In this document: in pieces, positions 1 through 64,000 of the stretch
How the letters are laid out: every line of letters begins with the position of its first letter
How positions within the stretch are numbered: position 1 is the first letter of the stretch
IMG/VR virus record: IMGVR_UViG_3300014204_013734
Coordinates: 317,281 to 381,280 of that record
Length of the DNA: 64,000 nucleotides
Reading direction: 5' to 3' (one strand)
Source: a virus
Lineage: Duplodnaviria; Caudoviricetes
Notes under the pieces: generated by a model
Seen by the model: only the letters and a program-made list of their open reading frames with translations
Database searches by the model: none
What the model was told of the DNA's origin: nothing
Program-made: the position numbers and the translations under genes

Positions 1-151
1 GATTCAACATCGGTTTGAACGACGGACCTGCCGCCGGACAGACTGTTCCGCAACTTCACGTCCACGTTATTCCCAGGTACGTTGGTGATGTTGCCGATCC
101 CCGTGGGGGTGTCCGGTTTGTGATTCCTGACAAAGCAAGGTATTGTAAAAA

Positions 152-1150
152 ATGAAACTACTTCTGACCGAAGATCAAATTAGGACCCGGCAGGCGTACC
201 CTCTTGACCTGAAAATCCAGATCAGCTTGAAGCGGATTGAAGATTGGCGGGAACATCACGGGGGCCTAATTTCCGTGTCGTATTCGGGCGGTAAGGATTC
301 AGCGGTCTTGCTTCATTTGGTCAGGTCCCTTTATCCCGACACCCCTGCGGTATTTTGTGACACCGGATTGGAATATCCTGAAATCCGGCATTTTGCTATG
401 GACACCCCCGGAGTTGTAGTCCTCCGTCCAAAAATGAACTTTCATGAAGTAGTAGAGAAGCACGGTTGGCCTATCGTTTCAAAGAGGGTGGTGCAATACA
501 TATATGAAGCCGGGACATATCAGGAAGGTTCTAAGACCTGGATTCGCCGTATGACTGGAACATCTTCGTCTGGAAAAACAACCGCTTTGGGAAAGATCCC
601 GAATAAGTGGATGTATTTGGTTCCTCTTGTCCGATCCGGGGTTTTGAAAGTGAACTACCGTTGTTGCCACATTATGAAAAGAGGCCCCATTCAAAAATAT
701 GTCAAAGAAACTGGACGGTTCCCTTATGTCGGAACGACGGCAGCAGAAAGCAAGGACAGGGAATTGTCTTGGAAGATATTCGGATGCAACGCCTATGACA
801 GCAAGAATCCTACATCAAGACCCCTGATGGCGTGGACGGAACAGGACATTCTTCAATACATCAAACGGGAAGGATTGAAGATTGCTTCGGTTTACGGGGA
901 TATCGTAGAAGATGATGAAGGAAACCTTTCATTGACTGGTGCAAAACGAACCGGTTGCATGTTCTGCATGTTTGGCGTTCACCTGGAACATAGCCCCAAC
1001 AGATTTGAACGGATGAAGAAAACACACCCCAAGCAGTGGGACCACATTACGCGTTACATGGGCGGCGGCAAAGTTCTTGATATTCTCGGGGTTCCTTGGG
1101 GCGACCCGGACAAACCAACCTTGTTTGATATCCTCGGAGTAGAGGACTGA
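152..1150 (+). CDS. PAPS reductase family protein (phage type, PP-loop, probable Fe-S cluster)
   Basis: SYSGGKDS PP-loop, DTGLEYPE, CC and RTGCMFC Cys motifs, SRPLMAWTEQDI. Confidence 0.88.
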   Translation: MKLLLTEDQIRTRQAYPLDLKIQISLKRIEDWREHHGGLISVSYSGGKDSAVLLHLVRSLYPDTPAVFCDTGLEYPEIRHFAMDTPGVVVLRPKMNFHEVVEKHGWPIVSKRVVQYIYEAGTYQEGSKTWIRRMTGTSSSGKTTALGKIPNKWMYLVPLVRSGVLKVNYRCCHIMKRGPIQKYVKETGRFPYVGTTAAESKDRELSWKIFGCNAYDSKNPTSRPLMAWTEQDILQYIKREGLKIASVYGDIVEDDEGNLSLTGAKRTGCMFCMFGVHLEHSPNRFERMKKTHPKQWDHITRYMGGGKVLDILGVPWGDPDKPTLFDILGVED

Positions 1151-1758
1151 TGTCGGATTCCAGGTCAAAACATCGGGCGGAACGGATCAAGAAGGAACTT
1201 AGGATAGCTCAGGTTCTTTTTGATTTGGGTTATCCCATCCGTCCCGACGCGGGAGACCGGGAAGAACAATTTCCGTGTGATTTGCATGGTGACGGACGAG
1301 ACGGCAAGCCTTCCGCCCGTGTTTATCCGGAATCTGATTCTTGGTACTGTTTCGGTTGCAACCGAACCAGGGATGCTATTGAGACCGTCAAGGAAAAGAA
1401 AGGTCTTGGTTTTGTCGCTGTCCTGGATTGGTTGGAAAAGAAATACAACCTTCCCCCTCTTCCGTGGGAAGACGATGAGGGATACGAACGAAAACAATCG
1501 GTCAAAGACGAAGTCTTTGACCGATTGAACCAGTCAGGTACGTTTGACAGTGATCGGAAATCACTGGAATCCCTTTTGGACGGTCTGACAAAAGACCGCC
1601 TGTTGCCGTTGGAAGTTATCCTGAACTTCTGGGAAGCTTTTGACAAATTGACGTGGTTCGTGTCCGAAAAGCGTGTTTCGGAAACAGTTGGGAGGGCAAC
1701 CTTGGTCGGCTTACGAAACCGAATCCTTGAAGTCCTTAAGGAAAACCGTGGCACTTGA
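1150..1758 (+). CDS. CHC2 zinc-finger protein (primase zinc-binding-domain-like, no TOPRIM)
   Basis: FPCDLH...PSARVY...WYCFGC...DAIETV pattern. Confidence 0.75.
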   Translation: MSDSRSKHRAERIKKELRIAQVLFDLGYPIRPDAGDREEQFPCDLHGDGRDGKPSARVYPESDSWYCFGCNRTRDAIETVKEKKGLGFVAVLDWLEKKYNLPPLPWEDDEGYERKQSVKDEVFDRLNQSGTFDSDRKSLESLLDGLTKDRLLPLEVILNFWEAFDKLTWFVSEKRVSETVGRATLVGLRNRILEVLKENRGT

Positions 1759-2191
1759 ACGGATACAGCGATTCAACCTTTCAGGGAAGGGTTGGGAAGA
1801 CGTCCCGGTCTTGCGTCCTATACCGAATGGGAATGATCCCTGGGGGGTCCTGGCGCCGCTCAAGGGGACTGATTTTGAAGGACTGCTTCCTGTCGTGTCA
1901 GGGGAAGTTTGGTCACATGCTCTTCACGGACATCTGGCCCCCCTCATGCGACAGATCGGAAGACCCCCGGATGCACTCTTCAGGTTCATTCCTCAATCCT
2001 TTCTGAAATGTGCAGAAAGCAAAACGTGTGGGACCCACGACCTGAAAATCTGCTTGCCTGGACCAAAGACACCCAATTGCTGGATTCCGTTCGGGGTAGA
2101 TGCAGGAGTAGCTCCCGCCATCATTGAAATCGTACTGGCTTGGAGGGACGGCAGACATGTCGTGATCGTTGCCGGTGAAGAATTTCTGTGA
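1748..2191 (+). CDS. hypothetical protein
   Basis: GTG start after AAGGA, overlaps previous gene; Cys-containing C-terminal half. Confidence 0.6.
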   Translation: MALERIQRFNLSGKGWEDVPVLRPIPNGNDPWGVLAPLKGTDFEGLLPVVSGEVWSHALHGHLAPLMRQIGRPPDALFRFIPQSFLKCAESKTCGTHDLKICLPGPKTPNCWIPFGVDAGVAPAIIEIVLAWRDGRHVVIVAGEEFL

Positions 2192-2234
2192 TTTGGGGTA
2201 GTATGACTGTGAAGCTTAAACGGGAAGGTTCCAT

Positions 2235-5153
2235 ATGACAACAGAAGAAATGGCTTTTGACGAACAACTGGGAAACCGAGCAAAGAAACGTCCATGGATG
2301 GACCAAAAGACGTTTATCCTTGGAACTTCCGACAATATAGAAGAAATTATCGACAAGTGCATCGCGTCAGGCCGTTATGGTATTGACCTGGAAACGAGTG
2401 GCCTTGACAACCGCATTTTCAACAACGGGGGAACGTTCAGAACCGTAGACCAAATTGCAGGGATGTGTTTGTCCCCTGACGGTGTGATAGGAGCATACAT
2501 TCCGCTTCGTCATGCTAAAATGGCCATTGACGGAAGCAGGATTCCGATGGCTTGTAATGTGCCTTCAACTGTGTTCGACAAAGCCTTTCGCAGGCTTATT
2601 GAAGCCACGGATGCCGGAAAGACCGTAGCGGTTTTCCATAATGGGAAGTTTGACCAGGAATTCCTTCAATTCAACGGAGGAGAGCCCTGGGGGGAATGGG
2701 ACAAGGCGCAGATCTGGGACGATACGATGATTCTGGCCCATCTTTCGAATTCTCGTAAACGTCAGATCGGCCTTAAACCTTTGGCGAAGGAATTCCTTGA
2801 CATTGAAATGATTGAACTGAAGGAACTCTTTCCCGACGAAAATTCCGTAATGGATTTTTCCAAGTTGGACCCGAGGAAGAAGGAAACCCTGTGGTATGCC
2901 TGCGGAGATGCCATCTGCACCCGGCTTCTTTATGACATCTTGTCCCCGGAAATCTTGGACCCTGTTGACGGGTCTGACCAGAAGGGCATTTATCGGATCG
3001 AAAAAGCGTGCGTTGCAGCGACACGATGGATGGAACGTAACCGAATCCACATCAACCGGAAAAAGGTTTCCGAATTGATCCAAGTTGGCCACAAAGAATG
3101 GTTTGAATCTGTAATGGCGGTTTACGCCGAAGCTGAAAAGCTTCTCGGACGGGATGTTATGCCCGGATTTTTTAAGGTGCTCAAGGAAAGTTTTTCTGAC
3201 GATCCTTCCAATATGATTGCGGACCAAATCAAGCGGGCTAGAAGCAACGGGGAAAGACTTTATCCGGATCCCATCGGCAGAATCCAGATGAAGGACAAAG
3301 ACTACCCCCTTGTTTACGACATCAATTCGCCTAAGCAGTTGGGTCCGATGTTTGAAGAAATTGGTGTAGAAGGTCTGAAGGAAACAAAAAAATCCGGACA
3401 GATTGCTACCGCCAAAGCTGACTTGGAACGAATCATTGAAGAAGCGGGGGATCAATTCCCCTTTATGAAAAAGATCCGTCGATTCAGGGAAGTGTCCAAG
3501 GCGTTATCCACATTCCTTTATCCGATGATGCTGGATTCCGACCCCCGGGATGATACGATGCGTATCAATTTCCGGGGGCAAAAAGCTGATACGGGCAGAT
3601 TTTCAACCCCAGCTAGAGAAAGTGTAGACCTGGACACTTTTGGAAAAAACAGGGAACGGATGGAAGGTTGGCCTTTAGTAAATATACAGGCTGTACCAAG
3701 GGCTGGAGGTAAGGACCGACCGGAATGTATGACCCGTATTCGTGAGTGCATTTCTGCTAGGGCTAATGATGTATATATCGCAGCAATTGACTTTAGCGGC
3801 GTTGAATTACGCCTCATCACGAACATCTCCTTGGAACCCAAGTGGATCCATGAATTTTTCCACTGTTCCGGTTGCGGCAGGGTGTTTGACCGCGGAGATG
3901 GAAAAACAACTCCAGAAGCCCCGCCTCCCCGATGCCCGAATTGCGGGTCGGATAAGATTGGTGATATCCACACCCTGACGGGCTTGTCCGTCTACGGGCA
4001 AGACGCTACCAGCAGGGATAATTGGAAGGAATTACGAGGGTTTGCAAAATCTTTGAATTTTGCTATGTCTTACGGAGGAGGTGGTTCCGCCGCCCAACGG
4101 GCGGTTGGTGTTGACAAGCACGAAGGTGCCCGTCTCAAGAGGCAATTTGACGGCACCTATTACGGTCTTAAGGCGTGGTGGGAACAGCAGCACGCTTTTG
4201 CCCGTCAGCGTGGTTGGGTTAAGACGGCTTTCGGACGTAAATATCCCGTCCCGGATATCACCAGCACGGATGGTTTTTTCCGTTCCAAAGCGGAACGAAA
4301 CGCGGTCAACGGACCAATTCAAGGTTCATCGGCGGACATCACAAAATTATCCATGGCTCTTGTTTACAAGGAATGCAAGGCGCGAGGGTGGCTTGACCGG
4401 GTGCGCATGATCATAACCATGCACGACGAACTCGTGTTTGAAATCGAGGCAGCACTTCTTGAGGAAGCCATCAAGACCATCGTCCCTCTCATGACCCGTA
4501 ATTCAATGATCCTGGGTCGAAACTGGCCAGTTCCCTTGACAGCAGACGTGGAAATAGGTCATGATTGGTCTGTGCCGTGGGATCTTAACGCGATGACCTA
4601 CAAGGAGGTCCGATTCATTGGGGACAAGAAATACAAGGACAAAGACAAGTTTCCCGCCGGTTCTGATTGGGATTCCGTCTCTTCTTGGCCGAACCAGTTG
4701 AAACCCTGGTTTGCTGCCGCTAGAGGCGAAGTCCCGACCCCGCTGGCTGTAGCGTCGTCTGAATCATTTTCTCCTGAACCCCTGCCGATTCAGACCGCAG
4801 ACGACGGTGTAGTTGTTCCGTCGTCTGCGGTACCCGCCCCATCAGAGGTAGTGACAGCACCGCCGCAACAACAAACTAATCCTGTTCCTGCCAAGACAAT
4901 GGATGACGGTTTGCCGAATGTTGCGCCGGGGGAAATCTACGAATTTCGTCTTGGGCGGGAATTAGCCCTGGACGTAGCCTTGCGGTTAGCTGATGTTCTG
5001 AATCGGTCCCGAAATGGCGGGACCAGGATTTTCAAGCTGTTGACGCGGGAAGGCGTACCCTTGAATGACTGGCAGGATATGTATGGGAAAGGTCCCATTC
5101 TTGTCAATCACCTCCAATTCTACTTCTTGGCTCACGAACATGGATTGACTTGA
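2235..5153 (+). CDS. polA: Family A DNA polymerase with 3'-5' exonuclease, Zn-ribbon insertion and C-terminal extension
   Basis: ExoI DLETSG, ExoII HNGKFD, ExoIII YACGD; TGRFS; motif A DFSGVELR; motif B RGFAKSLNFAMSYG; NGPIQGSSAD; motif C MHDEL. Confidence 0.95.
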   Translation: MTTEEMAFDEQLGNRAKKRPWMDQKTFILGTSDNIEEIIDKCIASGRYGIDLETSGLDNRIFNNGGTFRTVDQIAGMCLSPDGVIGAYIPLRHAKMAIDGSRIPMACNVPSTVFDKAFRRLIEATDAGKTVAVFHNGKFDQEFLQFNGGEPWGEWDKAQIWDDTMILAHLSNSRKRQIGLKPLAKEFLDIEMIELKELFPDENSVMDFSKLDPRKKETLWYACGDAICTRLLYDILSPEILDPVDGSDQKGIYRIEKACVAATRWMERNRIHINRKKVSELIQVGHKEWFESVMAVYAEAEKLLGRDVMPGFFKVLKESFSDDPSNMIADQIKRARSNGERLYPDPIGRIQMKDKDYPLVYDINSPKQLGPMFEEIGVEGLKETKKSGQIATAKADLERIIEEAGDQFPFMKKIRRFREVSKALSTFLYPMMLDSDPRDDTMRINFRGQKADTGRFSTPARESVDLDTFGKNRERMEGWPLVNIQAVPRAGGKDRPECMTRIRECISARANDVYIAAIDFSGVELRLITNISLEPKWIHEFFHCSGCGRVFDRGDGKTTPEAPPPRCPNCGSDKIGDIHTLTGLSVYGQDATSRDNWKELRGFAKSLNFAMSYGGGGSAAQRAVGVDKHEGARLKRQFDGTYYGLKAWWEQQHAFARQRGWVKTAFGRKYPVPDITSTDGFFRSKAERNAVNGPIQGSSADITKLSMALVYKECKARGWLDRVRMIITMHDELVFEIEAALLEEAIKTIVPLMTRNSMILGRNWPVPLTADVEIGHDWSVPWDLNAMTYKEVRFIGDKKYKDKDKFPAGSDWDSVSSWPNQLKPWFAAARGEVPTPLAVASSESFSPEPLPIQTADDGVVVPSSAVPAPSEVVTAPPQQQTNPVPAKTMDDGLPNVAPGEIYEFRLGRELALDVALRLADVLNRSRNGGTRIFKLLTREGVPLNDWQDMYGKGPILVNHLQFYFLAHEHGLT

Positions 5154-5154
5154 T

Positions 5155-5532
5155 ATGCTGCAACCAATCAGAGTGAACTTCAAAGGATCTGATGTAGACG
5201 CTATATGCGTCCATTGGAAAACATTCCCTATTCCGTCTGCAATCATGGCCAAGGCAGAAGACATCAGTGTGGATGATCTGTACCGGAAGGGGACCATTAC
5301 GCCATCAGAATGGCAGAGGGCACAGTTCTGGGTTCATAACTGCGGAAAGTACCGGATGGACTCCGCTTGCGGGGGTTGTCCTCATATTCGGTTGATTGAA
5401 GAACGTAATCACCTGATTGTTTTGGTTACGCCGGACGGTAAGACGGCTGTTCCTGTCGTAGATTCCACAACAATAGAAGCTCTGACAAGATACAGGCAGA
5501 CGGCTCCGACATCGTTCAAGCAAGGAGCGTGA
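5155..5532 (+). CDS. hypothetical protein (Cys-containing)
   Basis: ORF abuts polA in the same operon. Confidence 0.6.
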   Translation: MLQPIRVNFKGSDVDAICVHWKTFPIPSAIMAKAEDISVDDLYRKGTITPSEWQRAQFWVHNCGKYRMDSACGGCPHIRLIEERNHLIVLVTPDGKTAVPVVDSTTIEALTRYRQTAPTSFKQGA

Positions 5533-5535
5533 ACT

Positions 5536-5748
5536 ATGGAACCAAAAGACATTGTCGTTCTCATCATTTCCCTTTTCACGGCTTTAGGGGTGTTTGGGGT
5601 GTTTTGGATGAACCGTTTCTTCGGAATTCCGGTGACCCGTTGTGACAGTTGCGGGAAATGGGTTCCTTTTTGGAAATTGCATAAGGTGGAATACCCATTA
5701 GCTTTTGCTCTGCTGTGCCCCGAATGCAAAGAGAAGGTAGGGAAATGA
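5536..5748 (+). CDS. small membrane protein with CxxC/CxxC zinc ribbon
   Basis: RBS AAGGAG; N-terminal hydrophobic helix; CDSC and CPEC. Confidence 0.65.
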   Translation: MEPKDIVVLIISLFTALGVFGVFWMNRFFGIPVTRCDSCGKWVPFWKLHKVEYPLAFALLCPECKEKVGK

Positions 5749-6377
5749 ACGATTTCCTTGAAGCTTGTATCAGCGATATCGGGACCAAGAAGGATTATCC
5801 CGCTTTTCAGAGCACCTTCTGCAACCGTTGCCGGAACCGAGAATGTGTCCACGCCAAGTGGGCGGCCGACAAGTTTGCCGTCCGTGTCGCGGTGCAACCG
5901 GACCGGATGTTACATCCGCAACAGGCGGACCCAACAAACCCAAAATACGCCCAATTGACCGATTTTGTGGATAATTTGCGGGAAGCAATGCGTCTTGAAA
6001 TTGCTGACCGACGAAGGGATTGGGAAGTGCCGGAAATCCCTATCCTTGACGGTCGTGATGATATGGCGAATCCTGAAGTCACCCGTGTTGTTGACAATGC
6101 GGTTCGCACCTTGGCACAAGCCAAGAATCCTGACTGCATCCTTCCCGATCTTGAAAGTAAAGTTCCTGAGAAACCCGTACCGCCAAAAACAAATCAACAA
6201 ACCCCGGTGCCCAAGGCTCCAACCAAACCAGGGATGGGCAACACCCCGGTAAAGGACGGTGTAATGGTCGGTGGTGGTCGTAAGGTTCAATCTGAACCAG
6301 AAGACCCTTGGGAACCAAAGAAAAAAATTGATATCGTGGAATCAGGGGCGAAGATCACGCTTGGAGGAAAGAAATGA
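5745..6377 (+). CDS. hypothetical protein, Cys-rich N-terminus, Pro-rich C-terminus
   Basis: ATGA overlap with upstream gene; FCNRCRNRECVH. Confidence 0.65.
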   Translation: MNDFLEACISDIGTKKDYPAFQSTFCNRCRNRECVHAKWAADKFAVRVAVQPDRMLHPQQADPTNPKYAQLTDFVDNLREAMRLEIADRRRDWEVPEIPILDGRDDMANPEVTRVVDNAVRTLAQAKNPDCILPDLESKVPEKPVPPKTNQQTPVPKAPTKPGMGNTPVKDGVMVGGGRKVQSEPEDPWEPKKKIDIVESGAKITLGGKK

Positions 6378-7477
6378 ACCAGATACCTACTGAATTGTTT
6401 CCCCTTTTGTCCTTGATGACAAAAATCTTGGTTAAAGAAGCCCCAGGGATGGGGATTATCATGGAAAAGGCTAAGGGGGGGCAACTGTCTGAAGCGGAAG
6501 CGTTTCAGGAAATGGTCAAGTTGGTTGAATCTACTCCGGGATTGAAGAAGCGGTTGGAATCCATGGCGGGTCCTTTGCAGACCAGGATGCAGACGCCACA
6601 GCAGAACATGTTGTTCCAACCCAAACCAAAGGGCCTTCCCGGGTTGAATCCGCTTTTCGTCGGAGCCCTTGCGGAAAAGTTGCAGTTTGACGGGGACATC
6701 CCGGAACTGAGGACAGGGCCTTTGCCTGAAGGTGTTTCCCCTGCCGTTCCCGTTGATACGGATGCCAGAAATCCGGTTGCTTTGGGAATGATGCTTGGCC
6801 AGGCATCTGAAGAAGTCAAGACTCTCATTGAACAGCACGAAACGGAACGTCGCACTGCTATTGAAGCGGTAGCGGCCAGTGACGGGACCAATCTGTCTTT
6901 GCTTAAAAAGCACGCCGATTTGGTAGCGGCAGGACCGAATGCGGCAAGGGACGTTGCCTTGTGGGGATCCCAGGAAACGGATATGCCATCTTACAGGCGC
7001 GGAATGCCTGTTCCGGCACGTCAGGTAACGACTCCGCAGGGGAAGGATATTGCTACGGTTGCGAAAGAACGGGCCAAGGAAATGACTTGGAAATTCTTTT
7101 CGACGACCGCCGGGCGCCGGACAGTTGTCCACACGATTGGGATGTTGGTGTCAAAACGGTTGGCGGAACAAGGTATCCACGCTGCATGGAAAGGTGTAGG
7201 CAAGAGCATGGACGGCGAAGTAGTAGCAGCACACCTGTGGAAGGTAAATCTGTCCGGTCCTGGGAATTCCCAGGAAAACTTCGCAATGGTTGATACGGCC
7301 GCCGCCGCCTTGGCGGTCGGGTTGCTCCGCAAACTTGGGGACCAAAGGCCAGAAGGTTTGCAAATTGAAGTGTCTACCGTGGACGCCGTAGCTGACCGAG
7401 AAGTCGGGTGGGAAGCCCGTCTGGTTGCCCCCAAACCGAAAGCATGTCTTGATTTCAATGCCGGAGCAGGAATCTGA
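6374..7477 (+). CDS. hypothetical protein
   Basis: 367-aa ORF, GGAGG RBS, ATGA overlap. Confidence 0.7.
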   Translation: MNQIPTELFPLLSLMTKILVKEAPGMGIIMEKAKGGQLSEAEAFQEMVKLVESTPGLKKRLESMAGPLQTRMQTPQQNMLFQPKPKGLPGLNPLFVGALAEKLQFDGDIPELRTGPLPEGVSPAVPVDTDARNPVALGMMLGQASEEVKTLIEQHETERRTAIEAVAASDGTNLSLLKKHADLVAAGPNAARDVALWGSQETDMPSYRRGMPVPARQVTTPQGKDIATVAKERAKEMTWKFFSTTAGRRTVVHTIGMLVSKRLAEQGIHAAWKGVGKSMDGEVVAAHLWKVNLSGPGNSQENFAMVDTAAAALAVGLLRKLGDQRPEGLQIEVSTVDAVADREVGWEARLVAPKPKACLDFNAGAGI

Positions 7478-7488
7478 AAGACAAACCT

Positions 7489-7731
7489 ATGAAAATATGG
7501 ACTTTTCGACTATTGTCCGGCCCTTGTTTCCAGATGTCTTTGCCCGGTAATCCAGCACTAGACTTCAGGGGATCACTGACCGTTTGGAAACTGGTTGGTT
7601 CCAAGGAATTGGCGGATTCTGCTGAAGCCATCATGAGGAATCTTGGAGTTCAGGTTGATGTCTTCACGGAAGAAGAAACGGAAGAACAAATAGCTGAACG
7701 GGAACGTCTTTTGTCAGGAGTTTTGGAATAA
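7489..7731 (+). CDS. hypothetical protein
   Basis: operon position. Confidence 0.55.
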   Translation: MKIWTFRLLSGPCFQMSLPGNPALDFRGSLTVWKLVGSKELADSAEAIMRNLGVQVDVFTEEETEEQIAERERLLSGVLE

Positions 7732-7779
7732 CCTATCTATTTTTTCAGTAGTAGGTAGTCTTAAACAGGAGGGTTACCT

Positions 7780-8619
7780 ATGGACAAGAATCAATTGAAA
7801 GAAGAGATTGCAAAGAAGGCAGCGGCAACCGGCAGGAAAACCTTGACGGCATCGCAGCGTTCCGATTTGGTGACCGCCATCAAGTTAGCCCGAGGGATGG
7901 AACTTGTTGCGGAAACTACTGTGAACCAACTTCCTGGGTTTTCTCCGATGCAGCTTCGGTCGCACCTGGATCACTTATCGGAAATCGCCCATGAAATCAA
8001 GATCATGGAAGAACGACTCGGAGACGAGCTGAAAAAACTGAAGAATCTCGAAAAAGAGGAAAAGGCCGGTTTGGAATTGCTGAAGAAGGCCGGGGAGCAG
8101 ATGACTGAAAAAGGCCAGTACATTGCCGAAACTGACAAGGCAATTCTGAAATTCACTGCCTACGCACAAGGGAAATCGCCGGGCCTTGAACAAATGTTGG
8201 CGTCGTCTGCCAAGGCAAAACCGGGAGAAAAAGCCGGAGATCTGTTCCTAAGGGTCGCTAACCAGTACGGAGAAGAACTGGCAAAAGGGGTTATGGGAAT
8301 CATTGAAACATGCAAGGCTGATCTGACCCATGCGGCCAACTGTGTCCGTGGGCTTCAGGTTGTCAGTAAGACGGCAAGTTTGGATCCCAGGATTGTGAAG
8401 AATGCGGGTCTGGCGGAAACTGTAGTTTCCATCAAAGAATGGCTTTCTGGAAAGACGGATTCCCTGGTGACCCGCATCATGGGATTTGCGGGCGGGATTG
8501 AAAAATGGTTCAAAGGATTCGTGGAACGAACCAAACTGGTGAAAAAGTCCAAAGATTCCGTTGAAAACGCCATTAGTAACTTGCAAAAGGCTGCTGAAAA
8601 ACTTCTTGCGTCCGCCTGA
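7780..8619 (+). CDS. coiled-coil hypothetical protein, possibly virion-internal
   Basis: AGGAGG RBS; helical, Lys/Ala-rich with KKA, KTA, KNA. Confidence 0.7.
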   Translation: MDKNQLKEEIAKKAAATGRKTLTASQRSDLVTAIKLARGMELVAETTVNQLPGFSPMQLRSHLDHLSEIAHEIKIMEERLGDELKKLKNLEKEEKAGLELLKKAGEQMTEKGQYIAETDKAILKFTAYAQGKSPGLEQMLASSAKAKPGEKAGDLFLRVANQYGEELAKGVMGIIETCKADLTHAANCVRGLQVVSKTASLDPRIVKNAGLAETVVSIKEWLSGKTDSLVTRIMGFAGGIEKWFKGFVERTKLVKKSKDSVENAISNLQKAAEKLLASA

Positions 8620-8648
8620 AATTCTGATTCTTTGTTTGGAGGTTTGTC

Positions 8649-8978
8649 ATGGCTACGGCTACGGAATGGTGGTACGACGACAGTGGAACGAATACCTTGA
8701 AGGGTGTTGAAGACGACCCTGACAACCCCATCATTCTTGACGACACTTACATCGTGCAGTTTATTTGTACGGTTCCCGCTGCTTTGGAGTCTTTTAATCG
8801 GATAGTCCCCAACATGTTGCCGGAAGAACAACTCCGTCTGAATGCCTTAGCCGCCGGGATCCCAAAGTACGAGTATTCCGACCCCCGAACCGACACTGAC
8901 GAATTCCAAAATCGTTGGAATCGGTCCGGAATCCACACTACCGGTCCAAATGGCGGGGGTTGCCCGTTCCCACGGTAA
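8649..8978 (+). CDS. hypothetical protein
   Basis: GGAGG RBS. Confidence 0.65.
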   Translation: MATATEWWYDDSGTNTLKGVEDDPDNPIILDDTYIVQFICTVPAALESFNRIVPNMLPEEQLRLNALAAGIPKYEYSDPRTDTDEFQNRWNRSGIHTTGPNGGGCPFPR

Positions 8979-8992
8979 TGGAGGTAGAAAAC

Positions 8993-9289
8993 ATGACCCC
9001 TAATGAAAGCCCGTTTAAAAGCCGGAAATTCATAGCTTTTCTGGTTGCCGATATTGGTTGGAAAGCCTTGATGATGACCCTGATGTTGACCGGGAGCAAT
9101 ATGTTCGACCAAGCCGTATTGATCGCCATGATCCTGACCAACGGGTTTGTAGAAGTTGGGTTCATTCTTGGCCAGACTTTCATCGACCGTTACGTGAAGA
9201 TCGCACAAATTGCGGTCGGGGATGGAAGCAAGGTTGAAGTACCAGTTCCGAAAGGTCTGGTTATTACCCCCAAGGAACCCAACGCATGA
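8993..9289 (+). CDS. small two-TM membrane protein, holin-like
   Basis: GGAGG RBS; FKSRKF followed by two hydrophobic segments. Confidence 0.55.
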   Translation: MTPNESPFKSRKFIAFLVADIGWKALMMTLMLTGSNMFDQAVLIAMILTNGFVEVGFILGQTFIDRYVKIAQIAVGDGSKVEVPVPKGLVITPKEPNA

Positions 9290-9480
9290 AAAAGAAAATG
9301 CAAACCCGAGCTAAAAAGACATTCCTGGCGGGCCGGAAGGAATTTGAAAAACCAGTTATTTCCCCGGTCATTTTGGAAGCAGCAAAAGAATGGTGTGAAA
9401 CGCCCATTGAAGAACGCAACGCTTTCGTTCGGGATCTTGCCCGAGAAGTGAATTCCAAACGTTACCCGACCGGCATTTGA
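9286..9480 (+). CDS. hypothetical protein
   Basis: AAGGA RBS, ATGA overlap. Confidence 0.55.
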   Translation: MKKKMQTRAKKTFLAGRKEFEKPVISPVILEAAKEWCETPIEERNAFVRDLAREVNSKRYPTGI

Positions 9481-9977
9481 TTATGCTCCAGATGCAGGTT
9501 TGCAAATACATCCCGGACAAACTGTATGGATTCCTGATCTTTCCGGAAACGGAACGACAAGTGTTTTTTCATCTTGGTTCGTTTGATCCGGGTATGCTTC
9601 AAGTCAGTCCTGATGCTTGCAAGGCATGCCCGAAGAACGGTTTAGGTTGTTCTTGGCCAAACGTTCCGTTACCCCCAATTCTTGGGGAAACTGTTGACGT
9701 AGACATTGATCTGGACGGAAACACCCGAGAAGAAAAGCCCCCAAAGGCCAACAAAGTTCTTCGGGTCAATTCCCCTACCGTCCTTTCGGGAAAAGTCACT
9801 ACGTTTGATGGCCAGTTAGGGTATGGTTTCTTGGTGGATGAAACGGGCAAGTCACACTACCTCCACCGGAGTGAAGTACTGGAAGGTAGGATGCCGCTGC
9901 CTGGACAGTCCGTCATGTTCTGCGCCGGTTTGAGGCAAGGACGATCCCGGGCGTGTCATGTGAAATTGTGTACGTGA
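9477..9977 (+). CDS. tandem cold-shock (OB) domain protein
   Basis: two RNP1/RNP2-like pairs: KLYGFL..VFFH and GKVTTFDGQLGYGFL..HYLHRS. Confidence 0.75.
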   Translation: MIMLQMQVCKYIPDKLYGFLIFPETERQVFFHLGSFDPGMLQVSPDACKACPKNGLGCSWPNVPLPPILGETVDVDIDLDGNTREEKPPKANKVLRVNSPTVLSGKVTTFDGQLGYGFLVDETGKSHYLHRSEVLEGRMPLPGQSVMFCAGLRQGRSRACHVKLCT

Positions 9978-9993
9978 CAGAAAGAAAAAGAAC

Positions 9994-10662
9994 ATGAAGA
10001 CTACCAAAACCGGTCCTGAAATCCCGTCTGGAGCCCCGGACACAAATCCCTTTGGCGGGAAGAACCCTATTGGGCTTTACGTCCCCATGTCCGATGACGA
10101 ACAGGAAGTCCTGTTTCGGCTCGTTTCCGAAGAAAACATTGTCCTGATCATCCACGGTTGGGGACGACTTGACCGTCCGCGGGTGCAATTCGGCGACCAT
10201 CGGGTCAGGATTGACTTCCGTTTGGATTTCAAGGCTCCAGAAAAGCCTATGGAAGTCCGATTCTTTGACTTGGAGCTCAAGACCCGGATTGAAGACTTTT
10301 CCCTTTTCAAGAAACGGATGGCGGTTTCCGCCAACGGGAATCCGATAATTGTCCAGGCAGGGATGTTCCTTGAAATGTCATGGGATATCGCAATTGACCA
10401 CATGGAACCGGCCCTCGTCAAGGCATTGAAGCCAGGGGCATTCGGGTTTACTTCTCGGCGCCTTGACAAGGACACGGGAGCCCGCACCTTAAGGGGAAAC
10501 ATGAAAGTCAGTCCCCAACAGGATTGGATGCTCCGAATTCTGGAACAAGGGGCTTCCAAAGTTCAAACCGCCGACGCTAAACAGGTGTTTGAAGCTACCA
10601 AAGCGTCCGGGGCGGAAATCAAAGAAGTCAATGGCAAGCTTATCACCCCCGACCTGAATTGA
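9994..10662 (+). CDS. hypothetical protein
   Basis: 222-aa ORF in operon. Confidence 0.65.
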   Translation: MKTTKTGPEIPSGAPDTNPFGGKNPIGLYVPMSDDEQEVLFRLVSEENIVLIIHGWGRLDRPRVQFGDHRVRIDFRLDFKAPEKPMEVRFFDLELKTRIEDFSLFKKRMAVSANGNPIIVQAGMFLEMSWDIAIDHMEPALVKALKPGAFGFTSRRLDKDTGARTLRGNMKVSPQQDWMLRILEQGASKVQTADAKQVFEATKASGAEIKEVNGKLITPDLN

Positions 10663-10696
10663 ATTTTACAAGACACTTTGTCGGGAGGAAACCGGC

Positions 10697-11116
10697 ATGC
10701 TTCTGAATGCAAACATGAAACGGAGACGGTTGGCAGCGACAGTTGCCAAAGTGGCGGCTATTTGGGGGGAACGGTTGAACGTTCATGATCCCGAATTCAA
10801 CCTTCGGGAAATCGCCAAACAGCTTGCCCTGTTGGAAGAACACTTGTTTCATCCCGGCAAATTGTGCCCCGATTGCGTCAGGAAGCACCTTTTGACCGTT
10901 GAAGCTTTGGCTGACGAAACCGTGTCCCTCGTGGAAGATGCTGATTCCGGTCTGCATTTCCGTGAACTTGGACGGGAACTGTCCGAACAAGCCAAACAAT
11001 GGGTTGAACGGTTCAACAGCGGTGAACCTGTGGAAGGCATCGGAGAAGAAGTTCGGAAAGCCCGAAAAGGTTTGGTGAAGCAGGTTCCTGACCCAAGGCG
11101 GGAAATCCCAGAATGA
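10697..11116 (+). CDS. helical CxxC protein with KVAAIW N-terminal motif
   Basis: GGAGG RBS; LLEEHL...CPDCVRKH. Confidence 0.65.
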   Translation: MLLNANMKRRRLAATVAKVAAIWGERLNVHDPEFNLREIAKQLALLEEHLFHPGKLCPDCVRKHLLTVEALADETVSLVEDADSGLHFRELGRELSEQAKQWVERFNSGEPVEGIGEEVRKARKGLVKQVPDPRREIPE

Positions 11117-11187
11117 CCAAACGTGAACGTAAGGACTAATACATTCAGTCCAGTTCAGCGGCATTTGAAAAACGTGAAGAGGAAACC

Positions 11188-11454
11188 ATGACATCTTTGA
11201 AAAAGGGCTGCAAACAGCTTTTAAGCCGCATTGATACGGAATTGGCTGAAATTCAATTCACAAAAGACAACCTTGACGAATACGTAGAAATAGACGTGGA
11301 TTATTTCAAGGAAATTTGTGACCCGTTGGATGATTTTGAAGTAAAGGCCGTCACTACCTATTTGCGCACAGAAAAGCTGAAAACCCTTGACCAAGCGAAG
11401 GACCGTTTTGAGTCCCTTAGGGACGTGATTACGGACGCTTTGGCTGAGGACTGA
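11188..11454 (+). CDS. hypothetical protein
   Basis: GAGG RBS. Confidence 0.6.
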   Translation: MTSLKKGCKQLLSRIDTELAEIQFTKDNLDEYVEIDVDYFKEICDPLDDFEVKAVTTYLRTEKLKTLDQAKDRFESLRDVITDALAED

Positions 11455-11458
11455 AAAG

Positions 11459-12049
11459 ATGTCCGAACATTCAGGACGGTTAGAAGTCGTGGTTGGCCCT
11501 ATGTTCAGCGGGAAAACGGAAACGTTGATCCACCGCTTGAAACGAGCCGCTTTGGCAAACCATCCTCTTTTAACGTTCAAGCCTTCCTTTGACAATCGGT
11601 GGAACGCCCCTGAAGAAATCAGAACGCATTCCAGGGAAAGCTTCCCTGCTACCCCGGTCCCAGCAGATAACCCTGAATCCATCCTGGGGTTGTTGAAGGA
11701 CGGTATTGCCGTTATTGGCATTGACGAAGTTCAATTCTTTTCCCCAGGCATCGTCGGGGTTTGTGACAAACTTGTCAAGGATGGTTTCCGGGTAATCGTT
11801 TCGGGTTTGGATATGGACTATGCCGGGTGTCCGTTTGGATCGGTTCCCGAATTGATGGCAACCGCCGAAAAAGTTGACAAGCTCACGGCGGTTTGTACGA
11901 TTTGCGGGGAACCTGCTACCAGGACACAACGGTTGGTCGTGTCCACGAATCTGATAGACATCGGGGCGGACGACAAGTACACCGCCCGATGCCGAAAACA
12001 CTGGAACATACCGGAGGAACCTGATGTCCGACGAAAAGAAACCTCTTGA
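11459..12049 (+). CDS. tdk: thymidine kinase (TK1 type)
   Basis: GPMFSGKT, IDEVQFF, GLDMDY, KLTAVCTICG, YTARCRKH. Confidence 0.95.
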   Translation: MSEHSGRLEVVVGPMFSGKTETLIHRLKRAALANHPLLTFKPSFDNRWNAPEEIRTHSRESFPATPVPADNPESILGLLKDGIAVIGIDEVQFFSPGIVGVCDKLVKDGFRVIVSGLDMDYAGCPFGSVPELMATAEKVDKLTAVCTICGEPATRTQRLVVSTNLIDIGADDKYTARCRKHWNIPEEPDVRRKETS

Positions 12050-12962
12050 ACTTTGCTACATCTGCACTCCTTATCGGGGCGCCGACGAACTTGAAATAGA
12101 ACAAAACATCCTTGATGCCAGGAAGCTGGCCATCAAAACGGTCAAGGAAACCGGCTGGTTTCCCATTAGCCCGGTTCTGAACACCGCTTTCTTTCACCAC
12201 TACGAAGGAAACGTCCTACCGACCGGAATGATTGAATTCTGGCTTGAAGGCACCTTTGCGCTTTTGGAACACTGCAATTGCCTCGTTGTGTCTGATGACA
12301 TGCGGTGGACCCGGTCAACAGGATGTTTGAACGAACTGAAACGGGCCATTGCTTTAGCCCGTGAAGGCAAGATGAAGATTCGGGTCGGATCCGACATGAT
12401 TGCTGACCTGAACGCCTTTGAAAAGGCGGTAGACGAAAAACGGGAAGGATCCCCGTTCAACAAAAGGACAGCTCCCGCATCTGGCGCCGTCCTTCGGGAA
12501 ATCCCGTCCAAACCATGGGCCCAAGACGAATCGTGGTTGGACCAATTAGCTATAGAAATTGCTGTCAAGGCACATGCCGGGCAAATTGACAAGTGCGGGC
12601 AACCTTACATCTTCCATCCCATAGCCGTTGCTGCAACGTTCAGGACTACTCTGGAACGTGTTGTGGCCATCTTGCATGACGTAGTGGAAGACACGGATGT
12701 CACCCAAGCCATGATTACCCATACGTTTCCTGCCCTTGTTTCCGATGCTGTGGACGCAATCACGCACCGGAAAGGGGAACCCCATGAGGATTACCTGAAG
12801 CGGTGCGTGGCCAACCCGACCGCCAAGGCTGTCAAGTTGGCTGATGTTATCCACAATATGGGTCGTTTGCCTGAATTGGCGGATGAAACAGAAAGAGAAC
12901 GACTTAGGGAAAAATACCGGAAATCCTTGAGTTTTCTTGCCGGTGCCAGCGTGGTAGAGTAA
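12024..12962 (+). CDS. fusion of NDT/DUF4406-like domain and Mesh1/SpoT-type HD hydrolase
   Basis: N-term YICTPYRG..QNI..AR, PISPVLN, STGCLNE; C-term AHAGQIDKCGQPYIFHP, LHDVVEDT, VKLADVIHN. Confidence 0.8.
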   Translation: MSDEKKPLELCYICTPYRGADELEIEQNILDARKLAIKTVKETGWFPISPVLNTAFFHHYEGNVLPTGMIEFWLEGTFALLEHCNCLVVSDDMRWTRSTGCLNELKRAIALAREGKMKIRVGSDMIADLNAFEKAVDEKREGSPFNKRTAPASGAVLREIPSKPWAQDESWLDQLAIEIAVKAHAGQIDKCGQPYIFHPIAVAATFRTTLERVVAILHDVVEDTDVTQAMITHTFPALVSDAVDAITHRKGEPHEDYLKRCVANPTAKAVKLADVIHNMGRLPELADETERERLREKYRKSLSFLAGASVVE

Positions 12963-13603
12963 TGAAGCGTGGCAAATTTATTGTCCTTGAAGGGATAGAC
13001 GGTTCCGGGAAGACTTCCCAAATGAAGTTGCTTGTTGGCCGTCTGAAAGCTACAGGGCGGCAAGTCGTAAGCACGGCAGAACCTTCAACGGGTCCGATTG
13101 GGGCGTTACTTCGGTTAGCTTTGTCCAAGCGAATCGTCCGACCGAACAAAGTCAGTGGTTCCGTACCCTTGACTTCCGATACGTTAGCTTTGTTGTTCAC
13201 GGCCGACCGGATGGACCATTTGGCATCATTCATTGATCCTGCCCTTGCCGAAGGGAAGGATGTAGTCTGTGACAGGTATGCTTTGGGCACGTTGGCTTAC
13301 CAATCATGGTCTGATGAGGACCAGGGATGGATCAAGGGACTCAACTTACGTGCCCAGCACCCAGACATGACCATCTTTCTATCGCTTCCCGTGGAAATGG
13401 CCTTGAAGAGAATATCCGGACGGGGAAATCTGGATATATTTGAAAATCAGGAAGTTTTGGAACGGGTCGTCTTGAACTTCCGAACCGCCCTATCCGATGC
13501 TATGGCGGACGGGCAGGAAATAGCGGTCGTGAATGGAACCGATCCTGTGGAAACGGTTGCTGACAACGTTTGGTGGAATGTTGAGAGGATTCTCCAACCA
13601 TGA
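12962..13603 (+). CDS. tmk: thymidylate kinase
   Basis: FIVLEGIDGSGKTSQ, EP, LFTADRMDH, CDRY, AYQ. Confidence 0.95.
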   Translation: MKRGKFIVLEGIDGSGKTSQMKLLVGRLKATGRQVVSTAEPSTGPIGALLRLALSKRIVRPNKVSGSVPLTSDTLALLFTADRMDHLASFIDPALAEGKDVVCDRYALGTLAYQSWSDEDQGWIKGLNLRAQHPDMTIFLSLPVEMALKRISGRGNLDIFENQEVLERVVLNFRTALSDAMADGQEIAVVNGTDPVETVADNVWWNVERILQP

Positions 13604-14802
13604 AAGTTGAAACCGTTTTTGCGCCCGTCGGCGATGACCCCCCGAAGGCAACCCTTCTTTATGGGGCTGATGTCAGGGATACCTTAAAAACGATCCCTGA
13701 CAAGTCCGTACAGGTTATTTGTACTTCGCCCCCTTACTGGGGTCTCCGTGATTACGGGGTTCAGCCAACGATCTGGGGTGGGGACGAAAAATGTGACCAC
13801 GATTGGGAAGAAACGTTTTGCCGTAAGTGTGGTGCTTGGATGGGAACCTTGGGTCAGGAACCACATCCCAAGGACTTTGCCGCCCATGTCGTGGAAATCA
13901 TGGAAGAAGCCCGCCGAGTCCTTCGAGATGATGGCACACTTTGGCTTAACCTTGGTGATACCTATGCGGCGAACAAATCCTGTCAAGTTCCTTCTACCAA
14001 ATGGGGGGCTGCGGCCCCGCAACTTGCCGGAAAAATGTCCGTTCCAGAAGGATTCAAACCAAAGGATCTTGTCGGTGTTCCTTGGAGGGTTGCCTTTGCC
14101 CTTCAGGACAAGGGTTGGTGGTTAAGATCTGATATCATTTGGTCAAAACCAAATGGGCTCCCGGAATCGGTCACGGATCGTCCGACTAAAGCCCACGAAT
14201 ACGTTTTTCTGTTCACAAAAAAACCGCATTATTTTTACGATCCGGAAGCCATTCGGGAACGCCAAAACGATTCATCCGGGCACAGCCGTCGATCAGTTTG
14301 GCCTGTTTTAACACAACCTTTTGAAGGGGCACACTTCGCTACATGGCCACCCGACCTCGTTCGTTTGATGGTGAAGGCCGGGTCAAGTGAAAAAGGATGC
14401 TGCCCGACATGCGGGGCTCCGTGGAAACGGGTTGTAAGGAGAGGTGAAGAACCTGAATTCCGGTATTTGAATACCAAGGCAGAACGTGACGCAAACCAAG
14501 TGCCCAACCAACCTGTTAAAAAGAGACTGCCACAAAAAATCAAGACACGAAACACCTTGGGATGGGAACCTACTTGCAACTGCCCAGCAGCAGATCCTGT
14601 CCGTTGTGCCGTTATGGACATCTTTTCAGGGTCTGGAACCACCGGGATGGTAGCACTTCAAGAAAACCGAAATTACATAGGGATTGACCTAAACGAACAG
14701 TACTTGGAAATGGCGAAGGCACGAATCACAGGGGAACGTGCACCTTCTAAATCTTCTGACCAAAGCAACGGTGTTCTGGACCTGTTTTCGGAAAAACCAT
14801 GA
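13600..14802 (+). CDS. N4/N6 DNA methyltransferase (beta class) with Cys-rich insertions
   Basis: TSPPYW, IIWSKPN..PESVTDRPT, HFATWP, DIFSGSGTT. Confidence 0.92.
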   Translation: MKVETVFAPVGDDPPKATLLYGADVRDTLKTIPDKSVQVICTSPPYWGLRDYGVQPTIWGGDEKCDHDWEETFCRKCGAWMGTLGQEPHPKDFAAHVVEIMEEARRVLRDDGTLWLNLGDTYAANKSCQVPSTKWGAAAPQLAGKMSVPEGFKPKDLVGVPWRVAFALQDKGWWLRSDIIWSKPNGLPESVTDRPTKAHEYVFLFTKKPHYFYDPEAIRERQNDSSGHSRRSVWPVLTQPFEGAHFATWPPDLVRLMVKAGSSEKGCCPTCGAPWKRVVRRGEEPEFRYLNTKAERDANQVPNQPVKKRLPQKIKTRNTLGWEPTCNCPAADPVRCAVMDIFSGSGTTGMVALQENRNYIGIDLNEQYLEMAKARITGERAPSKSSDQSNGVLDLFSEKP

Positions 14803-15866
14803 CCCCCAAAGTGGTTTCCCTCTTCAGCGGGGCCGGGGGCATGGACCTTGGGTTCATCCAAGCAGGGTTCAATATCGTTTGGGCTATTGATCAAGACAAA
14901 ACAGCCTGTGCTACCTACCGAAACAACATCGGACCTCACATTGTTCAAGGGGACATCCGGGACATTGACGCTTCAACCATCCCCGATTGCGACTTAATCA
15001 TTGGAGGGCCTCCTTGCCAAGGATTCAGTCCTTCAGGAAAGATGGACCCCAAAGACCCCCGATCACGCCTATTGTGGGAATTCTTCCGAATTGTAACCGC
15101 TAAGCACCCCCGTTGGTTCGTGATGGAAAATGTCCCGAATCTCGGCAAGAGCCCGAAATTCAGCATCTTATTGGATAACCTGCTTTCTGCTTTTCAGGAA
15201 GCAGGTTGGAACACCCGCTTTCAAATCCTGAATGCTTCCCAGCACGGAGTCCCACAAGCCAGGGAACGATTCTTTTTGATCGGTACTTTGGATGATCCGG
15301 GGAAGATTTCTTTCCCCGAACCGGAAAACAGCTTCATTTCTGTTCGGGAAGCCCTTCGGGGATTGCCCCCACCCGGCCAAGGCATCAACCAACCTGTTGA
15401 TCCGGCAGTCATCAAAGTGGCTAAAAACCCCCAAATAGAAAAAACTCCTTATATGGGGTTGATTTTCAATGGTAGGTGTGGCCGCCCCCTTGATCCTGAC
15501 CGTCCTTCCGGAACCGTATTGGCGGAAGGCCAAGTTCCTATTGTGGATCAAAAATTGATTGACGACCCGACGGCTGAAAGTTGGATCGTCAAGCTTCATG
15601 CCTCCTTGTCCGTTGGTAAAGGTATCCCTGGGGAAATCCCTTCGGAAATCAGACGCGTGACTTTTCGGGAATTGGCCAGGCTTCAGGGATTTCCCGACAA
15701 TTTCAAATTTTCCGGCCCTAGGACCGAACAACAAAGGCAAATCGGTAATTCAGTTCCCCCACCGTTGGCCAAGAAAATTGCGGAAAGCATATTGGCAGGT
15801 ATGTCAGGGCCTGCCAAAACCCATAAAAAAGGTTTGTTTGGAGTCCTTTCCGAAGAGAATCCATAA
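14799..15866 (+). CDS. dcm: DNA cytosine-C5 methyltransferase
   Basis: LFSGAGG, GGPPCQGFS, ENV, QARER, RLQGFPD, QIGNSVPP. Confidence 0.95.
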   Translation: MTPKVVSLFSGAGGMDLGFIQAGFNIVWAIDQDKTACATYRNNIGPHIVQGDIRDIDASTIPDCDLIIGGPPCQGFSPSGKMDPKDPRSRLLWEFFRIVTAKHPRWFVMENVPNLGKSPKFSILLDNLLSAFQEAGWNTRFQILNASQHGVPQARERFFLIGTLDDPGKISFPEPENSFISVREALRGLPPPGQGINQPVDPAVIKVAKNPQIEKTPYMGLIFNGRCGRPLDPDRPSGTVLAEGQVPIVDQKLIDDPTAESWIVKLHASLSVGKGIPGEIPSEIRRVTFRELARLQGFPDNFKFSGPRTEQQRQIGNSVPPPLAKKIAESILAGMSGPAKTHKKGLFGVLSEENP

Positions 15867-16312
15867 CAAAAACAAATTCTTACAAAAACCCCCTGAAACC
15901 ACGGGTTTTCCGACCTTTTTGTTTGGGCTTGTTTTCATGCAATGCACATCCAAAAAGGGGATTTGGGGTGAGTTAGGGATAACGGCCGGAAGATGGGGAA
16001 AGGCACTTTTCCGCATGTTTTTTGGGTAAAACAGAAGTTCTCTGCGGAGTAGTTGTAGGGTATAGGGAAAATCCGTATGCAGGGAAAATCTCTAAACTTG
16101 GCTAGGCTGATTTCCGGGCTGTTTTTGGCCTTTTGGGGAGGAAATCTGTCAAACTTTGACGACCAACGTGTTGAAAGGATTTAGGTTTTTTCAAACCCCC
16201 GTTAAACCCTGGGGTTTCTTTAGGGTTTAGTTAAAAGTGGGGTTTTAGGGTAGAGTTTGGGGTAGAGTTTGGGGGATTGGTTCCAAAAAATTTCCACAAA
16301 GAGAGGTAAAAC
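15867..16312. other. 446-bp non-coding region with short direct and inverted repeats
   Basis: GGGTAGAGTTTG x2 tandem (16248, 16260), AGGGAAAATC x2, GTCAAAcTTTGAC palindrome, G/T-skewed. Confidence 0.55.
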
Positions 16313-17476
16313 ATGATTATCGTCAGACCCCCCAACGGTGTTCCCCCAACGACTTTTTCTAGTTCCCTCTTTCTGGCCGGTCCTTCCCCGAGAACGGCAG
16401 GTGTTCCGGATTGGCGCCAGGAAGCCCTCACTATCTTGGCGGAATTGGGGTGGGATGGGGTTGTGTTCGTTCCGTTGCCGGAGACCATCACGGATACTGT
16501 AAATTACGACAACCAAGTGGAATGGGAACAAAAGATGATGGGGATGTCCGATATGATCGTCTTTTGGATTCCTCGTGACCTTGAAAAACTGCCTGGATTC
16601 ACGACGAATGTGGAATTTGGGATGTGGATGAAATCCGGCAAAGTTGTCTTGGGGTTCCCTCCAAAAGCACCCAAAATGCGTTACTTGGAAACATTGGGGG
16701 GATGGGAAGGAATGCCGGTTTTCAATACTTTGGCAGATACCTTGTTTAACGCTGTCTATTCCGTTGGGTTAGGGGCGGAACGGATAGGCGGTGAACGGGA
16801 AGTGCCTTTGCAGATTTGGAACCTGCCTGCATTCCAAGGATGGTTGACGGCACAGAAAAAGGCCGGAAATAGACTTGACGGGGCGAAAACCATCATGACT
16901 TTTCGTCCTAACAAGAAACGTTTGTTTTTGTTCGCCTTACATGTTGATGTGTTCGTGGAATCTGAAAACAGGAGCAAAAACAATGAGATTGTGATTTTCA
17001 GGCCAGACATTTCTACCATCGTTGCCTGGTCCAAACCCGTGTCTGGAATGTCCGTTTTGGATATCAAAGTTGTGATCGTCAAGGAATTCAGGTCGCCGGC
17101 ATCCGTAGGGGATTGTTTCATTCGGGAAGTCCCAGGAGGTTCGTCAATCAAAACCGGGGAAGAACCGACAGTTGTAGCGGCGCATGAATTGGAAGAGGAA
17201 ACCGGTTTGGCCATTGATGCGAACAGACTCGTCCCCATAGGGTCTAGGCAGGTAGCTGGGACTTTGGCAGCCCATCGGGCGCATGCTTATGCCGTGGAAC
17301 TGGACTCCGGGGAAATGGATGCGTTGGCGGCGGACATGTCAGTTCATGGTGTAGAAGAAGACACGGAACGTACCTTCGTTGAAGTTAGGACGGTACGGGA
17401 ACTTCTCCAGGAACCTTTGACTGATTGGGCCAACTTGGGGATGATTTTCGCCGCAGTTCGTGGTTTCGCGCATTGA
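16313..17476 (+). CDS. nucleoside 2-deoxyribosyltransferase-like + NUDIX hydrolase fusion
   Basis: LFLAGP..WRQEA..QVEWE..FWIPR..TTNVEFG; Nudix box GG-x5-E-x7-HELEEETG. Confidence 0.85.
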   Translation: MIIVRPPNGVPPTTFSSSLFLAGPSPRTAGVPDWRQEALTILAELGWDGVVFVPLPETITDTVNYDNQVEWEQKMMGMSDMIVFWIPRDLEKLPGFTTNVEFGMWMKSGKVVLGFPPKAPKMRYLETLGGWEGMPVFNTLADTLFNAVYSVGLGAERIGGEREVPLQIWNLPAFQGWLTAQKKAGNRLDGAKTIMTFRPNKKRLFLFALHVDVFVESENRSKNNEIVIFRPDISTIVAWSKPVSGMSVLDIKVVIVKEFRSPASVGDCFIREVPGGSSIKTGEEPTVVAAHELEEETGLAIDANRLVPIGSRQVAGTLAAHRAHAYAVELDSGEMDALAADMSVHGVEEDTERTFVEVRTVRELLQEPLTDWANLGMIFAAVRGFAH

Positions 17477-17489
17477 AAGAAAAAGAAAC

Positions 17490-17518
17490 CGGCTTGGAAT
17501 GAAGAGGTTATGGGTAGT
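17490..17518 (+). promoter_or_regulatory. CGGCTTGGAA-N13-GGTAGT motif (copy 1)
   Basis: intergenic; motif recurs six times upstream of genes. Confidence 0.75.
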
Positions 17519-17557
17519 CCTTTTGTGGATAGGATGTTTTTACGAAAGGACTACCAC

Positions 17558-17767
17558 ATGACGGATTGTATGGGCACGGCTGAAAAAATTGAAAAACAAT
17601 CCCTTCCGACGGATTTTCCTTCGTCTTCTCAGGAGGATTGGGAACTGGGACTTCGGTCCCTGATTGAAGTAGGGGATGGTTGGAAGCTTCCGGGGTGGTT
17701 CAGTCACCGGCTTCCACATTTAATGGACGCTGGGATCGTGAGGATCCTTCGGGATAAACTGGCATAA
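17558..17767 (+). CDS. hypothetical protein
   Basis: AAAGGA RBS, downstream of motif. Confidence 0.5.
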   Translation: MTDCMGTAEKIEKQSLPTDFPSSSQEDWELGLRSLIEVGDGWKLPGWFSHRLPHLMDAGIVRILRDKLA

Positions 17768-18213
17768 TGAACACCCGCCAACGTCTAGACGATTGGGACT
17801 GGCGTGCCCTCAAGGACAAAATCCGAGGGGGAGAACCAGAAGGCACTTCAGGGTTTGAACGTCGTTTGCGCCGGATCAAGGAACGAGAAGGTCCGAGTGA
17901 AATGGACAAGGTCCGTTGGGTACACGCATATGCTGCGGAACTTGCCCAACACCTTGGCGTCCCGTTAGTTCTGCTACCTGTGGTCTTACCTCATATCCCT
18001 GAAAACGTAAGTTTTCCGATCCTTGCCGTGGACAAAACGTTATGCCGGGGTTGCTGGGGAAACCCAATCAAATTCCGGCTGCTTTCTGGCCCCGGACCGG
18101 ATGATGTCTTGTTTGAGACCGAAAAGATGACCAAACACTTGTCAGTTCCAGAAAAAGTTCCGTTTGATCAGGCAACCATCATTGCCATGAGACAGGCCCT
18201 TAAACATGAATAA
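17767..18213 (+). CDS. hypothetical protein
   Basis: TAATG coupling. Confidence 0.6.
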   Translation: MNTRQRLDDWDWRALKDKIRGGEPEGTSGFERRLRRIKEREGPSEMDKVRWVHAYAAELAQHLGVPLVLLPVVLPHIPENVSFPILAVDKTLCRGCWGNPIKFRLLSGPGPDDVLFETEKMTKHLSVPEKVPFDQATIIAMRQALKHE

Positions 18214-19108
18214 GCCAGGATTCTTGACTACCCTTGCCATTGGAGACGCCTTCGGGGCGTGTTTTGAAGGTCTTCCTGCCAGGAACGACGATGCCGCCCC
18301 CATCAAATTGGAAGGGTATCCCAAGAACCCCCGATGGAAAACCCTTGGGGGCGGTCGGTACACAGACGATGCACAAATGAGTTTGGGGTTGGCCGAATTC
18401 CTGATTGCGACCCCCGACTTAAAGACGGCGACCCCTGTCTCCCTTGCCAACTACTTTGTCAAAGCTTATCAGCGGGACCCCAGGGGCGGGTACATGCCCG
18501 GTTTCAGGAGTTTGTTGGAATCCTGTGCTGACGGTTCCGATTTTCTTGCTCGTATCCGTCCCCACAGTGACAAATCCGGCGCCGCCATGAGGGCGGGTGT
18601 CTGTGGGTTCTTTTCGGACCGGAACGATGTGGTTGACCTTGCCATGTGGCAAGCATCCCTAACCCATGCAACATTGCCGGGGATGGTTTCCGCGGCTGTG
18701 TCGGCTCTCATGGTCTGGTATTGTCGGGAAGGGGTGGACCCGGTTGATATTCCTGCGGAAATTGACGGTATGTTCCCTGGTTTCGGGTTGAATGAACCTT
18801 GGGAAGGGTTTGTCCCAAACTTGGGTATCCCGGTCGTCAGAGCAGCCCTGACCGCTTTATGTGCCGGAACACAATCGGACATTTTATCCGCCGCCGTGGG
18901 GTTCGGTGGGGATGTGGACACGGTTGCCGCCGTTGTCATGGGCCCTGCCGCCATGCACCCGGACATCGTTTCTGATCTCCCCGCCGCCCTGATTGACGGG
19001 TTGGAAAACGGGCCTTTTGGGCTGGATTTCCTCAAGGCTTTGGACGAAAAGTTGTTGGCCCGGTTCGGCATTGGCCATGATGACTTGGTTGTCGGATCTC
19101 AGCAATGA
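18206..19108 (+). CDS. ADP-ribosylglycohydrolase (DraG/ARH family)
   Basis: AIGDAFG, YTDD, GAAMR, TH, GGDVDT. Confidence 0.9.
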   Translation: MNKPGFLTTLAIGDAFGACFEGLPARNDDAAPIKLEGYPKNPRWKTLGGGRYTDDAQMSLGLAEFLIATPDLKTATPVSLANYFVKAYQRDPRGGYMPGFRSLLESCADGSDFLARIRPHSDKSGAAMRAGVCGFFSDRNDVVDLAMWQASLTHATLPGMVSAAVSALMVWYCREGVDPVDIPAEIDGMFPGFGLNEPWEGFVPNLGIPVVRAALTALCAGTQSDILSAAVGFGGDVDTVAAVVMGPAAMHPDIVSDLPAALIDGLENGPFGLDFLKALDEKLLARFGIGHDDLVVGSQQ

Positions 19109-19117
19109 CAGACCGCT

Positions 19118-19390
19118 ATGTTTACGCCCTTGGTAGGGGATGCTTGGAAGGGGGTCACGCTCCAAAAAGTGTTTACCTCAAAAAAGGAAGCTGCTCGCGA
19201 ACTTAGGGACCGACTTAGCTTAAGCTGGTCAAGAAATCGCATTGTTCTTCCTAACCCTATCGGTTGTCGTGTGATACGGATGAAAATTTCCCGGCACTAT
19301 TCCATCCCTGGAATGAACAAGGCCATAACGTCTGGAAACAACTTGCTTTCACACGAAGAATTTTCTCGGTTCCGCGGAAAGGTGTTGTAA
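19118..19390 (+). CDS. hypothetical protein
   Basis: operon position. Confidence 0.5.
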   Translation: MFTPLVGDAWKGVTLQKVFTSKKEAARELRDRLSLSWSRNRIVLPNPIGCRVIRMKISRHYSIPGMNKAITSGNNLLSHEEFSRFRGKVL

Positions 19391-19391
19391 G

Positions 19392-19420
19392 CGGCTTGGA
19401 AACCGTTTCGTTCCGGTAGT
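19392..19420 (+). promoter_or_regulatory. CGGCTTGGAA-N13-GGTAGT motif (copy 2)
   Basis: exact motif, intergenic. Confidence 0.75.
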
Positions 19421-19444
19421 CAGGGGGTGAAAGGAAGGTGTACC

Positions 19445-19651
19445 ATGCGCAATGACACTATCACGATCCAGACGAAAAATCCGAACGACCCTGACGGGAC
19501 GGTTTGTGCCCTGGTCGTGGACAGCGACCAGGAAGCCATCCAGCGGTGGTGTCTCACCGGCAAGGATGCCATGATCCTGATGCAGGCCCTCATGGCGTGT
19601 TTGTCGGGAACGGCACCGACCGTCAACGAAGTTGAAGTGACCGTCTTTTAA
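19445..19651 (+). CDS. hypothetical protein
   Basis: AAGGAAGG RBS, downstream of motif. Confidence 0.6.
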   Translation: MRNDTITIQTKNPNDPDGTVCALVVDSDQEAIQRWCLTGKDAMILMQALMACLSGTAPTVNEVEVTVF

Positions 19652-19745
19652 GGCGCATGCCTGGGCAGTCCAGTACCTTTCTCAGTTGAATTCCTGATCG
19701 TTTTCGTTGATTGCTTTATAGCCCTCCCGATGGTGGAGGTGCTAA

Positions 19746-21794
19746 ATGCCTAGCTTTATCAAAACCCCTGCCGACGAAAAACTTTGGGACCGTGCAAAAC
19801 AACTTGCCGAAGAGCAAGGTCACAAGGAAGATTGGCCTTACGTGACCGGCATCTATAAGCGGATGCACGGCGGCAAAGTAGCCTTCTCCCAAGAAGACTT
19901 CAAAGAAGACCTCAAGAACTTAGCTTCCTTCATAGCTTCCAAAACGGGTCTGAAAGATTGGGAAATTGAAAACGACAGGATCAATTTCCGCGTTTCGGAC
20001 AAGAATTTCACCATGGTCGTTGAAAGTTCAAAGATCAAAAAACTTTCTTATCTTGTGGATGGTATTTACCTCCGGATGGTTTTCAGCCAGGGGTTTAAAC
20101 ATCCTTTCTTTAATATCCTAGTGAGAACTTTGTTTGAAAAAAAATTCTATCAAACCCCTACCCCTCGTGAAGCAAAGCAGGAAAAGACTTCCTTTGAAGG
20201 CATCACCGATTCTGAATACGCAAAACTTCATGACAGTGCCCTCAAGGCAGGAAACGCCGCCATGAAGGCTGTGACCGAATGGCTCCAAACAGACAAAGGG
20301 AATGAAGAAAAGTTTGCCCTCTTGAAAAAGAAGTTTGCTTCTTTTTTGACAAAATGGGGGACAGGGGACAAGATCGGGAATGTGTCCAACGTTGTAGTCA
20401 TGTCCAGGAATTATCAGGCTGGCCTCGCCAATCCCGTTGAAATAGGGGTTGTTCTCAACAAAGCGGAAATCAGGAAGGCATTTGAAGACGATAAACCTTG
20501 GCCTACCATCAGACTTTTCCAACTGGTGTGGAAGAACAAGGACACTGGGGAAATCAAGAAATCCACCTTAGCTGAAACCCCCAATATGCTGTATCGGTTG
20601 TCCAAACGAACGAACGTGTTTGATGAACCTGTAAAGGCCATCAAAGAATTCAACGTTGACATCGTCGGGGCCTGGTTGGAAAACCTCGGGTACACGGACG
20701 GCAAAGAACAAGGTCTGAACGCTTTCAAGAAGACTTTCGGGTCGTCCTTCACATCTTCAAAATCATCAGCGGTCCTTTCCACCTGGTCAGACATTCCTGG
20801 GTTAGTTGGTCAAAAGCTGGTCAAGGTTTCACCCCCGCCGTTGGATCCTGATTGCGGGACGACGTTGACGTTTGAAGATGGCACGGAAGTGTTTGTCCAC
20901 ACGGATGCCTGTCATGGCATGACAGAAGAAGAACGCATCATGTGGGATTCGGCCCAAGATGACTGGTACGGGATGAAAGAAGAACTCGGTGCAAAGAAAG
21001 CCTGCTGGATCAACGACCCCTGGGATATGTCCAAACTCGTCGGGGCGAAGGTTGTGTCCCTGGATAATGCCGTTCCCGAAGGGGTTGTCATCCGATTTGA
21101 CAACGGGGTTGAAGTCAGGGCACATTTTGACGGGGTACGGAAGACCGCAAGAGGCAAATCCAGATATCAGTTTGAAAAAGGTGTAGCAGAAGGCAAGAAA
21201 CTTCCAAGCACCGAAGAAGAATTTAAACATCGGCAGAACGTGGCCCGGCGGGTCCTAAAACTGGTGAAATCCGACGAAGCAATTCTGGTCAAGTTCATTG
21301 CTGATCCGGGACAGGATCCGAAAATAGTCAAACACATCCTATCGGAGATTGACAACATAGCCTTCGCGCTTGGAGTCATTCAGGGAATGGCCTCAGTCTG
21401 GAGGTCGGCTTCCATGGCCAGGAAAGGGTCAGATCTGATCTGGGATAGGTTTGACGAAGGCGTGGAAAGTGCACAAGTGGTTTCAAGGTCGGAATTTGAG
21501 TATCAACGGAAAGTGGCCAAGATGTTTCTTAAGCTGTTCAGGGAAAAACTTGCTACCCTCAGCAGTCACATTGCAGACCCGGAAGAAGAACCCATGATTG
21601 CGTTGCAGTTCTTGGACGCCGCTTCCGATTTGGCATATTTTCTTGGAGATCTTCACGGGATGACACGGAAGGTGAAGATGGCGAAATCTATCCGTAAAGT
21701 AGCCCAGGAATGGGAAGCTTTGCGCACCCACCCCTTGACTGTACGGGAGATTGCTATCAAATGGATGGAAAGAAACCTGTGGAGAATGACATGA
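19746..21794 (+). CDS. modular protein with duplicated modules and [KR]xA linkers, putative virion-internal polyprotein
   Basis: GGAGG RBS; two pairs of internal repeats; KVA, KKA, KTA, RSA, KMA junctions; KVAQEW. Confidence 0.7.
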   Translation: MPSFIKTPADEKLWDRAKQLAEEQGHKEDWPYVTGIYKRMHGGKVAFSQEDFKEDLKNLASFIASKTGLKDWEIENDRINFRVSDKNFTMVVESSKIKKLSYLVDGIYLRMVFSQGFKHPFFNILVRTLFEKKFYQTPTPREAKQEKTSFEGITDSEYAKLHDSALKAGNAAMKAVTEWLQTDKGNEEKFALLKKKFASFLTKWGTGDKIGNVSNVVVMSRNYQAGLANPVEIGVVLNKAEIRKAFEDDKPWPTIRLFQLVWKNKDTGEIKKSTLAETPNMLYRLSKRTNVFDEPVKAIKEFNVDIVGAWLENLGYTDGKEQGLNAFKKTFGSSFTSSKSSAVLSTWSDIPGLVGQKLVKVSPPPLDPDCGTTLTFEDGTEVFVHTDACHGMTEEERIMWDSAQDDWYGMKEELGAKKACWINDPWDMSKLVGAKVVSLDNAVPEGVVIRFDNGVEVRAHFDGVRKTARGKSRYQFEKGVAEGKKLPSTEEEFKHRQNVARRVLKLVKSDEAILVKFIADPGQDPKIVKHILSEIDNIAFALGVIQGMASVWRSASMARKGSDLIWDRFDEGVESAQVVSRSEFEYQRKVAKMFLKLFREKLATLSSHIADPEEEPMIALQFLDAASDLAYFLGDLHGMTRKVKMAKSIRKVAQEWEALRTHPLTVREIAIKWMERNLWRMT

Positions 21795-22933
21795 CGAACA
21801 CATCAAAGAAAATAGGCACGGAAAAGATTCCCGGCGGTTTAGCCAAAGGAATGAAACCTTCCGACTTTGACCCTGCCGCTTTGGCCAAAGGAACTAGGGT
21901 CGAAATGGAACACACGGATGACCCTGCCATAGCTAAAGAAATCGCATCCGATCATCTTACTGAAGACCAACGTTACTACGATAAATTGGAGCAAATGGAG
22001 AAGAAAGCAGTCAACAAAGTAGCTGATAAATGGCTGCAAAAGATGGCGGCCGAAGTCGGCACCGACACGGCAACCATTTGGGCCCTTGCCCCTGAAAGTC
22101 TTGCACGTCTGTTCAGGAACAATGGTTGGATGGGTTTGTTTCACAAAACGTACACCAACAAGCAAGGTTCTGAAATTGACTTTTCCTTGCTGGATCAGGG
22201 TATCCGGGAACATGGGGGAGCGGTGTTCCTTACCGGTGGGGACGGCATCTACGACATAACCATCCCGACACAAGCAGGGGAAATGCCTATCGTCAGGGAA
22301 GATGGGTTCCTGCCCCCTTACGGGACACCAACTTACGGTGAAGACAAAACGGTTCAAAAAGAATCCTTGCGTGATGCCTTGGCAGCTTACGCCCATGACA
22401 CTTGGAGCCGATGGGTACGGTACCAATTCACTATCGGGAAAAAAAACCTAGACGGCAGCTTTACGATTCCGCCAGACAAAGTGGCCCGGTGGGACCGTCA
22501 AATGAACACCCCATTCGACGAATTACCGCCGGATGAAACCCCTTCAGATTACGAGGAAGCCGATAAGATATTGGCCATCCTATACCGCCCCAAAACAGGG
22601 TTCAACAGGTCAGCACAGATGACTTGGCGTGTAGACCAAGCCAAACTAAGGTCCAAGCTCCCGTCCCTTGTCAAGGCCGTGACGGACATGATCAACAAGG
22701 CTAAAATCCCGTTTGATCTTCTCCAGAAAACGACCTTCTTCCGGGAACTGGCGCCGGAACATCTTCCCCAGGAACGGTTGGAAAACACCGTATGGGTGAA
22801 GGGTAATGGGGTGTTCCCCCAAGGGGAGGATTCCGAAGTCCTGTTTGACTATTTCATGCAAGTCTGTGCGGCCATCAACGAAGAGCTCCTTGAAAAGGGT
22901 GTCATTGGCCCGAAGACACGGAGAGACCGATGA
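21791..22933 (+). CDS. DUF5661-like + RyR-like modular protein
   Basis: VEMEHTDDPAIAKEIASDHLTEDQRYYDKL; LAAYAHDTW...PFDELP.DE..SD; KVADKW. Confidence 0.7.
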   Translation: MTNTSKKIGTEKIPGGLAKGMKPSDFDPAALAKGTRVEMEHTDDPAIAKEIASDHLTEDQRYYDKLEQMEKKAVNKVADKWLQKMAAEVGTDTATIWALAPESLARLFRNNGWMGLFHKTYTNKQGSEIDFSLLDQGIREHGGAVFLTGGDGIYDITIPTQAGEMPIVREDGFLPPYGTPTYGEDKTVQKESLRDALAAYAHDTWSRWVRYQFTIGKKNLDGSFTIPPDKVARWDRQMNTPFDELPPDETPSDYEEADKILAILYRPKTGFNRSAQMTWRVDQAKLRSKLPSLVKAVTDMINKAKIPFDLLQKTTFFRELAPEHLPQERLENTVWVKGNGVFPQGEDSEVLFDYFMQVCAAINEELLEKGVIGPKTRRDR

Positions 22934-23142
22934 AGAAGTGGTGGATCACCGGGGACACCTATGATATCCAGGATTCAATCAAACGAGCTTTTCGGGGCAC
23001 TTGGTTTGACAAAGCCCGGAAAGGTTGGGTGATTGAAAAGGATTCCCCGAAAAGCATCCTACAATTCTTGGAAGGATTCCCCCGGCAACATTTGACCGTC
23101 CTGGACGAAGACGGAAAGCCCATCAGTTTGTCCAAATACTGA
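22930..23142 (+). CDS. small hypothetical protein
   Basis: GGAG RBS, ATGA overlap; GDTY..WFD...W pattern. Confidence 0.6.
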   Translation: MKKWWITGDTYDIQDSIKRAFRGTWFDKARKGWVIEKDSPKSILQFLEGFPRQHLTVLDEDGKPISLSKY

Positions 23143-23150
23143 AATCCTGA

Positions 23151-23483
23151 TTACAGGTTGAAGAGTCCCTTGATTTTCTTGACGTATGCCTGGGGGTCGG
23201 GTTTGCGTGACGGTTCTCGGTAAGGGTTCAAACTTGCCCAATTTGCCCCTTCCATAAAAGCGTAGACGAATCGTTCCAAGGTTTCCAAACCCTCTTCGTT
23301 GAGTGCCTCATCCTTCTGGATTTCAAATTTCAAAACCTCATCATCAGAAAGGGTAACGTGAAACACGCACCCTTTCGTTAGTTCGGGCCACCGTTTCTTG
23401 AATGCTTTTACGGCAGCTTTCCCCCATTCAGGCCATTCCGCAGATTTGGTTTTGTTGGTCGCCGACCAGGAGAAGCAGGTCAT
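23151..23483 (-). CDS. hypothetical protein
   Basis: last gene of minus-strand run. Confidence 0.6.
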   Translation of the reverse strand: MTCFSWSATNKTKSAEWPEWGKAAVKAFKKRWPELTKGCVFHVTLSDDEVLKFEIQKDEALNEEGLETLERFVYAFMEGANWASLNPYREPSRKPDPQAYVKKIKGLFNL

Positions 23484-23489
23484 GCGATT

Positions 23490-23666
23490 TCATTCCTGCC
23501 CGTCATTATCCCAATTTCCGCAACCAAAATCGGTTGCCTTGACCGGTGTCGGGTTTTTTTGATCTTCTTTTCCTGGTTCTTGTCCTTTGTAAGGGCACCA
23601 TCCGTTAACGTCATTTTCGGAAAAGATGAACGCAAGACACGTTCCGCAAGTTTTTTCAGAATTCAT
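23490..23666 (-). CDS. 58-aa Cys-containing protein (below ORF-track cutoff)
   Basis: GGAGGAAGG RBS; MNSEKTCGTC...WCPY...GCGNW; fills the gap. Confidence 0.6.
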   Translation of the reverse strand: MNSEKTCGTCLAFIFSENDVNGWCPYKGQEPGKEDQKNPTPVKATDFGCGNWDNDGQE

Positions 23667-23681
23667 GTTCCTTCCTCCTCT

Positions 23682-24446
23682 TTAAGCGATTTTGAACAGC
23701 ATCCGGATGCGATCAGGATCAATCACGATTCCGGCAGTCTTGGCGGCATCCCCGGCTTCCTTGCCAACCTTCAAATCAGGCAAGGCTTCCGGTGAGATTT
23801 GGTAACGTGTGTACAAACCGATTGGCAACATAGCCCTAATTACATCCTTCGCGGCAGACTTCGGTTTCTTCCGATTCGTCCAGGGAGAAGATTTTTCCAA
23901 CACCTTTTCCCCGAGCTTGACCCCATCAAGGTAAATGGCGCCGGGTTGGGGGGAACGGGGATCGTCGGGACGGGCAGCTCCAACATACACCTTGACCCCT
24001 TTGACGGGCACTCCGTTCACCTTGAGGGGTTCCCAAACGGGATCAGGAAGGTCCGAACGGTCGTCCCAACTGTCTTTTGACCCGCTGTCTTGGAGAACGC
24101 GCCGGAACTGTTCCTGGATTTCCTGGATGGCTACCGCCGCATCCTGGATTGTCATGTCGGCATGTCCGGCGTCCAGGGTCGCTTGGGCAATGTCCTGAAT
24201 GAAATGAGGGCTTTTCGCCATCAGATCTTCCAGCTTCCGTTCGGACCGTTCAACCAGGGCCTTGTATTGGAACCCTGCCCAAACAAGGACGTGGACCAGA
24301 TCGTCCCCGTACACCTGCCGGTCGCTGGCTTTGCCCCGTTCAACGCCCTTCTTGCGGACGACTACGGATACCAAGGTTCCTTGACCGGAATCCCCGATTT
24401 CCGAAAGTGTTCCGGCAAGTCCTGAATGCAATGCGTTCGTTTCCAT
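23682..24446 (-). CDS. hypothetical protein
   Basis: GAGGTG RBS, 254 aa. Confidence 0.7.
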   Translation of the reverse strand: METNALHSGLAGTLSEIGDSGQGTLVSVVVRKKGVERGKASDRQVYGDDLVHVLVWAGFQYKALVERSERKLEDLMAKSPHFIQDIAQATLDAGHADMTIQDAAVAIQEIQEQFRRVLQDSGSKDSWDDRSDLPDPVWEPLKVNGVPVKGVKVYVGAARPDDPRSPQPGAIYLDGVKLGEKVLEKSSPWTNRKKPKSAAKDVIRAMLPIGLYTRYQISPEALPDLKVGKEAGDAAKTAGIVIDPDRIRMLFKIA

Positions 24447-24464
24447 TTTTTCACCTCGTGAAAG

Positions 24465-25160
24465 TCACTTCTGACCACCTGTTTCCAGACGGGCAACTTG
24501 TTCCAAACCTATTTTGATTCGTTCCTCTTCTTTGCCAGGGGCACACACAACTACCCAATCCCAATCGTTGTCACACCAAGCAAACGCTGCCGCCCGGTCC
24601 GTCGTCGTGAACATCGGAATGTTAAGAACCGGGTCCGTTATGACCCGGTAGCAGATGAACTGTTTGCCGTCCGGGCGTTCCCATACGGAATGGGTTATCT
24701 TGACATGCAAGGCTTTTGTCCCGGTATCCAGAGAAACCAAGAACCTAGCCGAATGGAGATGGGCTTGCCCATTTTCATCCTTGACAGCCATTGTCCAAAA
24801 CCGGTTGACGGGCCAAGCCCCTTCTTTCATCAAACGGATTTTGGTTTCAATGCGGTTTTCCTTGACTTTATTATCCTGCTTGTCGAACCACATTTGTTCA
24901 ACGCAGGATTGCTTGTTTCTGCATGCCCGGATCACGACGGACATGATCGGAGGCCAAAACAGGATCATAGCCAAAAACACCAGTAGGTGTTTCCACCATA
25001 TAGGGGGTTCTGACGATATTTCATCAGATAGCAGCCGTTGCATATCCAACACGTAAGCCGGATTTCTAATCGCAGCCGCGATTTCCATCAGGATAAATAG
25101 AACCAGGGTCAGTGCCCCCAACCCAACCCATGCAATCAATGCCGTCGACAAAAAACTCAT
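24465..25160 (-). CDS. membrane protein (two N-terminal TM segments)
   Basis: GGAGG RBS before MSFLST; hydrophobic helices. Confidence 0.65.
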   Translation of the reverse strand: MSFLSTALIAWVGLGALTLVLFILMEIAAAIRNPAYVLDMQRLLSDEISSEPPIWWKHLLVFLAMILFWPPIMSVVIRACRNKQSCVEQMWFDKQDNKVKENRIETKIRLMKEGAWPVNRFWTMAVKDENGQAHLHSARFLVSLDTGTKALHVKITHSVWERPDGKQFICYRVITDPVLNIPMFTTTDRAAAFAWCDNDWDWVVVCAPGKEEERIKIGLEQVARLETGGQK

Positions 25161-25205
25161 GTGCAACCTCCAGTAAGAACCCCTTCTTTCAATACCCAAA
25201 ACAGT

Positions 25206-25409
25206 TCAGATATCTTCGTCCTGATCTGTATCTTCCTGATCCGTTTCTTCTTCTTCCAGAAGTTCCTCAGATTCGTCTTCCATTTCTCGTTCCCGTGTGG
25301 CTTCCCTTAGACGCCGTGCTGTCGTTTCGTGGGGGCCGGCCTTGCGTCGTTTTGAAGGAACAACGTAAGGATTCCGGGGCTTTGAAGTGGGAACGTGAAG
25401 TCGCTTCAT
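25206..25409 (-). CDS. small protein, basic N-terminus and acidic C-terminus
   Basis: ATGA overlap; KPRNPY...AGPH. Confidence 0.55.
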   Translation of the reverse strand: MKRLHVPTSKPRNPYVVPSKRRKAGPHETTARRLREATREREMEDESEELLEEEETDQEDTDQDEDI

Positions 25410-26311
25410 GAAGGAATTCCTTCATCAGAGTCACTCTTTGTTTCTTCAACGGCAGGTTCTGCATATTCCGTCGGCGGTGTCGGCGGCGCATCCGAATGTT
25501 CGGTTTTGGAAATAAAAACCAGGTTCTTTCCGGTAGGGGTTTCCTGGATTTCCACAATCCCCTTAAGCTGGAGCCGGTGGAGGGTTGCAATCCTCTTTTG
25601 ACCGTCCCTTAGACGGCCGTTGGCAAAAACCCATTTGGATATGAAGTACCCAACACTTACAAAGGGAAATCTGGCCATTGCATTCTTCAACTCTGAAATA
25701 AAGATTTTTTCGTCCAAGGCGTTTTGCTCTGCTTCATCAAGCGTTTCCGTTTCAGGTCGGAAAATAATCTGTGCGGGTTCAAATGCGGCCGCTTGTCCTT
25801 TAACAGCTTCTTCCAAGGCGAGACAACCGTAAGCCGCCTGCCTGATTCTTGCGGACGTACCGTTTGCCCAAACGGCAGCCCATCCGGTTTTTCCAAAGAT
25901 ACGGATGGCATCCAACGCTGGAGCCATGTCAGCATCTCCCGACACGACAATGGCGGCATCATAGAGGTCCAACGCAGCCATTCTGACGATGTCGGCCACC
26001 ATGGTCGTGTCAACTTCCTTTTCCACAACCTTTTCGTGAGCTTTCCCACATTCCGGGCACCACACGGTGCCTGTTTTCAGTGGAAATCTGCTGACAAAGA
26101 ACCCTTCCAGCTTTTCCATGTCGTCTAAAGACACATCAATGCCCGTTCCGGGCACCGTTCCCAGGTAGTATCGGGCTTCGACCAACCGGGTCCCTCCAAT
26201 TTTCTTTACGAGAAAATCCGCTAATTGAGCCCAGTCCAGTAAACCCCCATGCACTTCGCCTTTGCTAAGATGATGGAAATTTTGTCCATCGATGAAAATG
26301 GCGACTCTCAT
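25406..26311 (-). CDS. NYN (LabA/DUF88, PIN-like) domain protein with Zn ribbon
   Basis: AIFIDGQN, EKEVD, VSGDADM; CPEC insert. Confidence 0.88.
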   Translation of the reverse strand: MRVAIFIDGQNFHHLSKGEVHGGLLDWAQLADFLVKKIGGTRLVEARYYLGTVPGTGIDVSLDDMEKLEGFFVSRFPLKTGTVWCPECGKAHEKVVEKEVDTTMVADIVRMAALDLYDAAIVVSGDADMAPALDAIRIFGKTGWAAVWANGTSARIRQAAYGCLALEEAVKGQAAAFEPAQIIFRPETETLDEAEQNALDEKIFISELKNAMARFPFVSVGYFISKWVFANGRLRDGQKRIATLHRLQLKGIVEIQETPTGKNLVFISKTEHSDAPPTPPTEYAEPAVEETKSDSDEGIPS

Positions 26312-26363
26312 TAGAAACCGTTCCTTTCTTAATTAAGACTAAAAACCAATCTTTCCCGCCTAA

Positions 26364-26392
26364 ACTACCCGAAACCATCTCGTTCCAAGCCG
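26364..26392 (-). promoter_or_regulatory. CGGCTTGGAA-N13-GGTAGT motif (copy 3, faces NYN gene)
   Basis: reverse-complement exact motif. Confidence 0.75.
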
Positions 26393-26403
26393 GAAAAAAG
26401 TTA

Positions 26404-26432
26404 CGGCTTGGAATTCTATCGGAACCGGTAGT
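26404..26432 (+). promoter_or_regulatory. CGGCTTGGAA-N13-GGTAGT motif (copy 4, faces nucleotidyltransferase)
   Basis: exact motif, back-to-back with copy 3. Confidence 0.75.
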
Positions 26433-26478
26433 ATGGGGTAGTTGCTACCGAAGGTAAGAATTTTTAGGAGGAAAGACC

Positions 26479-27423
26479 GTGAACTTCAATATCCAAGAAC
26501 ATACGATCTTCCGGTGTCTGTCCGGCAGTCACGCCTACGGCATGGCAACCCCTGAATCGGACGAGGATTTCAGGGGCGTGGCCATTCCGCCGAAGGAATA
26601 CTTCCTCGGCTTCATGCAGCGGTTTGAACAGTCGGAATCGAAGCCCAGTCCGGGGCATGATGTTCCCGACGAAGTCATCTATGACATCCGAAAGTTTGTC
26701 TCCCTGGCGGCGGACAACAACCCGAACGTCATGGAACTTTTGTTCATGCCCGAGGACACCATTGTCCATTCCACTCCGTGGTGGGAACGTCTGACGGCAA
26801 TCAGGGAATCCTTCCTATCCACCAGGGTCCGGTATACCTATGGTGGATATGCCGTGGCACAACTCAAGAGGATCCGGCAGCATCGGAACTATCTGCTGAA
26901 TCCTCCGAAGAAACGGCCGGAACGGTCCGACTTTGGGCTCCCCGAAAACCAAGCTTTCGTCGATTTCAAGACCAAGGTGGAAGAAGCGAACAAGGCGGGG
27001 CTGGATGCCAGGGCCCTGTTCGGGGAGGACATCCAAAAGGAAGCACGGTATAACCGTGCCATGGCCGACTTCCATTCTTGGGAAACCTGGAAAAAGAACC
27101 GCAACCCGAAACGGGCCGAACTGGAAGCCAAGTTTGGCTATGATTCAAAGCATGCGGCTCATTTAGTACGTCTCATGCGACAGGGTTGTGAAATCCTGGA
27201 AACCGGTAAGGTGTTTGTCCGGCGCCCTGATGCCGAAGAACTCCTGGCCATCCGTCGTGACGGCATCTGGTCTTATGACCAGTTGGTTGCCTACGCGGAA
27301 GAAATGGAAGCCCGTCTTTCCAAGATTTACGACGAAAAACTGTCCCCGCTTCCTGCGAATCCTGACCGAAAACGGATTGACGACACCGTCGTCGGAATCG
27401 TGTCGGATTTCCTGGGCTTGTAA
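26479..27423 (+). CDS. pol-beta superfamily nucleotidyltransferase (RlaP/YcgL-like)
   Basis: GSHAYG...SDEDFRG, NPNVME, GYDSKHAAHLVRL, ELLAIR. Confidence 0.88.
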   Translation: MNFNIQEHTIFRCLSGSHAYGMATPESDEDFRGVAIPPKEYFLGFMQRFEQSESKPSPGHDVPDEVIYDIRKFVSLAADNNPNVMELLFMPEDTIVHSTPWWERLTAIRESFLSTRVRYTYGGYAVAQLKRIRQHRNYLLNPPKKRPERSDFGLPENQAFVDFKTKVEEANKAGLDARALFGEDIQKEARYNRAMADFHSWETWKKNRNPKRAELEAKFGYDSKHAAHLVRLMRQGCEILETGKVFVRRPDAEELLAIRRDGIWSYDQLVAYAEEMEARLSKIYDEKLSPLPANPDRKRIDDTVVGIVSDFLGL

Positions 27424-27425
27424 TC

Positions 27426-27471
27426 ACTTTGGGGGTATTTTTGCCAGTACTGGCAAGAATACCCCCAAAGT
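27426..27471. repeat. 46-bp near-perfect palindrome
   Basis: ACTTTGGGGGTATTTTTGCCAGT|ACTGGCAAGAATACCCCCAAAGT, one T:G mismatch. Confidence 0.9.
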
Positions 27472-27558
27472 AGTCAATTATGGTTTTATTCGTTCCCCAT
27501 TGGTGAAAGCACTGGCCGTTGTAAGGCCAATGGACACTTTTGGTGAGAAGGAAAAACC

Positions 27559-28527
27559 ATGAAATCCGAAGCCGCATTCAATCCCAAAGACATTGGCACG
27601 ATCAAACCGCCCGCCCGCATCGACCAAGAAGACGCTTGGCTTCTTGAAGACGTTGACCAACGTTGGTTTTCCGAAATGGAAAAGCTGTTCCACAAGGAAG
27701 CCGGTCTTCTGGGACGGGTTTCCAAATTAGCGGCCGACCGGCCCGAACTTCGGTCAAAGTTGGTCCCCTTTATCAAGATGGCAGGAATGACCGTCCCTGA
27801 AAGGTTTGCTTCCTTGAAGAAACTGGCCCACAAGCCCATCCTTGAAAAGACGGGTCTTACACCTCGTGCGGTTTCACAAGGGTTAGCGTTCATGGTCTAC
27901 AACATCGACCAGGGAAGCAACAAATCCAAGTTTTACGAAGGGCTTATCCTTGAGTCAGGGGGTGGGTTTAGGTTGATTCGGCGTTGGGGCGCCTTGACCG
28001 ATTCCGCAGCGACGGGACGCATTGACGGAGCGCAATTTGATGAAGACCCGCGGTTCCTGTTTTCGTCCCTTGGGACGGCGAAACGAGAACTTGCCGCCCA
28101 TTTTGCTAAGCGCGTTTCCCATGGCTACATAGACGCTTTCGGTCCTGAAACCCCTGTCAAAGGACAGTATCCGATTGGCCTGTCCAGGGATGTGGGTTTT
28201 GGATGGAACACACAGTCTATCACCCGGTGTATTCCACAACTGAAGATCCTGATGAACTATTTCAGGGCGGCTCATGACGAAGTGAGAGAAACCGGAAAAT
28301 CCGATCTCATCCAAGGCATCTTGGCAAAGGCCGTCAGAACGGTGAAGGAGGTCGCCCATGCTGACAGCAGCATGGCCCAATTGCTTATCAAGATGATGAA
28401 AAAACCCCTCCAGAGGGTCAAGGGCGACAAACGATTCATTCCTGATTTTGAAGGCCGTGCCCTTGCTATGGAACTTGAAGCAATCATCAGTTACCTGGAC
28501 AAACAGATGTCTTTGTGCCGGGATTGA
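27559..28527 (+). CDS. WGR-like domain protein with [KR]xA-rich N-terminus
   Basis: NIDQGSNKSKFY...IRRWG...FAKRVSHGY; KLAADRPELRSKLVPFIKMA. Confidence 0.7.
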   Translation: MKSEAAFNPKDIGTIKPPARIDQEDAWLLEDVDQRWFSEMEKLFHKEAGLLGRVSKLAADRPELRSKLVPFIKMAGMTVPERFASLKKLAHKPILEKTGLTPRAVSQGLAFMVYNIDQGSNKSKFYEGLILESGGGFRLIRRWGALTDSAATGRIDGAQFDEDPRFLFSSLGTAKRELAAHFAKRVSHGYIDAFGPETPVKGQYPIGLSRDVGFGWNTQSITRCIPQLKILMNYFRAAHDEVRETGKSDLIQGILAKAVRTVKEVAHADSSMAQLLIKMMKKPLQRVKGDKRFIPDFEGRALAMELEAIISYLDKQMSLCRD

Positions 28528-28553
28528 CCTTTCAGGTAAAGGAAGGTTGAAAA

Positions 28554-29411
28554 ATGGCTATGCCCGCGACCGTCAAGTTGTTGGTGATTGATGATGACGC
28601 CGAAGACCGCCGCTTGGTCCACGACTGGCTAGACGATGCGGATCGGGTCAACTTCAGCGTAGAGGAAGCGTCTACGGCGGAAGAGGGCCTGGAAAAGATG
28701 GAAAAAGGCCGGTATGACGTGGTCCTCCTGGACTATCGTATGCCGGAAAAGGACGGGTTCTGGGTCCTGGAAAGGATGCGTGCCCTTCGTTTGCAAGTCC
28801 CTGTTGTCATTGTCACCAGTCACGGGGACCGTAATGTCCAGACGCAAGCGTTTGAACTTGGCGTTGCGGACTACCTGGAAAAGGGTGCTTTCACTCCTGA
28901 ACTCCTTGAACGCACTTGTCTCTATGCCATTGGCCTGAATGAACGGAAAATTTCCGAAACTTCCGGCCCCGGCGTCGGGGTTCTCATGGAACAGTTGGTA
29001 TCCTTGACCCGTGATTCTGTCAAGGCCCAGTCTGATACGGCCCAGGAAATCCGGGAAATGCGCCGGGAACTGGCGTCAGGATTTGCATCGGTCAAGGAAC
29101 AAGCGTCTGAACACGATAAAAACTGCCAGGACAGGAATACGGCGGTCGTCGGAAAAATAGAAGAACGGGATGCTCCGAAGGGCAAATGGCTTCTGGATTG
29201 GATTGCGGTTCACCCGCTTGCAACCCTGATTCTTGCCCTTATCCTTCTGGCTTCTATTCTCGCACTTGGAGTATTGATTCCCTTGTGGGCGGAACACGTC
29301 ACGGCGGACCAACTCAAAGTGTTGAAAGGTTGTGGGATGTTGCTCTTTTTTCCCGTAATGGGATGGGAAGTACACAATGAATCTGACGGAAACGGATCGC
29401 AAGGAACTTGA
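28554..29411 (+). CDS. receiver (REC) domain fused to coiled coil and C-terminal TM helix
   Basis: VIDDD, LLDYRMP, VTS, YLEK; hydrophobic PLATLILALILLASILALGVLIPLW. Confidence 0.88.
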   Translation: MAMPATVKLLVIDDDAEDRRLVHDWLDDADRVNFSVEEASTAEEGLEKMEKGRYDVVLLDYRMPEKDGFWVLERMRALRLQVPVVIVTSHGDRNVQTQAFELGVADYLEKGAFTPELLERTCLYAIGLNERKISETSGPGVGVLMEQLVSLTRDSVKAQSDTAQEIREMRRELASGFASVKEQASEHDKNCQDRNTAVVGKIEERDAPKGKWLLDWIAVHPLATLILALILLASILALGVLIPLWAEHVTADQLKVLKGCGMLLFFPVMGWEVHNESDGNGSQGT

Positions 29412-31050
29412 ACTTCACAAGGCGCTTATTGAATTGGGTGGACGCCTTATCAGGAACACGATATCCTTGGAAGAAATGGCATGGTTGGTATTAACCCCGG
29501 TCATGCGGTTGACGGGAACTACCGTCGGATTTGTGTCCTACATCGACCCGGAAACCAAGGAAAATGTAGGATTCCTGAACGCCCCTGGAATTGCAGCTTG
29601 CGTAGAACAGAACCAAGGCAGAATGGTCTTTCGGTTTCCAACCGGCAAGGACGACCCCTTGTGGGGTTTTAGTCAACCGGATACCCGTACAGGTTTTTTC
29701 ACAAACAAACCCGTCAAGCACCAGATATCTAAAAACATCCCTTCCGTCGTTCGTTTTCCCATTGACAATTTCCTTTCCGTTCCTGTCGTAGCCGGTAGCA
29801 ACCTGTTAGGCCACGTTGCCTTGGCTAATAAAAAAGGCGGCTTTTCAAACGAAGACATCCGAATCGTCAACCTGTTAGGGGAACTTTACGGTTTGGCTTT
29901 AGACCGCAAATTCTACGAACAGGCCTTATTGGATGCCGAACACAAGGCAACGGAAAAGCTGAATCATAGGTTCAGGGCATTCATGGAAGCGACTCCCGAC
30001 CGGTTGCACATCATCTCTTCAGACGGGGTTTTCCTTGAATCCCACCGGGGAGCCCTTCCCTTCGTGGAGAGTGATCCCTCTAAATATATTGGCAAGACCC
30101 TGCATGATTTGTTTCCTGCTGATGCCGACAAGATGCTGGACAAAGTCCGGGAAGCATTGGCCATGGACGGGACACCGATCATTTGGGAATACACAATATC
30201 CCAACTGCCTGATCATGTTTTTGAAGGCCATCTCATCAAATGTGGTCCTGATGAAGTAATGACCGTCATCAGAGAAGTCACCCAAGCGAAACAGTTGCAG
30301 TCCGATCTTGAACGCAAAGTCGAAGAACGGACTTTGGAACTCAGCCTATCCAATCAAGCGTTGCAGTCCTTCGCCTATGCAGCGTCACACGACCTTCGGG
30401 AACCGTTGAACAAGATACGGGCATATGGGGAACGGTTTGAACGTACACACCCCAACCTAGATGAAAAAGGCAAGGAATACATCGGTGTCATGGTCACGGC
30501 GGCCGAACGCCTGGCCCAGTTGGTAGAGGATCTATTGGTATATTCCAAGGCGGGCGGGAAAGATGAAGCATCCCCGGTTAAAATCCCCCTAAACAGGCTT
30601 ATTGAAGAAACCTTGGGGGATCTTGACGAATCCGTCAAGAATTCCGGCGCCATCGTAGAAGTCGGGGATCTTCCAACGGTTGAAGGTCACGCTGGAACCT
30701 TGCGGGCCGTTTTTCAGAACGTCTTGTCAAATGCTCTAAAATTCCATAAAGTGGGACAACCCCCGAAAGTTCTGGTGTCGGGAAGGGTAGACGGTAGTAT
30801 GGCATTCGTGTCTATACAGGACAATGGAATCGGTTTTGATCCGGCATACAAGGAAAAAATCTTCGCTATTTTTAACAGGCTTCACACCCGGTTTGAATAT
30901 CCGGGTACAGGAATAGGGTTGGCCCTTTGTCGAAGGCTGTTGGCCCAATGCGGCGGAACCGTAACGGCGGACGCCAGACCCAATGAAGGAGCTGTTTTCA
31001 CGATCCAAATCCCGCTCAAATTCTCCTCTGCATTTCCAAAAGGAACCTGA
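29377..31050 (+). CDS. cytoplasmic GAF-PAS sensor histidine kinase
   Basis: NFLSVPV..GHVALANK (GAF); PAS-like; ASHDLREPL, NVLSNALKF, DNGIG, GTGIGLA. Confidence 0.93.
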   Translation: MNLTETDRKELELHKALIELGGRLIRNTISLEEMAWLVLTPVMRLTGTTVGFVSYIDPETKENVGFLNAPGIAACVEQNQGRMVFRFPTGKDDPLWGFSQPDTRTGFFTNKPVKHQISKNIPSVVRFPIDNFLSVPVVAGSNLLGHVALANKKGGFSNEDIRIVNLLGELYGLALDRKFYEQALLDAEHKATEKLNHRFRAFMEATPDRLHIISSDGVFLESHRGALPFVESDPSKYIGKTLHDLFPADADKMLDKVREALAMDGTPIIWEYTISQLPDHVFEGHLIKCGPDEVMTVIREVTQAKQLQSDLERKVEERTLELSLSNQALQSFAYAASHDLREPLNKIRAYGERFERTHPNLDEKGKEYIGVMVTAAERLAQLVEDLLVYSKAGGKDEASPVKIPLNRLIEETLGDLDESVKNSGAIVEVGDLPTVEGHAGTLRAVFQNVLSNALKFHKVGQPPKVLVSGRVDGSMAFVSIQDNGIGFDPAYKEKIFAIFNRLHTRFEYPGTGIGLALCRRLLAQCGGTVTADARPNEGAVFTIQIPLKFSSAFPKGT

Positions 31051-31055
31051 AACCC

Positions 31056-31499
31056 ATGCCTGAAACCGCCCCTTTAGTCATTTTCGCTGAAGACGACCTT
31101 GAAGATTGGGACCTCATCAAGGAAGTTCTGGAAGAATGTGAAGAGTGCCGATCCGGCGCCCTCAAATATGAACACGTGGTTGATGGGGTCGCCCTGATGG
31201 AACGGTTGACCAATCCCGTACCTCAAAAACCAGACATGGTGATGCTGGACCTCAAGATGCCAAAGAAAGATGGTGCGGAATCCTTGGAAGAAATCCGGGC
31301 AAATCCGGAACTCAGACACATTCCGGTCATTATTCTGACCACTTCCCGTTTGGAAGCCGACATCTTTGAAGCTTATCACCGCGGGGCAAATTCCTATGTT
31401 GTAAAACCAGTAACGCACGACACCATTAAACAAGCACTCCACGATATTCAGTACTATTGGACTAAAGTAGCCGTTAAGCCATCCAAAAACCATGCCTGA
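31056..31499 (+). CDS. stand-alone receiver domain (Rcp1-like)
   Basis: AEDD, MLDLKMP, LTTS, GANSYVVKP. Confidence 0.93.
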   Translation: MPETAPLVIFAEDDLEDWDLIKEVLEECEECRSGALKYEHVVDGVALMERLTNPVPQKPDMVMLDLKMPKKDGAESLEEIRANPELRHIPVIILTTSRLEADIFEAYHRGANSYVVKPVTHDTIKQALHDIQYYWTKVAVKPSKNHA

Positions 31500-31974
31500 A
31501 ATGAAGGTTCGTGTTGCCGCCCGTTGGGTAGGGAAATCAGCAAAGATTCCCGAAGTGGTATACGTGGCGATCTTTCTCCCACCAATGGAAAGTGCCCGTC
31601 TGGTCAAGAAATTTGGCAAGACACACCCCACTTTTTTAGCCAAACACATGACAATATGGTTTCATGAAGACGGCAGTAAACTTGACTTGGTGAACATGCC
31701 TTTTGGAAAAACGATCCCCTTGAAGATCGTCGGACACGGGGAAAATGACAGGGTCCAAGTAGTTGTAGTGAAACCCCCTGCCGGATTCAAACCCAAAGCA
31801 GGTCGTGTGCCCCACATCACCATGTCCCTCGCCCCTGGAGCATCCGCCAAAGAATCCAATGCTCTGTTAGCCAACCCAGAAAACATTGTCTGGGAACAAG
31901 GGTTACTGACCGTGGAAGGGAAGTTAGGTTGGTGGGATGGGGAAAGAGAACGGTTTGACTCTCCAAACGGGTAA
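31492..31974 (+). CDS. 2H phosphoesterase family protein with RVAARW leader
   Basis: two HxT motifs (KHMTI, PHITMS), SAKESN. Confidence 0.75.
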   Translation: MPEMKVRVAARWVGKSAKIPEVVYVAIFLPPMESARLVKKFGKTHPTFLAKHMTIWFHEDGSKLDLVNMPFGKTIPLKIVGHGENDRVQVVVVKPPAGFKPKAGRVPHITMSLAPGASAKESNALLANPENIVWEQGLLTVEGKLGWWDGERERFDSPNG

Positions 31975-32029
31975 TCTTCCTACAGGGCAATCCGAATCAG
32001 GATTTCCATGAACATATGAGGTTAACAGC

Positions 32030-32686
32030 ATGTTAACAAGGGATCAAGTTAAGGAACGTATCCATTACCAGAAGGAATCCCTCACCAAATGTCGCAAAGA
32101 AATTCCAATCCTTTGCAAGGAAGCCGCTACAGAAAAAAACGTTTTTAAAAGTAGGGAGTTGGAACACGAAGCAGCACTTAAACAAGGCGGAAAAGGGGTT
32201 GTAGGACAAGAACATCGGGAATTTCTTCTTGTTTACGCGTGGATGAGAAACCGTCGTTATCGAACTGTGGAACGACGGACGGCAATTGACAACATAGCTG
32301 ACCGTTTTCTGGCAGAACGTTCCTTGGAAAAACTTGTACAGAGAGTTGTGCGACACCTATCTGTCGATCGCGAAGTTATCTGGTTTTGGATGACTTTTGA
32401 TTTCCCTCCAAAGGATATTCTGGAAGGAAAGGCTTCGTTCATGGTGGCGGAAATCGCGAAGAAAAAGATGGAGGAAGCGGAAAAAGACGTCCAAGAAGCT
32501 GAAAAACATTTGGCTAGAGCCGAAGCACACTTTGTTGCGGAAAAAGCCAGATTGGAAGCCAGTATCGAATGGGCTCAGGAAAACCTGAAAAAAGCAACCG
32601 CTGAAGCAACGTACCGCATCAAGGCTTTCGCTGAAATCAAAGCTGCCGTCGGGAATACAATTCAATCGGGTGTGGTGAAAGGGTAA
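32030..32686 (+). CDS. coiled-coil hypothetical protein (paralog A)
   Basis: REFLLVYAWMRNRRYRTVERRT shared with next gene. Confidence 0.7.
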   Translation: MLTRDQVKERIHYQKESLTKCRKEIPILCKEAATEKNVFKSRELEHEAALKQGGKGVVGQEHREFLLVYAWMRNRRYRTVERRTAIDNIADRFLAERSLEKLVQRVVRHLSVDREVIWFWMTFDFPPKDILEGKASFMVAEIAKKKMEEAEKDVQEAEKHLARAEAHFVAEKARLEASIEWAQENLKKATAEATYRIKAFAEIKAAVGNTIQSGVVKG

Positions 32687-32693
32687 TTTCAGT

Positions 32694-33353
32694 ATGAAAC
32701 CGGAAGAATTGAAGAAAGACATTAAGTCCTTAACCGTGTCCCTCATTGAATACCGCAAGAACATCAGGAAATTGATCCTTGAGGCCCGGCAGGAGGAAAA
32801 GACCGACGCTGATCGGAATATCTTACGCGAACGGGCACAAAAGGCTAAGACCAATAAGGATTACTATGGTAGGAAACAGCGTCATCTTCTTCTGGCCTGT
32901 GCCTGGTTGCGTAATTACCGCTACAGGACCGTAGAAGGACGAACGCTGGCCGACAAGGTAAAGGATCCCTGGGAAGCCCGGATGATACGAGAAAACCTTG
33001 CGGAAGCCGTTTCTAATCTACTCCCTGTTGGAAGACAGGAAGTGCTTACCTGGATGACGGTAGACCTTGAACCTCGGGAAGTTGAACGGAAGCTGTACCT
33101 TGAAGCTTTTGAGAAAGCTGAAAAAGAAGTAGCGGAAACTTCCGGAGAAACAGAATTCGCCCAGTGGTTTTTATGCGAAGTGACTACCTTTGTCAAACAA
33201 TTGGAAAACAAAGGCGAAGAATCTTTCGTTCTGAATTTGGCCAGAAAACAGAAGGAAAAAGCGGCTAAGACATTAGAAAAAACGAAGGCCCTTCTGGCGG
33301 GTAAGCAGAGGGCAAGGGACCGTGCAAAAGAAGTTGTTTTCCGGGTAGATTAG
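32694..33353 (+). CDS. coiled-coil hypothetical protein (paralog B)
   Basis: RHLLLACAWLRNYRYRTVEGRT. Confidence 0.7.
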   Translation: MKPEELKKDIKSLTVSLIEYRKNIRKLILEARQEEKTDADRNILRERAQKAKTNKDYYGRKQRHLLLACAWLRNYRYRTVEGRTLADKVKDPWEARMIRENLAEAVSNLLPVGRQEVLTWMTVDLEPREVERKLYLEAFEKAEKEVAETSGETEFAQWFLCEVTTFVKQLENKGEESFVLNLARKQKEKAAKTLEKTKALLAGKQRARDRAKEVVFRVD

Positions 33354-33688
33354 TTTGGAAGTTGTTCATTGACAATTGTAGTACCCAAGTTAGTTTTACG
33401 TTCCCAAAGAAATTCCAATCTGTAGGGAAAAACGTTTGTTGAAGAATCTTAAAGGAAATCCTTTAGATTCGCGTTTTTTCCATAAAACATCAAAATGATC
33501 GTACAGATTCAGGAATTGGGAACTCTAAGGTTCCCTTCCCACAAAAGAAGTAGGTTCGCGTTCCTAATGATTTCCATAGGTTAGGTAAGATTTTGGGTAA
33601 AAACCGTTACTTAAAAACCAAAGGGTTTTTAGGTTCACGTTTTCATCCCAAAAATCTGAATAATAACATAGGTTTGGAATGGGACCCT
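33354..33688 (+). promoter_or_regulatory. AT-rich CRISPR-leader-like region
   Basis: no ORF; TAG(G/A)TTC(G/A)CGTT at 33464, 33551, 33630; CATAGGTT at 33575, 33667; abuts first repeat. Confidence 0.55.
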
Positions 33689-33878
33689 CTTTAAAGGGGT
33701 CCGAACCCCCTTTACACGTTGAAAGTTCCCCCACCGCCACCTGCCGGACCTTGCCATGCTTTAAAAGGGGATCAGGTCCTCTTTTACACGTTGAAAGAAA
33801 ACACGTTGAACAATGGGCATTCCAGCCTCAGCTTCGGTCCTTTCAAGGGGGATACAATCCCCCTTCACACGTTGAATT
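33689..33878 (+). CRISPR. orphan degenerate CRISPR-like mini-array (3 repeats, 2 spacers)
   Basis: repeats of 37-39 nt at 33689, 33759, 33840 (CTTT[A/C]AA-hairpin-ACACGTTGAA); spacers of 33 and 42 nt. Confidence 0.62.
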
Positions 33879-33910
33879 AAAAGCAACCCATAATTCCAAT
33901 TGTCCCAAAG

Positions 33911-33945
33911 AAGTCCCCTGGTTCAAAACCACGGGGCTTTTTTTT
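33911..33945 (+). terminator. intrinsic terminator after mini-array
   Basis: CCCCTGGTT-caa-AACCAcGGGG hairpin followed by a T8 run. Confidence 0.7.
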
Positions 33946-34006
33946 GGCTATGGTCTTTACCAAAGTGGAGGGGCATCCCTACCTCCCCAACTTAAGGAGT
34001 CTTAAA

Positions 34007-34297
34007 ATGCCTATGCAGGACCGACAAGTAACAATCCTGGACGTAATTGCTGATACCGATGGGGCAGCTTTCCTCGTAGGAAGGAAAGGGAATTCCCATC
34101 TATTTGTCATTACGATCACCGGGGCGGCTACCGTCAAGATACAAGGCCGACAAAAAAGCGGTGCTTGGAAGGATTTGACTTCTACGGCAGCGAATGCCGA
34201 ATTGAACGTTGATGATTACGGTTGGTGGGAATTTAGGGCCGTTTCATCGGCGATGGGAATTCCTGCCACAGCTTCGGTCGTTTGGAGTTGGACCTAA
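34007..34297 (+). CDS. small beta-rich putative virion protein
   Basis: TAAGGAG RBS; precedes fibre gene. Confidence 0.6.
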   Translation: MPMQDRQVTILDVIADTDGAAFLVGRKGNSHLFVITITGAATVKIQGRQKSGAWKDLTSTAANAELNVDDYGWWEFRAVSSAMGIPATASVVWSWT

Positions 34298-34313
34298 GAA
34301 AGGCGTTTTGTAA

Positions 34314-37300
34314 ATGACTGAAATCAAATATCCCCCAAATGAATCGACCCCGACTGCCCACCATACAACCCACGAACCTGGGGGTTTAGACGAAGTGTTT
34401 GGCATCCCTGCCGCACCCCATGCGGCAAGCCACCTAACAGGGGCGGACCTGCTTCCCGACGCTACTGGAGTAGCCCGAGGGCTCATGTCGGCGGCATTTG
34501 CCGGCAAGGTCAATGCCCAGTTTTTCATTGACCCGAATTCCATCCACGTCGACAAAAACCGAACTGATGTTTATACCGAAGATGGAAGCCCAACATTCCC
34601 TTACAAGACCATTCAGGCAGGTGTAACCCACGCAGAAACGACGGCCACTTCTTCTAATCCTGTTATGGTGATGGTTGAACCAGGTAATTATGACGAAAAC
34701 GTGGTCATCCACAAAGACGGGGTCCATCTCCGGGCACGTGGCACTCCTTACGATACAATGATTGTCCCGACGACGGGAAGTGGGTTGACATTCACGAATG
34801 CCACTGCCCTATCTCTTGGCGTCTACAACACATCAGGCAACTATGCAGATTTGGTGAATCAGGGTGATGCGGGGCCAATGACTAACGGTATTTGGGGAAT
34901 TTCCGTGTCTTCTCCTGTTGGGAACGCGTTTCCTCCGATACGACTGCTTGGGGTCAAAGGGGATACGGCGCCGGGGACGACCGGTTTTGCTTTTGGTTTA
35001 TATATGGAGCATTGCGCTTTCGTTACGGCTAATGCCGTTGCGCCTCCCCTCTACATCAGGAATGCCAACACGGTCTTTTTGGATGTTGAATGTTATGTGA
35101 TGGGGACAGCTCCTATCACCATCATCAACGCCAACAAGGTCAATTTGTCTAATTCCCTAATTGTCGGGGATGTGTCTTCAACTTGGGATTCCGCTGATGT
35201 CAATGGGACGCCTTCCCATACAACGAATAAGTATCTGTACGGCATGAATTCCCAGATGAACAACCTCCTCTTGTCGGGGGAAGCCAAAGTTGACGATGCC
35301 TTTTCCTGGGACATCAACCAGGATATGACCCTTTCGGGTACTTCCGTTTGTACTTGCTACGAATGTCTGGTCAGAAACGACCTGACCATCGGGGCAGGCT
35401 GTGCTTTTAACTTCAAGGCATCTGGTGTTTTAGGGGACATAACGATTTCCGCTACCGCAGCAGCGTGTGTGATGGACGGCGGAGATTTGATGGGTATTAC
35501 GACCGATCCGGGTGGCCACCTGACCAGAAACATTACAAAACACCAAACGACCCACGTCACCGGCAATGACCAGATACCGGATGCTTCTGCCATCACCCGG
35601 GGGTTACTGACTCCGGCGCAATTGGCTGTAGTCACGACAATGAACGGGCACCTTCATACCGCAGTTGACGGAACAGGCAAGATTGACCAAGCGAGTAGCC
35701 ATCAATCCCCTGATACAGACGTCGGACCGACTTCACTTCATCATACGTTGGGCACAGGGGCTAACCAAGCCGCTTCTGGAACCCACGATCACACGACCCT
35801 TGTACGGACGGACGGAACCAGGGGAATGATAGCTACGGGGTCTGTTGTTGGGGCTGGGACCGTTTCTACGGTAGGGTCATCCACGACCGTTACCACAACG
35901 GGGAATGCGTTTGCTGCCCTTGCCGAATGGGACACGATCACGGCAAATGGAAAGACCGTTCAGGTTTTCGTGAAGACGGACAACAATACCGTTACGGTTA
36001 GTGAAGCGGTAGATTGGTCTGCGGGTTTTGCCTGGACGTGGAACCAAGCCTTGCACCTTCATTTCTCCCCGGATGCTTCGGATAGAACGGAATGCGGCAT
36101 TCTCTGGAATGACACGACCGGAGCTTCCACGTGGCAACTTTACACGTGGTTCGGGGAAAACGAAGAATTCCTCGGTTTCTACAATGCCAGGGCGATGTTT
36201 GATGTGATCTGTATGACGGAAGCCGGGCGTATTTCTATCAACCGGACATCGGATGCCAATCCGAGAATCCCTACTATTCAAGCCCCGGCGGTTTTTAGCG
36301 TATTCCCGCAACGTTATGCCCATGTCCTTTACACGATGGACAATGCCGCTTTTGCAGACAACACGACGGAAGCGGCTACTTCTGTCGGGACGCCATTCAC
36401 GTTCCTTGACCAAGGGATTGCCGACAGGACAAAGAACTGGACTTATTTGGCAATGTCAAGGAAATGGCAGACCTGCTGGTTGGAATTCACGACTTTTGGG
36501 GAAACCGGTTGGACTACCCATCTTGAATATTGGAAGACGGGTGCTGGTTGGACCCCTATGGTTCTTTCCACTGACGGCACGGCGAATTACACCCAAACGG
36601 GAGCCATCACCTGGGATAAGAAAAATCCTGGTGGGACAGGAGATGATTGGGGACAGACGACGACGGTAGCGGGTTACGGGAACTATTACTGGATCCGCAT
36701 CGGTTCGTTGACGGTTCCTGCCGTTTCCGACGTTCCGAAAACGCAAGCTATTGGCCCGAATGCCATCCCCAGGATTTCCGTTTACCAATCGGCTCTTGAT
36801 TCAACCCCCCGGCTGTTCATCAATCCGCAAGGGCGTATTTCCCTTGGTGGTTCGGAATTGGTAGGAGAATCCCTGCTTCAGTTGGCTACGCCGGTTTCCG
36901 GAACGATTGTTCCTGCGGAAGCGGAAGCCTTGGCGGCGTTCTATTCCGACGACCCTACCAGAAATGCCGTCATTCTGCAATTGTCCGATGCGTCATCTGC
37001 CTATCCCGTGTTGGGATTAGCCAATTCAAGGGGTTCCTTGACGGCCCCAGCGGCATTGGCGGATGGGGATCGCATTGGGGGTTTGGAATTTTTCGGCAGG
37101 ACGGACGCTTGGACGGAAACTTGTGAAATCAACGGGGAAGTGGACGGAACCCCCGGTTCGGGGGATGATCTTCCTTCCCGTTTGGTTTTCAAGACGACCC
37201 CTTCGGGGGGTGGCAGTCTGGTTGAACAATTCCGCATCTCTTCTACGGGTTTGGTTTCCACGGCTGGGACGATGCAAGCGGCCATTTTCCAAGGGGGGTC

Positions 37301-39944
37301 ATTCAAGGGGTCCTTGGATACGGACGTAGCTGCCGCCAAGCTGACAATTTCCGGGTCATCTGTGACCGCCGGAGGGACGGATGCCAACGTTAACGTCAAC
37401 TTGGCCCCGAAGGGTACGGGGACCGTTGACGTAGCCTCCAAACGAATCACCAATGTGTTGGATCCGACGGCGGCGCAGGATGCTGCGACAAAGAATTATG
37501 TGGGAGCAAACTTTTCGCTAACTTCCCATACCCACGCAACATTGCCGACGGTAGGGGAAAAGAATGATCTTCAGTACATCAATTACATCAAGGCGAACGG
37601 GTTTTCAACTAACGCCGGTGTCGTGGACAACCTTGACGGCACGGTGACGATCCCGACAGAATCCGTGTGGCTCAGTCCGGGAACAACTTCGTTGCCTGCT
37701 GCTCTTTACACCCTGACGGGCGGTATAACGGGCAGCGGGGGTATCCCGGCCATTCCGGATGGGGTAGCTTCCTACATCATTGGGGATTGGAATGGCGGAG
37801 TTCCGAAATTCAATCTCATTACCGATGTTGAATTGATTGATGAAATGACGATTGTCCCGTATGTGACCCTCTTCAGGGAAGGGACCGTCGTACACACATT
37901 GACGTGGGACCTCATGGGGGTTTCCCTAGTCAACAAGTTGCACCAAAGATTGGTCAAGACGGACAGGTTCGCCCGGGAAAGCGGTTTGATATTAGGGGAA
38001 GATCCTGGCAGGGTAGTTACCATCACTTTAGGTAAAGCCTGGAATGGTGGAACGCGGGTGTCCTTGGACGCTTTCAATTCAGCCATCAATACCATGGGTT
38101 TTTGGTATCATGTTGCAGGTGTGTGGACGGAAACAACTCCAATCCAACAATACAACAATTTGCAATACGATGATGGAACCAACCTGCAAACGCTGGGCGC
38201 AGGAAAATGGGTTGTCAACTGGGTGTACCGGGATCAAGGTGTGGCCGCTGAAGCACACGTTGTTCTCAGCACGCAGTATGACAACGTGTCGGCGGCCATG
38301 GTTGCTCCGATTCCTACAACCAAACCCCCCATCCTTACCAGCCATGGTTTCTTGGTCGGGGCCATCATTGTCCAACAAGGGGCTTCTACAGGGTTGGTGA
38401 CGAGTTCTTGGACTACCCAATTCGCCGCAGGGACCGTGATGAATCACGACGACCTGTCCAACATTTCCGGAGGGGCTGCAGGGGATCGGCAGCATTTGAC
38501 GACGACACAGGTTGGATACCTTCCAACAGCCAACCAGAAAGCCGCTTTGGCCGGAACGAGTGGGACAGCCCCATCGGTATCCAACAAATTCGTGGATAAT
38601 TCCGACACCAGGAATTCCGATGCCCGTACACCGGTTGACCATTCACACAACGGGGTTGCCGGACAAGGGTCAAAACTGACCCAGGCAAACAGTCACCAAT
38701 CTCCCGACACGGACGTAGCCGCTGCATCCCTCCACCACACATTAGGGGTGACATCAACCCAAGCGGCGACCGGGAACCATGCACATACCGGAGCGGATGG
38801 CGTCAAGCTGGCCCAAGCCAACACCCATCAATCCCCCGATACGGATTCGGCAACTACTTCCCTTCACCATACTGTCGGCACGGGAGCAACACAAGCTTCT
38901 TCCGGGACACACAACCACGATGGTTTGACGGCCGTGCAGTTACTGCAGGCGAATACCCATCAAACTCCTGATACGGATGTTGGCCCGACATCCCTTCACC
39001 ATACGTTGGGCACCGGCGCCAACCAAGCTACCGCCGGAACCCATAACCATGACGGAACTACAGCGGTCAAACTAGTCCAAGCAAACACCCACCAAACCCC
39101 GGATACGGATACGAATCCCAATTCCCTTCACCATACGTTAGGCACGGGATCAAGCCAGGCTGCTGCGGGGAACCATCTCCATACCGGGGTGTACACAGGC
39201 GTTTCGCACGCCCACACCGGGGCCGTGAACGATGGACCAGTTTTAGTGCAGTCCAGTACCCACGCTTCACCTGACACGGATTCAGCTTTGACGGCTCTTC
39301 ACCACACGTTAGGCACTGGGGCCAACCAATCTGCTGCCGGGAACCACCTTCACACCGGGGTTTATCCTCCGGTTGCTCACAACCATGACGGGACAGGTAA
39401 CAACGGTCCGATTCTAGCACAAGCCAACACGCATTCATCCCCTGACACCGATCTTTCCGCCACGGCATTGCACCACACTCTGGGTACAGGGGCATTTCAA
39501 GCTGCGGCCGGAAATCATGGACACACGAAGTCGCAAATCACCGACTTTGTTGAAGCGAATTACGTCCACACGACTGGCAACGAAACGGTAGCCGGAAACA
39601 AGACATTCACGGGTCAAACCATCAAAAGTGTCGGGGGTTTGGTTTGTGTCAACGGGAACAACCACGACGTGGCCATCGGGAACGCAACCTTGGTCCGTAT
39701 AACAGGCCCGACGGGCAACTATGTCATCACAGGGGTAGCTGGTGGCGTAGACGGCAGGGAAATCATCCTTTACAACACGGTCGCCTTCCGATTGACAATA
39801 AACAACGATGATGCAGGAAGCCTAGCTGCAAACAGAATACTGACCCTGACAGGTGCGAACCTTCAAACCAATACAATTGGGGCATTCCGGTTGGTTTACG
39901 ACGGCACGGGAAGCCGTTGGATAGTCACGGATTGGCAGGCATGA
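34314..39944 (+). CDS. large tail-fibre/virion fibre protein with His-rich repeats
   Basis: Thr/Gly/Ala-rich; DGSPTFPYKTIQAG then beta-helix-like region; RITNVLDPTAAQDAATKNYV; seven PDTD..LHHT[LV]G..GxHxH repeats. Confidence 0.8.
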   Translation: MTEIKYPPNESTPTAHHTTHEPGGLDEVFGIPAAPHAASHLTGADLLPDATGVARGLMSAAFAGKVNAQFFIDPNSIHVDKNRTDVYTEDGSPTFPYKTIQAGVTHAETTATSSNPVMVMVEPGNYDENVVIHKDGVHLRARGTPYDTMIVPTTGSGLTFTNATALSLGVYNTSGNYADLVNQGDAGPMTNGIWGISVSSPVGNAFPPIRLLGVKGDTAPGTTGFAFGLYMEHCAFVTANAVAPPLYIRNANTVFLDVECYVMGTAPITIINANKVNLSNSLIVGDVSSTWDSADVNGTPSHTTNKYLYGMNSQMNNLLLSGEAKVDDAFSWDINQDMTLSGTSVCTCYECLVRNDLTIGAGCAFNFKASGVLGDITISATAAACVMDGGDLMGITTDPGGHLTRNITKHQTTHVTGNDQIPDASAITRGLLTPAQLAVVTTMNGHLHTAVDGTGKIDQASSHQSPDTDVGPTSLHHTLGTGANQAASGTHDHTTLVRTDGTRGMIATGSVVGAGTVSTVGSSTTVTTTGNAFAALAEWDTITANGKTVQVFVKTDNNTVTVSEAVDWSAGFAWTWNQALHLHFSPDASDRTECGILWNDTTGASTWQLYTWFGENEEFLGFYNARAMFDVICMTEAGRISINRTSDANPRIPTIQAPAVFSVFPQRYAHVLYTMDNAAFADNTTEAATSVGTPFTFLDQGIADRTKNWTYLAMSRKWQTCWLEFTTFGETGWTTHLEYWKTGAGWTPMVLSTDGTANYTQTGAITWDKKNPGGTGDDWGQTTTVAGYGNYYWIRIGSLTVPAVSDVPKTQAIGPNAIPRISVYQSALDSTPRLFINPQGRISLGGSELVGESLLQLATPVSGTIVPAEAEALAAFYSDDPTRNAVILQLSDASSAYPVLGLANSRGSLTAPAALADGDRIGGLEFFGRTDAWTETCEINGEVDGTPGSGDDLPSRLVFKTTPSGGGSLVEQFRISSTGLVSTAGTMQAAIFQGGSFKGSLDTDVAAAKLTISGSSVTAGGTDANVNVNLAPKGTGTVDVASKRITNVLDPTAAQDAATKNYVGANFSLTSHTHATLPTVGEKNDLQYINYIKANGFSTNAGVVDNLDGTVTIPTESVWLSPGTTSLPAALYTLTGGITGSGGIPAIPDGVASYIIGDWNGGVPKFNLITDVELIDEMTIVPYVTLFREGTVVHTLTWDLMGVSLVNKLHQRLVKTDRFARESGLILGEDPGRVVTITLGKAWNGGTRVSLDAFNSAINTMGFWYHVAGVWTETTPIQQYNNLQYDDGTNLQTLGAGKWVVNWVYRDQGVAAEAHVVLSTQYDNVSAAMVAPIPTTKPPILTSHGFLVGAIIVQQGASTGLVTSSWTTQFAAGTVMNHDDLSNISGGAAGDRQHLTTTQVGYLPTANQKAALAGTSGTAPSVSNKFVDNSDTRNSDARTPVDHSHNGVAGQGSKLTQANSHQSPDTDVAAASLHHTLGVTSTQAATGNHAHTGADGVKLAQANTHQSPDTDSATTSLHHTVGTGATQASSGTHNHDGLTAVQLLQANTHQTPDTDVGPTSLHHTLGTGANQATAGTHNHDGTTAVKLVQANTHQTPDTDTNPNSLHHTLGTGSSQAAAGNHLHTGVYTGVSHAHTGAVNDGPVLVQSSTHASPDTDSALTALHHTLGTGANQSAAGNHLHTGVYPPVAHNHDGTGNNGPILAQANTHSSPDTDLSATALHHTLGTGAFQAAAGNHGHTKSQITDFVEANYVHTTGNETVAGNKTFTGQTIKSVGGLVCVNGNNHDVAIGNATLVRITGPTGNYVITGVAGGVDGREIILYNTVAFRLTINNDDAGSLAANRILTLTGANLQTNTIGAFRLVYDGTGSRWIVTDWQA
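38670..39525 (+). repeat. six tandem 44-57-aa His-rich coding repeats (a seventh copy near 35680-35790)
   Basis: QANTHQSPDTDxxxxSLHHTLGTGAxQAAxGNHxH. Confidence 0.9.
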
Positions 39945-39965
39945 TTTCCAACAGAGGAGGGACCG

Positions 39966-40190
39966 ATGAAAAGATTTGCTTGCAAGATTGATGTAGTGTT
40001 GGATTTTAAGGACGACGTGGAAGAATCCGATATTCCCGACATCATTTCGGAAACGATGAAGAAGTTGAAACCCGTTGAAATTTCGGTAGATGACATTGAA
40101 GAAACGTGTTGGGATGAAGAGGCCGAACTTTCTCGGGAAGACGATGAAGAAGACGACAAACCTTTTTGGGAAGACGACGACGAAATCTGA
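39966..40190 (+). CDS. small highly acidic protein
   Basis: GAGGAGG RBS. Confidence 0.65.
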   Translation: MKRFACKIDVVLDFKDDVEESDIPDIISETMKKLKPVEISVDDIEETCWDEEAELSREDDEEDDKPFWEDDDEI

Positions 40191-40279
40191 TCGTTCGTTT
40201 ATCCCCTTATAACCCGGACTTGTTGTACAGTCCCGTGTTGTCGGGACGCAAAAATTTCCATGTAGACAGGAGAACGAAC

Positions 40280-40666
40280 ATGGCGGTTACAATCGGAGGA
40301 CGGGCGGTTGCGTACTTCCCCATTTCAGGGACGATCAACGCAGTAAATCAGTCTACATGGCTGACCCTGGCGACCAATGTCATGTCGGCAATCGGAGGTC
40401 CTATCGCAGGGATCACCATGGGGGCGAACTTCGGAATTTTTGTTGACTTGGCTTGTGATTCCGGATCACCAACAGTTGTGCGGGTCGTTTTTGACGACGT
40501 GCAGGTCACGGATGGCACTACTGTTGCAACCGCAACAGTCAACCTTTTGGCTGCTACGAGTGCGGCCGGGGTTCTTGCCGCCTTGGCAAGTCTAGCGTCT
40601 GGTGGGGTTACGACTCCAACCGTGCAGTTTGAAGCTTGGGGTGATGCGTACTCCCCCGGTCCGTAA
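40280..40666 (+). CDS. putative virion structural protein
   Basis: AGGAG RBS, MAVTIGG start, Ala/Thr/Val-rich, followed by terminator. Confidence 0.6.
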   Translation: MAVTIGGRAVAYFPISGTINAVNQSTWLTLATNVMSAIGGPIAGITMGANFGIFVDLACDSGSPTVVRVVFDDVQVTDGTTVATATVNLLAATSAAGVLAALASLASGGVTTPTVQFEAWGDAYSPGP

Positions 40667-40686
40667 GCTTTCCGTTTTGGTTTGGC

Positions 40687-40715
40687 AAAAAAGGGGCCCT
40701 TCTGGGCCCCTTTCG
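40687..40715. terminator. probable bidirectional terminator between convergent genes
   Basis: AAAAAAGGGGCCC-ttct-GGGCCCCTTT. Confidence 0.8.
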
Positions 40716-40719
40716 TATT

Positions 40720-41175
40720 TCAGGGGGTTTTTACCCGAAGTTCTGATATGATCCTCTTCCAATGTTGTTCTGCGGATCCCCCAAGGATGATCAAACCAGG
40801 GAGCACTTCGTTAAGAGTGTTGATTCCGGCGTTCCGGGCCTTTTGGACGATTTCCCATACCGATTCAGGTGTAGATTGTTCTTCCAACCACTTCCTACAT
40901 GTGGCTACAACATCATCCTCCCAAGGATGCTCGTTAGGATGCAGGCAGTATTCAACGTAACGGGAGTCGTTACGTGAATCTACCAGACAATATCCTTTTC
41001 TCCGTTGCGCCTCAGCCACCTGTTCTTCAAAGGACGCCTTGATGGTATCAATTGAGAGGGAAGTAGGCGAAGAAAGGGAAGAGGGTGAATCCCACTGGTT
41101 TTCGGACAGGGCCTCCAGGATGGCCACGGCCCATGCCGGATACTTTTCAGATGTCGCAAAGGTTTCTTTGGTCAT
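40720..41175 (-). CDS. hypothetical protein
   Basis: AAAGGA RBS before MTKETF. Confidence 0.6.
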   Translation of the reverse strand: MTKETFATSEKYPAWAVAILEALSENQWDSPSSLSSPTSLSIDTIKASFEEQVAEAQRRKGYCLVDSRNDSRYVEYCLHPNEHPWEDDVVATCRKWLEEQSTPESVWEIVQKARNAGINTLNEVLPGLIILGGSAEQHWKRIISELRVKTP

Positions 41176-41228
41176 GTCCGGTAGTCCTTTCAACAGAACT
41201 ACCGGACACCCAAAAATTCCAAGCCTTC

Positions 41229-41768
41229 TTAAGCCTTCTTTTTTGCGTGCATCCTTGAAACCATCCAGTTCAGCACTTCCCAAACAACCGGGTTGTGGGG
41301 TTGTTTGGACTGGGCGAGGAAATCCCCGTCAGGGTCTTTCGCTTTCAGGCGCCGTTGCGTTTCGTTGACGAAAAGGTAGATGATTTCTCGTGGAGTAGCC
41401 GCCCAAGCCAAAGCTACTTGGCTTTTTGGAGATTCTAGGGCCTCCGCCCCAAACTTTCCTTCCAAAGCCTCAGACATGCGCCCTATGAGGATGTTGGCGA
41501 TTGTTTCAAGAGGGACCTTGATCCCTTCATAGATTGAAGGGAACATTGGAGTCCAAGTGCCTTCCTTCCAATCCGACAGAATGTGGTTGATCCCATGGGC
41601 GATCCAGAAGGCGTGTTCGTCATCTGAAAACATTTCTTTCGTGATGACAGGTGCTTTGATCTGTACCGCCGATTTTTTCACGTGCCGTTCCAGGCGGTCC
41701 TGGTGCTTCTGGAGTCGGACACGTTCCTTCCGGGCGGTTTCCTTTTTCACTTTGGATTTTTTGGACAT
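41229..41768 (-). CDS. hypothetical protein
   Basis: AAAGGA RBS. Confidence 0.65.
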   Translation of the reverse strand: MSKKSKVKKETARKERVRLQKHQDRLERHVKKSAVQIKAPVITKEMFSDDEHAFWIAHGINHILSDWKEGTWTPMFPSIYEGIKVPLETIANILIGRMSEALEGKFGAEALESPKSQVALAWAATPREIIYLFVNETQRRLKAKDPDGDFLAQSKQPHNPVVWEVLNWMVSRMHAKKKA

Positions 41769-41777
41769 GGGTTCCTT

Positions 41778-42680
41778 TCAGTTTGTGATGTCTTCAAATA
41801 CCGGGGCCAAAGGAGTTTCCTTGAATTTAGCTAGGACAAGGGCTGTCACTTCCCGAATGGCCCTTTGCGCCTTCGGATTGATAGCTCTTTCCTGAAAAAC
41901 ATGACGCCATTGCCGGAGATTGAACGTAGCTACAATGTCCGTCTTAGTGGCATTTGGGAGGACGCATCGGGCATCTTCTGGTTTGTCCCCTGCAGACCTC
42001 AGTTTAAAATAAGCGTTTTCCGCAAACTGGAAAGCTTCAAGTTTGTATCCAGCCGAAGATGGCCATTTATGCCAGGGAAGATCTTCCGCGTTCGCTTCTC
42101 GGTCTCTCAGGAATCCAATCCCGACAGGCCATTCTTCTATAGGTGATCCTGGATAGGGCCTTTGGGACCAACGTTCAGCATGATGCAACAGACGTGCGGG
42201 CTTTTTGCGCGGTATCCCTTCACGCCATTCGTAAAATCCAGATTCCAACGGGATGTTGTTTGGCATGATGAAAGCAATATGCCCTTTGGATTCGTAATCG
42301 CACCATCGTTGAGATTCCTGACAAAAGGACCCGAGCCGATGCCGGACCAGTTGGTGAGAAGTTGACCGATCAACACTGAAAAGGACGGACACGGTAACGT
42401 GTTCCAGGACGGATTCATGACCAACCTTGACGATGAATCGGATGAAATCATCCGTGATTTTCCTGGAAACGTGCGATTGCCGCAAGTCCTGATGGGAAGA
42501 ATCCTGCCACGTTTCAGGTTCATATGTTGGGTCTTTCATCAGGCGATCCATCTTCGCCGACCTTTTTTCTTCACTTTTCCAGCAGGTCCGACCAATATCT
42601 TCAATCAGGCGCAAAAGTTCAAATCCGCGATCCCCTTCAATTGGCGTCAAGATAGAAACTTCCGATTTCGTCAAAAACAT
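41778..42680 (-). CDS. thyX: FAD-dependent thymidylate synthase
   Basis: GHESVLEH, RHR-x7-S (RHRLGSFCQES), EDARCVLP, NLRQW, AQRAIR. Confidence 0.93.
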   Translation of the reverse strand: MFLTKSEVSILTPIEGDRGFELLRLIEDIGRTCWKSEEKRSAKMDRLMKDPTYEPETWQDSSHQDLRQSHVSRKITDDFIRFIVKVGHESVLEHVTVSVLFSVDRSTSHQLVRHRLGSFCQESQRWCDYESKGHIAFIMPNNIPLESGFYEWREGIPRKKPARLLHHAERWSQRPYPGSPIEEWPVGIGFLRDREANAEDLPWHKWPSSAGYKLEAFQFAENAYFKLRSAGDKPEDARCVLPNATKTDIVATFNLRQWRHVFQERAINPKAQRAIREVTALVLAKFKETPLAPVFEDITN

Positions 42681-42736
42681 TGGATTTCCTCCTGAGATTG
42701 CACGAACCCTAATAAGTTACCCCAAAAACATCTTTC

Positions 42737-42766
42737 CGGCTTGGAAATAGTTTCGTCTTGGGTAGT
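42737..42766 (+). promoter_or_regulatory. CGGCTTGGAA-N14-GGTAGT motif (copy 5)
   Basis: at strand switch upstream of 42785. Confidence 0.72.
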
Positions 42767-42784
42767 CTATGCAGGAGGTAACCC

Positions 42785-43063
42785 ATGACAAATGTTGACC
42801 ATGCTCAGATGAGCCGGAAGGTCCGGCAAGTTTTGGACGCCCACCGGGGCAAACCTACCCATGACATTGCCGTTGCACTCGCAGCGGTCGTCAGCCGGGA
42901 TTATGCGATTGAACAAACAATCGCGGCCGGAGAACATTGGACGGAAACGTGGGCTTCCGGGGTCGGGGTCCCGTCAACGGAAAAGGAAAACAACCTTGAC
43001 GGGTGTGCAGCCTGTCATAAGGTTTGGTACCAAACCTACACCCTCTTGAACAGCAAACCGTAG
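42785..43063 (+). CDS. hypothetical protein
   Basis: AGGAGG RBS. Confidence 0.65.
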   Translation: MTNVDHAQMSRKVRQVLDAHRGKPTHDIAVALAAVVSRDYAIEQTIAAGEHWTETWASGVGVPSTEKENNLDGCAACHKVWYQTYTLLNSKP

Positions 43064-43076
43064 AGGAAAAAGGACC

Positions 43077-43328
43077 ATGAAAGACTACGCCTTAGCTTTT
43101 TTCGGAGGATTCATTTTCCTGTTTGTGGTGTCTTGGATTACGGTGTTTGACGTAATCCACACCGACAAGGACGGCAACCCTGTCGTCTGCGATGTGAACG
43201 GGATTTTTCGCACCATCGACACCCCCGAATGCCAGACGGCATTGGCCGGACGGTGGAACCGTCAGGACAAGTTCATCTGGCGGGGGACCTGTGATCCTAC
43301 AACCAAGGAATGCACCCCGACAAAATGA
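43077..43328 (+). CDS. small membrane-anchored protein
   Basis: N-terminal TM, four Cys. Confidence 0.6.
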   Translation: MKDYALAFFGGFIFLFVVSWITVFDVIHTDKDGNPVVCDVNGIFRTIDTPECQTALAGRWNRQDKFIWRGTCDPTTKECTPTK

Positions 43329-43588
43329 TCAAAGATCAAGTGAGACCTGGGTTGCGGGTACGAACCACTACACTCCTGCAACGAAGTGGGGTATTTTGCG
43401 AACCAAAATATCTTGACAACCGCAAAGAAGGGGTAGAAGGAATAGTTGAAAGTCCTTCCAAACTAGCTGACGGAGTTTGGTGGGTACGGTTTCCCCACGG
43501 TCTGGCCCCGATCTGGTACTTTGAATTGGAACGTTTAGAAGACCAATCCGGCCCCTTATGGGAAGGTTGGACTGATCCTGTTTTTTGA
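43325..43588 (+). CDS. hypothetical protein (SH3-like)
   Basis: ATGA overlap; PGLRVRT..EGIVE..WWVRF..ELE. Confidence 0.6.
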   Translation: MIKDQVRPGLRVRTTTLLQRSGVFCEPKYLDNRKEGVEGIVESPSKLADGVWWVRFPHGLAPIWYFELERLEDQSGPLWEGWTDPVF

Positions 43589-43660
43589 CCGTTTTTAATC
43601 CGATACAATTCCTTTCAGGGTAGGGAGGTTGAAAACCTGTTTCCGGCCGGGAGGGTTGCT

Positions 43661-43837
43661 ATGAAAAAGACCATGTCCTGGTGGTGCCGTTGGTTTTATT
43701 TGATTTTCTGCTTGCTGGGGATTCACGAATGGCGTATCCCAAAAACGCGATCAACCCCCGGTACGAAACAGCGAAAATGCGTTGTTTGCAATACCTTGGA
43801 AACCCGATCCTCTTCAGGGATTTGGAAGAAATCTTGA
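43661..43837 (+). CDS. 58-aa C..GIHxW..CxxC zinc-binding protein (below ORF-track cutoff)
   Basis: GGGAGG RBS; FCLLGIHEW...RKCVVC; fills the gap. Confidence 0.55.
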   Translation: MKKTMSWWCRWFYLIFCLLGIHEWRIPKTRSTPGTKQRKCVVCNTLETRSSSGIWKKS

Positions 43838-43846
43838 GGGTTCCGC

Positions 43847-44419
43847 GTGGATCTTTTTTCTGATCTGCTTGGTTGCGAAAGATGCTGTCTTCACGCAACT
43901 AGGACCAATCTTGTCTTTGGTTCCGGGAATCCAAAAGCCCCTGTCATGTTCGTAGGGGAAGCTCCGGGCCATGAAGAAGACGTTGCGGGTCTGCCGTTCG
44001 TCGGACCTTCAGGTAAGCTTCTGACCTGTCTGATGAAACGAGCAGGAATTCTTCGTGAATCCGTCTACATTGCCAACCTCTTGAAATGCCGTCCTCCTGG
44101 CAACCGTGACCCTGAACCGAGTGAAATCAAGGAATGTTTTCCGTTCCTTGAAAAACAGATTGCTACAATTAGACCCAAGGTCCTCGTCGCCCTGGGCCGT
44201 CACGCTGTGTGCAGGTTGTCGTTGCATTGGGGGCCAATGAATGTCTTGATTGGAAAGACCGATCTTGTCCACGAAACCCCAGACGGAATCATTCCAGTCA
44301 TGGCGTTGTGGCACCCTTCTTTTCTCCTCAGAAATATTCGGTCGGAATCCCCGGAAATGAAAGCACTGTTCCAGGATTTTGTTCAACGTCTCGCAGATTT
44401 GAAAGCAAAATACCTGTGA
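43847..44419 (+). CDS. uracil-DNA glycosylase, family 4
   Basis: CxxCxL, VFGSG, GEAPG, PFVGPSG, KCRPPGNRDP, HPS. Confidence 0.92.
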   Translation: MDLFSDLLGCERCCLHATRTNLVFGSGNPKAPVMFVGEAPGHEEDVAGLPFVGPSGKLLTCLMKRAGILRESVYIANLLKCRPPGNRDPEPSEIKECFPFLEKQIATIRPKVLVALGRHAVCRLSLHWGPMNVLIGKTDLVHETPDGIIPVMALWHPSFLLRNIRSESPEMKALFQDFVQRLADLKAKYL

Positions 44420-44449
44420 CAGAAGGGTAAAGTTGACCTGGGAAGGGGT

Positions 44450-47400
44450 GTGTTAATGGAAACAAAAACCAAAAAAAGTGTATGCGTAGCCATCCCGGTG
44501 TTGTCTGATAGCGGGGGACGCCCTTCAATTCCAGTTTTGAATGACGTCCTCAGGATCGGCAAGGGACTGCGCCTTCAAGCATTTGTAGCTACGAATGCCA
44601 TGGCGATTGACGAAGATTCGTGGAATCTGCTAAAGGCCCGAGACTGGACTTTCCATCGGGCCACGAATGCTATGACCGAACCCATGTTTTGGCGTTGGTT
44701 CTATGCTCTACTCAAAGAGCATCCTTCGGATCTGTACGCTATCATGCCTCCCGGTGCCTTCCTGTTGGATGGAACTTTCCGGGCAATGGTAGAAGCCTGG
44801 GAAGAAATCGGGGATGCTACTGCCGCCATGGTCCTAACCACACCCCTCCAACAAGCAAAGGAATCCGCTTCAGCACACGTACAGATGGGAAACCGTAATC
44901 TTGGACAGGCTTGGATGATTGGTTTGGCAGGGGCAAAGCGTCTTGCATCTTGGGATCCTGAAATTCATGGCCAAGTAGAAATGATGTTTGACCAGTCCGG
45001 GATCTGGCAGATGCGCCAAGGGGTCGTATCAACGAAAGCCCCGACCCTTAATCTTCTCTCCGACCCTATTCCAGAAGAACCTGTACCTGTGTCCCGACCT
45101 GTGGAAGGTCCAGTTGAAGCCCGATCCCGATTGCGGGATCCTGCGCCGCGACCTTCTGCTTTCTCAGACCCAATTCACCCCCAACTGAACGTACCGAACG
45201 TTGAAATTCCAAGTACGCCCAGAACGCCCAGGATTGACCCTGGGAAGGCATCCTTCCTGGTAGCGACCCATCACCGCCCTCGTCTGCTTAAAGCATGCCT
45301 GGAGCTTCTTGTAGCTCAGGACACGCCTCCGAACTGGCGTTGGGACATCTTAGTAGGGGGAATGGCAGACGATCCAGGAAAAGAAGTTGCCAAGACATTT
45401 CCGGGAGTCCGGTGGATTGATTGCCCTGGACCAACCGTAACAGCCAAGTTGAATACCTTGCTGGCGGCAACGGACGCCGAATTGGTCCTGAAAGCAGACG
45501 ACGATGACCTCCAACCCCCGGACAGGTTGTCGGCGGCTACGGCCGCCTATGAAAACGGCGCCTTGATGGCCGGTGTTGGACGGATTGCATTCTACAGTTT
45601 GGATGACGACCGGGCCATGGAATGGGTTGGTCGAGCCAATATGGGTTTGATCGGAACAGGAATGTCTTTCTCAGCTTCCCTTCTGCGGGAAGCCGGCGGA
45701 TGGCCTGCTCAAGCTCAGGGTGAAGACGGAGCGGTGATGACCCGCATCCGACAGATTCGTCCTTCTGCTTCCTTTTCGGACTTGACTGAAACAATGGGCT
45801 GCATAACCGCCCTTCAACACGGGACCAACATCTACCAGAGGCCCTCAGTAGACAAAGGAGCGAAAACCAGCCGCGGTGGTTTTGCCATCACCGGACTCGG
45901 AACGTTGGCAGAAGCCAAATTACCTCTTCCGGTTCAGCATGCCATACAAGTCACTGTCAGAGGTATGCCGGAAGGAACCGTAGTTGTACCGCCCAAACCT
46001 GTAGCAACAACAGTGTCGGTTCCGATGCCGGGGAAGATATTTGGGGAACGGAGTGCACTCTTAACCTGTTTCCAAGGGCAGTTTGGACAGGCGGCATTCG
46101 TAGATGGACTCCAGGGAATGGGGTTTCAGGCAATCAGTTTTGAAGAGGCCAAGAAACAACTAGGGTTGGGAAATCCCGTCCTGTTCCACGGTTGGCGGGA
46201 TCAATATGTAAAGCTCGGAGACAAGTACCCAAATCTCGTGGCCATCTTGTGGCATTCTGGCTGGACCGGCTCAGATCTGATGGGGGAAGGACGGGCGTTG
46301 GCCGATGCCCTTGCCGCTGCCCGTCAAGGAACCATAAAATTGTTTTGGTTGGAACGTAGGGACGCCGTCCCGCAAGGGGCGGTTCCTCTTGCCCCCATTT
46401 GGTCACCGGAAGGTTTGAAACATCTGGCGTCAGGGGCGGGACGCAAACGTCCGAAATCCGTCATGGTCGCTTTCCACGGAGCTTGGTCGGCGGCGTGTAA
46501 GAACGACCTTGCGGGAATCGCTGCATGTGCCGGAATTCCCGGTGTGGAACTTCACGTCAGCAGATGTTCTCTTGAAGGTCCGCGGGGCGCCGCAGCCAGG
46601 GAAATCCTTCGGGGTGTTAAGCACATTATCCATGATCCGATGCCCCGAGAAGCAGCTATCCGTTTGATGGCGGAAATGGAAGTTGTCTGTCACCCGTCCA
46701 TATCAGACACGTGGCCTTATTCCACTCTAGAAGCTGTGCATTGTGGCACCCCGGTAGTAGCCAGCGATGCGGTTTCCTGGACGAGAAGTCTCCCCGACTG
46801 GGCCAGGAAGGCGTGTGTTCCGACAGCCGCAACGGCATCCTTGGAAATCAGGAATCTTGTCAAAGCTCTTCTTGACAACCCCGAAGCACAACGGAAATTG
46901 CAGGAAGCGCAACAAAGCACATTACAAACCTTATTGCAATCCTGCAAGGCGGAATTCATTGCAACCGTGACGGCGGCAGGATTTCCCATAAAACAAATAG
47001 GCATGACCGCAATCCCGCCAAAGCAACCAATCCCCCCAAAACCTTCCTGTTTGGAAGCCCTTATTGACAGTCCGGATTGGGCGTTTGACCGAATCGTAGA
47101 CCAACTGGAAAAGAATCTAGGAATCGGATTCAGGAAAGCTTTCGTTCGGGACGGGGAAAAGATTGACAGCGGAATCGTTTTCTGGTGGCGGGGACATCTA
47201 CGTCATGTCAAGGACCCTGCCAATTCCTTACTGGTCATCTATGATTTTTTATCCTGGGACGCCAAAACAGCAGCAGACGTGTTTTCCAGATTCAAGGTGC
47301 TCGGAGTAGCCAACAAGAAGCTGTTGTGCTTATTACAAGATGTGCCTGAACTGGCAAAGAAAACAATCCATGTTCTGGCTGACGGTGTAGACACAAAAAT

Positions 47401-48736
47401 GTTCAATCCGGGAAACCGGATGATTCCGAACGCTTTCGGAAAACTTCGTGTCGGATGGGTTGGGAACCTTGACTGGGGCGGGAAAGCGGCAGACCACAAA
47501 GGTTCCGCTATCCTCGCAAAAGTCATGGAACAAACTGCTGACATTTGTGATTGGCAGGTTGTGGACCGACAACGAAACCCCAAAGCTTACAAGGACATGC
47601 CCGCGTTTTACCGGGAACTTGACATTATCACCTGTTTTTCGGACATGGAAGGAACTCCCAACCCGGCACTGGAAGGGGCTGCCTGCGGTTGCCTTGTTTT
47701 ATCCACGGATGTGGGTCTGTTGCCGGAAATGGCCGAAACCGGAGTTGTCGTTGACATCGTTGACCGGACGGAAGAAGCATTCGTTGAACGGCTCCGTAAA
47801 CTTCATTCCGACCGAAGCAGGTTGGAAGAAGCCAGGAAACGGAACCCGGCGGCAATGGCCAAATCATGGGATTGGTCCGTAAAATCCGAATCCTGGCGGG
47901 AAGCTTTGGATGAACTTCGGGGAATCAGACCCAAGAAGAAAACGGATCTCCGCAATCAGGTGACGGTGTTTGTCACAACGGTCGGGGCCCCTGATTTCAA
48001 GGAATGTTTAGCCCACTTGGAAGCCCAGGATTGCCAATTCAAACTGGAAATCATCAGGAATGTTTCTCCCATGAATGCGGCATTCCAGAAGATGATTGAC
48101 GACTGCCGGACACCTTTTTACGTCCAGGTAGACGAAGACATGCTTCTGGATCCAGATGCTGTCCGATTGCTTTACGAAGGTCTTCTGCGCAAGCCCAAGA
48201 AAATGGCCATTTTCTTCAAGGCTCTTCGGGATCGGTTCACAAATTGCAATCTGATCGGGGTAAAGATTTACAGGCATGAGGCCATGGTTGCCCATCCGTA
48301 TGACCCCAGGGACTTTTCTTGTGAAGTCGACCAGGTAGAACGGTTGAAAAAGTCAGGTTGGTTGGTAGATGGGGATTCCCCGGGTCTGCATGGGGATCCT
48401 TCCAAATGCGTCGGCGATTTGAATGCTTTCTGGACACCTTGGGGTGTCTTTGAAAAATACAACCGGGACATGCAGAAATTGAAACTGTATCCAAAACGCC
48501 TTTCCTGGATGAAGACACTCCCCGAAGTCTTCAGGAAAAAGATGTATGAAAACCCATCAGATCCCATTGCTATGGCGGCGTTTCTGGGCGCATCCGTAGG
48601 TTTGATGACCCCTGTTAATATGGTCACTGGAGAAAAGAACTTCAAGGAACAGATTTTCCGGGAACCGTTCAATACACTCGTGGACTTGCTGAACATTGAA
48701 CCAAACAAAGTATGGGACGTGCGGGGCTTAAAATGA
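44450..48736 (+). CDS. multidomain glycosyltransferase (GT-A, GT-B, GT-B, GT-A-like domains)
   Basis: KADDDD (GT2-like); PSISDTWPYSTLEA; SDMEGTPNPALE...STDVG (GT4-like); QVDEDM. Confidence 0.85.
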   Translation: MLMETKTKKSVCVAIPVLSDSGGRPSIPVLNDVLRIGKGLRLQAFVATNAMAIDEDSWNLLKARDWTFHRATNAMTEPMFWRWFYALLKEHPSDLYAIMPPGAFLLDGTFRAMVEAWEEIGDATAAMVLTTPLQQAKESASAHVQMGNRNLGQAWMIGLAGAKRLASWDPEIHGQVEMMFDQSGIWQMRQGVVSTKAPTLNLLSDPIPEEPVPVSRPVEGPVEARSRLRDPAPRPSAFSDPIHPQLNVPNVEIPSTPRTPRIDPGKASFLVATHHRPRLLKACLELLVAQDTPPNWRWDILVGGMADDPGKEVAKTFPGVRWIDCPGPTVTAKLNTLLAATDAELVLKADDDDLQPPDRLSAATAAYENGALMAGVGRIAFYSLDDDRAMEWVGRANMGLIGTGMSFSASLLREAGGWPAQAQGEDGAVMTRIRQIRPSASFSDLTETMGCITALQHGTNIYQRPSVDKGAKTSRGGFAITGLGTLAEAKLPLPVQHAIQVTVRGMPEGTVVVPPKPVATTVSVPMPGKIFGERSALLTCFQGQFGQAAFVDGLQGMGFQAISFEEAKKQLGLGNPVLFHGWRDQYVKLGDKYPNLVAILWHSGWTGSDLMGEGRALADALAAARQGTIKLFWLERRDAVPQGAVPLAPIWSPEGLKHLASGAGRKRPKSVMVAFHGAWSAACKNDLAGIAACAGIPGVELHVSRCSLEGPRGAAAREILRGVKHIIHDPMPREAAIRLMAEMEVVCHPSISDTWPYSTLEAVHCGTPVVASDAVSWTRSLPDWARKACVPTAATASLEIRNLVKALLDNPEAQRKLQEAQQSTLQTLLQSCKAEFIATVTAAGFPIKQIGMTAIPPKQPIPPKPSCLEALIDSPDWAFDRIVDQLEKNLGIGFRKAFVRDGEKIDSGIVFWWRGHLRHVKDPANSLLVIYDFLSWDAKTAADVFSRFKVLGVANKKLLCLLQDVPELAKKTIHVLADGVDTKMFNPGNRMIPNAFGKLRVGWVGNLDWGGKAADHKGSAILAKVMEQTADICDWQVVDRQRNPKAYKDMPAFYRELDIITCFSDMEGTPNPALEGAACGCLVLSTDVGLLPEMAETGVVVDIVDRTEEAFVERLRKLHSDRSRLEEARKRNPAAMAKSWDWSVKSESWREALDELRGIRPKKKTDLRNQVTVFVTTVGAPDFKECLAHLEAQDCQFKLEIIRNVSPMNAAFQKMIDDCRTPFYVQVDEDMLLDPDAVRLLYEGLLRKPKKMAIFFKALRDRFTNCNLIGVKIYRHEAMVAHPYDPRDFSCEVDQVERLKKSGWLVDGDSPGLHGDPSKCVGDLNAFWTPWGVFEKYNRDMQKLKLYPKRLSWMKTLPEVFRKKMYENPSDPIAMAAFLGASVGLMTPVNMVTGEKNFKEQIFREPFNTLVDLLNIEPNKVWDVRGLK

Positions 48737-49830
48737 ACCGTCGCATTCTTGTTACTGGTGAAGGTCCTTGGACTTCGGTTTCTGGAGGAAAACCAGGAAA
48801 TTACCGGGGTGCACACATTTCCGAAGTTCGTCCTCTGTGCATTGCAGAAGCTTTGCAAAAAGCTGGAAACGATGTATCGTTCCTATCCAAAGCAGGATCA
48901 GGAGACAATGCCGGGGGATTTTCTTTCCGTTGCATCGGGTTGGAGGGCATTTGTCCGGACGATTATGATGTGGTTGTGTGTCACCAAGCCATGTTATGGC
49001 GGCATGAGGGGTTTGAAATCCTTCGTCAACATCCGAATATTCTGGTAGCCGGGGATTTATTCCCGGAGAAAGAATTCCCGCAAAACATCAGGTGGATCTT
49101 CTATGACGCCCCGGACCATGCCGAAAAACCTCGTTTGGTAAAAAAATGGCCCGATGCTTATATTGCAGAAGGTTGCTTTGGTGTGGCTGAATATGACCAC
49201 ATTATTCCCGATCCGTTTCCAAACCATGATAAACCGAACATCGTATATCTCGGCAAGATATACGAACGGGCCAACATTGAAGTGCTGAACGCATTAGCTG
49301 AATCGGACGAAATCAACCTTTGGTTTGGGGGTCGGGTAGCGGGAAAAATCCTTGGACAAACATTCGATCCCAACATGACTACAGAGGAAAGGACGGAACT
49401 ATTTTCCAACAAGGTGCATTTTGTCACGGATACCGTGATTAGTGACATCCACCTTCCAATCATGGAAGCGGCACGGTTCTGTCAGCACGCTGATTTTGGA
49501 CTTCTTCTTGACCCTGAATGCCGGACGGCAACTGTTTCCAAGATGTACTTCTATATGGGTTGCGGGACGCCAACACTGGTCATTGGAGGTTGTTCCAACA
49601 TGAACCATGTGATTGAAGCTACGGCGGGTTCTATTGTCGCCCCGGCATCATGGAAGCATCAGACAGAAGACATGCGGAAAGACCTGATAGGAAAAATTCT
49701 GAAGACCCTTAGGGTAAGAACCCGAATGCCACCTGACCGTCAAGGAATCAAGAGGCGCGCTTTTGACAAGTGGAGTTACGACAAAATCGTCCAACCGTGG
49801 ATCGCCTGTTGGGAAAAGGACGGTTTATGA
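48733..49830 (+). CDS. GT-B glycosyltransferase-like protein
   Basis: NIVYLGKI, ADFGL, SKMYFYMGCGTPTL, WSYDKI. Confidence 0.65.
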   Translation: MNRRILVTGEGPWTSVSGGKPGNYRGAHISEVRPLCIAEALQKAGNDVSFLSKAGSGDNAGGFSFRCIGLEGICPDDYDVVVCHQAMLWRHEGFEILRQHPNILVAGDLFPEKEFPQNIRWIFYDAPDHAEKPRLVKKWPDAYIAEGCFGVAEYDHIIPDPFPNHDKPNIVYLGKIYERANIEVLNALAESDEINLWFGGRVAGKILGQTFDPNMTTEERTELFSNKVHFVTDTVISDIHLPIMEAARFCQHADFGLLLDPECRTATVSKMYFYMGCGTPTLVIGGCSNMNHVIEATAGSIVAPASWKHQTEDMRKDLIGKILKTLRVRTRMPPDRQGIKRRAFDKWSYDKIVQPWIACWEKDGL

Positions 49831-50513
49831 ACACCATCTGGGACCAAAACCTAAACAAGGAACTGACATATTGGGAATGGACGGCCAAGGCACTGGTTGT
49901 CCTCGGAACCCACGAACTGGCCGGCAGAGATGATCCGAACCGTCCGTTTGACCCCTTTGTGGAGTCTTTGATTCAGGCGCCAGAGGGGTCCCCAGTCCGA
50001 GTGCTTGACGTTGGTTCAGGACCTTTGAGCCCGTTGGGCAGGATTTCAAAAAAGTTTCAGGCAGAAGTTGTGGGGGTAGACGCACTTGCGGAAGAATACT
50101 GGGACTTGATGAACCAGTATGGAATCGGGATAAATTCCCCTCTCCGTCCTCGTTACGGGATGGCGGAACATCTGGATTCTATCTTCCTGCCACAATCGTT
50201 TGATGCCGTAGTTGCATTTAACAGCATTGATCATTCCAAAAACCCTGTAGAATGCCTGAATCAAATGATCGGCATGATGAAACCTGAAGCACGCGCTTAC
50301 GTGTGGTGTTATTGGAATGAAGGGACTTATGAGCACCACAACGGAATCCACCAATGGGATGTGGATTTGTTGGACGGTACAGTCTTTATACGGGGCTGTG
50401 GGGAAGAATGGATCCTTTCTGAAATCATTCGTAACGGGATTGTGGAAAAAAGCTGGTTTGACAGCACGACGGTGAAACCAACCGTCCATTTCATCCTTCG
50501 GAGAAAGTCATGA
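49827..50513 (+). CDS. class I SAM-dependent methyltransferase
   Basis: VLDVGSGP, VDALA, AEHL, FDAVVAFNSIDH. Confidence 0.85.
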   Translation: MNTIWDQNLNKELTYWEWTAKALVVLGTHELAGRDDPNRPFDPFVESLIQAPEGSPVRVLDVGSGPLSPLGRISKKFQAEVVGVDALAEEYWDLMNQYGIGINSPLRPRYGMAEHLDSIFLPQSFDAVVAFNSIDHSKNPVECLNQMIGMMKPEARAYVWCYWNEGTYEHHNGIHQWDVDLLDGTVFIRGCGEEWILSEIIRNGIVEKSWFDSTTVKPTVHFILRRKS

Positions 50514-51640
50514 AAATTTGCATTTCCGGATATTACGGGTCTGCCAACATCGGCGACGAATTGCTTCTGGAAGCGGTGAAGAAAATCATTCTGGAAGCAT
50601 CTGGTTCAGAAATTGAAATAGCCGTTTTGGGCTGTGATCCGCGGCACGTGAAGCAGCTACACGGCATCACAGAAGCGGGAATCAATTCAGGTTGGCAGAA
50701 CCGAAAAAATATCCTGGAAGGATCTTTCCCTGCCGTCAATCTGGTAACCCGACGAATATTGGAAACTTGTGATCTGTTTGTTCTAGGTGGTGGGGGTTTG
50801 ATGGGAAATGATTGCATCTACAACTTCCCGGAAGTGCTGCTATGCAAGGAGTTCGGCATCCCCGCCGCTGCGATAGGAATTGGATGTGATCCGTTCTGGA
50901 CCCCGTCCCTGATGGATCTTGTGTCGGACTATTTTACGACGTTCAGGTCTATCACGACCCGGGACGAACTGTCTTTCAGGAGCTTAGAAGACTTTGGGGC
51001 AGGTGACAAAACAGAATTGCGTCAGGCTGTCGATCCTGTTTTCGGTTTGTTCCCGTTCGCCGAACGTCCCGTACGGACGGGGCCCATCCAAATGAATGTC
51101 ATCCTTTCCACGATTTTTCGTTGGTTTGGGGCAGAAGGAAACCCTGCACAAGAAGAGGCAATTCGGGATTGGGCTGAAATTCTGTCTGGAATCCAAGCAT
51201 CCGGGGTCAATGTCAAGTTATATCCGTTTTCCCCCTCCTTGGTAGGGAATTACGATTGGGTACGGGCGGAATACGTCCATCGCTTGGCCCCAACACTGCC
51301 TATCGTAGACTCCAGAAGCATCCCTTACATGGAAGTGATCGGAACCCTGTGTGATGCGGACCTCATTGTGACGGATCGCTATCACGGGGCTATTCTGTCG
51401 GCAATTCGGGGCATTCCTTTCGTTACCGTCTGTCAAGACCCGAAACTCCGAAACATCGCCGCAGAACTAGATCAACCGTCTCTGGAACCCGGGGCGCACG
51501 ATAAGGAACACGTCAAGAAGATTCTGTCAGAAGCCCTTTCAGGATTGGACATCCAACGTAAACGGCTTCTGGACGCCCGTTGTTTTATTCCGGATGCTCA
51601 TCAGACACTCATACAGGAAGTGAAGAAAATCCGAATCTGA
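50510..51640 (+). CDS. polysaccharide pyruvyltransferase (CsaB/WcaK family)
   Basis: ISGYYGSANIGDE, LGGGGL, RDELS, DPV, RYHGAILS. Confidence 0.88.
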   Translation: MKICISGYYGSANIGDELLLEAVKKIILEASGSEIEIAVLGCDPRHVKQLHGITEAGINSGWQNRKNILEGSFPAVNLVTRRILETCDLFVLGGGGLMGNDCIYNFPEVLLCKEFGIPAAAIGIGCDPFWTPSLMDLVSDYFTTFRSITTRDELSFRSLEDFGAGDKTELRQAVDPVFGLFPFAERPVRTGPIQMNVILSTIFRWFGAEGNPAQEEAIRDWAEILSGIQASGVNVKLYPFSPSLVGNYDWVRAEYVHRLAPTLPIVDSRSIPYMEVIGTLCDADLIVTDRYHGAILSAIRGIPFVTVCQDPKLRNIAAELDQPSLEPGAHDKEHVKKILSEALSGLDIQRKRLLDARCFIPDAHQTLIQEVKKIRI

Positions 51641-51658
51641 TGCAATGGAGGTTCGTTT

Positions 51659-52546
51659 ATGGATTACCGTCTGCGAATCGTAGGCCACTTTCCACCGAAC
51701 ATGCACCTGGACAGTTCAAGGTTTTCGGTAGACATGTTTTCGCTGTTTCTCTTCCAGGCATTCACGGAACTAGGTGTCCCGACAATAGCCACGGACATCA
51801 AACGTCAATTGAATGTCCAAGAATTGCGGGACAATCCAACTGACGTAATCCTGGCGCACACTTATCACGATTCCTACACCCTTACGGTAGCTCCGATCCT
51901 GGCCCAATGTATGAACACGTTTCGTCTGACGGCTTCCTTCATGGAAGTAGCCCTACATCCGGTTGATGTGCCGTTTGTGTTCTTCCCGGCCCATCCACAG
52001 GGCGTTGTGATACCGGCTCCGTTCTATGCCGAACTGATGCCCGTCGTCTCTAAGATTCCAAAGACGGTGTTGTTGGATCATGACTGGGGCGGAAAGTGGG
52101 ATTGGACGGCGGATATTTTGAAAACGTTAGCCCCCTTGACGGGAAAGTTTGATATTTCCAGGATTGACGGCACGGGAAAAATCGCCAACCCTCCCGGTAT
52201 CAAGCGTTTACCACATCACAATTTCCACGGCTATATCAAGGCTACCGAATCGGTAGAAACCTTCATAGTGACACATGCCGGTTCGTACAACGCCACTGTC
52301 ATCGACATGCTGTCCCGGGGAACTCGGGTGTTGTCCCCTATAGGGCATCTCCCGGAATACAATCTCAAACGTTTTGGTATCCCCACATTTTCGGACATGA
52401 AGGGGTTGACGGATCTGTTGGAAACCCCTTATGATGAAAAGGTGTGGGGAGGAAAACGTGCACTCTGCACCGACATAAGGAATGCGGTCAGAAAGATGGA
52501 TTCCATTTTCAAGGAAAGGTTAGGTACATGTCAGACGAAAAACTGA
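51659..52546 (+). CDS. hypothetical protein, possibly GT-B-like
   Basis: GGAGG RBS; FIVTHAGSYNATVIDM; cluster context. Confidence 0.55.
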   Translation: MDYRLRIVGHFPPNMHLDSSRFSVDMFSLFLFQAFTELGVPTIATDIKRQLNVQELRDNPTDVILAHTYHDSYTLTVAPILAQCMNTFRLTASFMEVALHPVDVPFVFFPAHPQGVVIPAPFYAELMPVVSKIPKTVLLDHDWGGKWDWTADILKTLAPLTGKFDISRIDGTGKIANPPGIKRLPHHNFHGYIKATESVETFIVTHAGSYNATVIDMLSRGTRVLSPIGHLPEYNLKRFGIPTFSDMKGLTDLLETPYDEKVWGGKRALCTDIRNAVRKMDSIFKERLGTCQTKN

Positions 52547-53202
52547 TTTGGGAAAACCGTGTATTCTATTACCGAGAGGAATGTTGGGAGGGTCCCGTTC
52601 TTCGCAGTGTCTTGTCGGAAGATTCCTACCGATTCAAGAAGTGTCGCCTTTCCGATGCCAAGGTAATCCTTGACATCGGCGGGCATATTGGATCCTTTGC
52701 AGCTTTTGCGGCGCACCTGCACCCCGACAAGCTAATCAAGACCTGGGAAATGGTCCCAGGGAATTTCGGATACCTTCTGCGAAACATTGAGGGATTGCCG
52801 AATGTAGAACCTCACAACGGGGTTGTAGTTGGTGACGAAACCCCGAAGGGCTTTGTGGTGCATCCAACGAATTCCGGAGGAAGCCGTGTCGTATGGTCTC
52901 CCGGCGGAGAACCTTTGACTACCGTGTGTAAGGTGACGGACATCGTTGATGGTCCTATTTGCTTCCTAAAGATGGACTGTGAGGGGTCGGAACACGGTAT
53001 CATCGACAGTCTGGTAGCCAGCGGAAAGATCGGTCTGGTTGACAAAATGGCTTTGGAATACCACAATTTCTGGGGTCGGACGGGTGATGCCTTGCGTGAC
53101 ACCTTGATTGCGTCAGGATTCAAAGTGGAGACACACGTTTACAATCCAAGTTGCGGTCTCATGTGGGTTTACCGGAATTCCTGGGAAGGGGAAACAGCAT
53201 GA
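52528..53202 (+). CDS. FkbM family methyltransferase
   Basis: ILDIGGHIGSF, NSGG, LKMDCEGSE, LEYH. Confidence 0.88.
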   Translation: MSDEKLIWENRVFYYREECWEGPVLRSVLSEDSYRFKKCRLSDAKVILDIGGHIGSFAAFAAHLHPDKLIKTWEMVPGNFGYLLRNIEGLPNVEPHNGVVVGDETPKGFVVHPTNSGGSRVVWSPGGEPLTTVCKVTDIVDGPICFLKMDCEGSEHGIIDSLVASGKIGLVDKMALEYHNFWGRTGDALRDTLIASGFKVETHVYNPSCGLMWVYRNSWEGETA

Positions 53203-53804
53203 TTGTTGCCGCTACCAATTGCATAGCCTACGAAGCACAAGTGGACAAAAACCGGATGTACCGGGGCATGTTCCACCACAGCCTTCTGACTGATGGGTTG
53301 TTGCGGTTGATGGCAGGAGAAACGCTGTACCCAGAGACGGAACCTGATCCGAGGTATCGGTTTGAACCGATTGACGTAGCCCAAGTCAAAGTCTTCTTGT
53401 GGTCTCCCTTCATTGACCAGGCTGGTTACTACGCGAATTTGAAGAATTGGGATGGGACCTTGTACCCGTTCAGTGACGGATTGACCTGCCCAAAATACGG
53501 CATCGTCGGCAAGGTCCCTCTCAATACGGTCTACCTGTGGTGGAAGGAACTGCATCGGGTGACGGAAGCTATTCCCAAGAAGCTCATGCTTATCTATCCG
53601 ACCGACTTTTTAACCGATGAAACGCCGGAAAAAAAGCGGTACAAGGAACGGATTGTTACCAGCACGGAAGTGGCCAAAGAAATCTTCCACGACTGGATCA
53701 TGCCGACCGTCAAGACCCCTATACAAAGCGGAGAATGGTGGGCGCACCTCACGGTAGCCAGTCGTCAAGAAGTTTTGAAAGTAATTGAAGAAACGTGCAA
53801 ATGA
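53199..53804 (+). CDS. hypothetical protein in glycan cluster
   Basis: ATGA coupling. Confidence 0.6.
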   Translation: MIVAATNCIAYEAQVDKNRMYRGMFHHSLLTDGLLRLMAGETLYPETEPDPRYRFEPIDVAQVKVFLWSPFIDQAGYYANLKNWDGTLYPFSDGLTCPKYGIVGKVPLNTVYLWWKELHRVTEAIPKKLMLIYPTDFLTDETPEKKRYKERIVTSTEVAKEIFHDWIMPTVKTPIQSGEWWAHLTVASRQEVLKVIEETCK

Positions 53805-54508
53805 AAGTCCTTGCCCGAGACGATTGCTTTACCTTTTACCTGGTTTCAGCATTTCAACGTTTCGGAACCCCTTTCACTTTGCTTTGTTACGACGAAAAGA
53901 TACCCTCCCCCATATTCATGGACGCCCTACAAGGGATTCATTCAGATCCAGCAGTAGTGCTGCCTGCCCTTTCCGAACCCTACTTTTACAAAACGCAGCG
54001 GGAATTGAAATCCCTGTCCGTGAAAGACGCAAACCTGATCATCATCGGATCATTTTCCGATCTTGCCATACGTCTGTACCGACACCGTACCCAAGGATGG
54101 AAATTCGCCGAACGTTGGAATTTCGTATCGGACCCACAATACCTGGAAACCCGTTTTGAACGTTTGGACCCAACACCCATCCGGGATGTAGTGGAAAACA
54201 ACAAAATCCTGTTTGACGTGTTTGGAAAGAACAACCCCCAGGCGAAGAAGCTTTGGATCAACTATCCTTACGTTGACGGGGCTCCGACGGGATGGAATGG
54301 AGTTGAAACCGAAAATAGAATAATGAAAGATAGGTGGAAAGGGATAACCGAAGCGACTTCAGCGGAATACCCTTCGGAAGGGGTGTTTGTACTCAACATC
54401 CCGGATGAACTGGCGGAAGGTCGGGGGGACGGACAGTTGTGGCATTATCCTGATCGTACCTATGATTGGGCGGCTAAGGCCATCTTTGACTGGTTCAATT
54501 CCAAATGA
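53801..54508 (+). CDS. hypothetical protein (paralog A)
   Basis: MKVLARDDCF...IGSFSDL...WINYPY...WHY. Confidence 0.7.
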   Translation: MKVLARDDCFTFYLVSAFQRFGTPFTLLCYDEKIPSPIFMDALQGIHSDPAVVLPALSEPYFYKTQRELKSLSVKDANLIIIGSFSDLAIRLYRHRTQGWKFAERWNFVSDPQYLETRFERLDPTPIRDVVENNKILFDVFGKNNPQAKKLWINYPYVDGAPTGWNGVETENRIMKDRWKGITEATSAEYPSEGVFVLNIPDELAEGRGDGQLWHYPDRTYDWAAKAIFDWFNSK

Positions 54509-55245
54509 AAATACTGGCAAAAGACGACTGCTTTTCCTACTATCTTTCGCTGGCGTTAGCAAGAGCAGGCCAACCATGCACTATGGCTTGTTACGATGAA
54601 AAAGTCCCTTCTTTCATTATCACGGACGCCTTAAGAGGCATTCGTGCTGACCCCGCTGTTGTGGAACCTTGGTTGGCGAATCCCTACTGTTACAAACGGC
54701 AAAAGGCGTTGAAATGCCTGGACGTAACGGATGCTGACTTGATCGTTATCGGGTCGTTTGCCGATTTGACCATCAAGGGATACAAACATCGGAAAGAAAG
54801 TTGGCGGTTTTTTGAAATCCGCCATTGTATTCAGGATACTGCTGCGGTTGACGCGGCGTGTGATCGGATGGATTTGCTGCCCATCACGGAAATTCTGGAA
54901 AACAATCTGGTGTTGTTTGACCACTTCAAAGCTAAGAATCCGCAGGCCAAAGCTATGTGGGTCAACTACCCTTATCTTGACGGGGCGTCAACGGAATGGG
55001 ACGACCAGAAAAACCCTATACCAAACAGGGTTATCAAATCCAGGTGGCACGAATTAACTACTGCCACGACAAAAGTTTTCCCGGAACACGAAATTTTTGT
55101 GCTGAATATTCCGGAAGACAAGGTTCGTTGGAGGGGAGATGACTTGCTTTGGCATTATCATGACAGCACTTATGACTGGGCGGCCGGAACCGTTCTGGAA
55201 TGGTTTAACCCCAACCCAAGTCTATCGCCTTCCATTCAGGAATGA
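54505..55245 (+). CDS. hypothetical protein (paralog B)
   Basis: MKILAKDDCF...IGSFADL...WVNYPY...WHY. Confidence 0.7.
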   Translation: MKILAKDDCFSYYLSLALARAGQPCTMACYDEKVPSFIITDALRGIRADPAVVEPWLANPYCYKRQKALKCLDVTDADLIVIGSFADLTIKGYKHRKESWRFFEIRHCIQDTAAVDAACDRMDLLPITEILENNLVLFDHFKAKNPQAKAMWVNYPYLDGASTEWDDQKNPIPNRVIKSRWHELTTATTKVFPEHEIFVLNIPEDKVRWRGDDLLWHYHDSTYDWAAGTVLEWFNPNPSLSPSIQE

Positions 55246-55420
55246 CTAACACCCCCGAAGATCCGGCTGGAGTTCTTTCAAAGATTTCCGATTCGGCTTC
55301 AATCACATTGTAGTGTATCCACTTTTCTTGCCCGTTGCCTGCTTTTACTAACAAAGACCCTTCACCGTGTCGTACCAGCACCACCTCAATTCGGACTACA
55401 GCATCAACCATGGTTTTCAC
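55205..55420 (-). CDS. small hypothetical protein
   Basis: AGGAG RBS; LVIPEWKA motif. Confidence 0.6.
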   Translation of the reverse strand: MKTMVDAVVRIEVVLVRHGEGSLLVKAGNGQEKWIHYNVIEAESEIFERTPAGSSGVLVIPEWKAIDLGWG

Positions 55421-55422
55421 TC

Positions 55423-55983
55423 CTATGAACTAAGCCCGCCGGCTTTTTTTATGGCGGCAGTTTGTTCCCGTCGTTCTGCAATAACCTTTTCAGATTCTTC
55501 CAGACGGCGTTCCATGTAATTCGCAATCTGTTTGCGGTGTTCCCAAATGAAATCCTCATAAGGGCGCAGGCCATTGCAAGGACACCCCAAGATAACTTGC
55601 CGTCCCCCTATGGTCCCAAGAGAAACAGAATCATAATCCACTAGGATGAACTTGTCCGGTTCTTTTTCCATTCCTTTCATGCAGTCTTCCCATTCTCCGT
55701 CGTCACCACAACTTTTCAGATCACTTGAAAAGAGGGTCCTGCCGCACAATTCACAAGTAGCGGAAACCGTTCCACAGTGGTCTGAAAAAGCTTCTTCAAA
55801 AGCTTCTGACGGGGGTTTTGGCGTAGGTTGGGGTGCAGTAATGGGGGGTTTGTACAGCTTGCTGCTTGCAACCGTCTCCGTAATTTTTTCTGCTAAAATG
55901 TCAACGTCAACGAATCCCGACCATGAAGTTTCTGCTTCTTTCAACAAGGTTAGGACTTGGTTTTTGAGTTGGTCTTTCATCAT
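55423..55983 (-). CDS. hypothetical Cys-containing protein
   Basis: ATGA coupling; CELCG, CPC. Confidence 0.6.
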   Translation of the reverse strand: MMKDQLKNQVLTLLKEAETSWSGFVDVDILAEKITETVASSKLYKPPITAPQPTPKPPSEAFEEAFSDHCGTVSATCELCGRTLFSSDLKSCGDDGEWEDCMKGMEKEPDKFILVDYDSVSLGTIGGRQVILGCPCNGLRPYEDFIWEHRKQIANYMERRLEESEKVIAERREQTAAIKKAGGLSS

Positions 55984-56342
55984 GATGGAGGTCCTTGTAC
56001 TTGGGCATCCGGATGGAATGATTCCCACGTGGTCCCGAAAGTTGTAATGCCGCCGGGCAGGAAAGACATCAGGGCGATGGCTTCCGCCAGCCGGTTGAAT
56101 AGGTTGGCGGCTTCCCCTTTCTTACTTCCCCCGAACAGAAGGACATCCCCGCGGGAGCCCAAGAGTTCCGGTAAGTCTTTGACGGTTTCAGAAAACCGGG
56201 CCTGTACGGATTCCCAGGATTGTGTCTTGAAGTCGGCAATCCACAAAGGAACCGCCGCCGACAAGGTCATAGGCAAAAGCTTGCTGGGACTTTCGGCTGG
56301 AAGGGTAGCTTGCTTTTCTTGCTTCTTTGCTTTTTTAGCCAT
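55980..56342 (-). CDS. hypothetical protein
   Basis: operon position. Confidence 0.65.
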   Translation of the reverse strand: MAKKAKKQEKQATLPAESPSKLLPMTLSAAVPLWIADFKTQSWESVQARFSETVKDLPELLGSRGDVLLFGGSKKGEAANLFNRLAEAIALMSFLPGGITTFGTTWESFHPDAQVQGPPS

Positions 56343-56649
56343 TCAACGACCCCTTTTTCACAAACTTGTCCAGTACTTTACCTTCTGCTTCCCCGATTTC
56401 AAATCGGTTCGTTTTTTCTTTCCCTTGGAGACGTGCCCCCAGGTCGGTTACGAGACGTCCGACAAGGAAAATACCGAGACCGAATAGGCCAATTGCCGGA
56501 AGAATTCCAACCGGAATCACGACGGCCCACCAAGGCCAGTCTATGATCCCTCCGATCTTCAATCCGGCGAACAAGATGGTCAGCAGAAACAAAAGTCCGA
56601 CGAAGAATTGAATCCCGCTTTTTGTACCTTCTACTTTCAAGACGGGCAT
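56335..56649 (-). CDS. small two-TM membrane protein
   Basis: LKIGGIIDWPWWAV motif. Confidence 0.7.
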   Translation of the reverse strand: MPVLKVEGTKSGIQFFVGLLFLLTILFAGLKIGGIIDWPWWAVVIPVGILPAIGLFGLGIFLVGRLVTDLGARLQGKEKTNRFEIGEAEGKVLDKFVKKGSLNG

Positions 56650-56650
56650 G

Positions 56651-56953
56651 TCATTTCCTTTTGGTTTGGATAGTTTGAATAGATCCACACGCCTTACACC
56701 CATATTCCCATAATGAGGGTTGTCCCCTGAATCGGTCATAATGAGCACGGAATTCAAACTCCAAGTTTCCGCAGACGCATGGAACGATATTCATGGTGAT
56801 CAAGGCAGAACGGGCGTTCGGAGGTGTTCGTTCAAAACATTCCCGTTCGTGCTTGTCATAGAAGGATTCTCCGTCAGGGGCTAATCCTACAAAGGCTATG
56901 CCACAGAACGGGCATTTCTTTTTGTCCCCTGGGTTCACGGTAATTCTTCCCAT
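56651..56953 (-). CDS. zinc-finger hypothetical protein
   Basis: CPFC..H..C; CVC..CKAC. Confidence 0.6.
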   Translation of the reverse strand: MGRITVNPGDKKKCPFCGIAFVGLAPDGESFYDKHERECFERTPPNARSALITMNIVPCVCGNLEFEFRAHYDRFRGQPSLWEYGCKACGSIQTIQTKRK

Positions 56954-57222
56954 TCTTGACGATCATCATCAAACGGATGTTGTACGGGTTGCGATTTCAG
57001 GATCAGGCGCCACATGCCATCCTTCCAGGGTTCCACGCAAGAACCTTTCAGAATGATATCTCCTTTCCCGCCATGTCCGCAACAACTGGAAAGGGTCGTG
57101 ACACCATGTCTGTTCAAGGTATCAACAAGTTCCCTGATACAAGGGTCAATGATTTCCGGGGCCCCAATCCCTCGGCATCGGCAACGCGGCGGCTTCTTCT
57201 TGCTCACGGGTTTGGATCCCAT
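56935..57222 (-). CDS. hypothetical protein (D.CI..LN..T..SCCGHG motif)
   Basis: IDPCIRELVDTLNRHGVTTLSSCCGHG. Confidence 0.65.
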   Translation of the reverse strand: MGSKPVSKKKPPRCRCRGIGAPEIIDPCIRELVDTLNRHGVTTLSSCCGHGGKGDIILKGSCVEPWKDGMWRLILKSQPVQHPFDDDRQEWEELP

Positions 57223-57896
57223 AAGCCAACTTCCTTCCAGGAAGTTACAAAATAAAGCCGTCGGCTGTTTTCAATCAAGCCGAACAAAAAGACGTTTTTT
57301 CCGGTGTCTGTTGAGTTTATCTTGGGGTTGTGGTACAAAACTACCCATTCGTCAAATATCCGTTCTTCGTCCAACTGCAGCTTGAGGGTAGCGATGGAAG
57401 GGGGAAGGAGGTGTGTAAAATTCCGGAGCCAATCCCACTTCAAATACTGCTGAGCATTCATTTCCCAGTCGGTACTTTTTCGGATGAATTCAACTACATT
57501 CGATTCCGACAGGAAATAATTGAAACCGAAGGAACACAATTTGTTTTCCAATTTCTTGACTTCAGCTTTGGTTCGGTATTCATAAGCTAGTAAGCTTTGT
57601 CCAACTTCCTGTGCCTGTACTTGTAGAGCGTATTCCAAAACTGGGGCTGTTTCCATCTTTTGCAAAATAAGGGATACAGGCTGCGGAATGTTCCACAGCC
57701 TTAATTTCCAAAAATAACTTTTTTTAAATTTGGCCACAACCAAATCAGCTTCTTCCATGACGGGAGCTGAAAGGGGGGTTGCCCATATCCGTTCTTTGCT
57801 AGGCTCTGTATGTTTTGGAAGCACCCTGAAACGATAATCTCCATACAGTTCCAACAATCTCAGTTTGTACGTGGAATTTTTTTGCTTGATTATCAT
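57204..57896 (-). CDS. hypothetical protein
   Basis: AGGAG RBS. Confidence 0.65.
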   Translation of the reverse strand: MIIKQKNSTYKLRLLELYGDYRFRVLPKHTEPSKERIWATPLSAPVMEEADLVVAKFKKSYFWKLRLWNIPQPVSLILQKMETAPVLEYALQVQAQEVGQSLLAYEYRTKAEVKKLENKLCSFGFNYFLSESNVVEFIRKSTDWEMNAQQYLKWDWLRNFTHLLPPSIATLKLQLDEERIFDEWVVLYHNPKINSTDTGKNVFLFGLIENSRRLYFVTSWKEVGLWDPNP

Positions 57897-57905
57897 GGCT
57901 TTCTC

Positions 57906-58100
57906 CTATTCGTTTCCCAGGAATCTTGTCCTGGCTTCCTTCAAAGAAGGTCCTGTTTCCATCCGCTTGCAGAAAGGGCATCGGAACGTGTATTCACCAT
58001 CGGTGCGAATCATTTCAACACCCATCCCGTCACATTCTGGACAAATCACAGACAACGAATCGTCTTCATCCATTGGCTTCCTTTTGTATTTTATCCCCAA
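57906..58100 (-). CDS. small zinc-ribbon protein
   Basis: CPEC, CPFC. Confidence 0.5.
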   Translation of the reverse strand: MGIKYKRKPMDEDDSLSVICPECDGMGVEMIRTDGEYTFRCPFCKRMETGPSLKEARTRFLGNE

Positions 58101-58102
58101 CG

Positions 58103-58381
58103 TCAGTCACTAAAACCGTGAAAGTCATCTGCACATCCTGGCATCCAATCAAAAGATCCGTGGCCATTCCCTCGGTATTGCCACGCTTTGTTGCCCAAAC
58201 TTCGGATATATTTTTCTTGTTTGGCTGTCGGAACTGATCCCCCGTCAACCAAAACTTTCATGCTCTTTACGAAATCTGCTGCCATGTCGCTCCATTTTGC
58301 AATACATTGCAAAACGTCTTTTTTGTTGAGAAACAACACCAAATTCTGAATTGACTCTTCTTTCTTTTCACGGGTATCCAT
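58103..58381 (-). CDS. hypothetical protein
   Basis: operon position. Confidence 0.55.
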   Translation of the reverse strand: MDTREKKEESIQNLVLFLNKKDVLQCIAKWSDMAADFVKSMKVLVDGGSVPTAKQEKYIRSLGNKAWQYRGNGHGSFDWMPGCADDFHGFSD

Positions 58382-58393
58382 GTCAGTACCCCT

Positions 58394-59245
58394 TCATCCA
58401 TTCAGTCCTTTGTAAAAAAACGATAGACTCACCTTGGGGATTGCCGCACCAATCGTAATGGCCCAACACTTTCCTTTACCCTTGTCAAGGCACTTCCAGA
58501 TTGTCTCGTTTGGGTACACCCGAGACGCCCCGTTGGTGTTGGTGTAACCGGTCGTCCAATCACCCCAAGGATCGTTGACAATGAGGTCCCCTGCCTTCGT
58601 CTTGCCGATAGCAAGGACAATATGACCTGATTTGGTGAACGCCCCTGACAGAATGACCGGGGCTGTGTCAAGGGCCTTCAGAATGGTATCCTTGGTCGCT
58701 TCTGTCGTGAACTTTGCTTGAAACGCTCCGTGGCGTTTCAGGAGCCATTCCAGCATCCCCAGCACTTGCTGGGGCGGGATCTTTTGGTCTACCGCCCACG
58801 AAAAGTTTTTCTTCATATAGGCCAAAGCTTCGGGGCCATTGATTTCGTCGTAGAGGGCGTCCTCAAGCTGGACACCGTTGGTCACAGCAGGAATTCCTAA
58901 CAACCAAATCAACCCCATGGCAGTAGACGTGACGTTACACGTCCCTGACGGCTTTTTCTCGTTGTTCCGTTGGGTAAGATGCTGGACAGGAAACTTAGAC
59001 ATGAAGATGTCAACCGGTTCCAAGGAACCGACAGGGACCACTACGGACCGTGCGACCAATTCCGGTTCATCTCGAACGGTGACGGTTCCGGTAACCTTGG
59101 CCTTCGTGACCCGCTGCATCTGCAGGACAGCAACTTTCGTCTTGGCCCCGAAATCCCCGTCAACCCGGAGTTTGGTTCCGCCAAGGTTCAGTGCTGCTTG
59201 GATAGCTTCAACGGCCGTTCCTTTAGAATCTTGTGCAAGAATCAT
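58394..59245 (-). CDS. putative endolysin: PG-binding domain + C39-like peptidase
   Basis: G.AV..IQAALN..VDGDFGAKT..AV; QRNN..GTCNVTS, GHIVL, NDPWG. Confidence 0.82.
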   Translation of the reverse strand: MILAQDSKGTAVEAIQAALNLGGTKLRVDGDFGAKTKVAVLQMQRVTKAKVTGTVTVRDEPELVARSVVVPVGSLEPVDIFMSKFPVQHLTQRNNEKKPSGTCNVTSTAMGLIWLLGIPAVTNGVQLEDALYDEINGPEALAYMKKNFSWAVDQKIPPQQVLGMLEWLLKRHGAFQAKFTTEATKDTILKALDTAPVILSGAFTKSGHIVLAIGKTKAGDLIVNDPWGDWTTGYTNTNGASRVYPNETIWKCLDKGKGKCWAITIGAAIPKVSLSFFYKGLNG

Positions 59246-59748
59246 TCCAAGTATCCTTCCCAGAGAATTTTTGAAAGGGTTTCCGTCGGAACTTCTTGGA
59301 ATTCCGACACAAAAGGTTTTTCCGGGGGTTTGGGTTTTGGATGCCGAATTTCTTCTTCCGACAAGAGGATGTCTACCGCCTCCTTTTTCAGGAAGTCAAC
59401 AACACGGTTGACAACTTCTGTCATTGGAACAACTTCTTCATGCGCTAACCGATGTTCCAATATAGCTGAATCCGTAGTGTTACAGAAAGCCATTCCCATG
59501 GTATCTTTATCAATCACCCGCATCGTTATCCAAGTTGTAAGTCCACTATTGCCAGTTAGCCCGACAAAGAATGCGTGTCGAACCCTGGAGGTGTACGATG
59601 GAACTGAACCATCGCCCCACTGAAGTCTGGTTTCAAGAATTGTTTCCGAAAGTTCTGACTTGATTTGATCCGTAATCTGCTTCTTGATTTGATTCGTAGC
59701 CTTTTTCATTTTTTCACAACCCCTTCAAGAATCATTCCAAGTATCCTT
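59236..59748. repeat. 23-bp perfect direct repeat at 59236-59258 and 59726-59748
   Basis: CAAGAATCATTCCAAGTATCCTT twice. Confidence 0.9.
59242..59709 (-). CDS. hypothetical protein between direct repeats
   Basis: 155-aa ORF. Confidence 0.65.
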   Translation of the reverse strand: MKKATNQIKKQITDQIKSELSETILETRLQWGDGSVPSYTSRVRHAFFVGLTGNSGLTTWITMRVIDKDTMGMAFCNTTDSAILEHRLAHEEVVPMTEVVNRVVDFLKKEAVDILLSEEEIRHPKPKPPEKPFVSEFQEVPTETLSKILWEGYLE

Positions 59749-59750
59749 TC

Positions 59751-60293
59751 TTAAAAACTTAACCAGCCTTCAAAGAAATGAATCGGAAGTTCATGAAATC
59801 CGGTCCAATCCCCCATAGGTTCTTCTACGAATCTTAAAAAGCTTTTCAGAACTTCTTCGTCTGTTTCGTCCGTGACGAAACGTCCAATGCAACAGTCACC
59901 CACGTCCATGGTAAACCAAAAGAACCACCATTGTTTTCCGGTTCGGTCCTTTGCCAGAATCAGGACGTCATCTTCAAACATTGAAATGTTCGTATGGTAC
60001 ATCCGACCTTTTTCACAAGCCAGGGCGAAAGCTTCCTTCTTGGGCATAGGACTGGAATTTTGCCAATCTATCCCTCCCGCAGGAGCACGGAATTGGAAAC
60101 TAGCAACAATTTCGTCCCAGGACGTAGCCTTATCCAAAAGATATGCCTTTTTCAGGTCCACGTAGTTTATCATGCCGTTAAGAAGGGGCAAAGAAATGTG
60201 TGGCCACAACGTCCCCAAAGGGAACGGATCGGTTGCTACCAAATCTGATGTAAATTCCACTTCGCGGTCAAAATAGCTTAGAACGTTTTTCAT
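59751..60293 (-). CDS. hypothetical protein
   Basis: 180-aa ORF. Confidence 0.65.
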   Translation of the reverse strand: MKNVLSYFDREVEFTSDLVATDPFPLGTLWPHISLPLLNGMINYVDLKKAYLLDKATSWDEIVASFQFRAPAGGIDWQNSSPMPKKEAFALACEKGRMYHTNISMFEDDVLILAKDRTGKQWWFFWFTMDVGDCCIGRFVTDETDEEVLKSFLRFVEEPMGDWTGFHELPIHFFEGWLSF

Positions 60294-60365
60294 TTCCTAC
60301 CCTTTTCTTGAAAGACCAAGAAAAAGCATACCCTACCGATAAGTTCTACCCTTTCGGAAGGTCCT

Positions 60366-61463
60366 TCATTTTTCGTCTTCTTCAAGAGACGTGTTGTTGA
60401 ACACCTTGAAGGATGCCCGATTGTTAACCTCCTGAAGGTATTGCGCCTTAGTCGTTCTGACGACAATGCCTTCGCGAAGGCATGAAGTCCCTTCATACAA
60501 CCCTTCAGCCTTTTTGAGCCACCAACCAATATCAAGCTTTTCGCCTTCCATGGTAGTGATTTCGTCGACGGGAACCATCGGGAGGTTGTTGTTCCGGCAG
60601 AAGGCCGCAAGTTCGTGGTGCCCCCAATATTCCGCCTTACCGATGTCCCAGACATCAAACACCCGCATTTGGATGTCTGGAAGCTTAAGTTTGTTGCCGC
60701 CAAGACCGGGACCGACAACTTCCGCCTGGATGGCAATGCCTTCATTTGCTTCCAAAATCTTGTCCAGGCCATACCGGCGGAATACCCGCCAGTAGATGTC
60801 GTCCGGGGTCTCGTTAAAGGCCCAGTGGCGTCCGCAGACGTACAATTCGCCATTTAGGCGAGCAAAGGTTCCACTTGTCCCGTCACACTTCACGGTGATG
60901 ACAATTTCCTGGCCTTCCATGGCCTTAAGGATACCGGGCAAGTCCTGGAGCATCGTTTCCTTCGTACGGGGAATGCAACCGGGCATGTTGCCCTTTGGAT
61001 CGCCTTCCATCCCTTCGGGGATAGGTTTCTCAAAATGCCGGACCCCGAAGAATTCCGTCACGTCGAATCCGGGGGGAGGCAGATTGAACTTTTTGTCCCC
61101 CCAGGATTCACACCACTTATCTCCCGGGAACTTGGCTGCCCAATCCTGGAATTTTCGGTTGGTGTCAAAATCAGGGATGAGATCGTGGATGGGCAAGGCC
61201 AGTCCTTGTGACAAAGCCCCTTTGAATCGCATGGAATGGATCCGCAGGAATTCCTTCCCCTTCTTTTCCAGAAAGGCCGTCCAAGGTTTTCCTTCGGGGA
61301 GCAGGGAATCAATGGCAAAAAACACACAGGCATCCCCAGGGGCGAACTTTCCCTTCTGCACGACGAAAGACCAACCTAACCCTTGAAGGGTCGCTGATTC
61401 AATCCTGTCGGCGCCCGGTATTGGGGTCAAGGTCGCGATTTTCTGGAGGGTTGCTTCTTTCAT
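60366..61463 (-). CDS. ATP-dependent RNA ligase (DRB0094/Rnl5-like, N-terminal OB domain)
   Basis: PIPGADRIE, SQGL, motif I KCDGTS, QAEVVG, FDV, REGIV, SFKV. Confidence 0.88.
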   Translation of the reverse strand: MKEATLQKIATLTPIPGADRIESATLQGLGWSFVVQKGKFAPGDACVFFAIDSLLPEGKPWTAFLEKKGKEFLRIHSMRFKGALSQGLALPIHDLIPDFDTNRKFQDWAAKFPGDKWCESWGDKKFNLPPPGFDVTEFFGVRHFEKPIPEGMEGDPKGNMPGCIPRTKETMLQDLPGILKAMEGQEIVITVKCDGTSGTFARLNGELYVCGRHWAFNETPDDIYWRVFRRYGLDKILEANEGIAIQAEVVGPGLGGNKLKLPDIQMRVFDVWDIGKAEYWGHHELAAFCRNNNLPMVPVDEITTMEGEKLDIGWWLKKAEGLYEGTSCLREGIVVRTTKAQYLQEVNNRASFKVFNNTSLEEDEK

Positions 61464-61464
61464 G

Positions 61465-61851
61465 TCACCATTCTCCGAAATCTTCCATGGGTTCTTCCGG
61501 TGCAGGTGCGTCACAGGTGGACAGGATAGCGACTGCTACTCCTTGCAGGAATGCTCTCACACGACCCATGAAGACCTGAACCTTTATTAAGGAATCCGTA
61601 TTCAATCCCAATACATCAACAGTCTTTTCTGAACCTTTGTCCAGGGTTTGGTGGAGGCGAAGGATAGCAAATCCGATTTTATCACCGTCCGTAATGACGG
61701 ACGTGTTCACGGACGCTTCCAAAGTCCACTGCCATACGTGAACTTTGAGCACTACCCCGCCAATGCGGTCGGAAACATGTACTTTGGCGCCGGGCAAGGC
61801 ATCTTTCAATGCCTTGATAAGAGAATCTTTGGTTATTTCGGGGTTACTCAC
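61465..61851 (-). CDS. hypothetical protein
   Basis: GTG start after GGGAG, overlaps upstream gene. Confidence 0.55.
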   Translation of the reverse strand: MSNPEITKDSLIKALKDALPGAKVHVSDRIGGVVLKVHVWQWTLEASVNTSVITDGDKIGFAILRLHQTLDKGSEKTVDVLGLNTDSLIKVQVFMGRVRAFLQGVAVAILSTCDAPAPEEPMEDFGEW

Positions 61852-62113
61852 ACACGATCTCCCACAAACCCTCCCACAAACTGGAATTGGTCCCCGGTCG
61901 GTCAAGCTGCATACCACAACCGTGCCAACCATCAAAATTCCAACCGTACCATTGCCGCGAAAAATACCCTGCAAAGTATTTACCCTTGATCAGGGCTAGG
62001 TACTGTTTCCGGCAAACAATGTCAGGGTGGTCGTGAAAGGATCCCGCACCGGGACCGCCTTTTGTCGAAAAACACTTGCTAAGATCAACTTCTTTCAACA
62101 CAGGCGTTTCCAT
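61844..62113 (-). CDS. hypothetical protein
   Basis: AAAGGA RBS; Trp-rich C-terminus. Confidence 0.6.
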   Translation of the reverse strand: METPVLKEVDLSKCFSTKGGPGAGSFHDHPDIVCRKQYLALIKGKYFAGYFSRQWYGWNFDGWHGCGMQLDRPGTNSSLWEGLWEIVCE

Positions 62114-62127
62114 GGGAAATTTCCTTT

Positions 62128-62155
62128 GAACGGGGGTCCCGTAGGACCCCCGTTC
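62128..62155 (-). terminator. 12-bp stem with UNCG tetraloop (terminator or mRNA stabiliser)
   Basis: GAACGGGGGTCC-cgta-GGACCCCCGTTC; C(UACG)G on minus strand, just after the stop; no clear U-tract. Confidence 0.6.
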
Positions 62156-62160
62156 TGTTT

Positions 62161-62994
62161 TCAGTCTGTAGTGGCGTTCGCGTCAAACGCTGCGGGAATA
62201 TTCAGCACGATGTAGACGTTCCCCGCCGAAGGGACGCACACGTAGGTTGTGCCGGGGACGAAAGGCCTTGCGCCGTCCAGGCTGTTGAACGCGACGCGGG
62301 CGTCGGACCGTGTGATCGTGTAAGGCTTCCACTCAGGGTTCTGACCCTGACCCGGATCCGTGAGGCTGACTTCCGCTTCGGAAGTGGTCTGCCTGACAAA
62401 CACAGGAGCCCCGCCATGCAGGGGAGTGCCGGCCAGCTTCGCGGCAGCTTCCAGGGCCCGGCGAGGGACGGCGAGACGACCGTCCGGCCACACCCTGGCC
62501 ACATAGTTAGACGCCATCATAAGGGCCGCCGTGACGGCTTGCGGGCTGTCCAGGGTCGGATCAGCGTTCCCGTCAGGGGCAGGGGCATCGTCCATGGAAC
62601 CGCCGGGCTTCGGAATGTAGATTTCAAATTCGGCGTTCTGGACGGCTTCCGCCTCGGGGCCATACACGAAGACTTCCGTGCCGGCCGGGGTCCGGTCAGG
62701 ATAAAGGCCAGCACAGATACGCATGTCCTGCCAGGGGTAGACCCCGGTGCCGTTTTCGTCCACGTAGAACGGGAGTTCCTGGTCATGGAACATATCCCGC
62801 ACGAAGGTGCCGACGGATGCAACGGCAAAACGCATGTCGGGACGATGCGTTCGCAGAGCAGCGGACACTTCTCCACTGGTGTAGCATTGGCCGGCTTCCG
62901 TCCAATAGCCGATCAATGCCGTGACGGCATCACGCCAATCCGTGGCGTTCTTGATGACTTCGGAAATCTTGGGGTCGTCAATCTTAGTGTTCAC
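62161..62994 (-). CDS. hypothetical protein, possible AbrB/MraZ-like C-terminal domain
   Basis: AAAGGA RBS; VWPDGRLAVP; visibly GC-richer than neighbours. Confidence 0.6.
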   Translation of the reverse strand: MNTKIDDPKISEVIKNATDWRDAVTALIGYWTEAGQCYTSGEVSAALRTHRPDMRFAVASVGTFVRDMFHDQELPFYVDENGTGVYPWQDMRICAGLYPDRTPAGTEVFVYGPEAEAVQNAEFEIYIPKPGGSMDDAPAPDGNADPTLDSPQAVTAALMMASNYVARVWPDGRLAVPRRALEAAAKLAGTPLHGGAPVFVRQTTSEAEVSLTDPGQGQNPEWKPYTITRSDARVAFNSLDGARPFVPGTTYVCVPSAGNVYIVLNIPAAFDANATTD

Positions 62995-63050
62995 GGTCTT
63001 TTCCTTTCAAAAGGGTTCAGTTTACGCCCCTTCTTGGGGCTTACGTTAGG

Positions 63051-63079
63051 ACTACCGGGAAGAAAGAGATTCCAAGCCG
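63051..63079 (-). promoter_or_regulatory. CGGCTTGGAA-N13-GGTAGT motif (copy 6)
   Basis: reverse-complement exact motif upstream of 62994. Confidence 0.75.
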
Positions 63080-63091
63080 GAAAAGAACCCT

Positions 63092-63346
63092 TTAACGCGG
63101 GTAATTCAAGGTAAATACCAAAATACCCGTCATGAGCACCAAACCCCACACACACAGTGCCCGAACCCAACCGATACCTGTATTCACGGGTTCTCGCCCA
63201 ATGTATCGGGCAACAATCCGGTCAAGAATATCACCGGGGACGTTGCTTACATGGCAGCAGTGAAGATTATGGAGGGCGTAAAGTACCCCCGAAAATCCTG
63301 CCAGCACGAGAAACAAACCCGTCCCTTGTCCTTGAATAGAAATCAC
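63092..63346 (-). CDS. small two-TM membrane protein
   Basis: GAGG RBS, hydrophobic segments. Confidence 0.55.
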   Translation of the reverse strand: MISIQGQGTGLFLVLAGFSGVLYALHNLHCCHVSNVPGDILDRIVARYIGREPVNTGIGWVRALCVWGLVLMTGILVFTLNYPR

Positions 63347-63353
63347 AGATCCC

Positions 63354-63680
63354 TCATTCCCTTCTTTTCCGGTCGGACCTTCTAAGCCCCAACAGAATAA
63401 AGGCGTAAATAACTATTAGGATTAGTTCTGACCCGTCACCTTGGTTTTTGTCAAAACCAAATATCATCAGGACAACTCCCGCTCCCCAAAATGCACCGGA
63501 AATCCACAACCAAACCGCCCGTTTGGACAGGACGATGCCAGGAGGGAATTCATTGTCCAACCTGACAGTCATCGTCAGGAAAGGTGGAAGCTTGTCCTTT
63601 CTAACTTGAATGAGCAATGTCCAAATGATGAGGATAGCCCCGATTCCAATAAAGGCTATTCCAATGTCGTACATTAGCAT
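63354..63680 (-). CDS. three-TM membrane protein
   Basis: hydrophobic helices, TAATG coupling. Confidence 0.65.
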   Translation of the reverse strand: MLMYDIGIAFIGIGAILIIWTLLIQVRKDKLPPFLTMTVRLDNEFPPGIVLSKRAVWLWISGAFWGAGVVLMIFGFDKNQGDGSELILIVIYAFILLGLRRSDRKRRE

Positions 63681-64000
63681 TAGTCAACCTCCTCAGCAAG
63701 GATGTTTTGCACATCCTTCAGCATTTCTTCAGAAAGTGCGTAATCCGCGAAGGACCCTTGTTCCATTCCTGGAATAGCATCCAATCGTTCGGCAGCTTTT
63801 AAAGCCTTCACATGAGATCGCTCACGGCTTCCAATCGCCAACCCGCTTGGAAGATGCGTAATGATCCACTTACCGGCAGTCTTGGGGTTTTCGTGAATCC
63901 CAATCCACCTGAACTTGTAGCCATGAACTTCTTCGCACACAACGCCCCCATAAAAACCGTTCCCTACCGCAATCTTGTAATCCCCTTCAACGGTTTCCAT
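63680..64000 (-). CDS. hypothetical protein (may extend beyond window)
   Basis: WIITHLPSGLAI motif; at window edge. Confidence 0.6.
   Translation of the reverse strand: METVEGDYKIAVGNGFYGGVVCEEVHGYKFRWIGIHENPKTAGKWIITHLPSGLAIGSRERSHVKALKAAERLDAIPGMEQGSFADYALSEEMLKDVQNILAEEVD

Follow-up and report, generated by a model that had tools for sequence, protein, structure and literature searches.

On what does a two-component system act when it is encoded by a huge phage and neither of its receivers carries a recognisable output domain? This question is raised by a 64,000-nt stretch of viral DNA (positions 317,281 to 381,280 of the IMG/VR record IMGVR_UViG_3300014204_013734; hereafter the window). 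A preliminary description had noted three coupled genes at positions 28554-31499, encoding a receiver continued by a helix and a TM segment (REC-tail), a soluble GAF-PAS kinase and a stand-alone receiver (REC). Our analysis confirmed the three genes as described and revealed that the operon is longer, with a WGR gene upstream (26-nt gap) and a 2H-type gene overlapping the last REC gene. The features of the operon are as follows.

27426..27471, + strand: near-perfect hairpin of 46 bp, directly 3' of an RlaP-type nucleotidyltransferase gene (sequence reading)
27559..28527, + strand: putative WGR-domain protein, 322 aa, first gene of the operon (Pfam WGR in orthologues, motif, Foldseek)
28554..29411, + strand: P0001, REC-tail protein, 285 aa, with receiver, GPGVG hinge, helix, coiled-coil stalk, TM helix and outside tail
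28581..28910, + strand: receiver domain of P0001, residues 10-119 (Pfam Response_reg, E 2e-23)
28965..29069, + strand: hinge and conserved helix of P0001, residues 138-172 (invariant alignment columns)
29217..29288, + strand: single TM helix of P0001, about residues 222-245 (Kyte-Doolittle)
29377..31050, + strand: P0002, soluble sensor histidine kinase, 557 aa (Pfam domains, motifs)
31056..31499, + strand: P0003, stand-alone Rcp1-like receiver, 147 aa (Pfam Response_reg, E 1.6e-17)
31492..31974, + strand: P0004, 2H-phosphoesterase-like protein, 160 aa (two HxT motifs)

P0001 and P0002 overlap by 35 nt, a gap of 5 nt separates P0002 from P0003, and P0003 and P0004 overlap by 8 nt. Between the hairpin and the ATG at 27559 lie 87 nt with an AGGA-rich ribosome-binding site, and the hairpin is likely an operon boundary, a terminator or a processing site. 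When the region 26300-34400 was scanned for promoter and terminator consensus, the number of sites was no higher than in shuffled sequence.

The catalytic residues, described as intact in the preliminary reading, could be traced by their motifs in the kinase as well as in both receivers. According to Pfam, P0002 is composed of GAF_2 (residues 30-176), PAS_4 (204-305), HisKA (329-392, E 3.8e-13) and HATPase_c (440-548, E 8.3e-21); it carries H338 in SHDLREP together with the NALKF, DNGIGF and GTGIGL motifs, and no hydrophobic segment was detected in it. The receiver motifs of P0001 are D13-D15, D60, T88 and K110, and D14/D15, D60, T88 and K110 are invariant in the alignment of its 15 closest relatives, while P0003 contains EDD at 12-14, D65, T95/96 and K117. 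The kinase and the receivers together display what defines a classical HisKA-type two-component system, i.e. the H-box, the N, G1 and G2 boxes, the acidic pocket, and the Asp, Thr and Lys residues. From the invariant adjacency of the genes and their translational coupling we infer that P0002 would transfer phosphoryl groups to both receivers.

In its GAF-PAS-HisKA-HATPase composition with the SHDLREP H-box, P0002 resembles the kinases of the Cph1-Rcp1 and bacteriophytochrome pairs, in which a receiver-only gene likewise adjoins the kinase gene. The Rcp1-like nature ascribed to P0003 was borne out by full-length matches in PDB: residues 6-143 align with RcpA, Rcp1, RcpB and a bacteriophytochrome response regulator (entries 1k68, 1i3c/1jlk, 1k66 and 8avv) end to end, with E values of 1e-15 to 1e-18, and P0003 has no DNA-binding output domain. 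However, Pfam recognised only GAF_2, GAF and PAS_4 in P0002 and no PHY domain, which sets it apart from the phytochrome-type PAS-GAF-PHY architecture; moreover, the sensor varies from phage to phage, a second, membrane-anchored receiver is present, and the system is encoded by a phage. The combination of one kinase gene with two receivers, one of them receiver-only, also recalls the branched pathways in which a single-domain receiver serves as a sink or second output, such as DivJ/PleC-DivK-PleD and CheY1/CheY2 in Sinorhizobium. Unlike in those pathways, there is no GGDEF or motor target here, and the putative output of the second receiver is a tail-anchored membrane segment.

That the cassette is surrounded by phage genes, as had been stated, is supported by the viral character of the 381,280-bp source record, which encodes 35 tRNAs, a phage DNA polymerase and a methylase, and which bears the label 'provirus' in IMG/VR. 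The only two REC matches and the single HATPase_c match in the entire record are those of the cassette. No DNA similarity was found between positions 28000-32000 and GenBank phages. The profile of the tail retrieved 37 clusters among 1.84 billion representatives, nearly all of them REC+tail proteins of 230-294 aa. The locus scans of viral contigs and genomes were made with a 15-row REC-tail alignment, the 37-row alignment being too diverse; a scan of viral contigs with the single protein P0001 returned no loci. Full-length REC-tail copies occurred in viral or virus-like contigs only, including records of 402-436 kb, and none was present in 50,697 GenBank phage records. In the comparison of phages with bacteria that the preliminary description had called for, none was found when a single genome was taken for each of 185,579 prokaryote species, so the full-length protein is phage-only in these collections. 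The REC-tail gene was followed by the kinase gene in all 19 related loci with room for it, and then by the REC gene in 16 of 16. Among the relatives, the three proteins have diverged in parallel (REC-tail 35-68% identity, kinase 29-60%, REC 40-60%), and the sensor part of the kinase may be GAF-PAS, PAS, multi-PAS, a hybrid with an extra REC, or missing. The exchange of sensors under a fixed gene order argues that the link from kinase to REC-tail is the selected core.

These data bear on the possibility that the cassette is a passenger, that is, a bacterial two-component system captured recently and having no phage-specific function, or else an assembly chimera. Such an origin would fit the ordinary bacterial domain types, the provirus label and the similarity of P0003 to bacterial phytochrome response regulators, to which it is closest among solved structures. 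However, order and flanks of the cassette are kept across phages that are 35-68% identical, among them the complete relative G002 (435,804 bp, with terminal repeats); synteny with L109 extends through both flanks; the GC content is uniform across the region; bacterial genomes lack the full-length REC-tail; and no kinase from outside the phage family is more than about 50% identical, even this in the kinase core only. The cassette is neither near-identical to a host locus nor chimeric, two outcomes that had been named as refuting the proposed membrane effector, and we consider the passenger explanation largely refuted and highly improbable.

What could the membrane-anchored receiver do? Beyond residue 120, P0001 matched no family of Pfam, NCBIfam, PHROG or PDB, and no fused output domain was recognisable; in the structural model this part consists of helices and the TM segment only, with a helix at 141-202 predicted by AF2 at low to moderate confidence. 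A profile search of the tail against PDB yielded only generic coiled coils (spectrin, apolipoprotein), which were rejected as a family assignment, and the ESM Atlas offered no usable match. The protein has one strongly hydrophobic segment at about 222-245 (Kyte-Doolittle 19-residue maximum 2.95), followed by about 40 residues, and a single segment of this kind lies 13-43 residues from the C-terminus in 37 of 37 family members. Its topology is predicted to be N-in, since the receiver must be cytoplasmic. Outside the receiver, the best-conserved part is residues 138-172, made up of the GPGVG hinge and the helix L..LV.LTRDSV.AQ.....E..E.R, with invariant columns that include P139, L144, L148, V149, L151 and R153. 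The coiled-coil stalk behind it varies in length among the relatives. The TM sequence is poorly conserved, W216 alone being nearly invariant, and the W.LDWI..HP motif preceding the TM helix and the D..K.K.LK motif of the outside part are moderately conserved. In some family members the receiver lacks D60, and one of these pseudo-receivers has no kinase and stands alone beside restriction-type genes, which suggests that the tail can work by itself. A tail-anchored membrane helix joined to a conserved cytoplasmic helix would add a new class of response-regulator output; our literature search retrieved no report of membrane-anchored response regulators or of REC-holin fusions.

The separate search with the tail, as recommended in the preliminary description, assigned it to no PHROG, Pfam or PDB family but did uncover homologues without a receiver. 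These proteins (P0032, P0035 and P0038; 120-153 aa, one TM) were found by the tail profile at E 1e-11 to 3e-15, align with REC-tail over the helix, the TM and the outside tail (hhalign 99.0%, E 6.3e-18) and retain the 138-172 helix motif; the reciprocal profile had a single match in the source genome, namely P0001 (E 6.5e-12). A fourth candidate, P0041, was discarded as a truncated call at a contig edge. In L187, L188 and L190/L191, contigs of smaller phages, the receiver-less genes lie directly upstream of a gene for a PG_binding_1-Amidase_2 protein with matches to PHROG endolysin families, and they end 0-3 nt before it, i.e. the two genes are translationally coupled. Among the receiver-bearing cassettes, that of L015 is preceded by an amidase gene of the same type, located about 250 nt before the WGR gene, and in L014 and L105 Amidase_2 genes are located 3.5-5.7 kb away. 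The resemblance of the tail to phage lysis proteins, previously only suggested, has thereby gained comparative backing from the receiver-less homologues and L015. The receiver-less lysis cassette also encodes a protein of 61 aa that has a hydrophobic segment at its N-terminus and could be the true holin.

On this basis we tentatively favour, at somewhat less than an even chance, the explanation that the cassette is a phage-owned His-Asp operon whose membrane-tail target, of the endolysin-adjacent kind, alters lysis timing when phosphorylated. The operon would comprise the WGR protein, the membrane-anchored receiver, the soluble PAS/GAF kinase, the free receiver and, optionally, the 2H enzyme. 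The cytoplasmic kinase would use its exchangeable PAS/GAF module to sense a cue inside the cell and autophosphorylate on H338, and both the membrane-tethered receiver (at D60) and the free Rcp1-like receiver (at D65) would accept the phosphoryl group. Phosphorylation may then shift the association of the receiver and the invariant helix behind it (138-172), and a resulting change in how the coiled-coil/TM tail oligomerises or binds partners at the inner membrane would make permeabilisation, and hence lysis, occur earlier or later. P0003 could act as a phosphate competitor or as a second output. More specifically, REC-tail might be a response regulator with a holin, antiholin-type or other membrane-permeabilising output, and so a signal-gated lysis clock, which we regard as possible but rather doubtful. 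As a whole, the comparative evidence partly supports the earlier suggestion that phosphorylation gates a membrane or lysis effector.

The receiver-less homologue, a small membrane protein beside an endolysin, is comparable to the components of the holin/antiholin clocks (lambda S105/S107, T4 T with lysis inhibition by RI, and N4 gp63/gp62). In N4 the pinholin gp63 is accompanied by the regulator gp62 (PMC12642591), and the conserved cytoplasmic region next to the TM of the tail would, as in gp63, be the regulatory site. The 'Receiver domain' named in N4 was rejected as a parallel, being alike in name only and not a REC fold. In contrast to these systems, the tail resembles none of the known holin families in sequence or profile and consists of a large coiled coil in the cytoplasm followed by a TM at the C-terminus, and the huge-phage protein has a receiver and a dedicated kinase and no adjacent endolysin. 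We know of no holin class with a large cytoplasmic N-terminal part and a short outside tail. Another parallel is LytSR of Firmicutes, a two-component system paired with the holin-like membrane proteins CidAB/LrgAB that governs them, and lysis, at the level of transcription by means of a membrane kinase and a DNA-binding regulator of the LytTR type, whereas the phage system has a soluble kinase and a receiver that is part of the membrane protein.

Several observations count against a lysis role. The weak conservation of the TM sequence is what would be expected of a mere anchor. The genes that surround the cassette encode RNA and nucleic-acid enzymes (NYN, RlaP, WGR, 2H) and have no lysis function. 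The receiver-less trio represents one lineage (53-60% mutual identity, one clade), which reduces the endolysin link to essentially one evolutionary instance plus L015, and in the tree of the tail region this clade falls inside an unresolved polytomy of receiver-bearing members that gives no direction of gain versus loss. No recognisable endolysin lies near the cassette in the window, and in the source genome neither Amidase_2 nor Phage_lysozyme was detected, the one SLT match being at 119,994, about 226 kb from the cassette. Neither Amidase_2 nor SLT was present in the complete G002 and the 76%-complete G001; with the incomplete G003, G005 and G006 included, SLT was found in none and Amidase_2 in the fragment G005 only.

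The surroundings of REC-tail would also be compatible with another role for it. The membrane receiver had been taken for the only visible output of the cassette, which overlooked a conserved WGR or SWIM neighbour; likewise, the stated lack of a DNA-binding domain holds for the three genes but not for the operon, as a putative WGR-domain gene lies 26 nt upstream. The WGR protein has its WGR core at about residues 105-195 and a C-terminal helical bundle at 226-318. Pfam WGR matched eight of eight aligned orthologues (best E 3.1e-6), the window copy scoring 17.8 bits against a cut-off of 22; the motif KFYE...RRWGAL...TGR is conserved in the alignment, and the top Foldseek rows were PARP1/2 WGR, albeit weak (E 5e-3 to 0.2). 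In this motif and fold signal the upstream gene recalls MolR-like WGR regulators and the WGR of PARP, whereas its helical bundle matches no known family. In MolR-like regulators WGR has been described as a domain that binds DNA, and it has been noted in a few jumbo phages (PMC7824862). The literature searched contained no report that connects WGR or SWIM with a His-Asp operon. In about 13 of the 24 related loci a WGR gene precedes the REC-tail gene at a distance of 0-26 nt, and a SWIM protein with the canonical CxC...CxH occupies its slot in L005 and L105 and is encoded 3' of the REC gene in L015. That the L005 SWIM protein is a divergent WGR protein was rejected (hhalign probability 0.1%). 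P0004, which matched no family of Pfam, NCBIfam or PHROG, carries HMT at 52-54, HIT at 108-110 and an N-terminal RVAARW tag, and its orthologue directly follows the REC gene in L005, L010/L116 and L109.

Alternatively, REC-tail could be a membrane scaffold in which the TM does no more than anchor the signalling complex, while the real output would come from the free Rcp1-like receiver or from the WGR (or SWIM) protein. In one such scheme, the WGR protein might be retained or set free by the tethered receiver and then bind DNA or RNA, with an effect on phage gene expression or nucleic-acid repair. The recurrence of WGR and SWIM genes, the DNA binding described for WGR and the nucleic-acid enzymes next to the cassette (NYN, RlaP and 2H) all fit this explanation, and a weakly conserved TM, an invariant membrane-distal helix and a variable stalk form the pattern typical of tethers that display a binding site. 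However, no WGR gene occurs anywhere in record G001 or in several other loci where the invariant helix is present; beside an endolysin, and with no WGR or SWIM gene nearby, the receiver-less homologues have preserved the helix, the TM and the outside tail; and the conservation of W.LDWI..HP and D..K.K.LK exceeds the needs of an anchor. We consider the scaffold role unlikely.

The cassette has early/middle-type surroundings (DNA polymerase, methylase, ThyX and RNA enzymes), not structural or lysis genes, which would suit a different task at the membrane: superinfection exclusion, early depolarisation or takeover, or a decoy receiver that drains phosphate from host envelope-stress kinases. A receiver located in the membrane would adjoin the host membrane kinases, and the pseudo-receiver standing alone beside restriction-type genes points in the same direction. 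Nevertheless, the kinase gene of the phage lies next to the REC-tail gene without exception and is coupled to it in translation, an arrangement that speaks for a private circuit, and the receiver-less homologues sit in lysis cassettes; a task of this kind seems to us quite improbable.

In the usual picture, phage lysis is timed by a clock set by holin concentration, and to our knowledge the only well-studied sensory inputs to it are superinfection signals (T4, N4 and ICP1). If REC-tail is indeed a response regulator with a membrane-permeabilising output, huge phages would decide lysis or membrane fate by direct phosphorylation of a lysis protein through a kinase of their own, with sensor modules exchanged to match the host or habitat, and theirs would be a lysis clock unlike those described so far. 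A phage kinase that phosphorylates a receiver fused to a membrane protein of the lysis-cassette type would control the final step of infection directly, after translation and in a manner tunable by the environment, and a concrete output would be at hand for two-component systems, which are rare in phages. In the field of signalling, the family would provide a set of natural variants that differ in their sensors around a constant kinase-receiver core.

The preliminary description had recognised three coupled genes for a membrane-anchored receiver, a soluble GAF-PAS kinase and a lone receiver, all with catalytic residues in place, and this was confirmed by open reading frames, domain matches, motifs and hydropathy. 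The genes share one strand and are tightly coupled:

28554-29411, plus strand: P0001, receiver-tail (REC-tail) protein, 285 aa
29377-31050, plus strand: P0002, histidine kinase, 557 aa, GAF_2-PAS_4-HisKA-HATPase_c
31056-31499, plus strand: P0003, receiver only, 147 aa

Residues 10-119 of P0001 constitute a receiver (E = 2e-23) in which D14/D15, D60, T88 and K110 are present. In the AlphaFold model the confidently predicted REC fold is followed by a break at 134-140, a helix at 141-202 of low to moderate confidence and then two further helices, the first short and amphipathic and the second spanning 221-248. Hydropathy revealed one transmembrane (TM) segment, which peaks at 224-242 (Kyte-Doolittle 2.95) and leaves 43 residues on its C-terminal side. 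In P0002, H338 is present, the N, G1 and G2 boxes are intact, and no part of the protein forms a hydrophobic segment. Among solved structures, P0003 aligned best with the phytochrome response regulators RcpA, Rcp1 and RcpB, over its full length and at E 1e-15 to 1e-18. Outside the cassette, the 381,280-bp record yielded no match to REC or HATPase_c.

The record is a single contig with a GC content of 50.6% and 35 tRNA genes, and the window is its final 64 kb. No shift in GC content accompanies the cassette. Upstream lie matches in PHROG to a phage DNA polymerase and a methyltransferase. Because the same cassette is found in a relative (G002) whose 435,804-bp genome is complete and carries direct terminal repeats, and an identical copy of the kinase occurs on a 444-kb contig, the IMG/VR 'provirus' label most likely reflects the trimming of a huge-phage contig.

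When residues 125-285 of P0001 were searched separately with a word-based method, six relatives of 260-283 aa were obtained, each comprising both receiver and tail. An exhaustive profile search of 1.84 billion representatives returned 37 clusters, of which 28 had E<=1e-10. The hinge and helix behind the receiver (P139, L144, L148, V149, L151 and R153, among others) are conserved as strongly as the receiver, and the stalk differs between members in both its sequence and its length. The TM segment is hydrophobic in 37/37 members without sequence conservation, and is flanked by the short motifs W.LDWI..HP before and D..K.K.LK after it. Five aligned members (P0014, P0022, P0036, P0042 and P0046) have lost the acceptor Asp and are pseudo-receivers; P0036 (L104:4749-5456) is solitary, lacking a kinase and lying beside InPase/T1RH-like genes. 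A tail match with one in-frame TGA was also noted in a 402-kb relative (G001:C1:160252-160641; L012/L013); this TGA may be the terminal stop codon, a recoding event or an error. Comparison of phages with bacteria located full-length copies on viral or virus-like contigs only: 185,579 prokaryotic species, one genome each, yielded just generic receivers (<=39% identity), and no REC-tail was found in 50,697 GenBank phage records. Any kinase match was confined to 46 of the latter, most of which look like mislabelled host contigs.

With duplicate loci merged, the REC-tail gene was followed by a HisKA kinase gene at 19/19 loci with room for it, and the kinase gene by a free receiver gene at 16/16. 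That these are passenger genes is essentially excluded. Nor is the cassette an assembly chimera, since the related locus L109 is collinear with the window through both flanks, from an NYN gene to a giant 1876-aa gene; a host-like origin found no support either, the closest kinases outside the phage family reaching at most about 50% identity, in the kinase core only. The sensor part is GAF-PAS in the window, L007 and L011, a single PAS in L005, L010, L012 and L105, and multi-PAS in L014 and L015, and it is missing from L008 (1777-2550) and L114 (about 5759-6445), which have HisKA and HATPase_c only. Kinases of L004, L006 and L009 are PAS-PAS with an extra C-terminal REC, and no Hpt domain was in sight there. 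As gene order is fixed and the sensor varies, the kinase and two receivers appear to be the selected core, with exchangeable input.

Among short proteins in the profile matches, P0032, P0035 and P0038, each complete at 120-153 aa, have no receiver and retain the helix motif, stalk, juxtamembrane motif, TM segment and outside tail; P0041 was rejected as a truncated gene call. Profile-profile comparison of these with the tails of REC-tail proteins gave 99.0% probability (E 6.3e-18, 107 columns), and P0001 was the sole match of the receiver-less profile in the window's genome (E 6.5e-12). The three receiver-less contigs form one clade in the tree. At L187, L188 and L190/L191, which are phage contigs also encoding DnaB, RNR, ThyX, ligase and Pol III alpha, only 0-3 nt separate the end of the receiver-less gene from a PG_binding_1-Amidase_2 gene matching PHROG endolysin and amidase families; a holin gene classically occupies this position. 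The same lysis cassette encodes a 61-aa protein with an N-terminal hydrophobic segment, which could itself be the holin. The earlier interpretation, a tail resembling small phage membrane or lysis proteins and a membrane effector that phosphorylation may gate, was partly supported; no recognisable endolysin was found near the cassette in the window's genome. Of the loci with a receiver, L015 carries the PG_binding_1-Amidase_2 architecture directly upstream of its WGR gene, and Amidase_2 genes lie 3.5 and about 5.7 kb away in L105 and L014, respectively. The gene after the endolysin (L190:9259-10329; L188:2156-2878; L191:5292-6362) contains a glycine-rich loop, GGGYFGAVFE, and a VLKI motif, and weakly matches the T7 gp0.7-type protein kinase in PHROG (E 3e-5), with nothing matched in Pfam; on these grounds a kinase-like gene may accompany the receiver-less tail protein too.

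The operon is larger than three genes, comprising a WGR-type gene upstream and P0004 downstream; these two are listed here together with other neighbouring features:

23682-24446 and 24465-25199, minus strand: adjacent genes for 254-aa and 244-aa proteins
25406-27423: NYN-domain RNase-type gene (minus strand) and RlaP-type nucleotidyltransferase gene, directly upstream of the operon
27426-27471: near-perfect 46-bp hairpin without a U-tract, 2 nt past the RlaP stop codon
27559-28527, plus strand: WGR-type gene, 322 aa, starting 87 nt after the hairpin and stopping 26 nt before P0001
31492-31974, plus strand: P0004, 160 aa, overlapping the P0003 stop and translationally coupled to it

The hairpin probably marks the operon boundary. 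WGR-type orthologues with a conserved core (KFYE...RRWGAL...TGR) occupy the same position in about 13/24 related loci; Pfam WGR was matched by 8/8 aligned orthologues (best E 3.1e-6), with a sub-threshold score for the window copy. In a model, a WGR-like beta/alpha unit precedes a four-helix bundle, and the best Foldseek rows, all weak, were PARP1/2 WGR. Iyer et al. 2021 (PMC7824862) class WGR as a DNA-binding domain, found in MolR-like regulators, and note it in a few jumbo phages. A small protein bearing a canonical SWIM zinc motif occupies this position in L005 and L105 and comes after the last REC gene in L015, and the best-supported view is that the WGR/SWIM protein is a frequent yet dispensable partner. 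The WGR orthologue at L004:3780-5294 is extended to 504 aa by an insert with a zinc-ribbon-like Cys-rich segment (CxxC...CxxCH) that echoes these SWIM proteins. P0004 carries two 2H-phosphoesterase-like HxT motifs and an N-terminal RVAARW..KSA tag and matched no library family; its orthologues follow the REC gene in L005, L010/L116 and L109. Homologues of NYN and RlaP lie beside the cassette in L109 and L110 as well. The 254-aa protein, without a family match, recurs within a few kb of the cassette, sometimes twice (L004, L005, L009, L010, L011, L014, L109, L112, L114, L116); for the neighbouring 244-aa protein, which contains two or three hydrophobic segments, weak homologues occur in L011 and L112.

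The NYN, RlaP, WGR and 2H genes give the neighbourhood an RNA/nucleic-acid repair flavour, and a membrane scaffold with nucleic-acid-directed output is a serious rival to a role in lysis, the position of the receiver-less homologues pointing to the latter. From sequence, the cassette is best understood as a private phage phosphorelay, whose fixed substrate would be a tail-anchored membrane protein of the lysis-cassette type and whose free Rcp1-like receiver would act as a sink or second output. No description of a REC-holin fusion or of the REC-tail family was found in the literature searched. The REC-tail protein is a response regulator whose putative membrane output would be both new and specific to phages.

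What the first reader, a model, noticed from the sequence alone, without database searches (positions are those of the whole stretch)
33354..33945. Cas-less leader/mini-array/terminator unit whose repeats conserve structure, not sequence
Seen: R1 CTTTAAAGGGGTCCGAACCCCCTTTACACGTTGAAAG (33689-33725); 33-nt spacer; R2 CTTTAAAAGGGGATCAGGTCCTCTTTTACACGTTGAAAG (33759-33797); 42-nt spacer beginning with an extra ACACGTTGAA; R3 CTTTCAAGGGGGATACAATCCCCCTTCACACGTTGAATT (33840-33878). Each repeat forms an 8-10-bp stem with different stem and loop sequence but fixed ends. Upstream is an AT-rich leader with three TAG(G/A)TTC(G/A)CGTT copies; downstream is a hairpin plus T8. Established: TTGAAAG ends and ~37-nt length typify class 1 repeats, and phages use mini-arrays and crRNA mimics (Racr) to exploit or block host Cas. 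Inference: stem retention implies selection on processed small RNAs that guide or decoy host Cas, or a new repeat-based ncRNA.
Basis: partly seen in the sequence, partly recalled or inferred. Interest (0 to 1): 0.85.

Follow-up and report, generated by a model that had tools for sequence, protein, structure and literature searches.

The report
Cas-less CRISPR-like hairpin array in jumbo phage
A giant landfill and groundwater phage has gained, between two of its genes, a short non-coding array of hairpin repeats that looks like a small CRISPR array without cas genes and holds a near-copy of the gene next door; it is probably a guide or decoy RNA for the host's CRISPR machinery, but no matching host repeat was found.

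Summary
Three things need correcting.

- **Insertion.** The unit is a lineage-specific insertion of about 540 nt (33354-33912). Syntenic relatives lack it.
- **Terminator.** The terminator at 33913-33945 is the ancestral terminator of the upstream gene. It is not part of the unit.
- **Leader.** The "leader" holds three older repeat copies. Two keep a hairpin next to a C(G/A)CGTT tail, so there are five hairpin units. Stem arm lengths co-vary in all five, and one unit flips GG/CC to CC/GG.

The 108-aa ORF over the repeats is not coding.

The 27 nt between a duplicated repeat tail and R3 match the 3' end of the adjacent 96-aa gene at 24/27, on the same strand. The three differences are two synonymous and one conservative. 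A second short segment matches the 218-aa gene upstream.

No Cas1, Cas5d, Cas6, Cas6e, Cas7/DevR, Cas12f-type or reverse transcriptase gene was found in the 381-kb record. No known CRISPR repeat, homologous unit or RNA data set was found.

Best reading (about 0.45): a phage-borne crRNA-like mini-array that borrows host class 1 Cas proteins against sibling phages. A decoy or regulator, or a CRISPR-unrelated structured RNA, remain live rivals.

The scan noted this stretch before in an overlapping window. It also noted a similar type I-E-like array elsewhere in this genome.

The parts
33354..33912 (+). Lineage-specific non-coding insertion (about 540-560 nt, GC 0.41) between the stop codon of the 219-aa gene and the ancestral terminator.
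   Evidence: Syntenic relatives L020-L026 have only a 100-115-nt gap with a terminator here. L018 and L019 carry the unit 100% identical.
33369..33396 (+). Weak sigma-70-like promoter candidate, TTGACA-N16-TAGTTT. It may not be needed, because the unit lies downstream of + strand genes with no terminator in between.
   Evidence: Read from the sequence. It falls below the threshold of the promoter scan.
33402..33420 (+). 19-nt segment that is 18/19 identical to the 218-aa gene at 32092-32110, same strand. It starts with TCCCAAAGAA, which recurs at 33903.
   Evidence: The ungapped score of 16 was reached by 1% of 200 shuffles within +/-7 kb.
33444..33475 (+). Older repeat unit A: an 11-bp hairpin with one bulge (loop AAAT), running into the tail CGCGTT.
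33551..33562 (+). Older repeat unit B: the tail TAGGTTCGCGTT, with no good hairpin directly upstream.
33609..33641 (+). Older repeat unit C: an 11-bp hairpin (loop AAAG) followed by TT and the tail CACGTT. Its upper pairs are CC/GG where the other units have GG/CC.
   Evidence: In run X3 the loop reads CTTT instead of AAAG and the stem is kept.
33689..33725 (+). Repeat R1: an 8-bp stem, a 7-nt loop and the tail ACACGTTGAAAG.
   Evidence: Run X3 lacks one C at 33706, which would give a perfect 9-bp stem.
33726..33758 (+). Spacer S1, 33 nt, GC 0.70. No target was found.
33759..33797 (+). Repeat R2: an 11-bp stem with two G-U pairs, a 3-nt loop and the tail ACACGTTGAAAG.
33801..33812 (+). Duplicated repeat tail ACACGTTGAACA with no hairpin of its own. 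It is a 15-nt tandem duplication of R2's tail.
33813..33839 (+). Spacer S2 core, 27 nt. It is 24/27 identical to 34253-34279 in the 96-aa gene and is bounded exactly by the duplicated tail and R3.
   Evidence: One search gives 24/28. One search gives 27/31 with E = 3.6e-4 genome-wide. One search gives score 19, reached by 0 of 200 shuffles. In frame it reads MGIPASASV against MGIPATASV.
33840..33878 (+). Repeat R3, the last one: a 9-bp stem, a 3-nt loop and the tail ACACGTTGAATT, whose last two bases differ from R1 and R2.
33896..33912 (+). 17-nt segment that is 15/17 like 32085-32101 of the 218-aa gene. It contains the second TCCCAAAGAA. Together with 33402-33420 it makes overlapping halves of one gene-like 26-mer.
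   Evidence: (family D6). On its own its score of 11 is at the null level.
33913..33945 (+). Intrinsic terminator (bulged stem plus T8). It is ancestral and shared with relatives that lack the unit.
   Evidence: One search gives -20.6 kcal/mol and z = -3.7. One search shows the homologous terminator and downstream stretch in L020.
34253..34279 (+). Protospacer-like site in the 3' end of the phage's own 96-aa gene (34007-34297). It has 3 mismatches to S2 and the 5' flank GCG.
32085..32110 (+). Site in the 218-aa gene (32030-32686) that the two end segments of the unit copy.

Best explanation
This is a phage-borne, Cas-less, CRISPR-like mini-array.

Shown:
- About 540 nt of non-coding DNA were inserted into the 3' UTR of the 219-aa gene in this phage lineage only.
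- The insertion carries tandem units on the + strand with a period of 66-87 nt. Each has a C(G/A)CGTT tail, and five of them have a hairpin directly upstream.
- The three youngest units (R1-R3) have CRISPR dimensions: 37-39-nt repeats, a 33-nt spacer, a 12-nt tail ending GTTGAAAG, and a last repeat that is degenerate at its 3' end.
- One spacer is a near-copy of the neighbouring 96-aa gene.

Inferred:
- The array is transcribed by read-through from the upstream operon, or from a weak promoter of its own, up to the old terminator.
- A host class 1 Cas endoribonuclease (Cas6 or Cas5d type) cuts at the 3' base of each hairpin. This leaves the conserved tail as the 5' handle.
- The resulting crRNA-like RNAs load into the host effector complex.
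- S2 has the sense of the coding strand, so it would pair with DNA and not with the mRNA. It would direct the host complex against sibling phages that carry the exactly matching allele of the 96-aa gene.
- The phage's own allele would be spared by three mismatches, an unsuitable flank, or both.
- The divergence between repeats, with hairpin and handle kept, would reduce loss of the array by recombination without losing recognition by Cas proteins.
For: - Architecture and significance.
- Selection on hairpin plus tail: the tail is 10/10 in four copies against 67-74% identity over the repeats. Run lengths co-vary in five stems and two pairs are flipped. Strain X3 changes a loop and loses a bulge.
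- S2 is sharply bounded by repeat elements and matches 34253-34279 at 24/27. The differences are two synonymous and one conservative change, as expected for a copy of a diverged allele.
- A second segment copies the 218-aa gene.
- S1 is a compositional outlier, GC 0.70 against 0.41 for the unit.
- In run X3 the flanks and the 5' part of the unit align at 95-99%, but 33736-33860 has no aligned contig. One contig leaves our sequence at 33685. Another carries two R1-type tails 82 nt apart.
- The unit is absent from syntenic relatives, so it is an accessory gain.
- No cas genes were found among those sought.
- The same genome has a second Cas-less array with diverged, recognisably type I-E-like repeats. 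One of its spacers is 25/27 identical to a gene about 840 nt away.
- Known precedents: viral mini-arrays against related viruses (PMC6858448, PMC11656645), and viral arrays of degenerate repeat-like units with short spacers (bioRxiv 10.1101/2024.10.29.618823).
Against: - No real CRISPR repeat resembling R1-R3 was found. Rfam gave none. No genuine array with repeats ending ACGTTGAAAG turned up among the genomes of 185,579 species. Phage and plasmid collections gave nothing.
- Known viral mini-arrays carry repeats identical to the host's (PMC11656645). These repeats are only 67-74% alike.
- The host and its Cas type are unknown.
- S2 follows a duplicated tail that has no hairpin of its own. Canonical cutting at R2's hairpin would put 15 non-matching bases ahead of the match.
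- The perfectly matching allele was not found anywhere. The variant strain in X3 has the same allele as this phage at the target.
- S1 has no target.
- The degenerate units lie on the leader side, not the trailer side as in normal arrays.
- There are no expression data.
Confidence: 0.45

Rival explanations
1. The unit is an RNA anti-CRISPR or regulatory crRNA-like array (Racr or Cracr type). The hairpin-plus-handle units soak up host Cas6, Cas5 or Cas7 proteins, or load short guides that bind without cutting. This would shut down or redirect host CRISPR immunity rather than attack other phages.
For: - Hairpin and handle are the parts kept under selection, and several diverged copies could match several host Cas variants.
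- There are no cas genes.
- Racrs are solitary or small repeat sets in phages (PMC10651486).
- Cracr arrays have degenerate repeat-like units and 21-24-nt spacers arranged as multi-spacer arrays.
- S2 is short (27 nt) and its handle lacks a hairpin, which fits a non-canonical product.
Against: - The one identifiable spacer copies a phage structural-region gene. It does not copy a host cas promoter or toxin gene, and no host target could be tested.
- No host repeat is known for it to mimic.
Confidence: 0.2
2. The unit is a structured RNA array unrelated to CRISPR. Tandem hairpin plus ACGUU-type modules in a 3' UTR would serve as binding sites for a phage or host RNA-binding protein or nuclease, for example in processing, stability or titration. 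The resemblance to CRISPR would then be convergent.
For: - No CRISPR repeat match was found anywhere.
- There are five hairpin units in two sub-types, including ones in the supposed leader, which is unlike a normal array.
- CGTT occurs 10 times on the + strand against once for its complement.
- The unit is unique to this lineage.
Against: - This does not explain why a 27-nt segment, bounded exactly by repeat elements, copies the neighbouring gene.
- It does not explain the CRISPR-like sizes.
- It does not explain why the same genome holds a recognisable type I-E-like array with the same habit.
Confidence: 0.2
3. The unit is a decaying relic or recombination scar. It would be a captured array or a patchwork of local duplications, possibly integrated from a small circle, with no present function.
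For: - The repeats have diverged, a tail is duplicated, and the spacers are short or odd.
- The two ends of the insertion carry overlapping halves of one 218-aa-gene-like 26-mer around a 10-nt direct repeat. That looks like a junction left by integration or unequal crossing-over.
- Relatives do without the unit.
Against: - The 10-nt tail is perfectly kept in four copies while the rest differs by about 30%.
- Stems are kept by matched changes in both arms.
- The changes in strain X3 spare or improve the stems.
Confidence: 0.1
4. The repeats are DNA-level sites, that is, protein-binding inverted repeats for replication, packaging or site-specific recombination (integron attC-like).
For: - The region is AT-rich with repeated short motifs and inverted repeats.
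- attC sites also conserve structure and not sequence, and R3's GTTGAAT fits the GTTRRRY core.
Against: - The feature is strand-specific: G-T pairs work on one strand only, and all seven tails lie on the + strand.
- Only R3 fits the attC core, and no matching inverse core is seen.
- The 33-42-nt intervals are far shorter than gene cassettes.
- The unit is absent from relatives, so it is not an essential origin or packaging site.
Confidence: 0.03
5. ORF 33679-34005 encodes a 108-aa protein with repeated HVE motifs. All four ACACGTTGAA copies lie in one frame, with spacings of 72, 15 and 66.
For: - The frame is open.
- Gene callers in public assemblies call it a gene.
- The in-frame spacing has a chance of about 1 in 9.
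Against: - Its codon-usage score is -0.06. Neighbouring genes score 0.24-0.36, and the 5th percentile of real gene windows is 0.10.
- It has no homologue among 5.8 billion proteins.
- It runs through the ancestral terminator and through DNA that is non-coding in relatives.
- A 1-nt deletion in strain X3 would break the frame.
Confidence: 0.02

Closest known systems
Virus-borne mini-CRISPR arrays (Saccharolobus portogloboviruses SPV1/SPV2; Medvedeva et al. 2019, PMC6858448; review PMC11656645)
   Same: Both are arrays of one or two spacers in a virus with no cas genes. The identifiable spacer matches a close variant of a gene of the same virus family, which points to competition between related viruses through the host's Cas proteins.
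   Different: - The known cases have repeats identical to the host arrays. Here the repeats are 67-74% alike and match no known array.
- The host is bacterial and unknown.
- The spacer matches the gene right next to the array, and the perfectly matching allele has not been seen.
Viral Cracr arrays of crRNA-like regulatory RNAs (Liu et al., bioRxiv 10.1101/2024.10.29.618823)
   Same: Both have degenerate repeat-like units that keep the hairpin and handle, shortened spacers, stacking into multi-spacer transcription units in phages, and no cas genes.
   Different: - Cracr spacers match host cas promoters or CreT toxin promoters and derive from host CreA/CreR. Here the only match is to a phage gene, and no host counterpart is known.
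- The described cases are types V-A, I-B, I-C, I-E and I-F. This repeat type is unassigned.
RNA anti-CRISPRs (Racr; Camara-Wilpert et al. 2023, PMC10651486)
   Same: Both are phage-encoded small non-coding repeat mimics with a retained stem-loop, and Cas-less.
   Different: - Racrs are defined by mimicry of a known host repeat and are mostly solitary units.
- Here no mimicked repeat is known, and there are spacer-like inserts.
The type I-E-like Cas-less array of the same genome (G000:C1:197085-197255)
   Same: Both have individually diverged repeats with kept hairpins, no cas genes, and a spacer that is a near-copy of a nearby gene on the same strand (25/27 there).
   Different: That array is recognisably type I-E-like, with 27-nt repeats and shorter periods. 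The present repeats are 37-39 nt with a GTTGAAAG-type end and no assignable type.
Class 1 repeats with a hairpin followed by an 11-12-nt tail ending in TTGAAAC/G (type I-C, recalled from memory), and type V-K repeats ending GGGTTGAAAG (PMC12416283)
   Same: The geometry is the same: a stem-loop, then about 12 nt ending TTGAAAG. The repeat is about 37 nt and the period about 72 nt.
   Different: Sequence similarity is limited to the last 6-8 bases. The I-C comparison is a lead from memory and was not tested here.

Membership tests
Virus-borne mini-CRISPR array | Two or more direct repeats separated by spacers of CRISPR size | tested here: met
   The repeats are 37-39 nt, one spacer is 33 nt, and the periods are 72 and 81 nt. 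A covariance model from R2 and R3 finds R1 at E = 1.6e-7.
Virus-borne mini-CRISPR array | Repeats identical or nearly identical to each other and to the host's arrays | tested here: not met
   The copies are 67-74% alike. No genuine array with repeats ending ACGTTGAAAG was found among the genomes of 185,579 species. The host is unknown, so the host half of this feature is only weakly tested.
Virus-borne mini-CRISPR array | Spacers match related viruses | tested here: inconclusive
   S2 matches the phage's own 96-aa gene at 24/27 with synonymous-type differences. Relatives at 67-81% protein identity match worse, at 16-18/28. No exact protospacer is present in IMG/VR. S1 has no match.
Virus-borne mini-CRISPR array | No cas genes in the virus | tested here: met
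   Cas6, Cas5d, Cas1, Cas6e, Cas7/DevR and the Cas12f-TnpB zinc ribbon are absent from the 381-kb record. The record is rated 72% complete, and the 444-kb contig could not be searched.
RNA anti-CRISPR (Racr) | Mimics the repeat of a CRISPR array of the host | tested here: inconclusive
   No related repeat was found in the collections searched. The host is not identified.
RNA anti-CRISPR (Racr) | Expressed as a small RNA that binds Cas proteins | not testable with these tools
   No RNA run holding the stretch is listed. This needs wet-lab work.
Cracr array (viral crRNA-like regulatory RNAs) | Degenerate repeat-like units that keep hairpin and handle, stacked with short spacers | tested here: met
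   compared with the description.
Cracr array (viral crRNA-like regulatory RNAs) | Spacer partly complementary to a host cas or creT promoter and related to a host CreA/CreR | not testable with these tools
   The host is unknown. The only match found is to a phage coding region.
Canonical CRISPR repeat families (Rfam CRISPR-DR) | Match to a curated repeat model | tested here: not met
   There was no CRISPR-DR hit at E <= 10. The control was weak: the type I-E-like array of the same genome scored only E = 2.9. This is therefore poor evidence of absence.
Diversity-generating retroelement (template and variable repeat) | A reverse transcriptase nearby, and differences confined to adenines of the template | tested here: not met
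   There is no RVT_1 match in the record. The three differences are C/A, A/T and T/A. The matching stretch is 27 nt, far shorter than a template repeat.
Protein-coding gene (ORF 33679-34005) | Codon usage of the genome, homologues, and a frame kept between strains | tested here: not met

The most novel reading that the evidence does not exclude
The unit, like the type I-E-like array elsewhere in this genome, is an RNA-guided homing or exclusion cassette. A Cas-less array would carry guides against the 'empty-site' alleles of its own flanking genes. In a mixed infection the host's Cas nuclease would cut the sibling phage next to the insertion site. Recombinational repair from the array-bearing genome would then copy the array and its linked resistant alleles into the sibling. 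This would be a CRISPR counterpart of a homing endonuclease gene. The repeats would be free to drift as long as hairpin and handle survive.
Probability: 0.12. Interest if true: 0.9.

Novelty: new variant of a known kind. Interest (0 to 1): 0.55.

Why it matters
If the reading holds, three things follow.

- Bacterial jumbo phages carry Cas-less arrays whose repeats have drifted far from any host repeat while keeping only the hairpin and the handle. That would define the minimum a hijacked Cas system needs in order to accept a foreign guide. Repeat-identity searches for viral mini-arrays would then miss a whole class.
- Two such arrays of different repeat type sit in one genome. Each holds near-copies of the genes beside it. 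This points to allele-level warfare, or homing, between sibling phages at a tail-fibre-proximal locus. The idea can be tested with defined constructs.
- If the unit is instead unrelated to CRISPR, it is a clean case of a young, structure-selected tandem RNA element whose origin as an insertion can be dated against relatives.

Tried and rejected
- **Coding reading of ORF 33679-34005.** Rejected.
- **tRNA or tmRNA.** None in the window.
- **Rfam.** Only chance-level microRNA hits.
- **Diversity-generating retroelement.** Rejected: no reverse transcriptase and the wrong mismatch pattern.
- **TAG read-through of the 219-aa gene into the unit.** Rejected: the genome has 35 tRNAs and no suppressor, and TAG ends 29 long ORFs.
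- **Stem-loop-plus-promoter cassette.** TTGAAA would serve as the -35 box, but no -10 box lies at the right distance after R1 or R2 (read).
- **Decayed third paralogue of the 218/219-aa genes.** Only a 16-residue stretch, at E = 0.08, supports it.
- **Homologous units elsewhere.** L040 is a genuine but unrelated 47-nt-repeat array that contains the 10-mer by coincidence.
- **Host arrays.** The species-genome scan gave only tandem duplications and coding repeats.
- **Phage and plasmid BLAST.** Chance hits only. The Fulvitalea plasmid hit is a single intergenic site.
- **Targets of S1 and S2.** No exact match in IMG/VR. S1 gave nothing significant in phages or plasmids or in the genome at DNA or peptide level.
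- **Expression.** No RNA holder is listed for the stretch, so nothing can be said about transcription.
- **Parts of the stretch without contig cover in run X4.** Not used.
- **Weak model hit at 41501-41542.** It lies inside a well-scoring - strand gene and is taken as chance.
- **Weak Cas12f-type zinc-ribbon hit at genome 166029.** It belongs to a DNA methylase with a LAGLIDADG insert.
- **The 444-kb ENA contig.** It could not be searched for cas genes.
- **First script for neighbour matches.** It timed out and was replaced by a BLAST test with shuffles.
Full report
**Setting**

The window is the last 64 kb of a single 381,280-bp virus record. The record is rated about 72% complete. The same DNA lies in a 444,386-bp ENA contig and in a 3.3-kb Logan contig. 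It occurs in landfill and groundwater metagenomes.

Upstream of the finding, all on the + strand, lie:
- a histidine kinase and two response regulators;
- a 160-aa gene;
- two tandem paralogues of 218 and 219 aa.

Downstream lie a 96-aa gene (34007-34297, with an AAGGAG ribosome-binding site) and a 1876-aa protein with tail-fibre-like repeats.

**Check of the observation**

On the + strand R1, R2 and R3 fold into stems of 8, 11 and 9 bp with loops of 7, 3 and 3 nt. R2 depends on G-U pairs and folds markedly worse on the other strand.

The feature is not chance:
- ACACGTTGAA occurs four times within 160 nt. About 0.7 copies are expected in the whole genome.
- The three copies elsewhere have no hairpin.
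- A covariance model built only from R2 and R3 finds R1 at E = 1.6e-7 with filters off, and finds nothing else credible in 64 kb.

One point is overstated. R1-R3 share an AAGGGG/CCCCTT stem core, so they differ mainly at the top of the stem and in the loop.

**The unit is an insertion and the terminator is older**

Homologues of the 96-aa protein at 81%, 73% and 67% identity sit in the same gene order. That order runs kinase, regulator, 162-aa gene, 212-220-aa gene, 96-aa gene, large protein.

In those relatives the gap before the 96-aa gene is only 100-115 nt. It holds a terminator followed by a stretch that aligns with 33913-34006 of the window.

So about 540 nt (33354 to about 33895-33912) were added in this lineage. 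They lie between the stop codon of the 219-aa gene and that gene's own terminator.

The unit therefore lies in a 3' UTR and would be transcribed on the + strand by read-through alone. A TTGACA-N16-TAGTTT motif at 33369-33396 is a weak candidate promoter, below the threshold of the scan tool.

**The 'leader' is made of older repeats**

The motif C[AG]CGTT occurs seven times in the 597 nt, where 0.2 are expected. All seven are on the + strand, at 33470, 33557, 33636, 33715, 33787, 33802 and 33868. The spacings are 87, 79, 79, 72, 15 and 66 nt.

Two of them, unit A and unit C, are preceded directly by 11-bp hairpins. These hairpins share the basal CTTAAA...TTTAG arms of R1-R3.

Across the five hairpins the A-run of the 5' arm and the T-run of the 3' arm have the same length every time: 3/3, 5/5, 3/3, 4/4 and 2/2. 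Unit C has CC/GG where the others have GG/CC.

Genome-wide, only 9 of 285 C[AG]CGTT sites have a clean hairpin of about 8 bp or more directly upstream. Four of those 9 are in this locus.

Together with the perfectly kept 10-nt tail in repeats that are otherwise 67-74% alike, this is good evidence of selection on a hairpin plus a single-stranded tail on the + strand.

**The ORF is not a gene**

ORF 33679-34005 reads HVE at each tail, because the tail spacings are multiples of three. The evidence against it is as follows.
- Its codon-usage score is -0.06. The four neighbouring genes score 0.24-0.36, and the 5th percentile of real 108-codon windows is 0.10.
- It has no homologue in 5.8 billion proteins.
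- It runs through the ancestral terminator.
- A second strain has a 1-nt deletion inside it.

**Spacer-like content**

The 27 nt at 33813-33839 lie exactly between the duplicated tail ACACGTTGAACA and the first base of R3. They match 34253-34279 in the 3' end of the 96-aa gene at 24/27, on the same strand.

In the gene's frame the three differences are two synonymous changes and one Thr/Ser change. BLAST over the genome gives 27/31 with E = 3.6e-4. Within +/-7 kb the score is reached by none of 200 shuffles.

The match stops dead at both repeat borders. The known relatives match worse, at 16-18/28. The source was therefore an allele closer to this phage than any relative in hand, and no exact copy exists in IMG/VR.

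A second segment, 33402-33420, is 18/19 identical to the 218-aa gene at 32092-32110, and 1% of shuffles reach its score.

S1 (33 nt) has GC 0.70 against 0.41 for the unit, and no match was found anywhere.

**A second strain**

Contigs of one further groundwater run (X3) cover the flanks and the 5' part of the unit at 95-99%, with indels.
- Unit C's loop reads CTTT instead of AAAG, with the stem intact.
- R1 lacks one C at 33706, which would turn its bulged stem into a perfect 9-bp stem.
- One contig leaves our sequence at 33685, just before R1.
- Another carries two R1-type tails 82 nt apart.
- No contig aligns to 33736-33860.
- The contig that re-joins at 33860 shows a different 5' half of the last repeat and a different preceding spacer.

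This fits turnover of repeat-spacer units between strains. The contigs are short and have depth 3-4, and I could not read their full letters, so this is a pointer and not a result. X1 and X2 may be the source samples and are not independent.

**No cas genes and no related repeat**

Pfam models for Cas6, Cas5d, Cas1, Cas6e and Cas7/DevR find nothing in the record. A sub-threshold Cas12f-type zinc-ribbon hit belongs to a DNA methylase with a LAGLIDADG insert. The remaining 63 kb of the 444-kb contig could not be searched.

Searches for a related repeat or unit also failed.
- Rfam has no CRISPR-DR match. The control array from the same genome barely scores (E = 2.9), so this test is weak.
- A scan of the genomes of 185,579 species for two ACGTTGAAAG ends 50-80 nt apart gave tandem duplications and coding repeats, but no genuine array.
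- Scans of IMG/VR and of JGI metagenomes gave no homologous unit.

**How it most likely works**

The dimensions fit a class 1 CRISPR array read from left to right:
- repeats of 37-39 nt;
- a spacer of 33 nt;
- a hairpin followed by 12 nt ending GTTGAAAG;
- complementary CTTT...AAAG ends;
- a last repeat that is degenerate at its 3' end.

Repeat ends of the GGGTTGAAAG kind are documented for type V-K arrays (PMC12416283). The hairpin-plus-11-nt-handle geometry of type I-C is from my memory and untested.

The same genome holds a second Cas-less array of recognisably type I-E-like repeats. Those repeats are also individually diverged, and one spacer is 25/27 identical to a gene about 840 nt away.

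[quoted passage not shown] So are viral arrays of degenerate repeat-like units with short spacers (bioRxiv 10.1101/2024.10.29.618823).

I therefore rate as most likely (0.45) that the RNA is cut at the hairpin bases by a host Cas endoribonuclease and loaded into the host effector. S2 has the sense of the coding strand, so it would address DNA and not the mRNA. Its target would be the exactly matching allele in sibling phages. All steps after 'transcribed on the + strand' are inference.

Weak points:
- There is no known host repeat.
- S2's handle lacks its own hairpin.
- The target allele is unseen.
- Degenerate units sit on the leader side.

**Rivals**

- A decoy or regulatory role (Racr or Cracr type, 0.2) uses the same parts and differs only in what the loaded complexes do.
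- A CRISPR-unrelated protein-binding RNA array (0.2) fits the failure to find any related repeat and the two repeat sub-types. It does not explain the bounded gene copy.
- A functionless relic (0.1) is opposed by the kept tails and the matched stem changes.
- DNA-level sites and a small protein are unlikely (0.03 and 0.02).

**Unexplained**

The two ends of the insertion carry overlapping halves of a single 26-mer that is 24/26 like 32085-32110. The 3' half sits at 33402-33420 and the 5' half at 33896-33912. They overlap in a 10-nt direct repeat, TCCCAAAGAA.

This is the arrangement left by integration of a circle through a short core, or by unequal exchange within an array. I could not decide between these. 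The downstream half alone is at chance level, and part of it belongs to the terminator stem.

**Verdict**

The feature is real and under selection for RNA structure. It is a young accessory insertion and is best filed as a new variant of phage-borne Cas-less CRISPR-like arrays. Membership in any CRISPR repeat family is unproven.

Earlier notes of this scan had already flagged this stretch and the S2 match in an overlapping window, and a comparable type I-E-like array elsewhere in the genome. I found the S2 match independently and verified one spacer of the other array.

Noticed in passing
window 33402-33420 and 33896-33917; target 32085-32110: The two ends of the insertion hold overlapping halves of one 26-mer that is 24/26 like the 218-aa gene. 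They share the 10-nt direct repeat TCCCAAAGAA and an ATTCCAAT beside it. This is an attL/attR-like or circle-junction-like arrangement.
   Followed up: partly
G000:C1:197085-197255 and 198039-198065 (outside the window): A second Cas-less array has four individually diverged type I-E-like repeats. One of its spacers is 25/27 identical to a gene about 840 nt downstream on the same strand.
   Followed up: partly
L020:3478-3552: A syntenic relative carries a tRNA with a CUA (amber-reading) anticodon, which ARAGORN calls tRNA-Pyl, between its 56-aa and 220-aa genes. The window's genome has 35 tRNAs and no suppressor, and it uses TAG as a stop.
   Followed up: partly
window 32030-32686 and 32694-33353: The 218-aa and 219-aa genes are tandem paralogues (36% identity over 127 residues). 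Relatives have a single 212-220-aa gene here.
   Followed up: partly
window 28554-31499: A full two-component set sits inside the phage record just upstream: a GAF-PAS histidine kinase of 557 aa and two receiver-domain proteins. It is conserved in the syntenic relatives.
   Followed up: no
G000:C1:163905-166622 (L255:406-3123): A 905-aa protein combines an N6/N4 DNA methylase with a LAGLIDADG homing-endonuclease domain. It may be an intein or a fused endonuclease.
   Followed up: partly
L040 (Ga0255346_1014722), whole 5.8-kb contig: This is a genuine CRISPR array of more than 70 identical 47-nt repeats that happen to contain ACACGTTGAA. It is unrelated to the finding.
   Followed up: yes
window 33813-33839 against 34253-34279: Counted from the first spacer base, the three mismatches fall at positions 6, 12 and 16. 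Positions 6 and 12 are the ones that type I effector complexes leave unpaired. They are also third codon positions, so the coincidence is not significant (about 0.2).
   Followed up: partly
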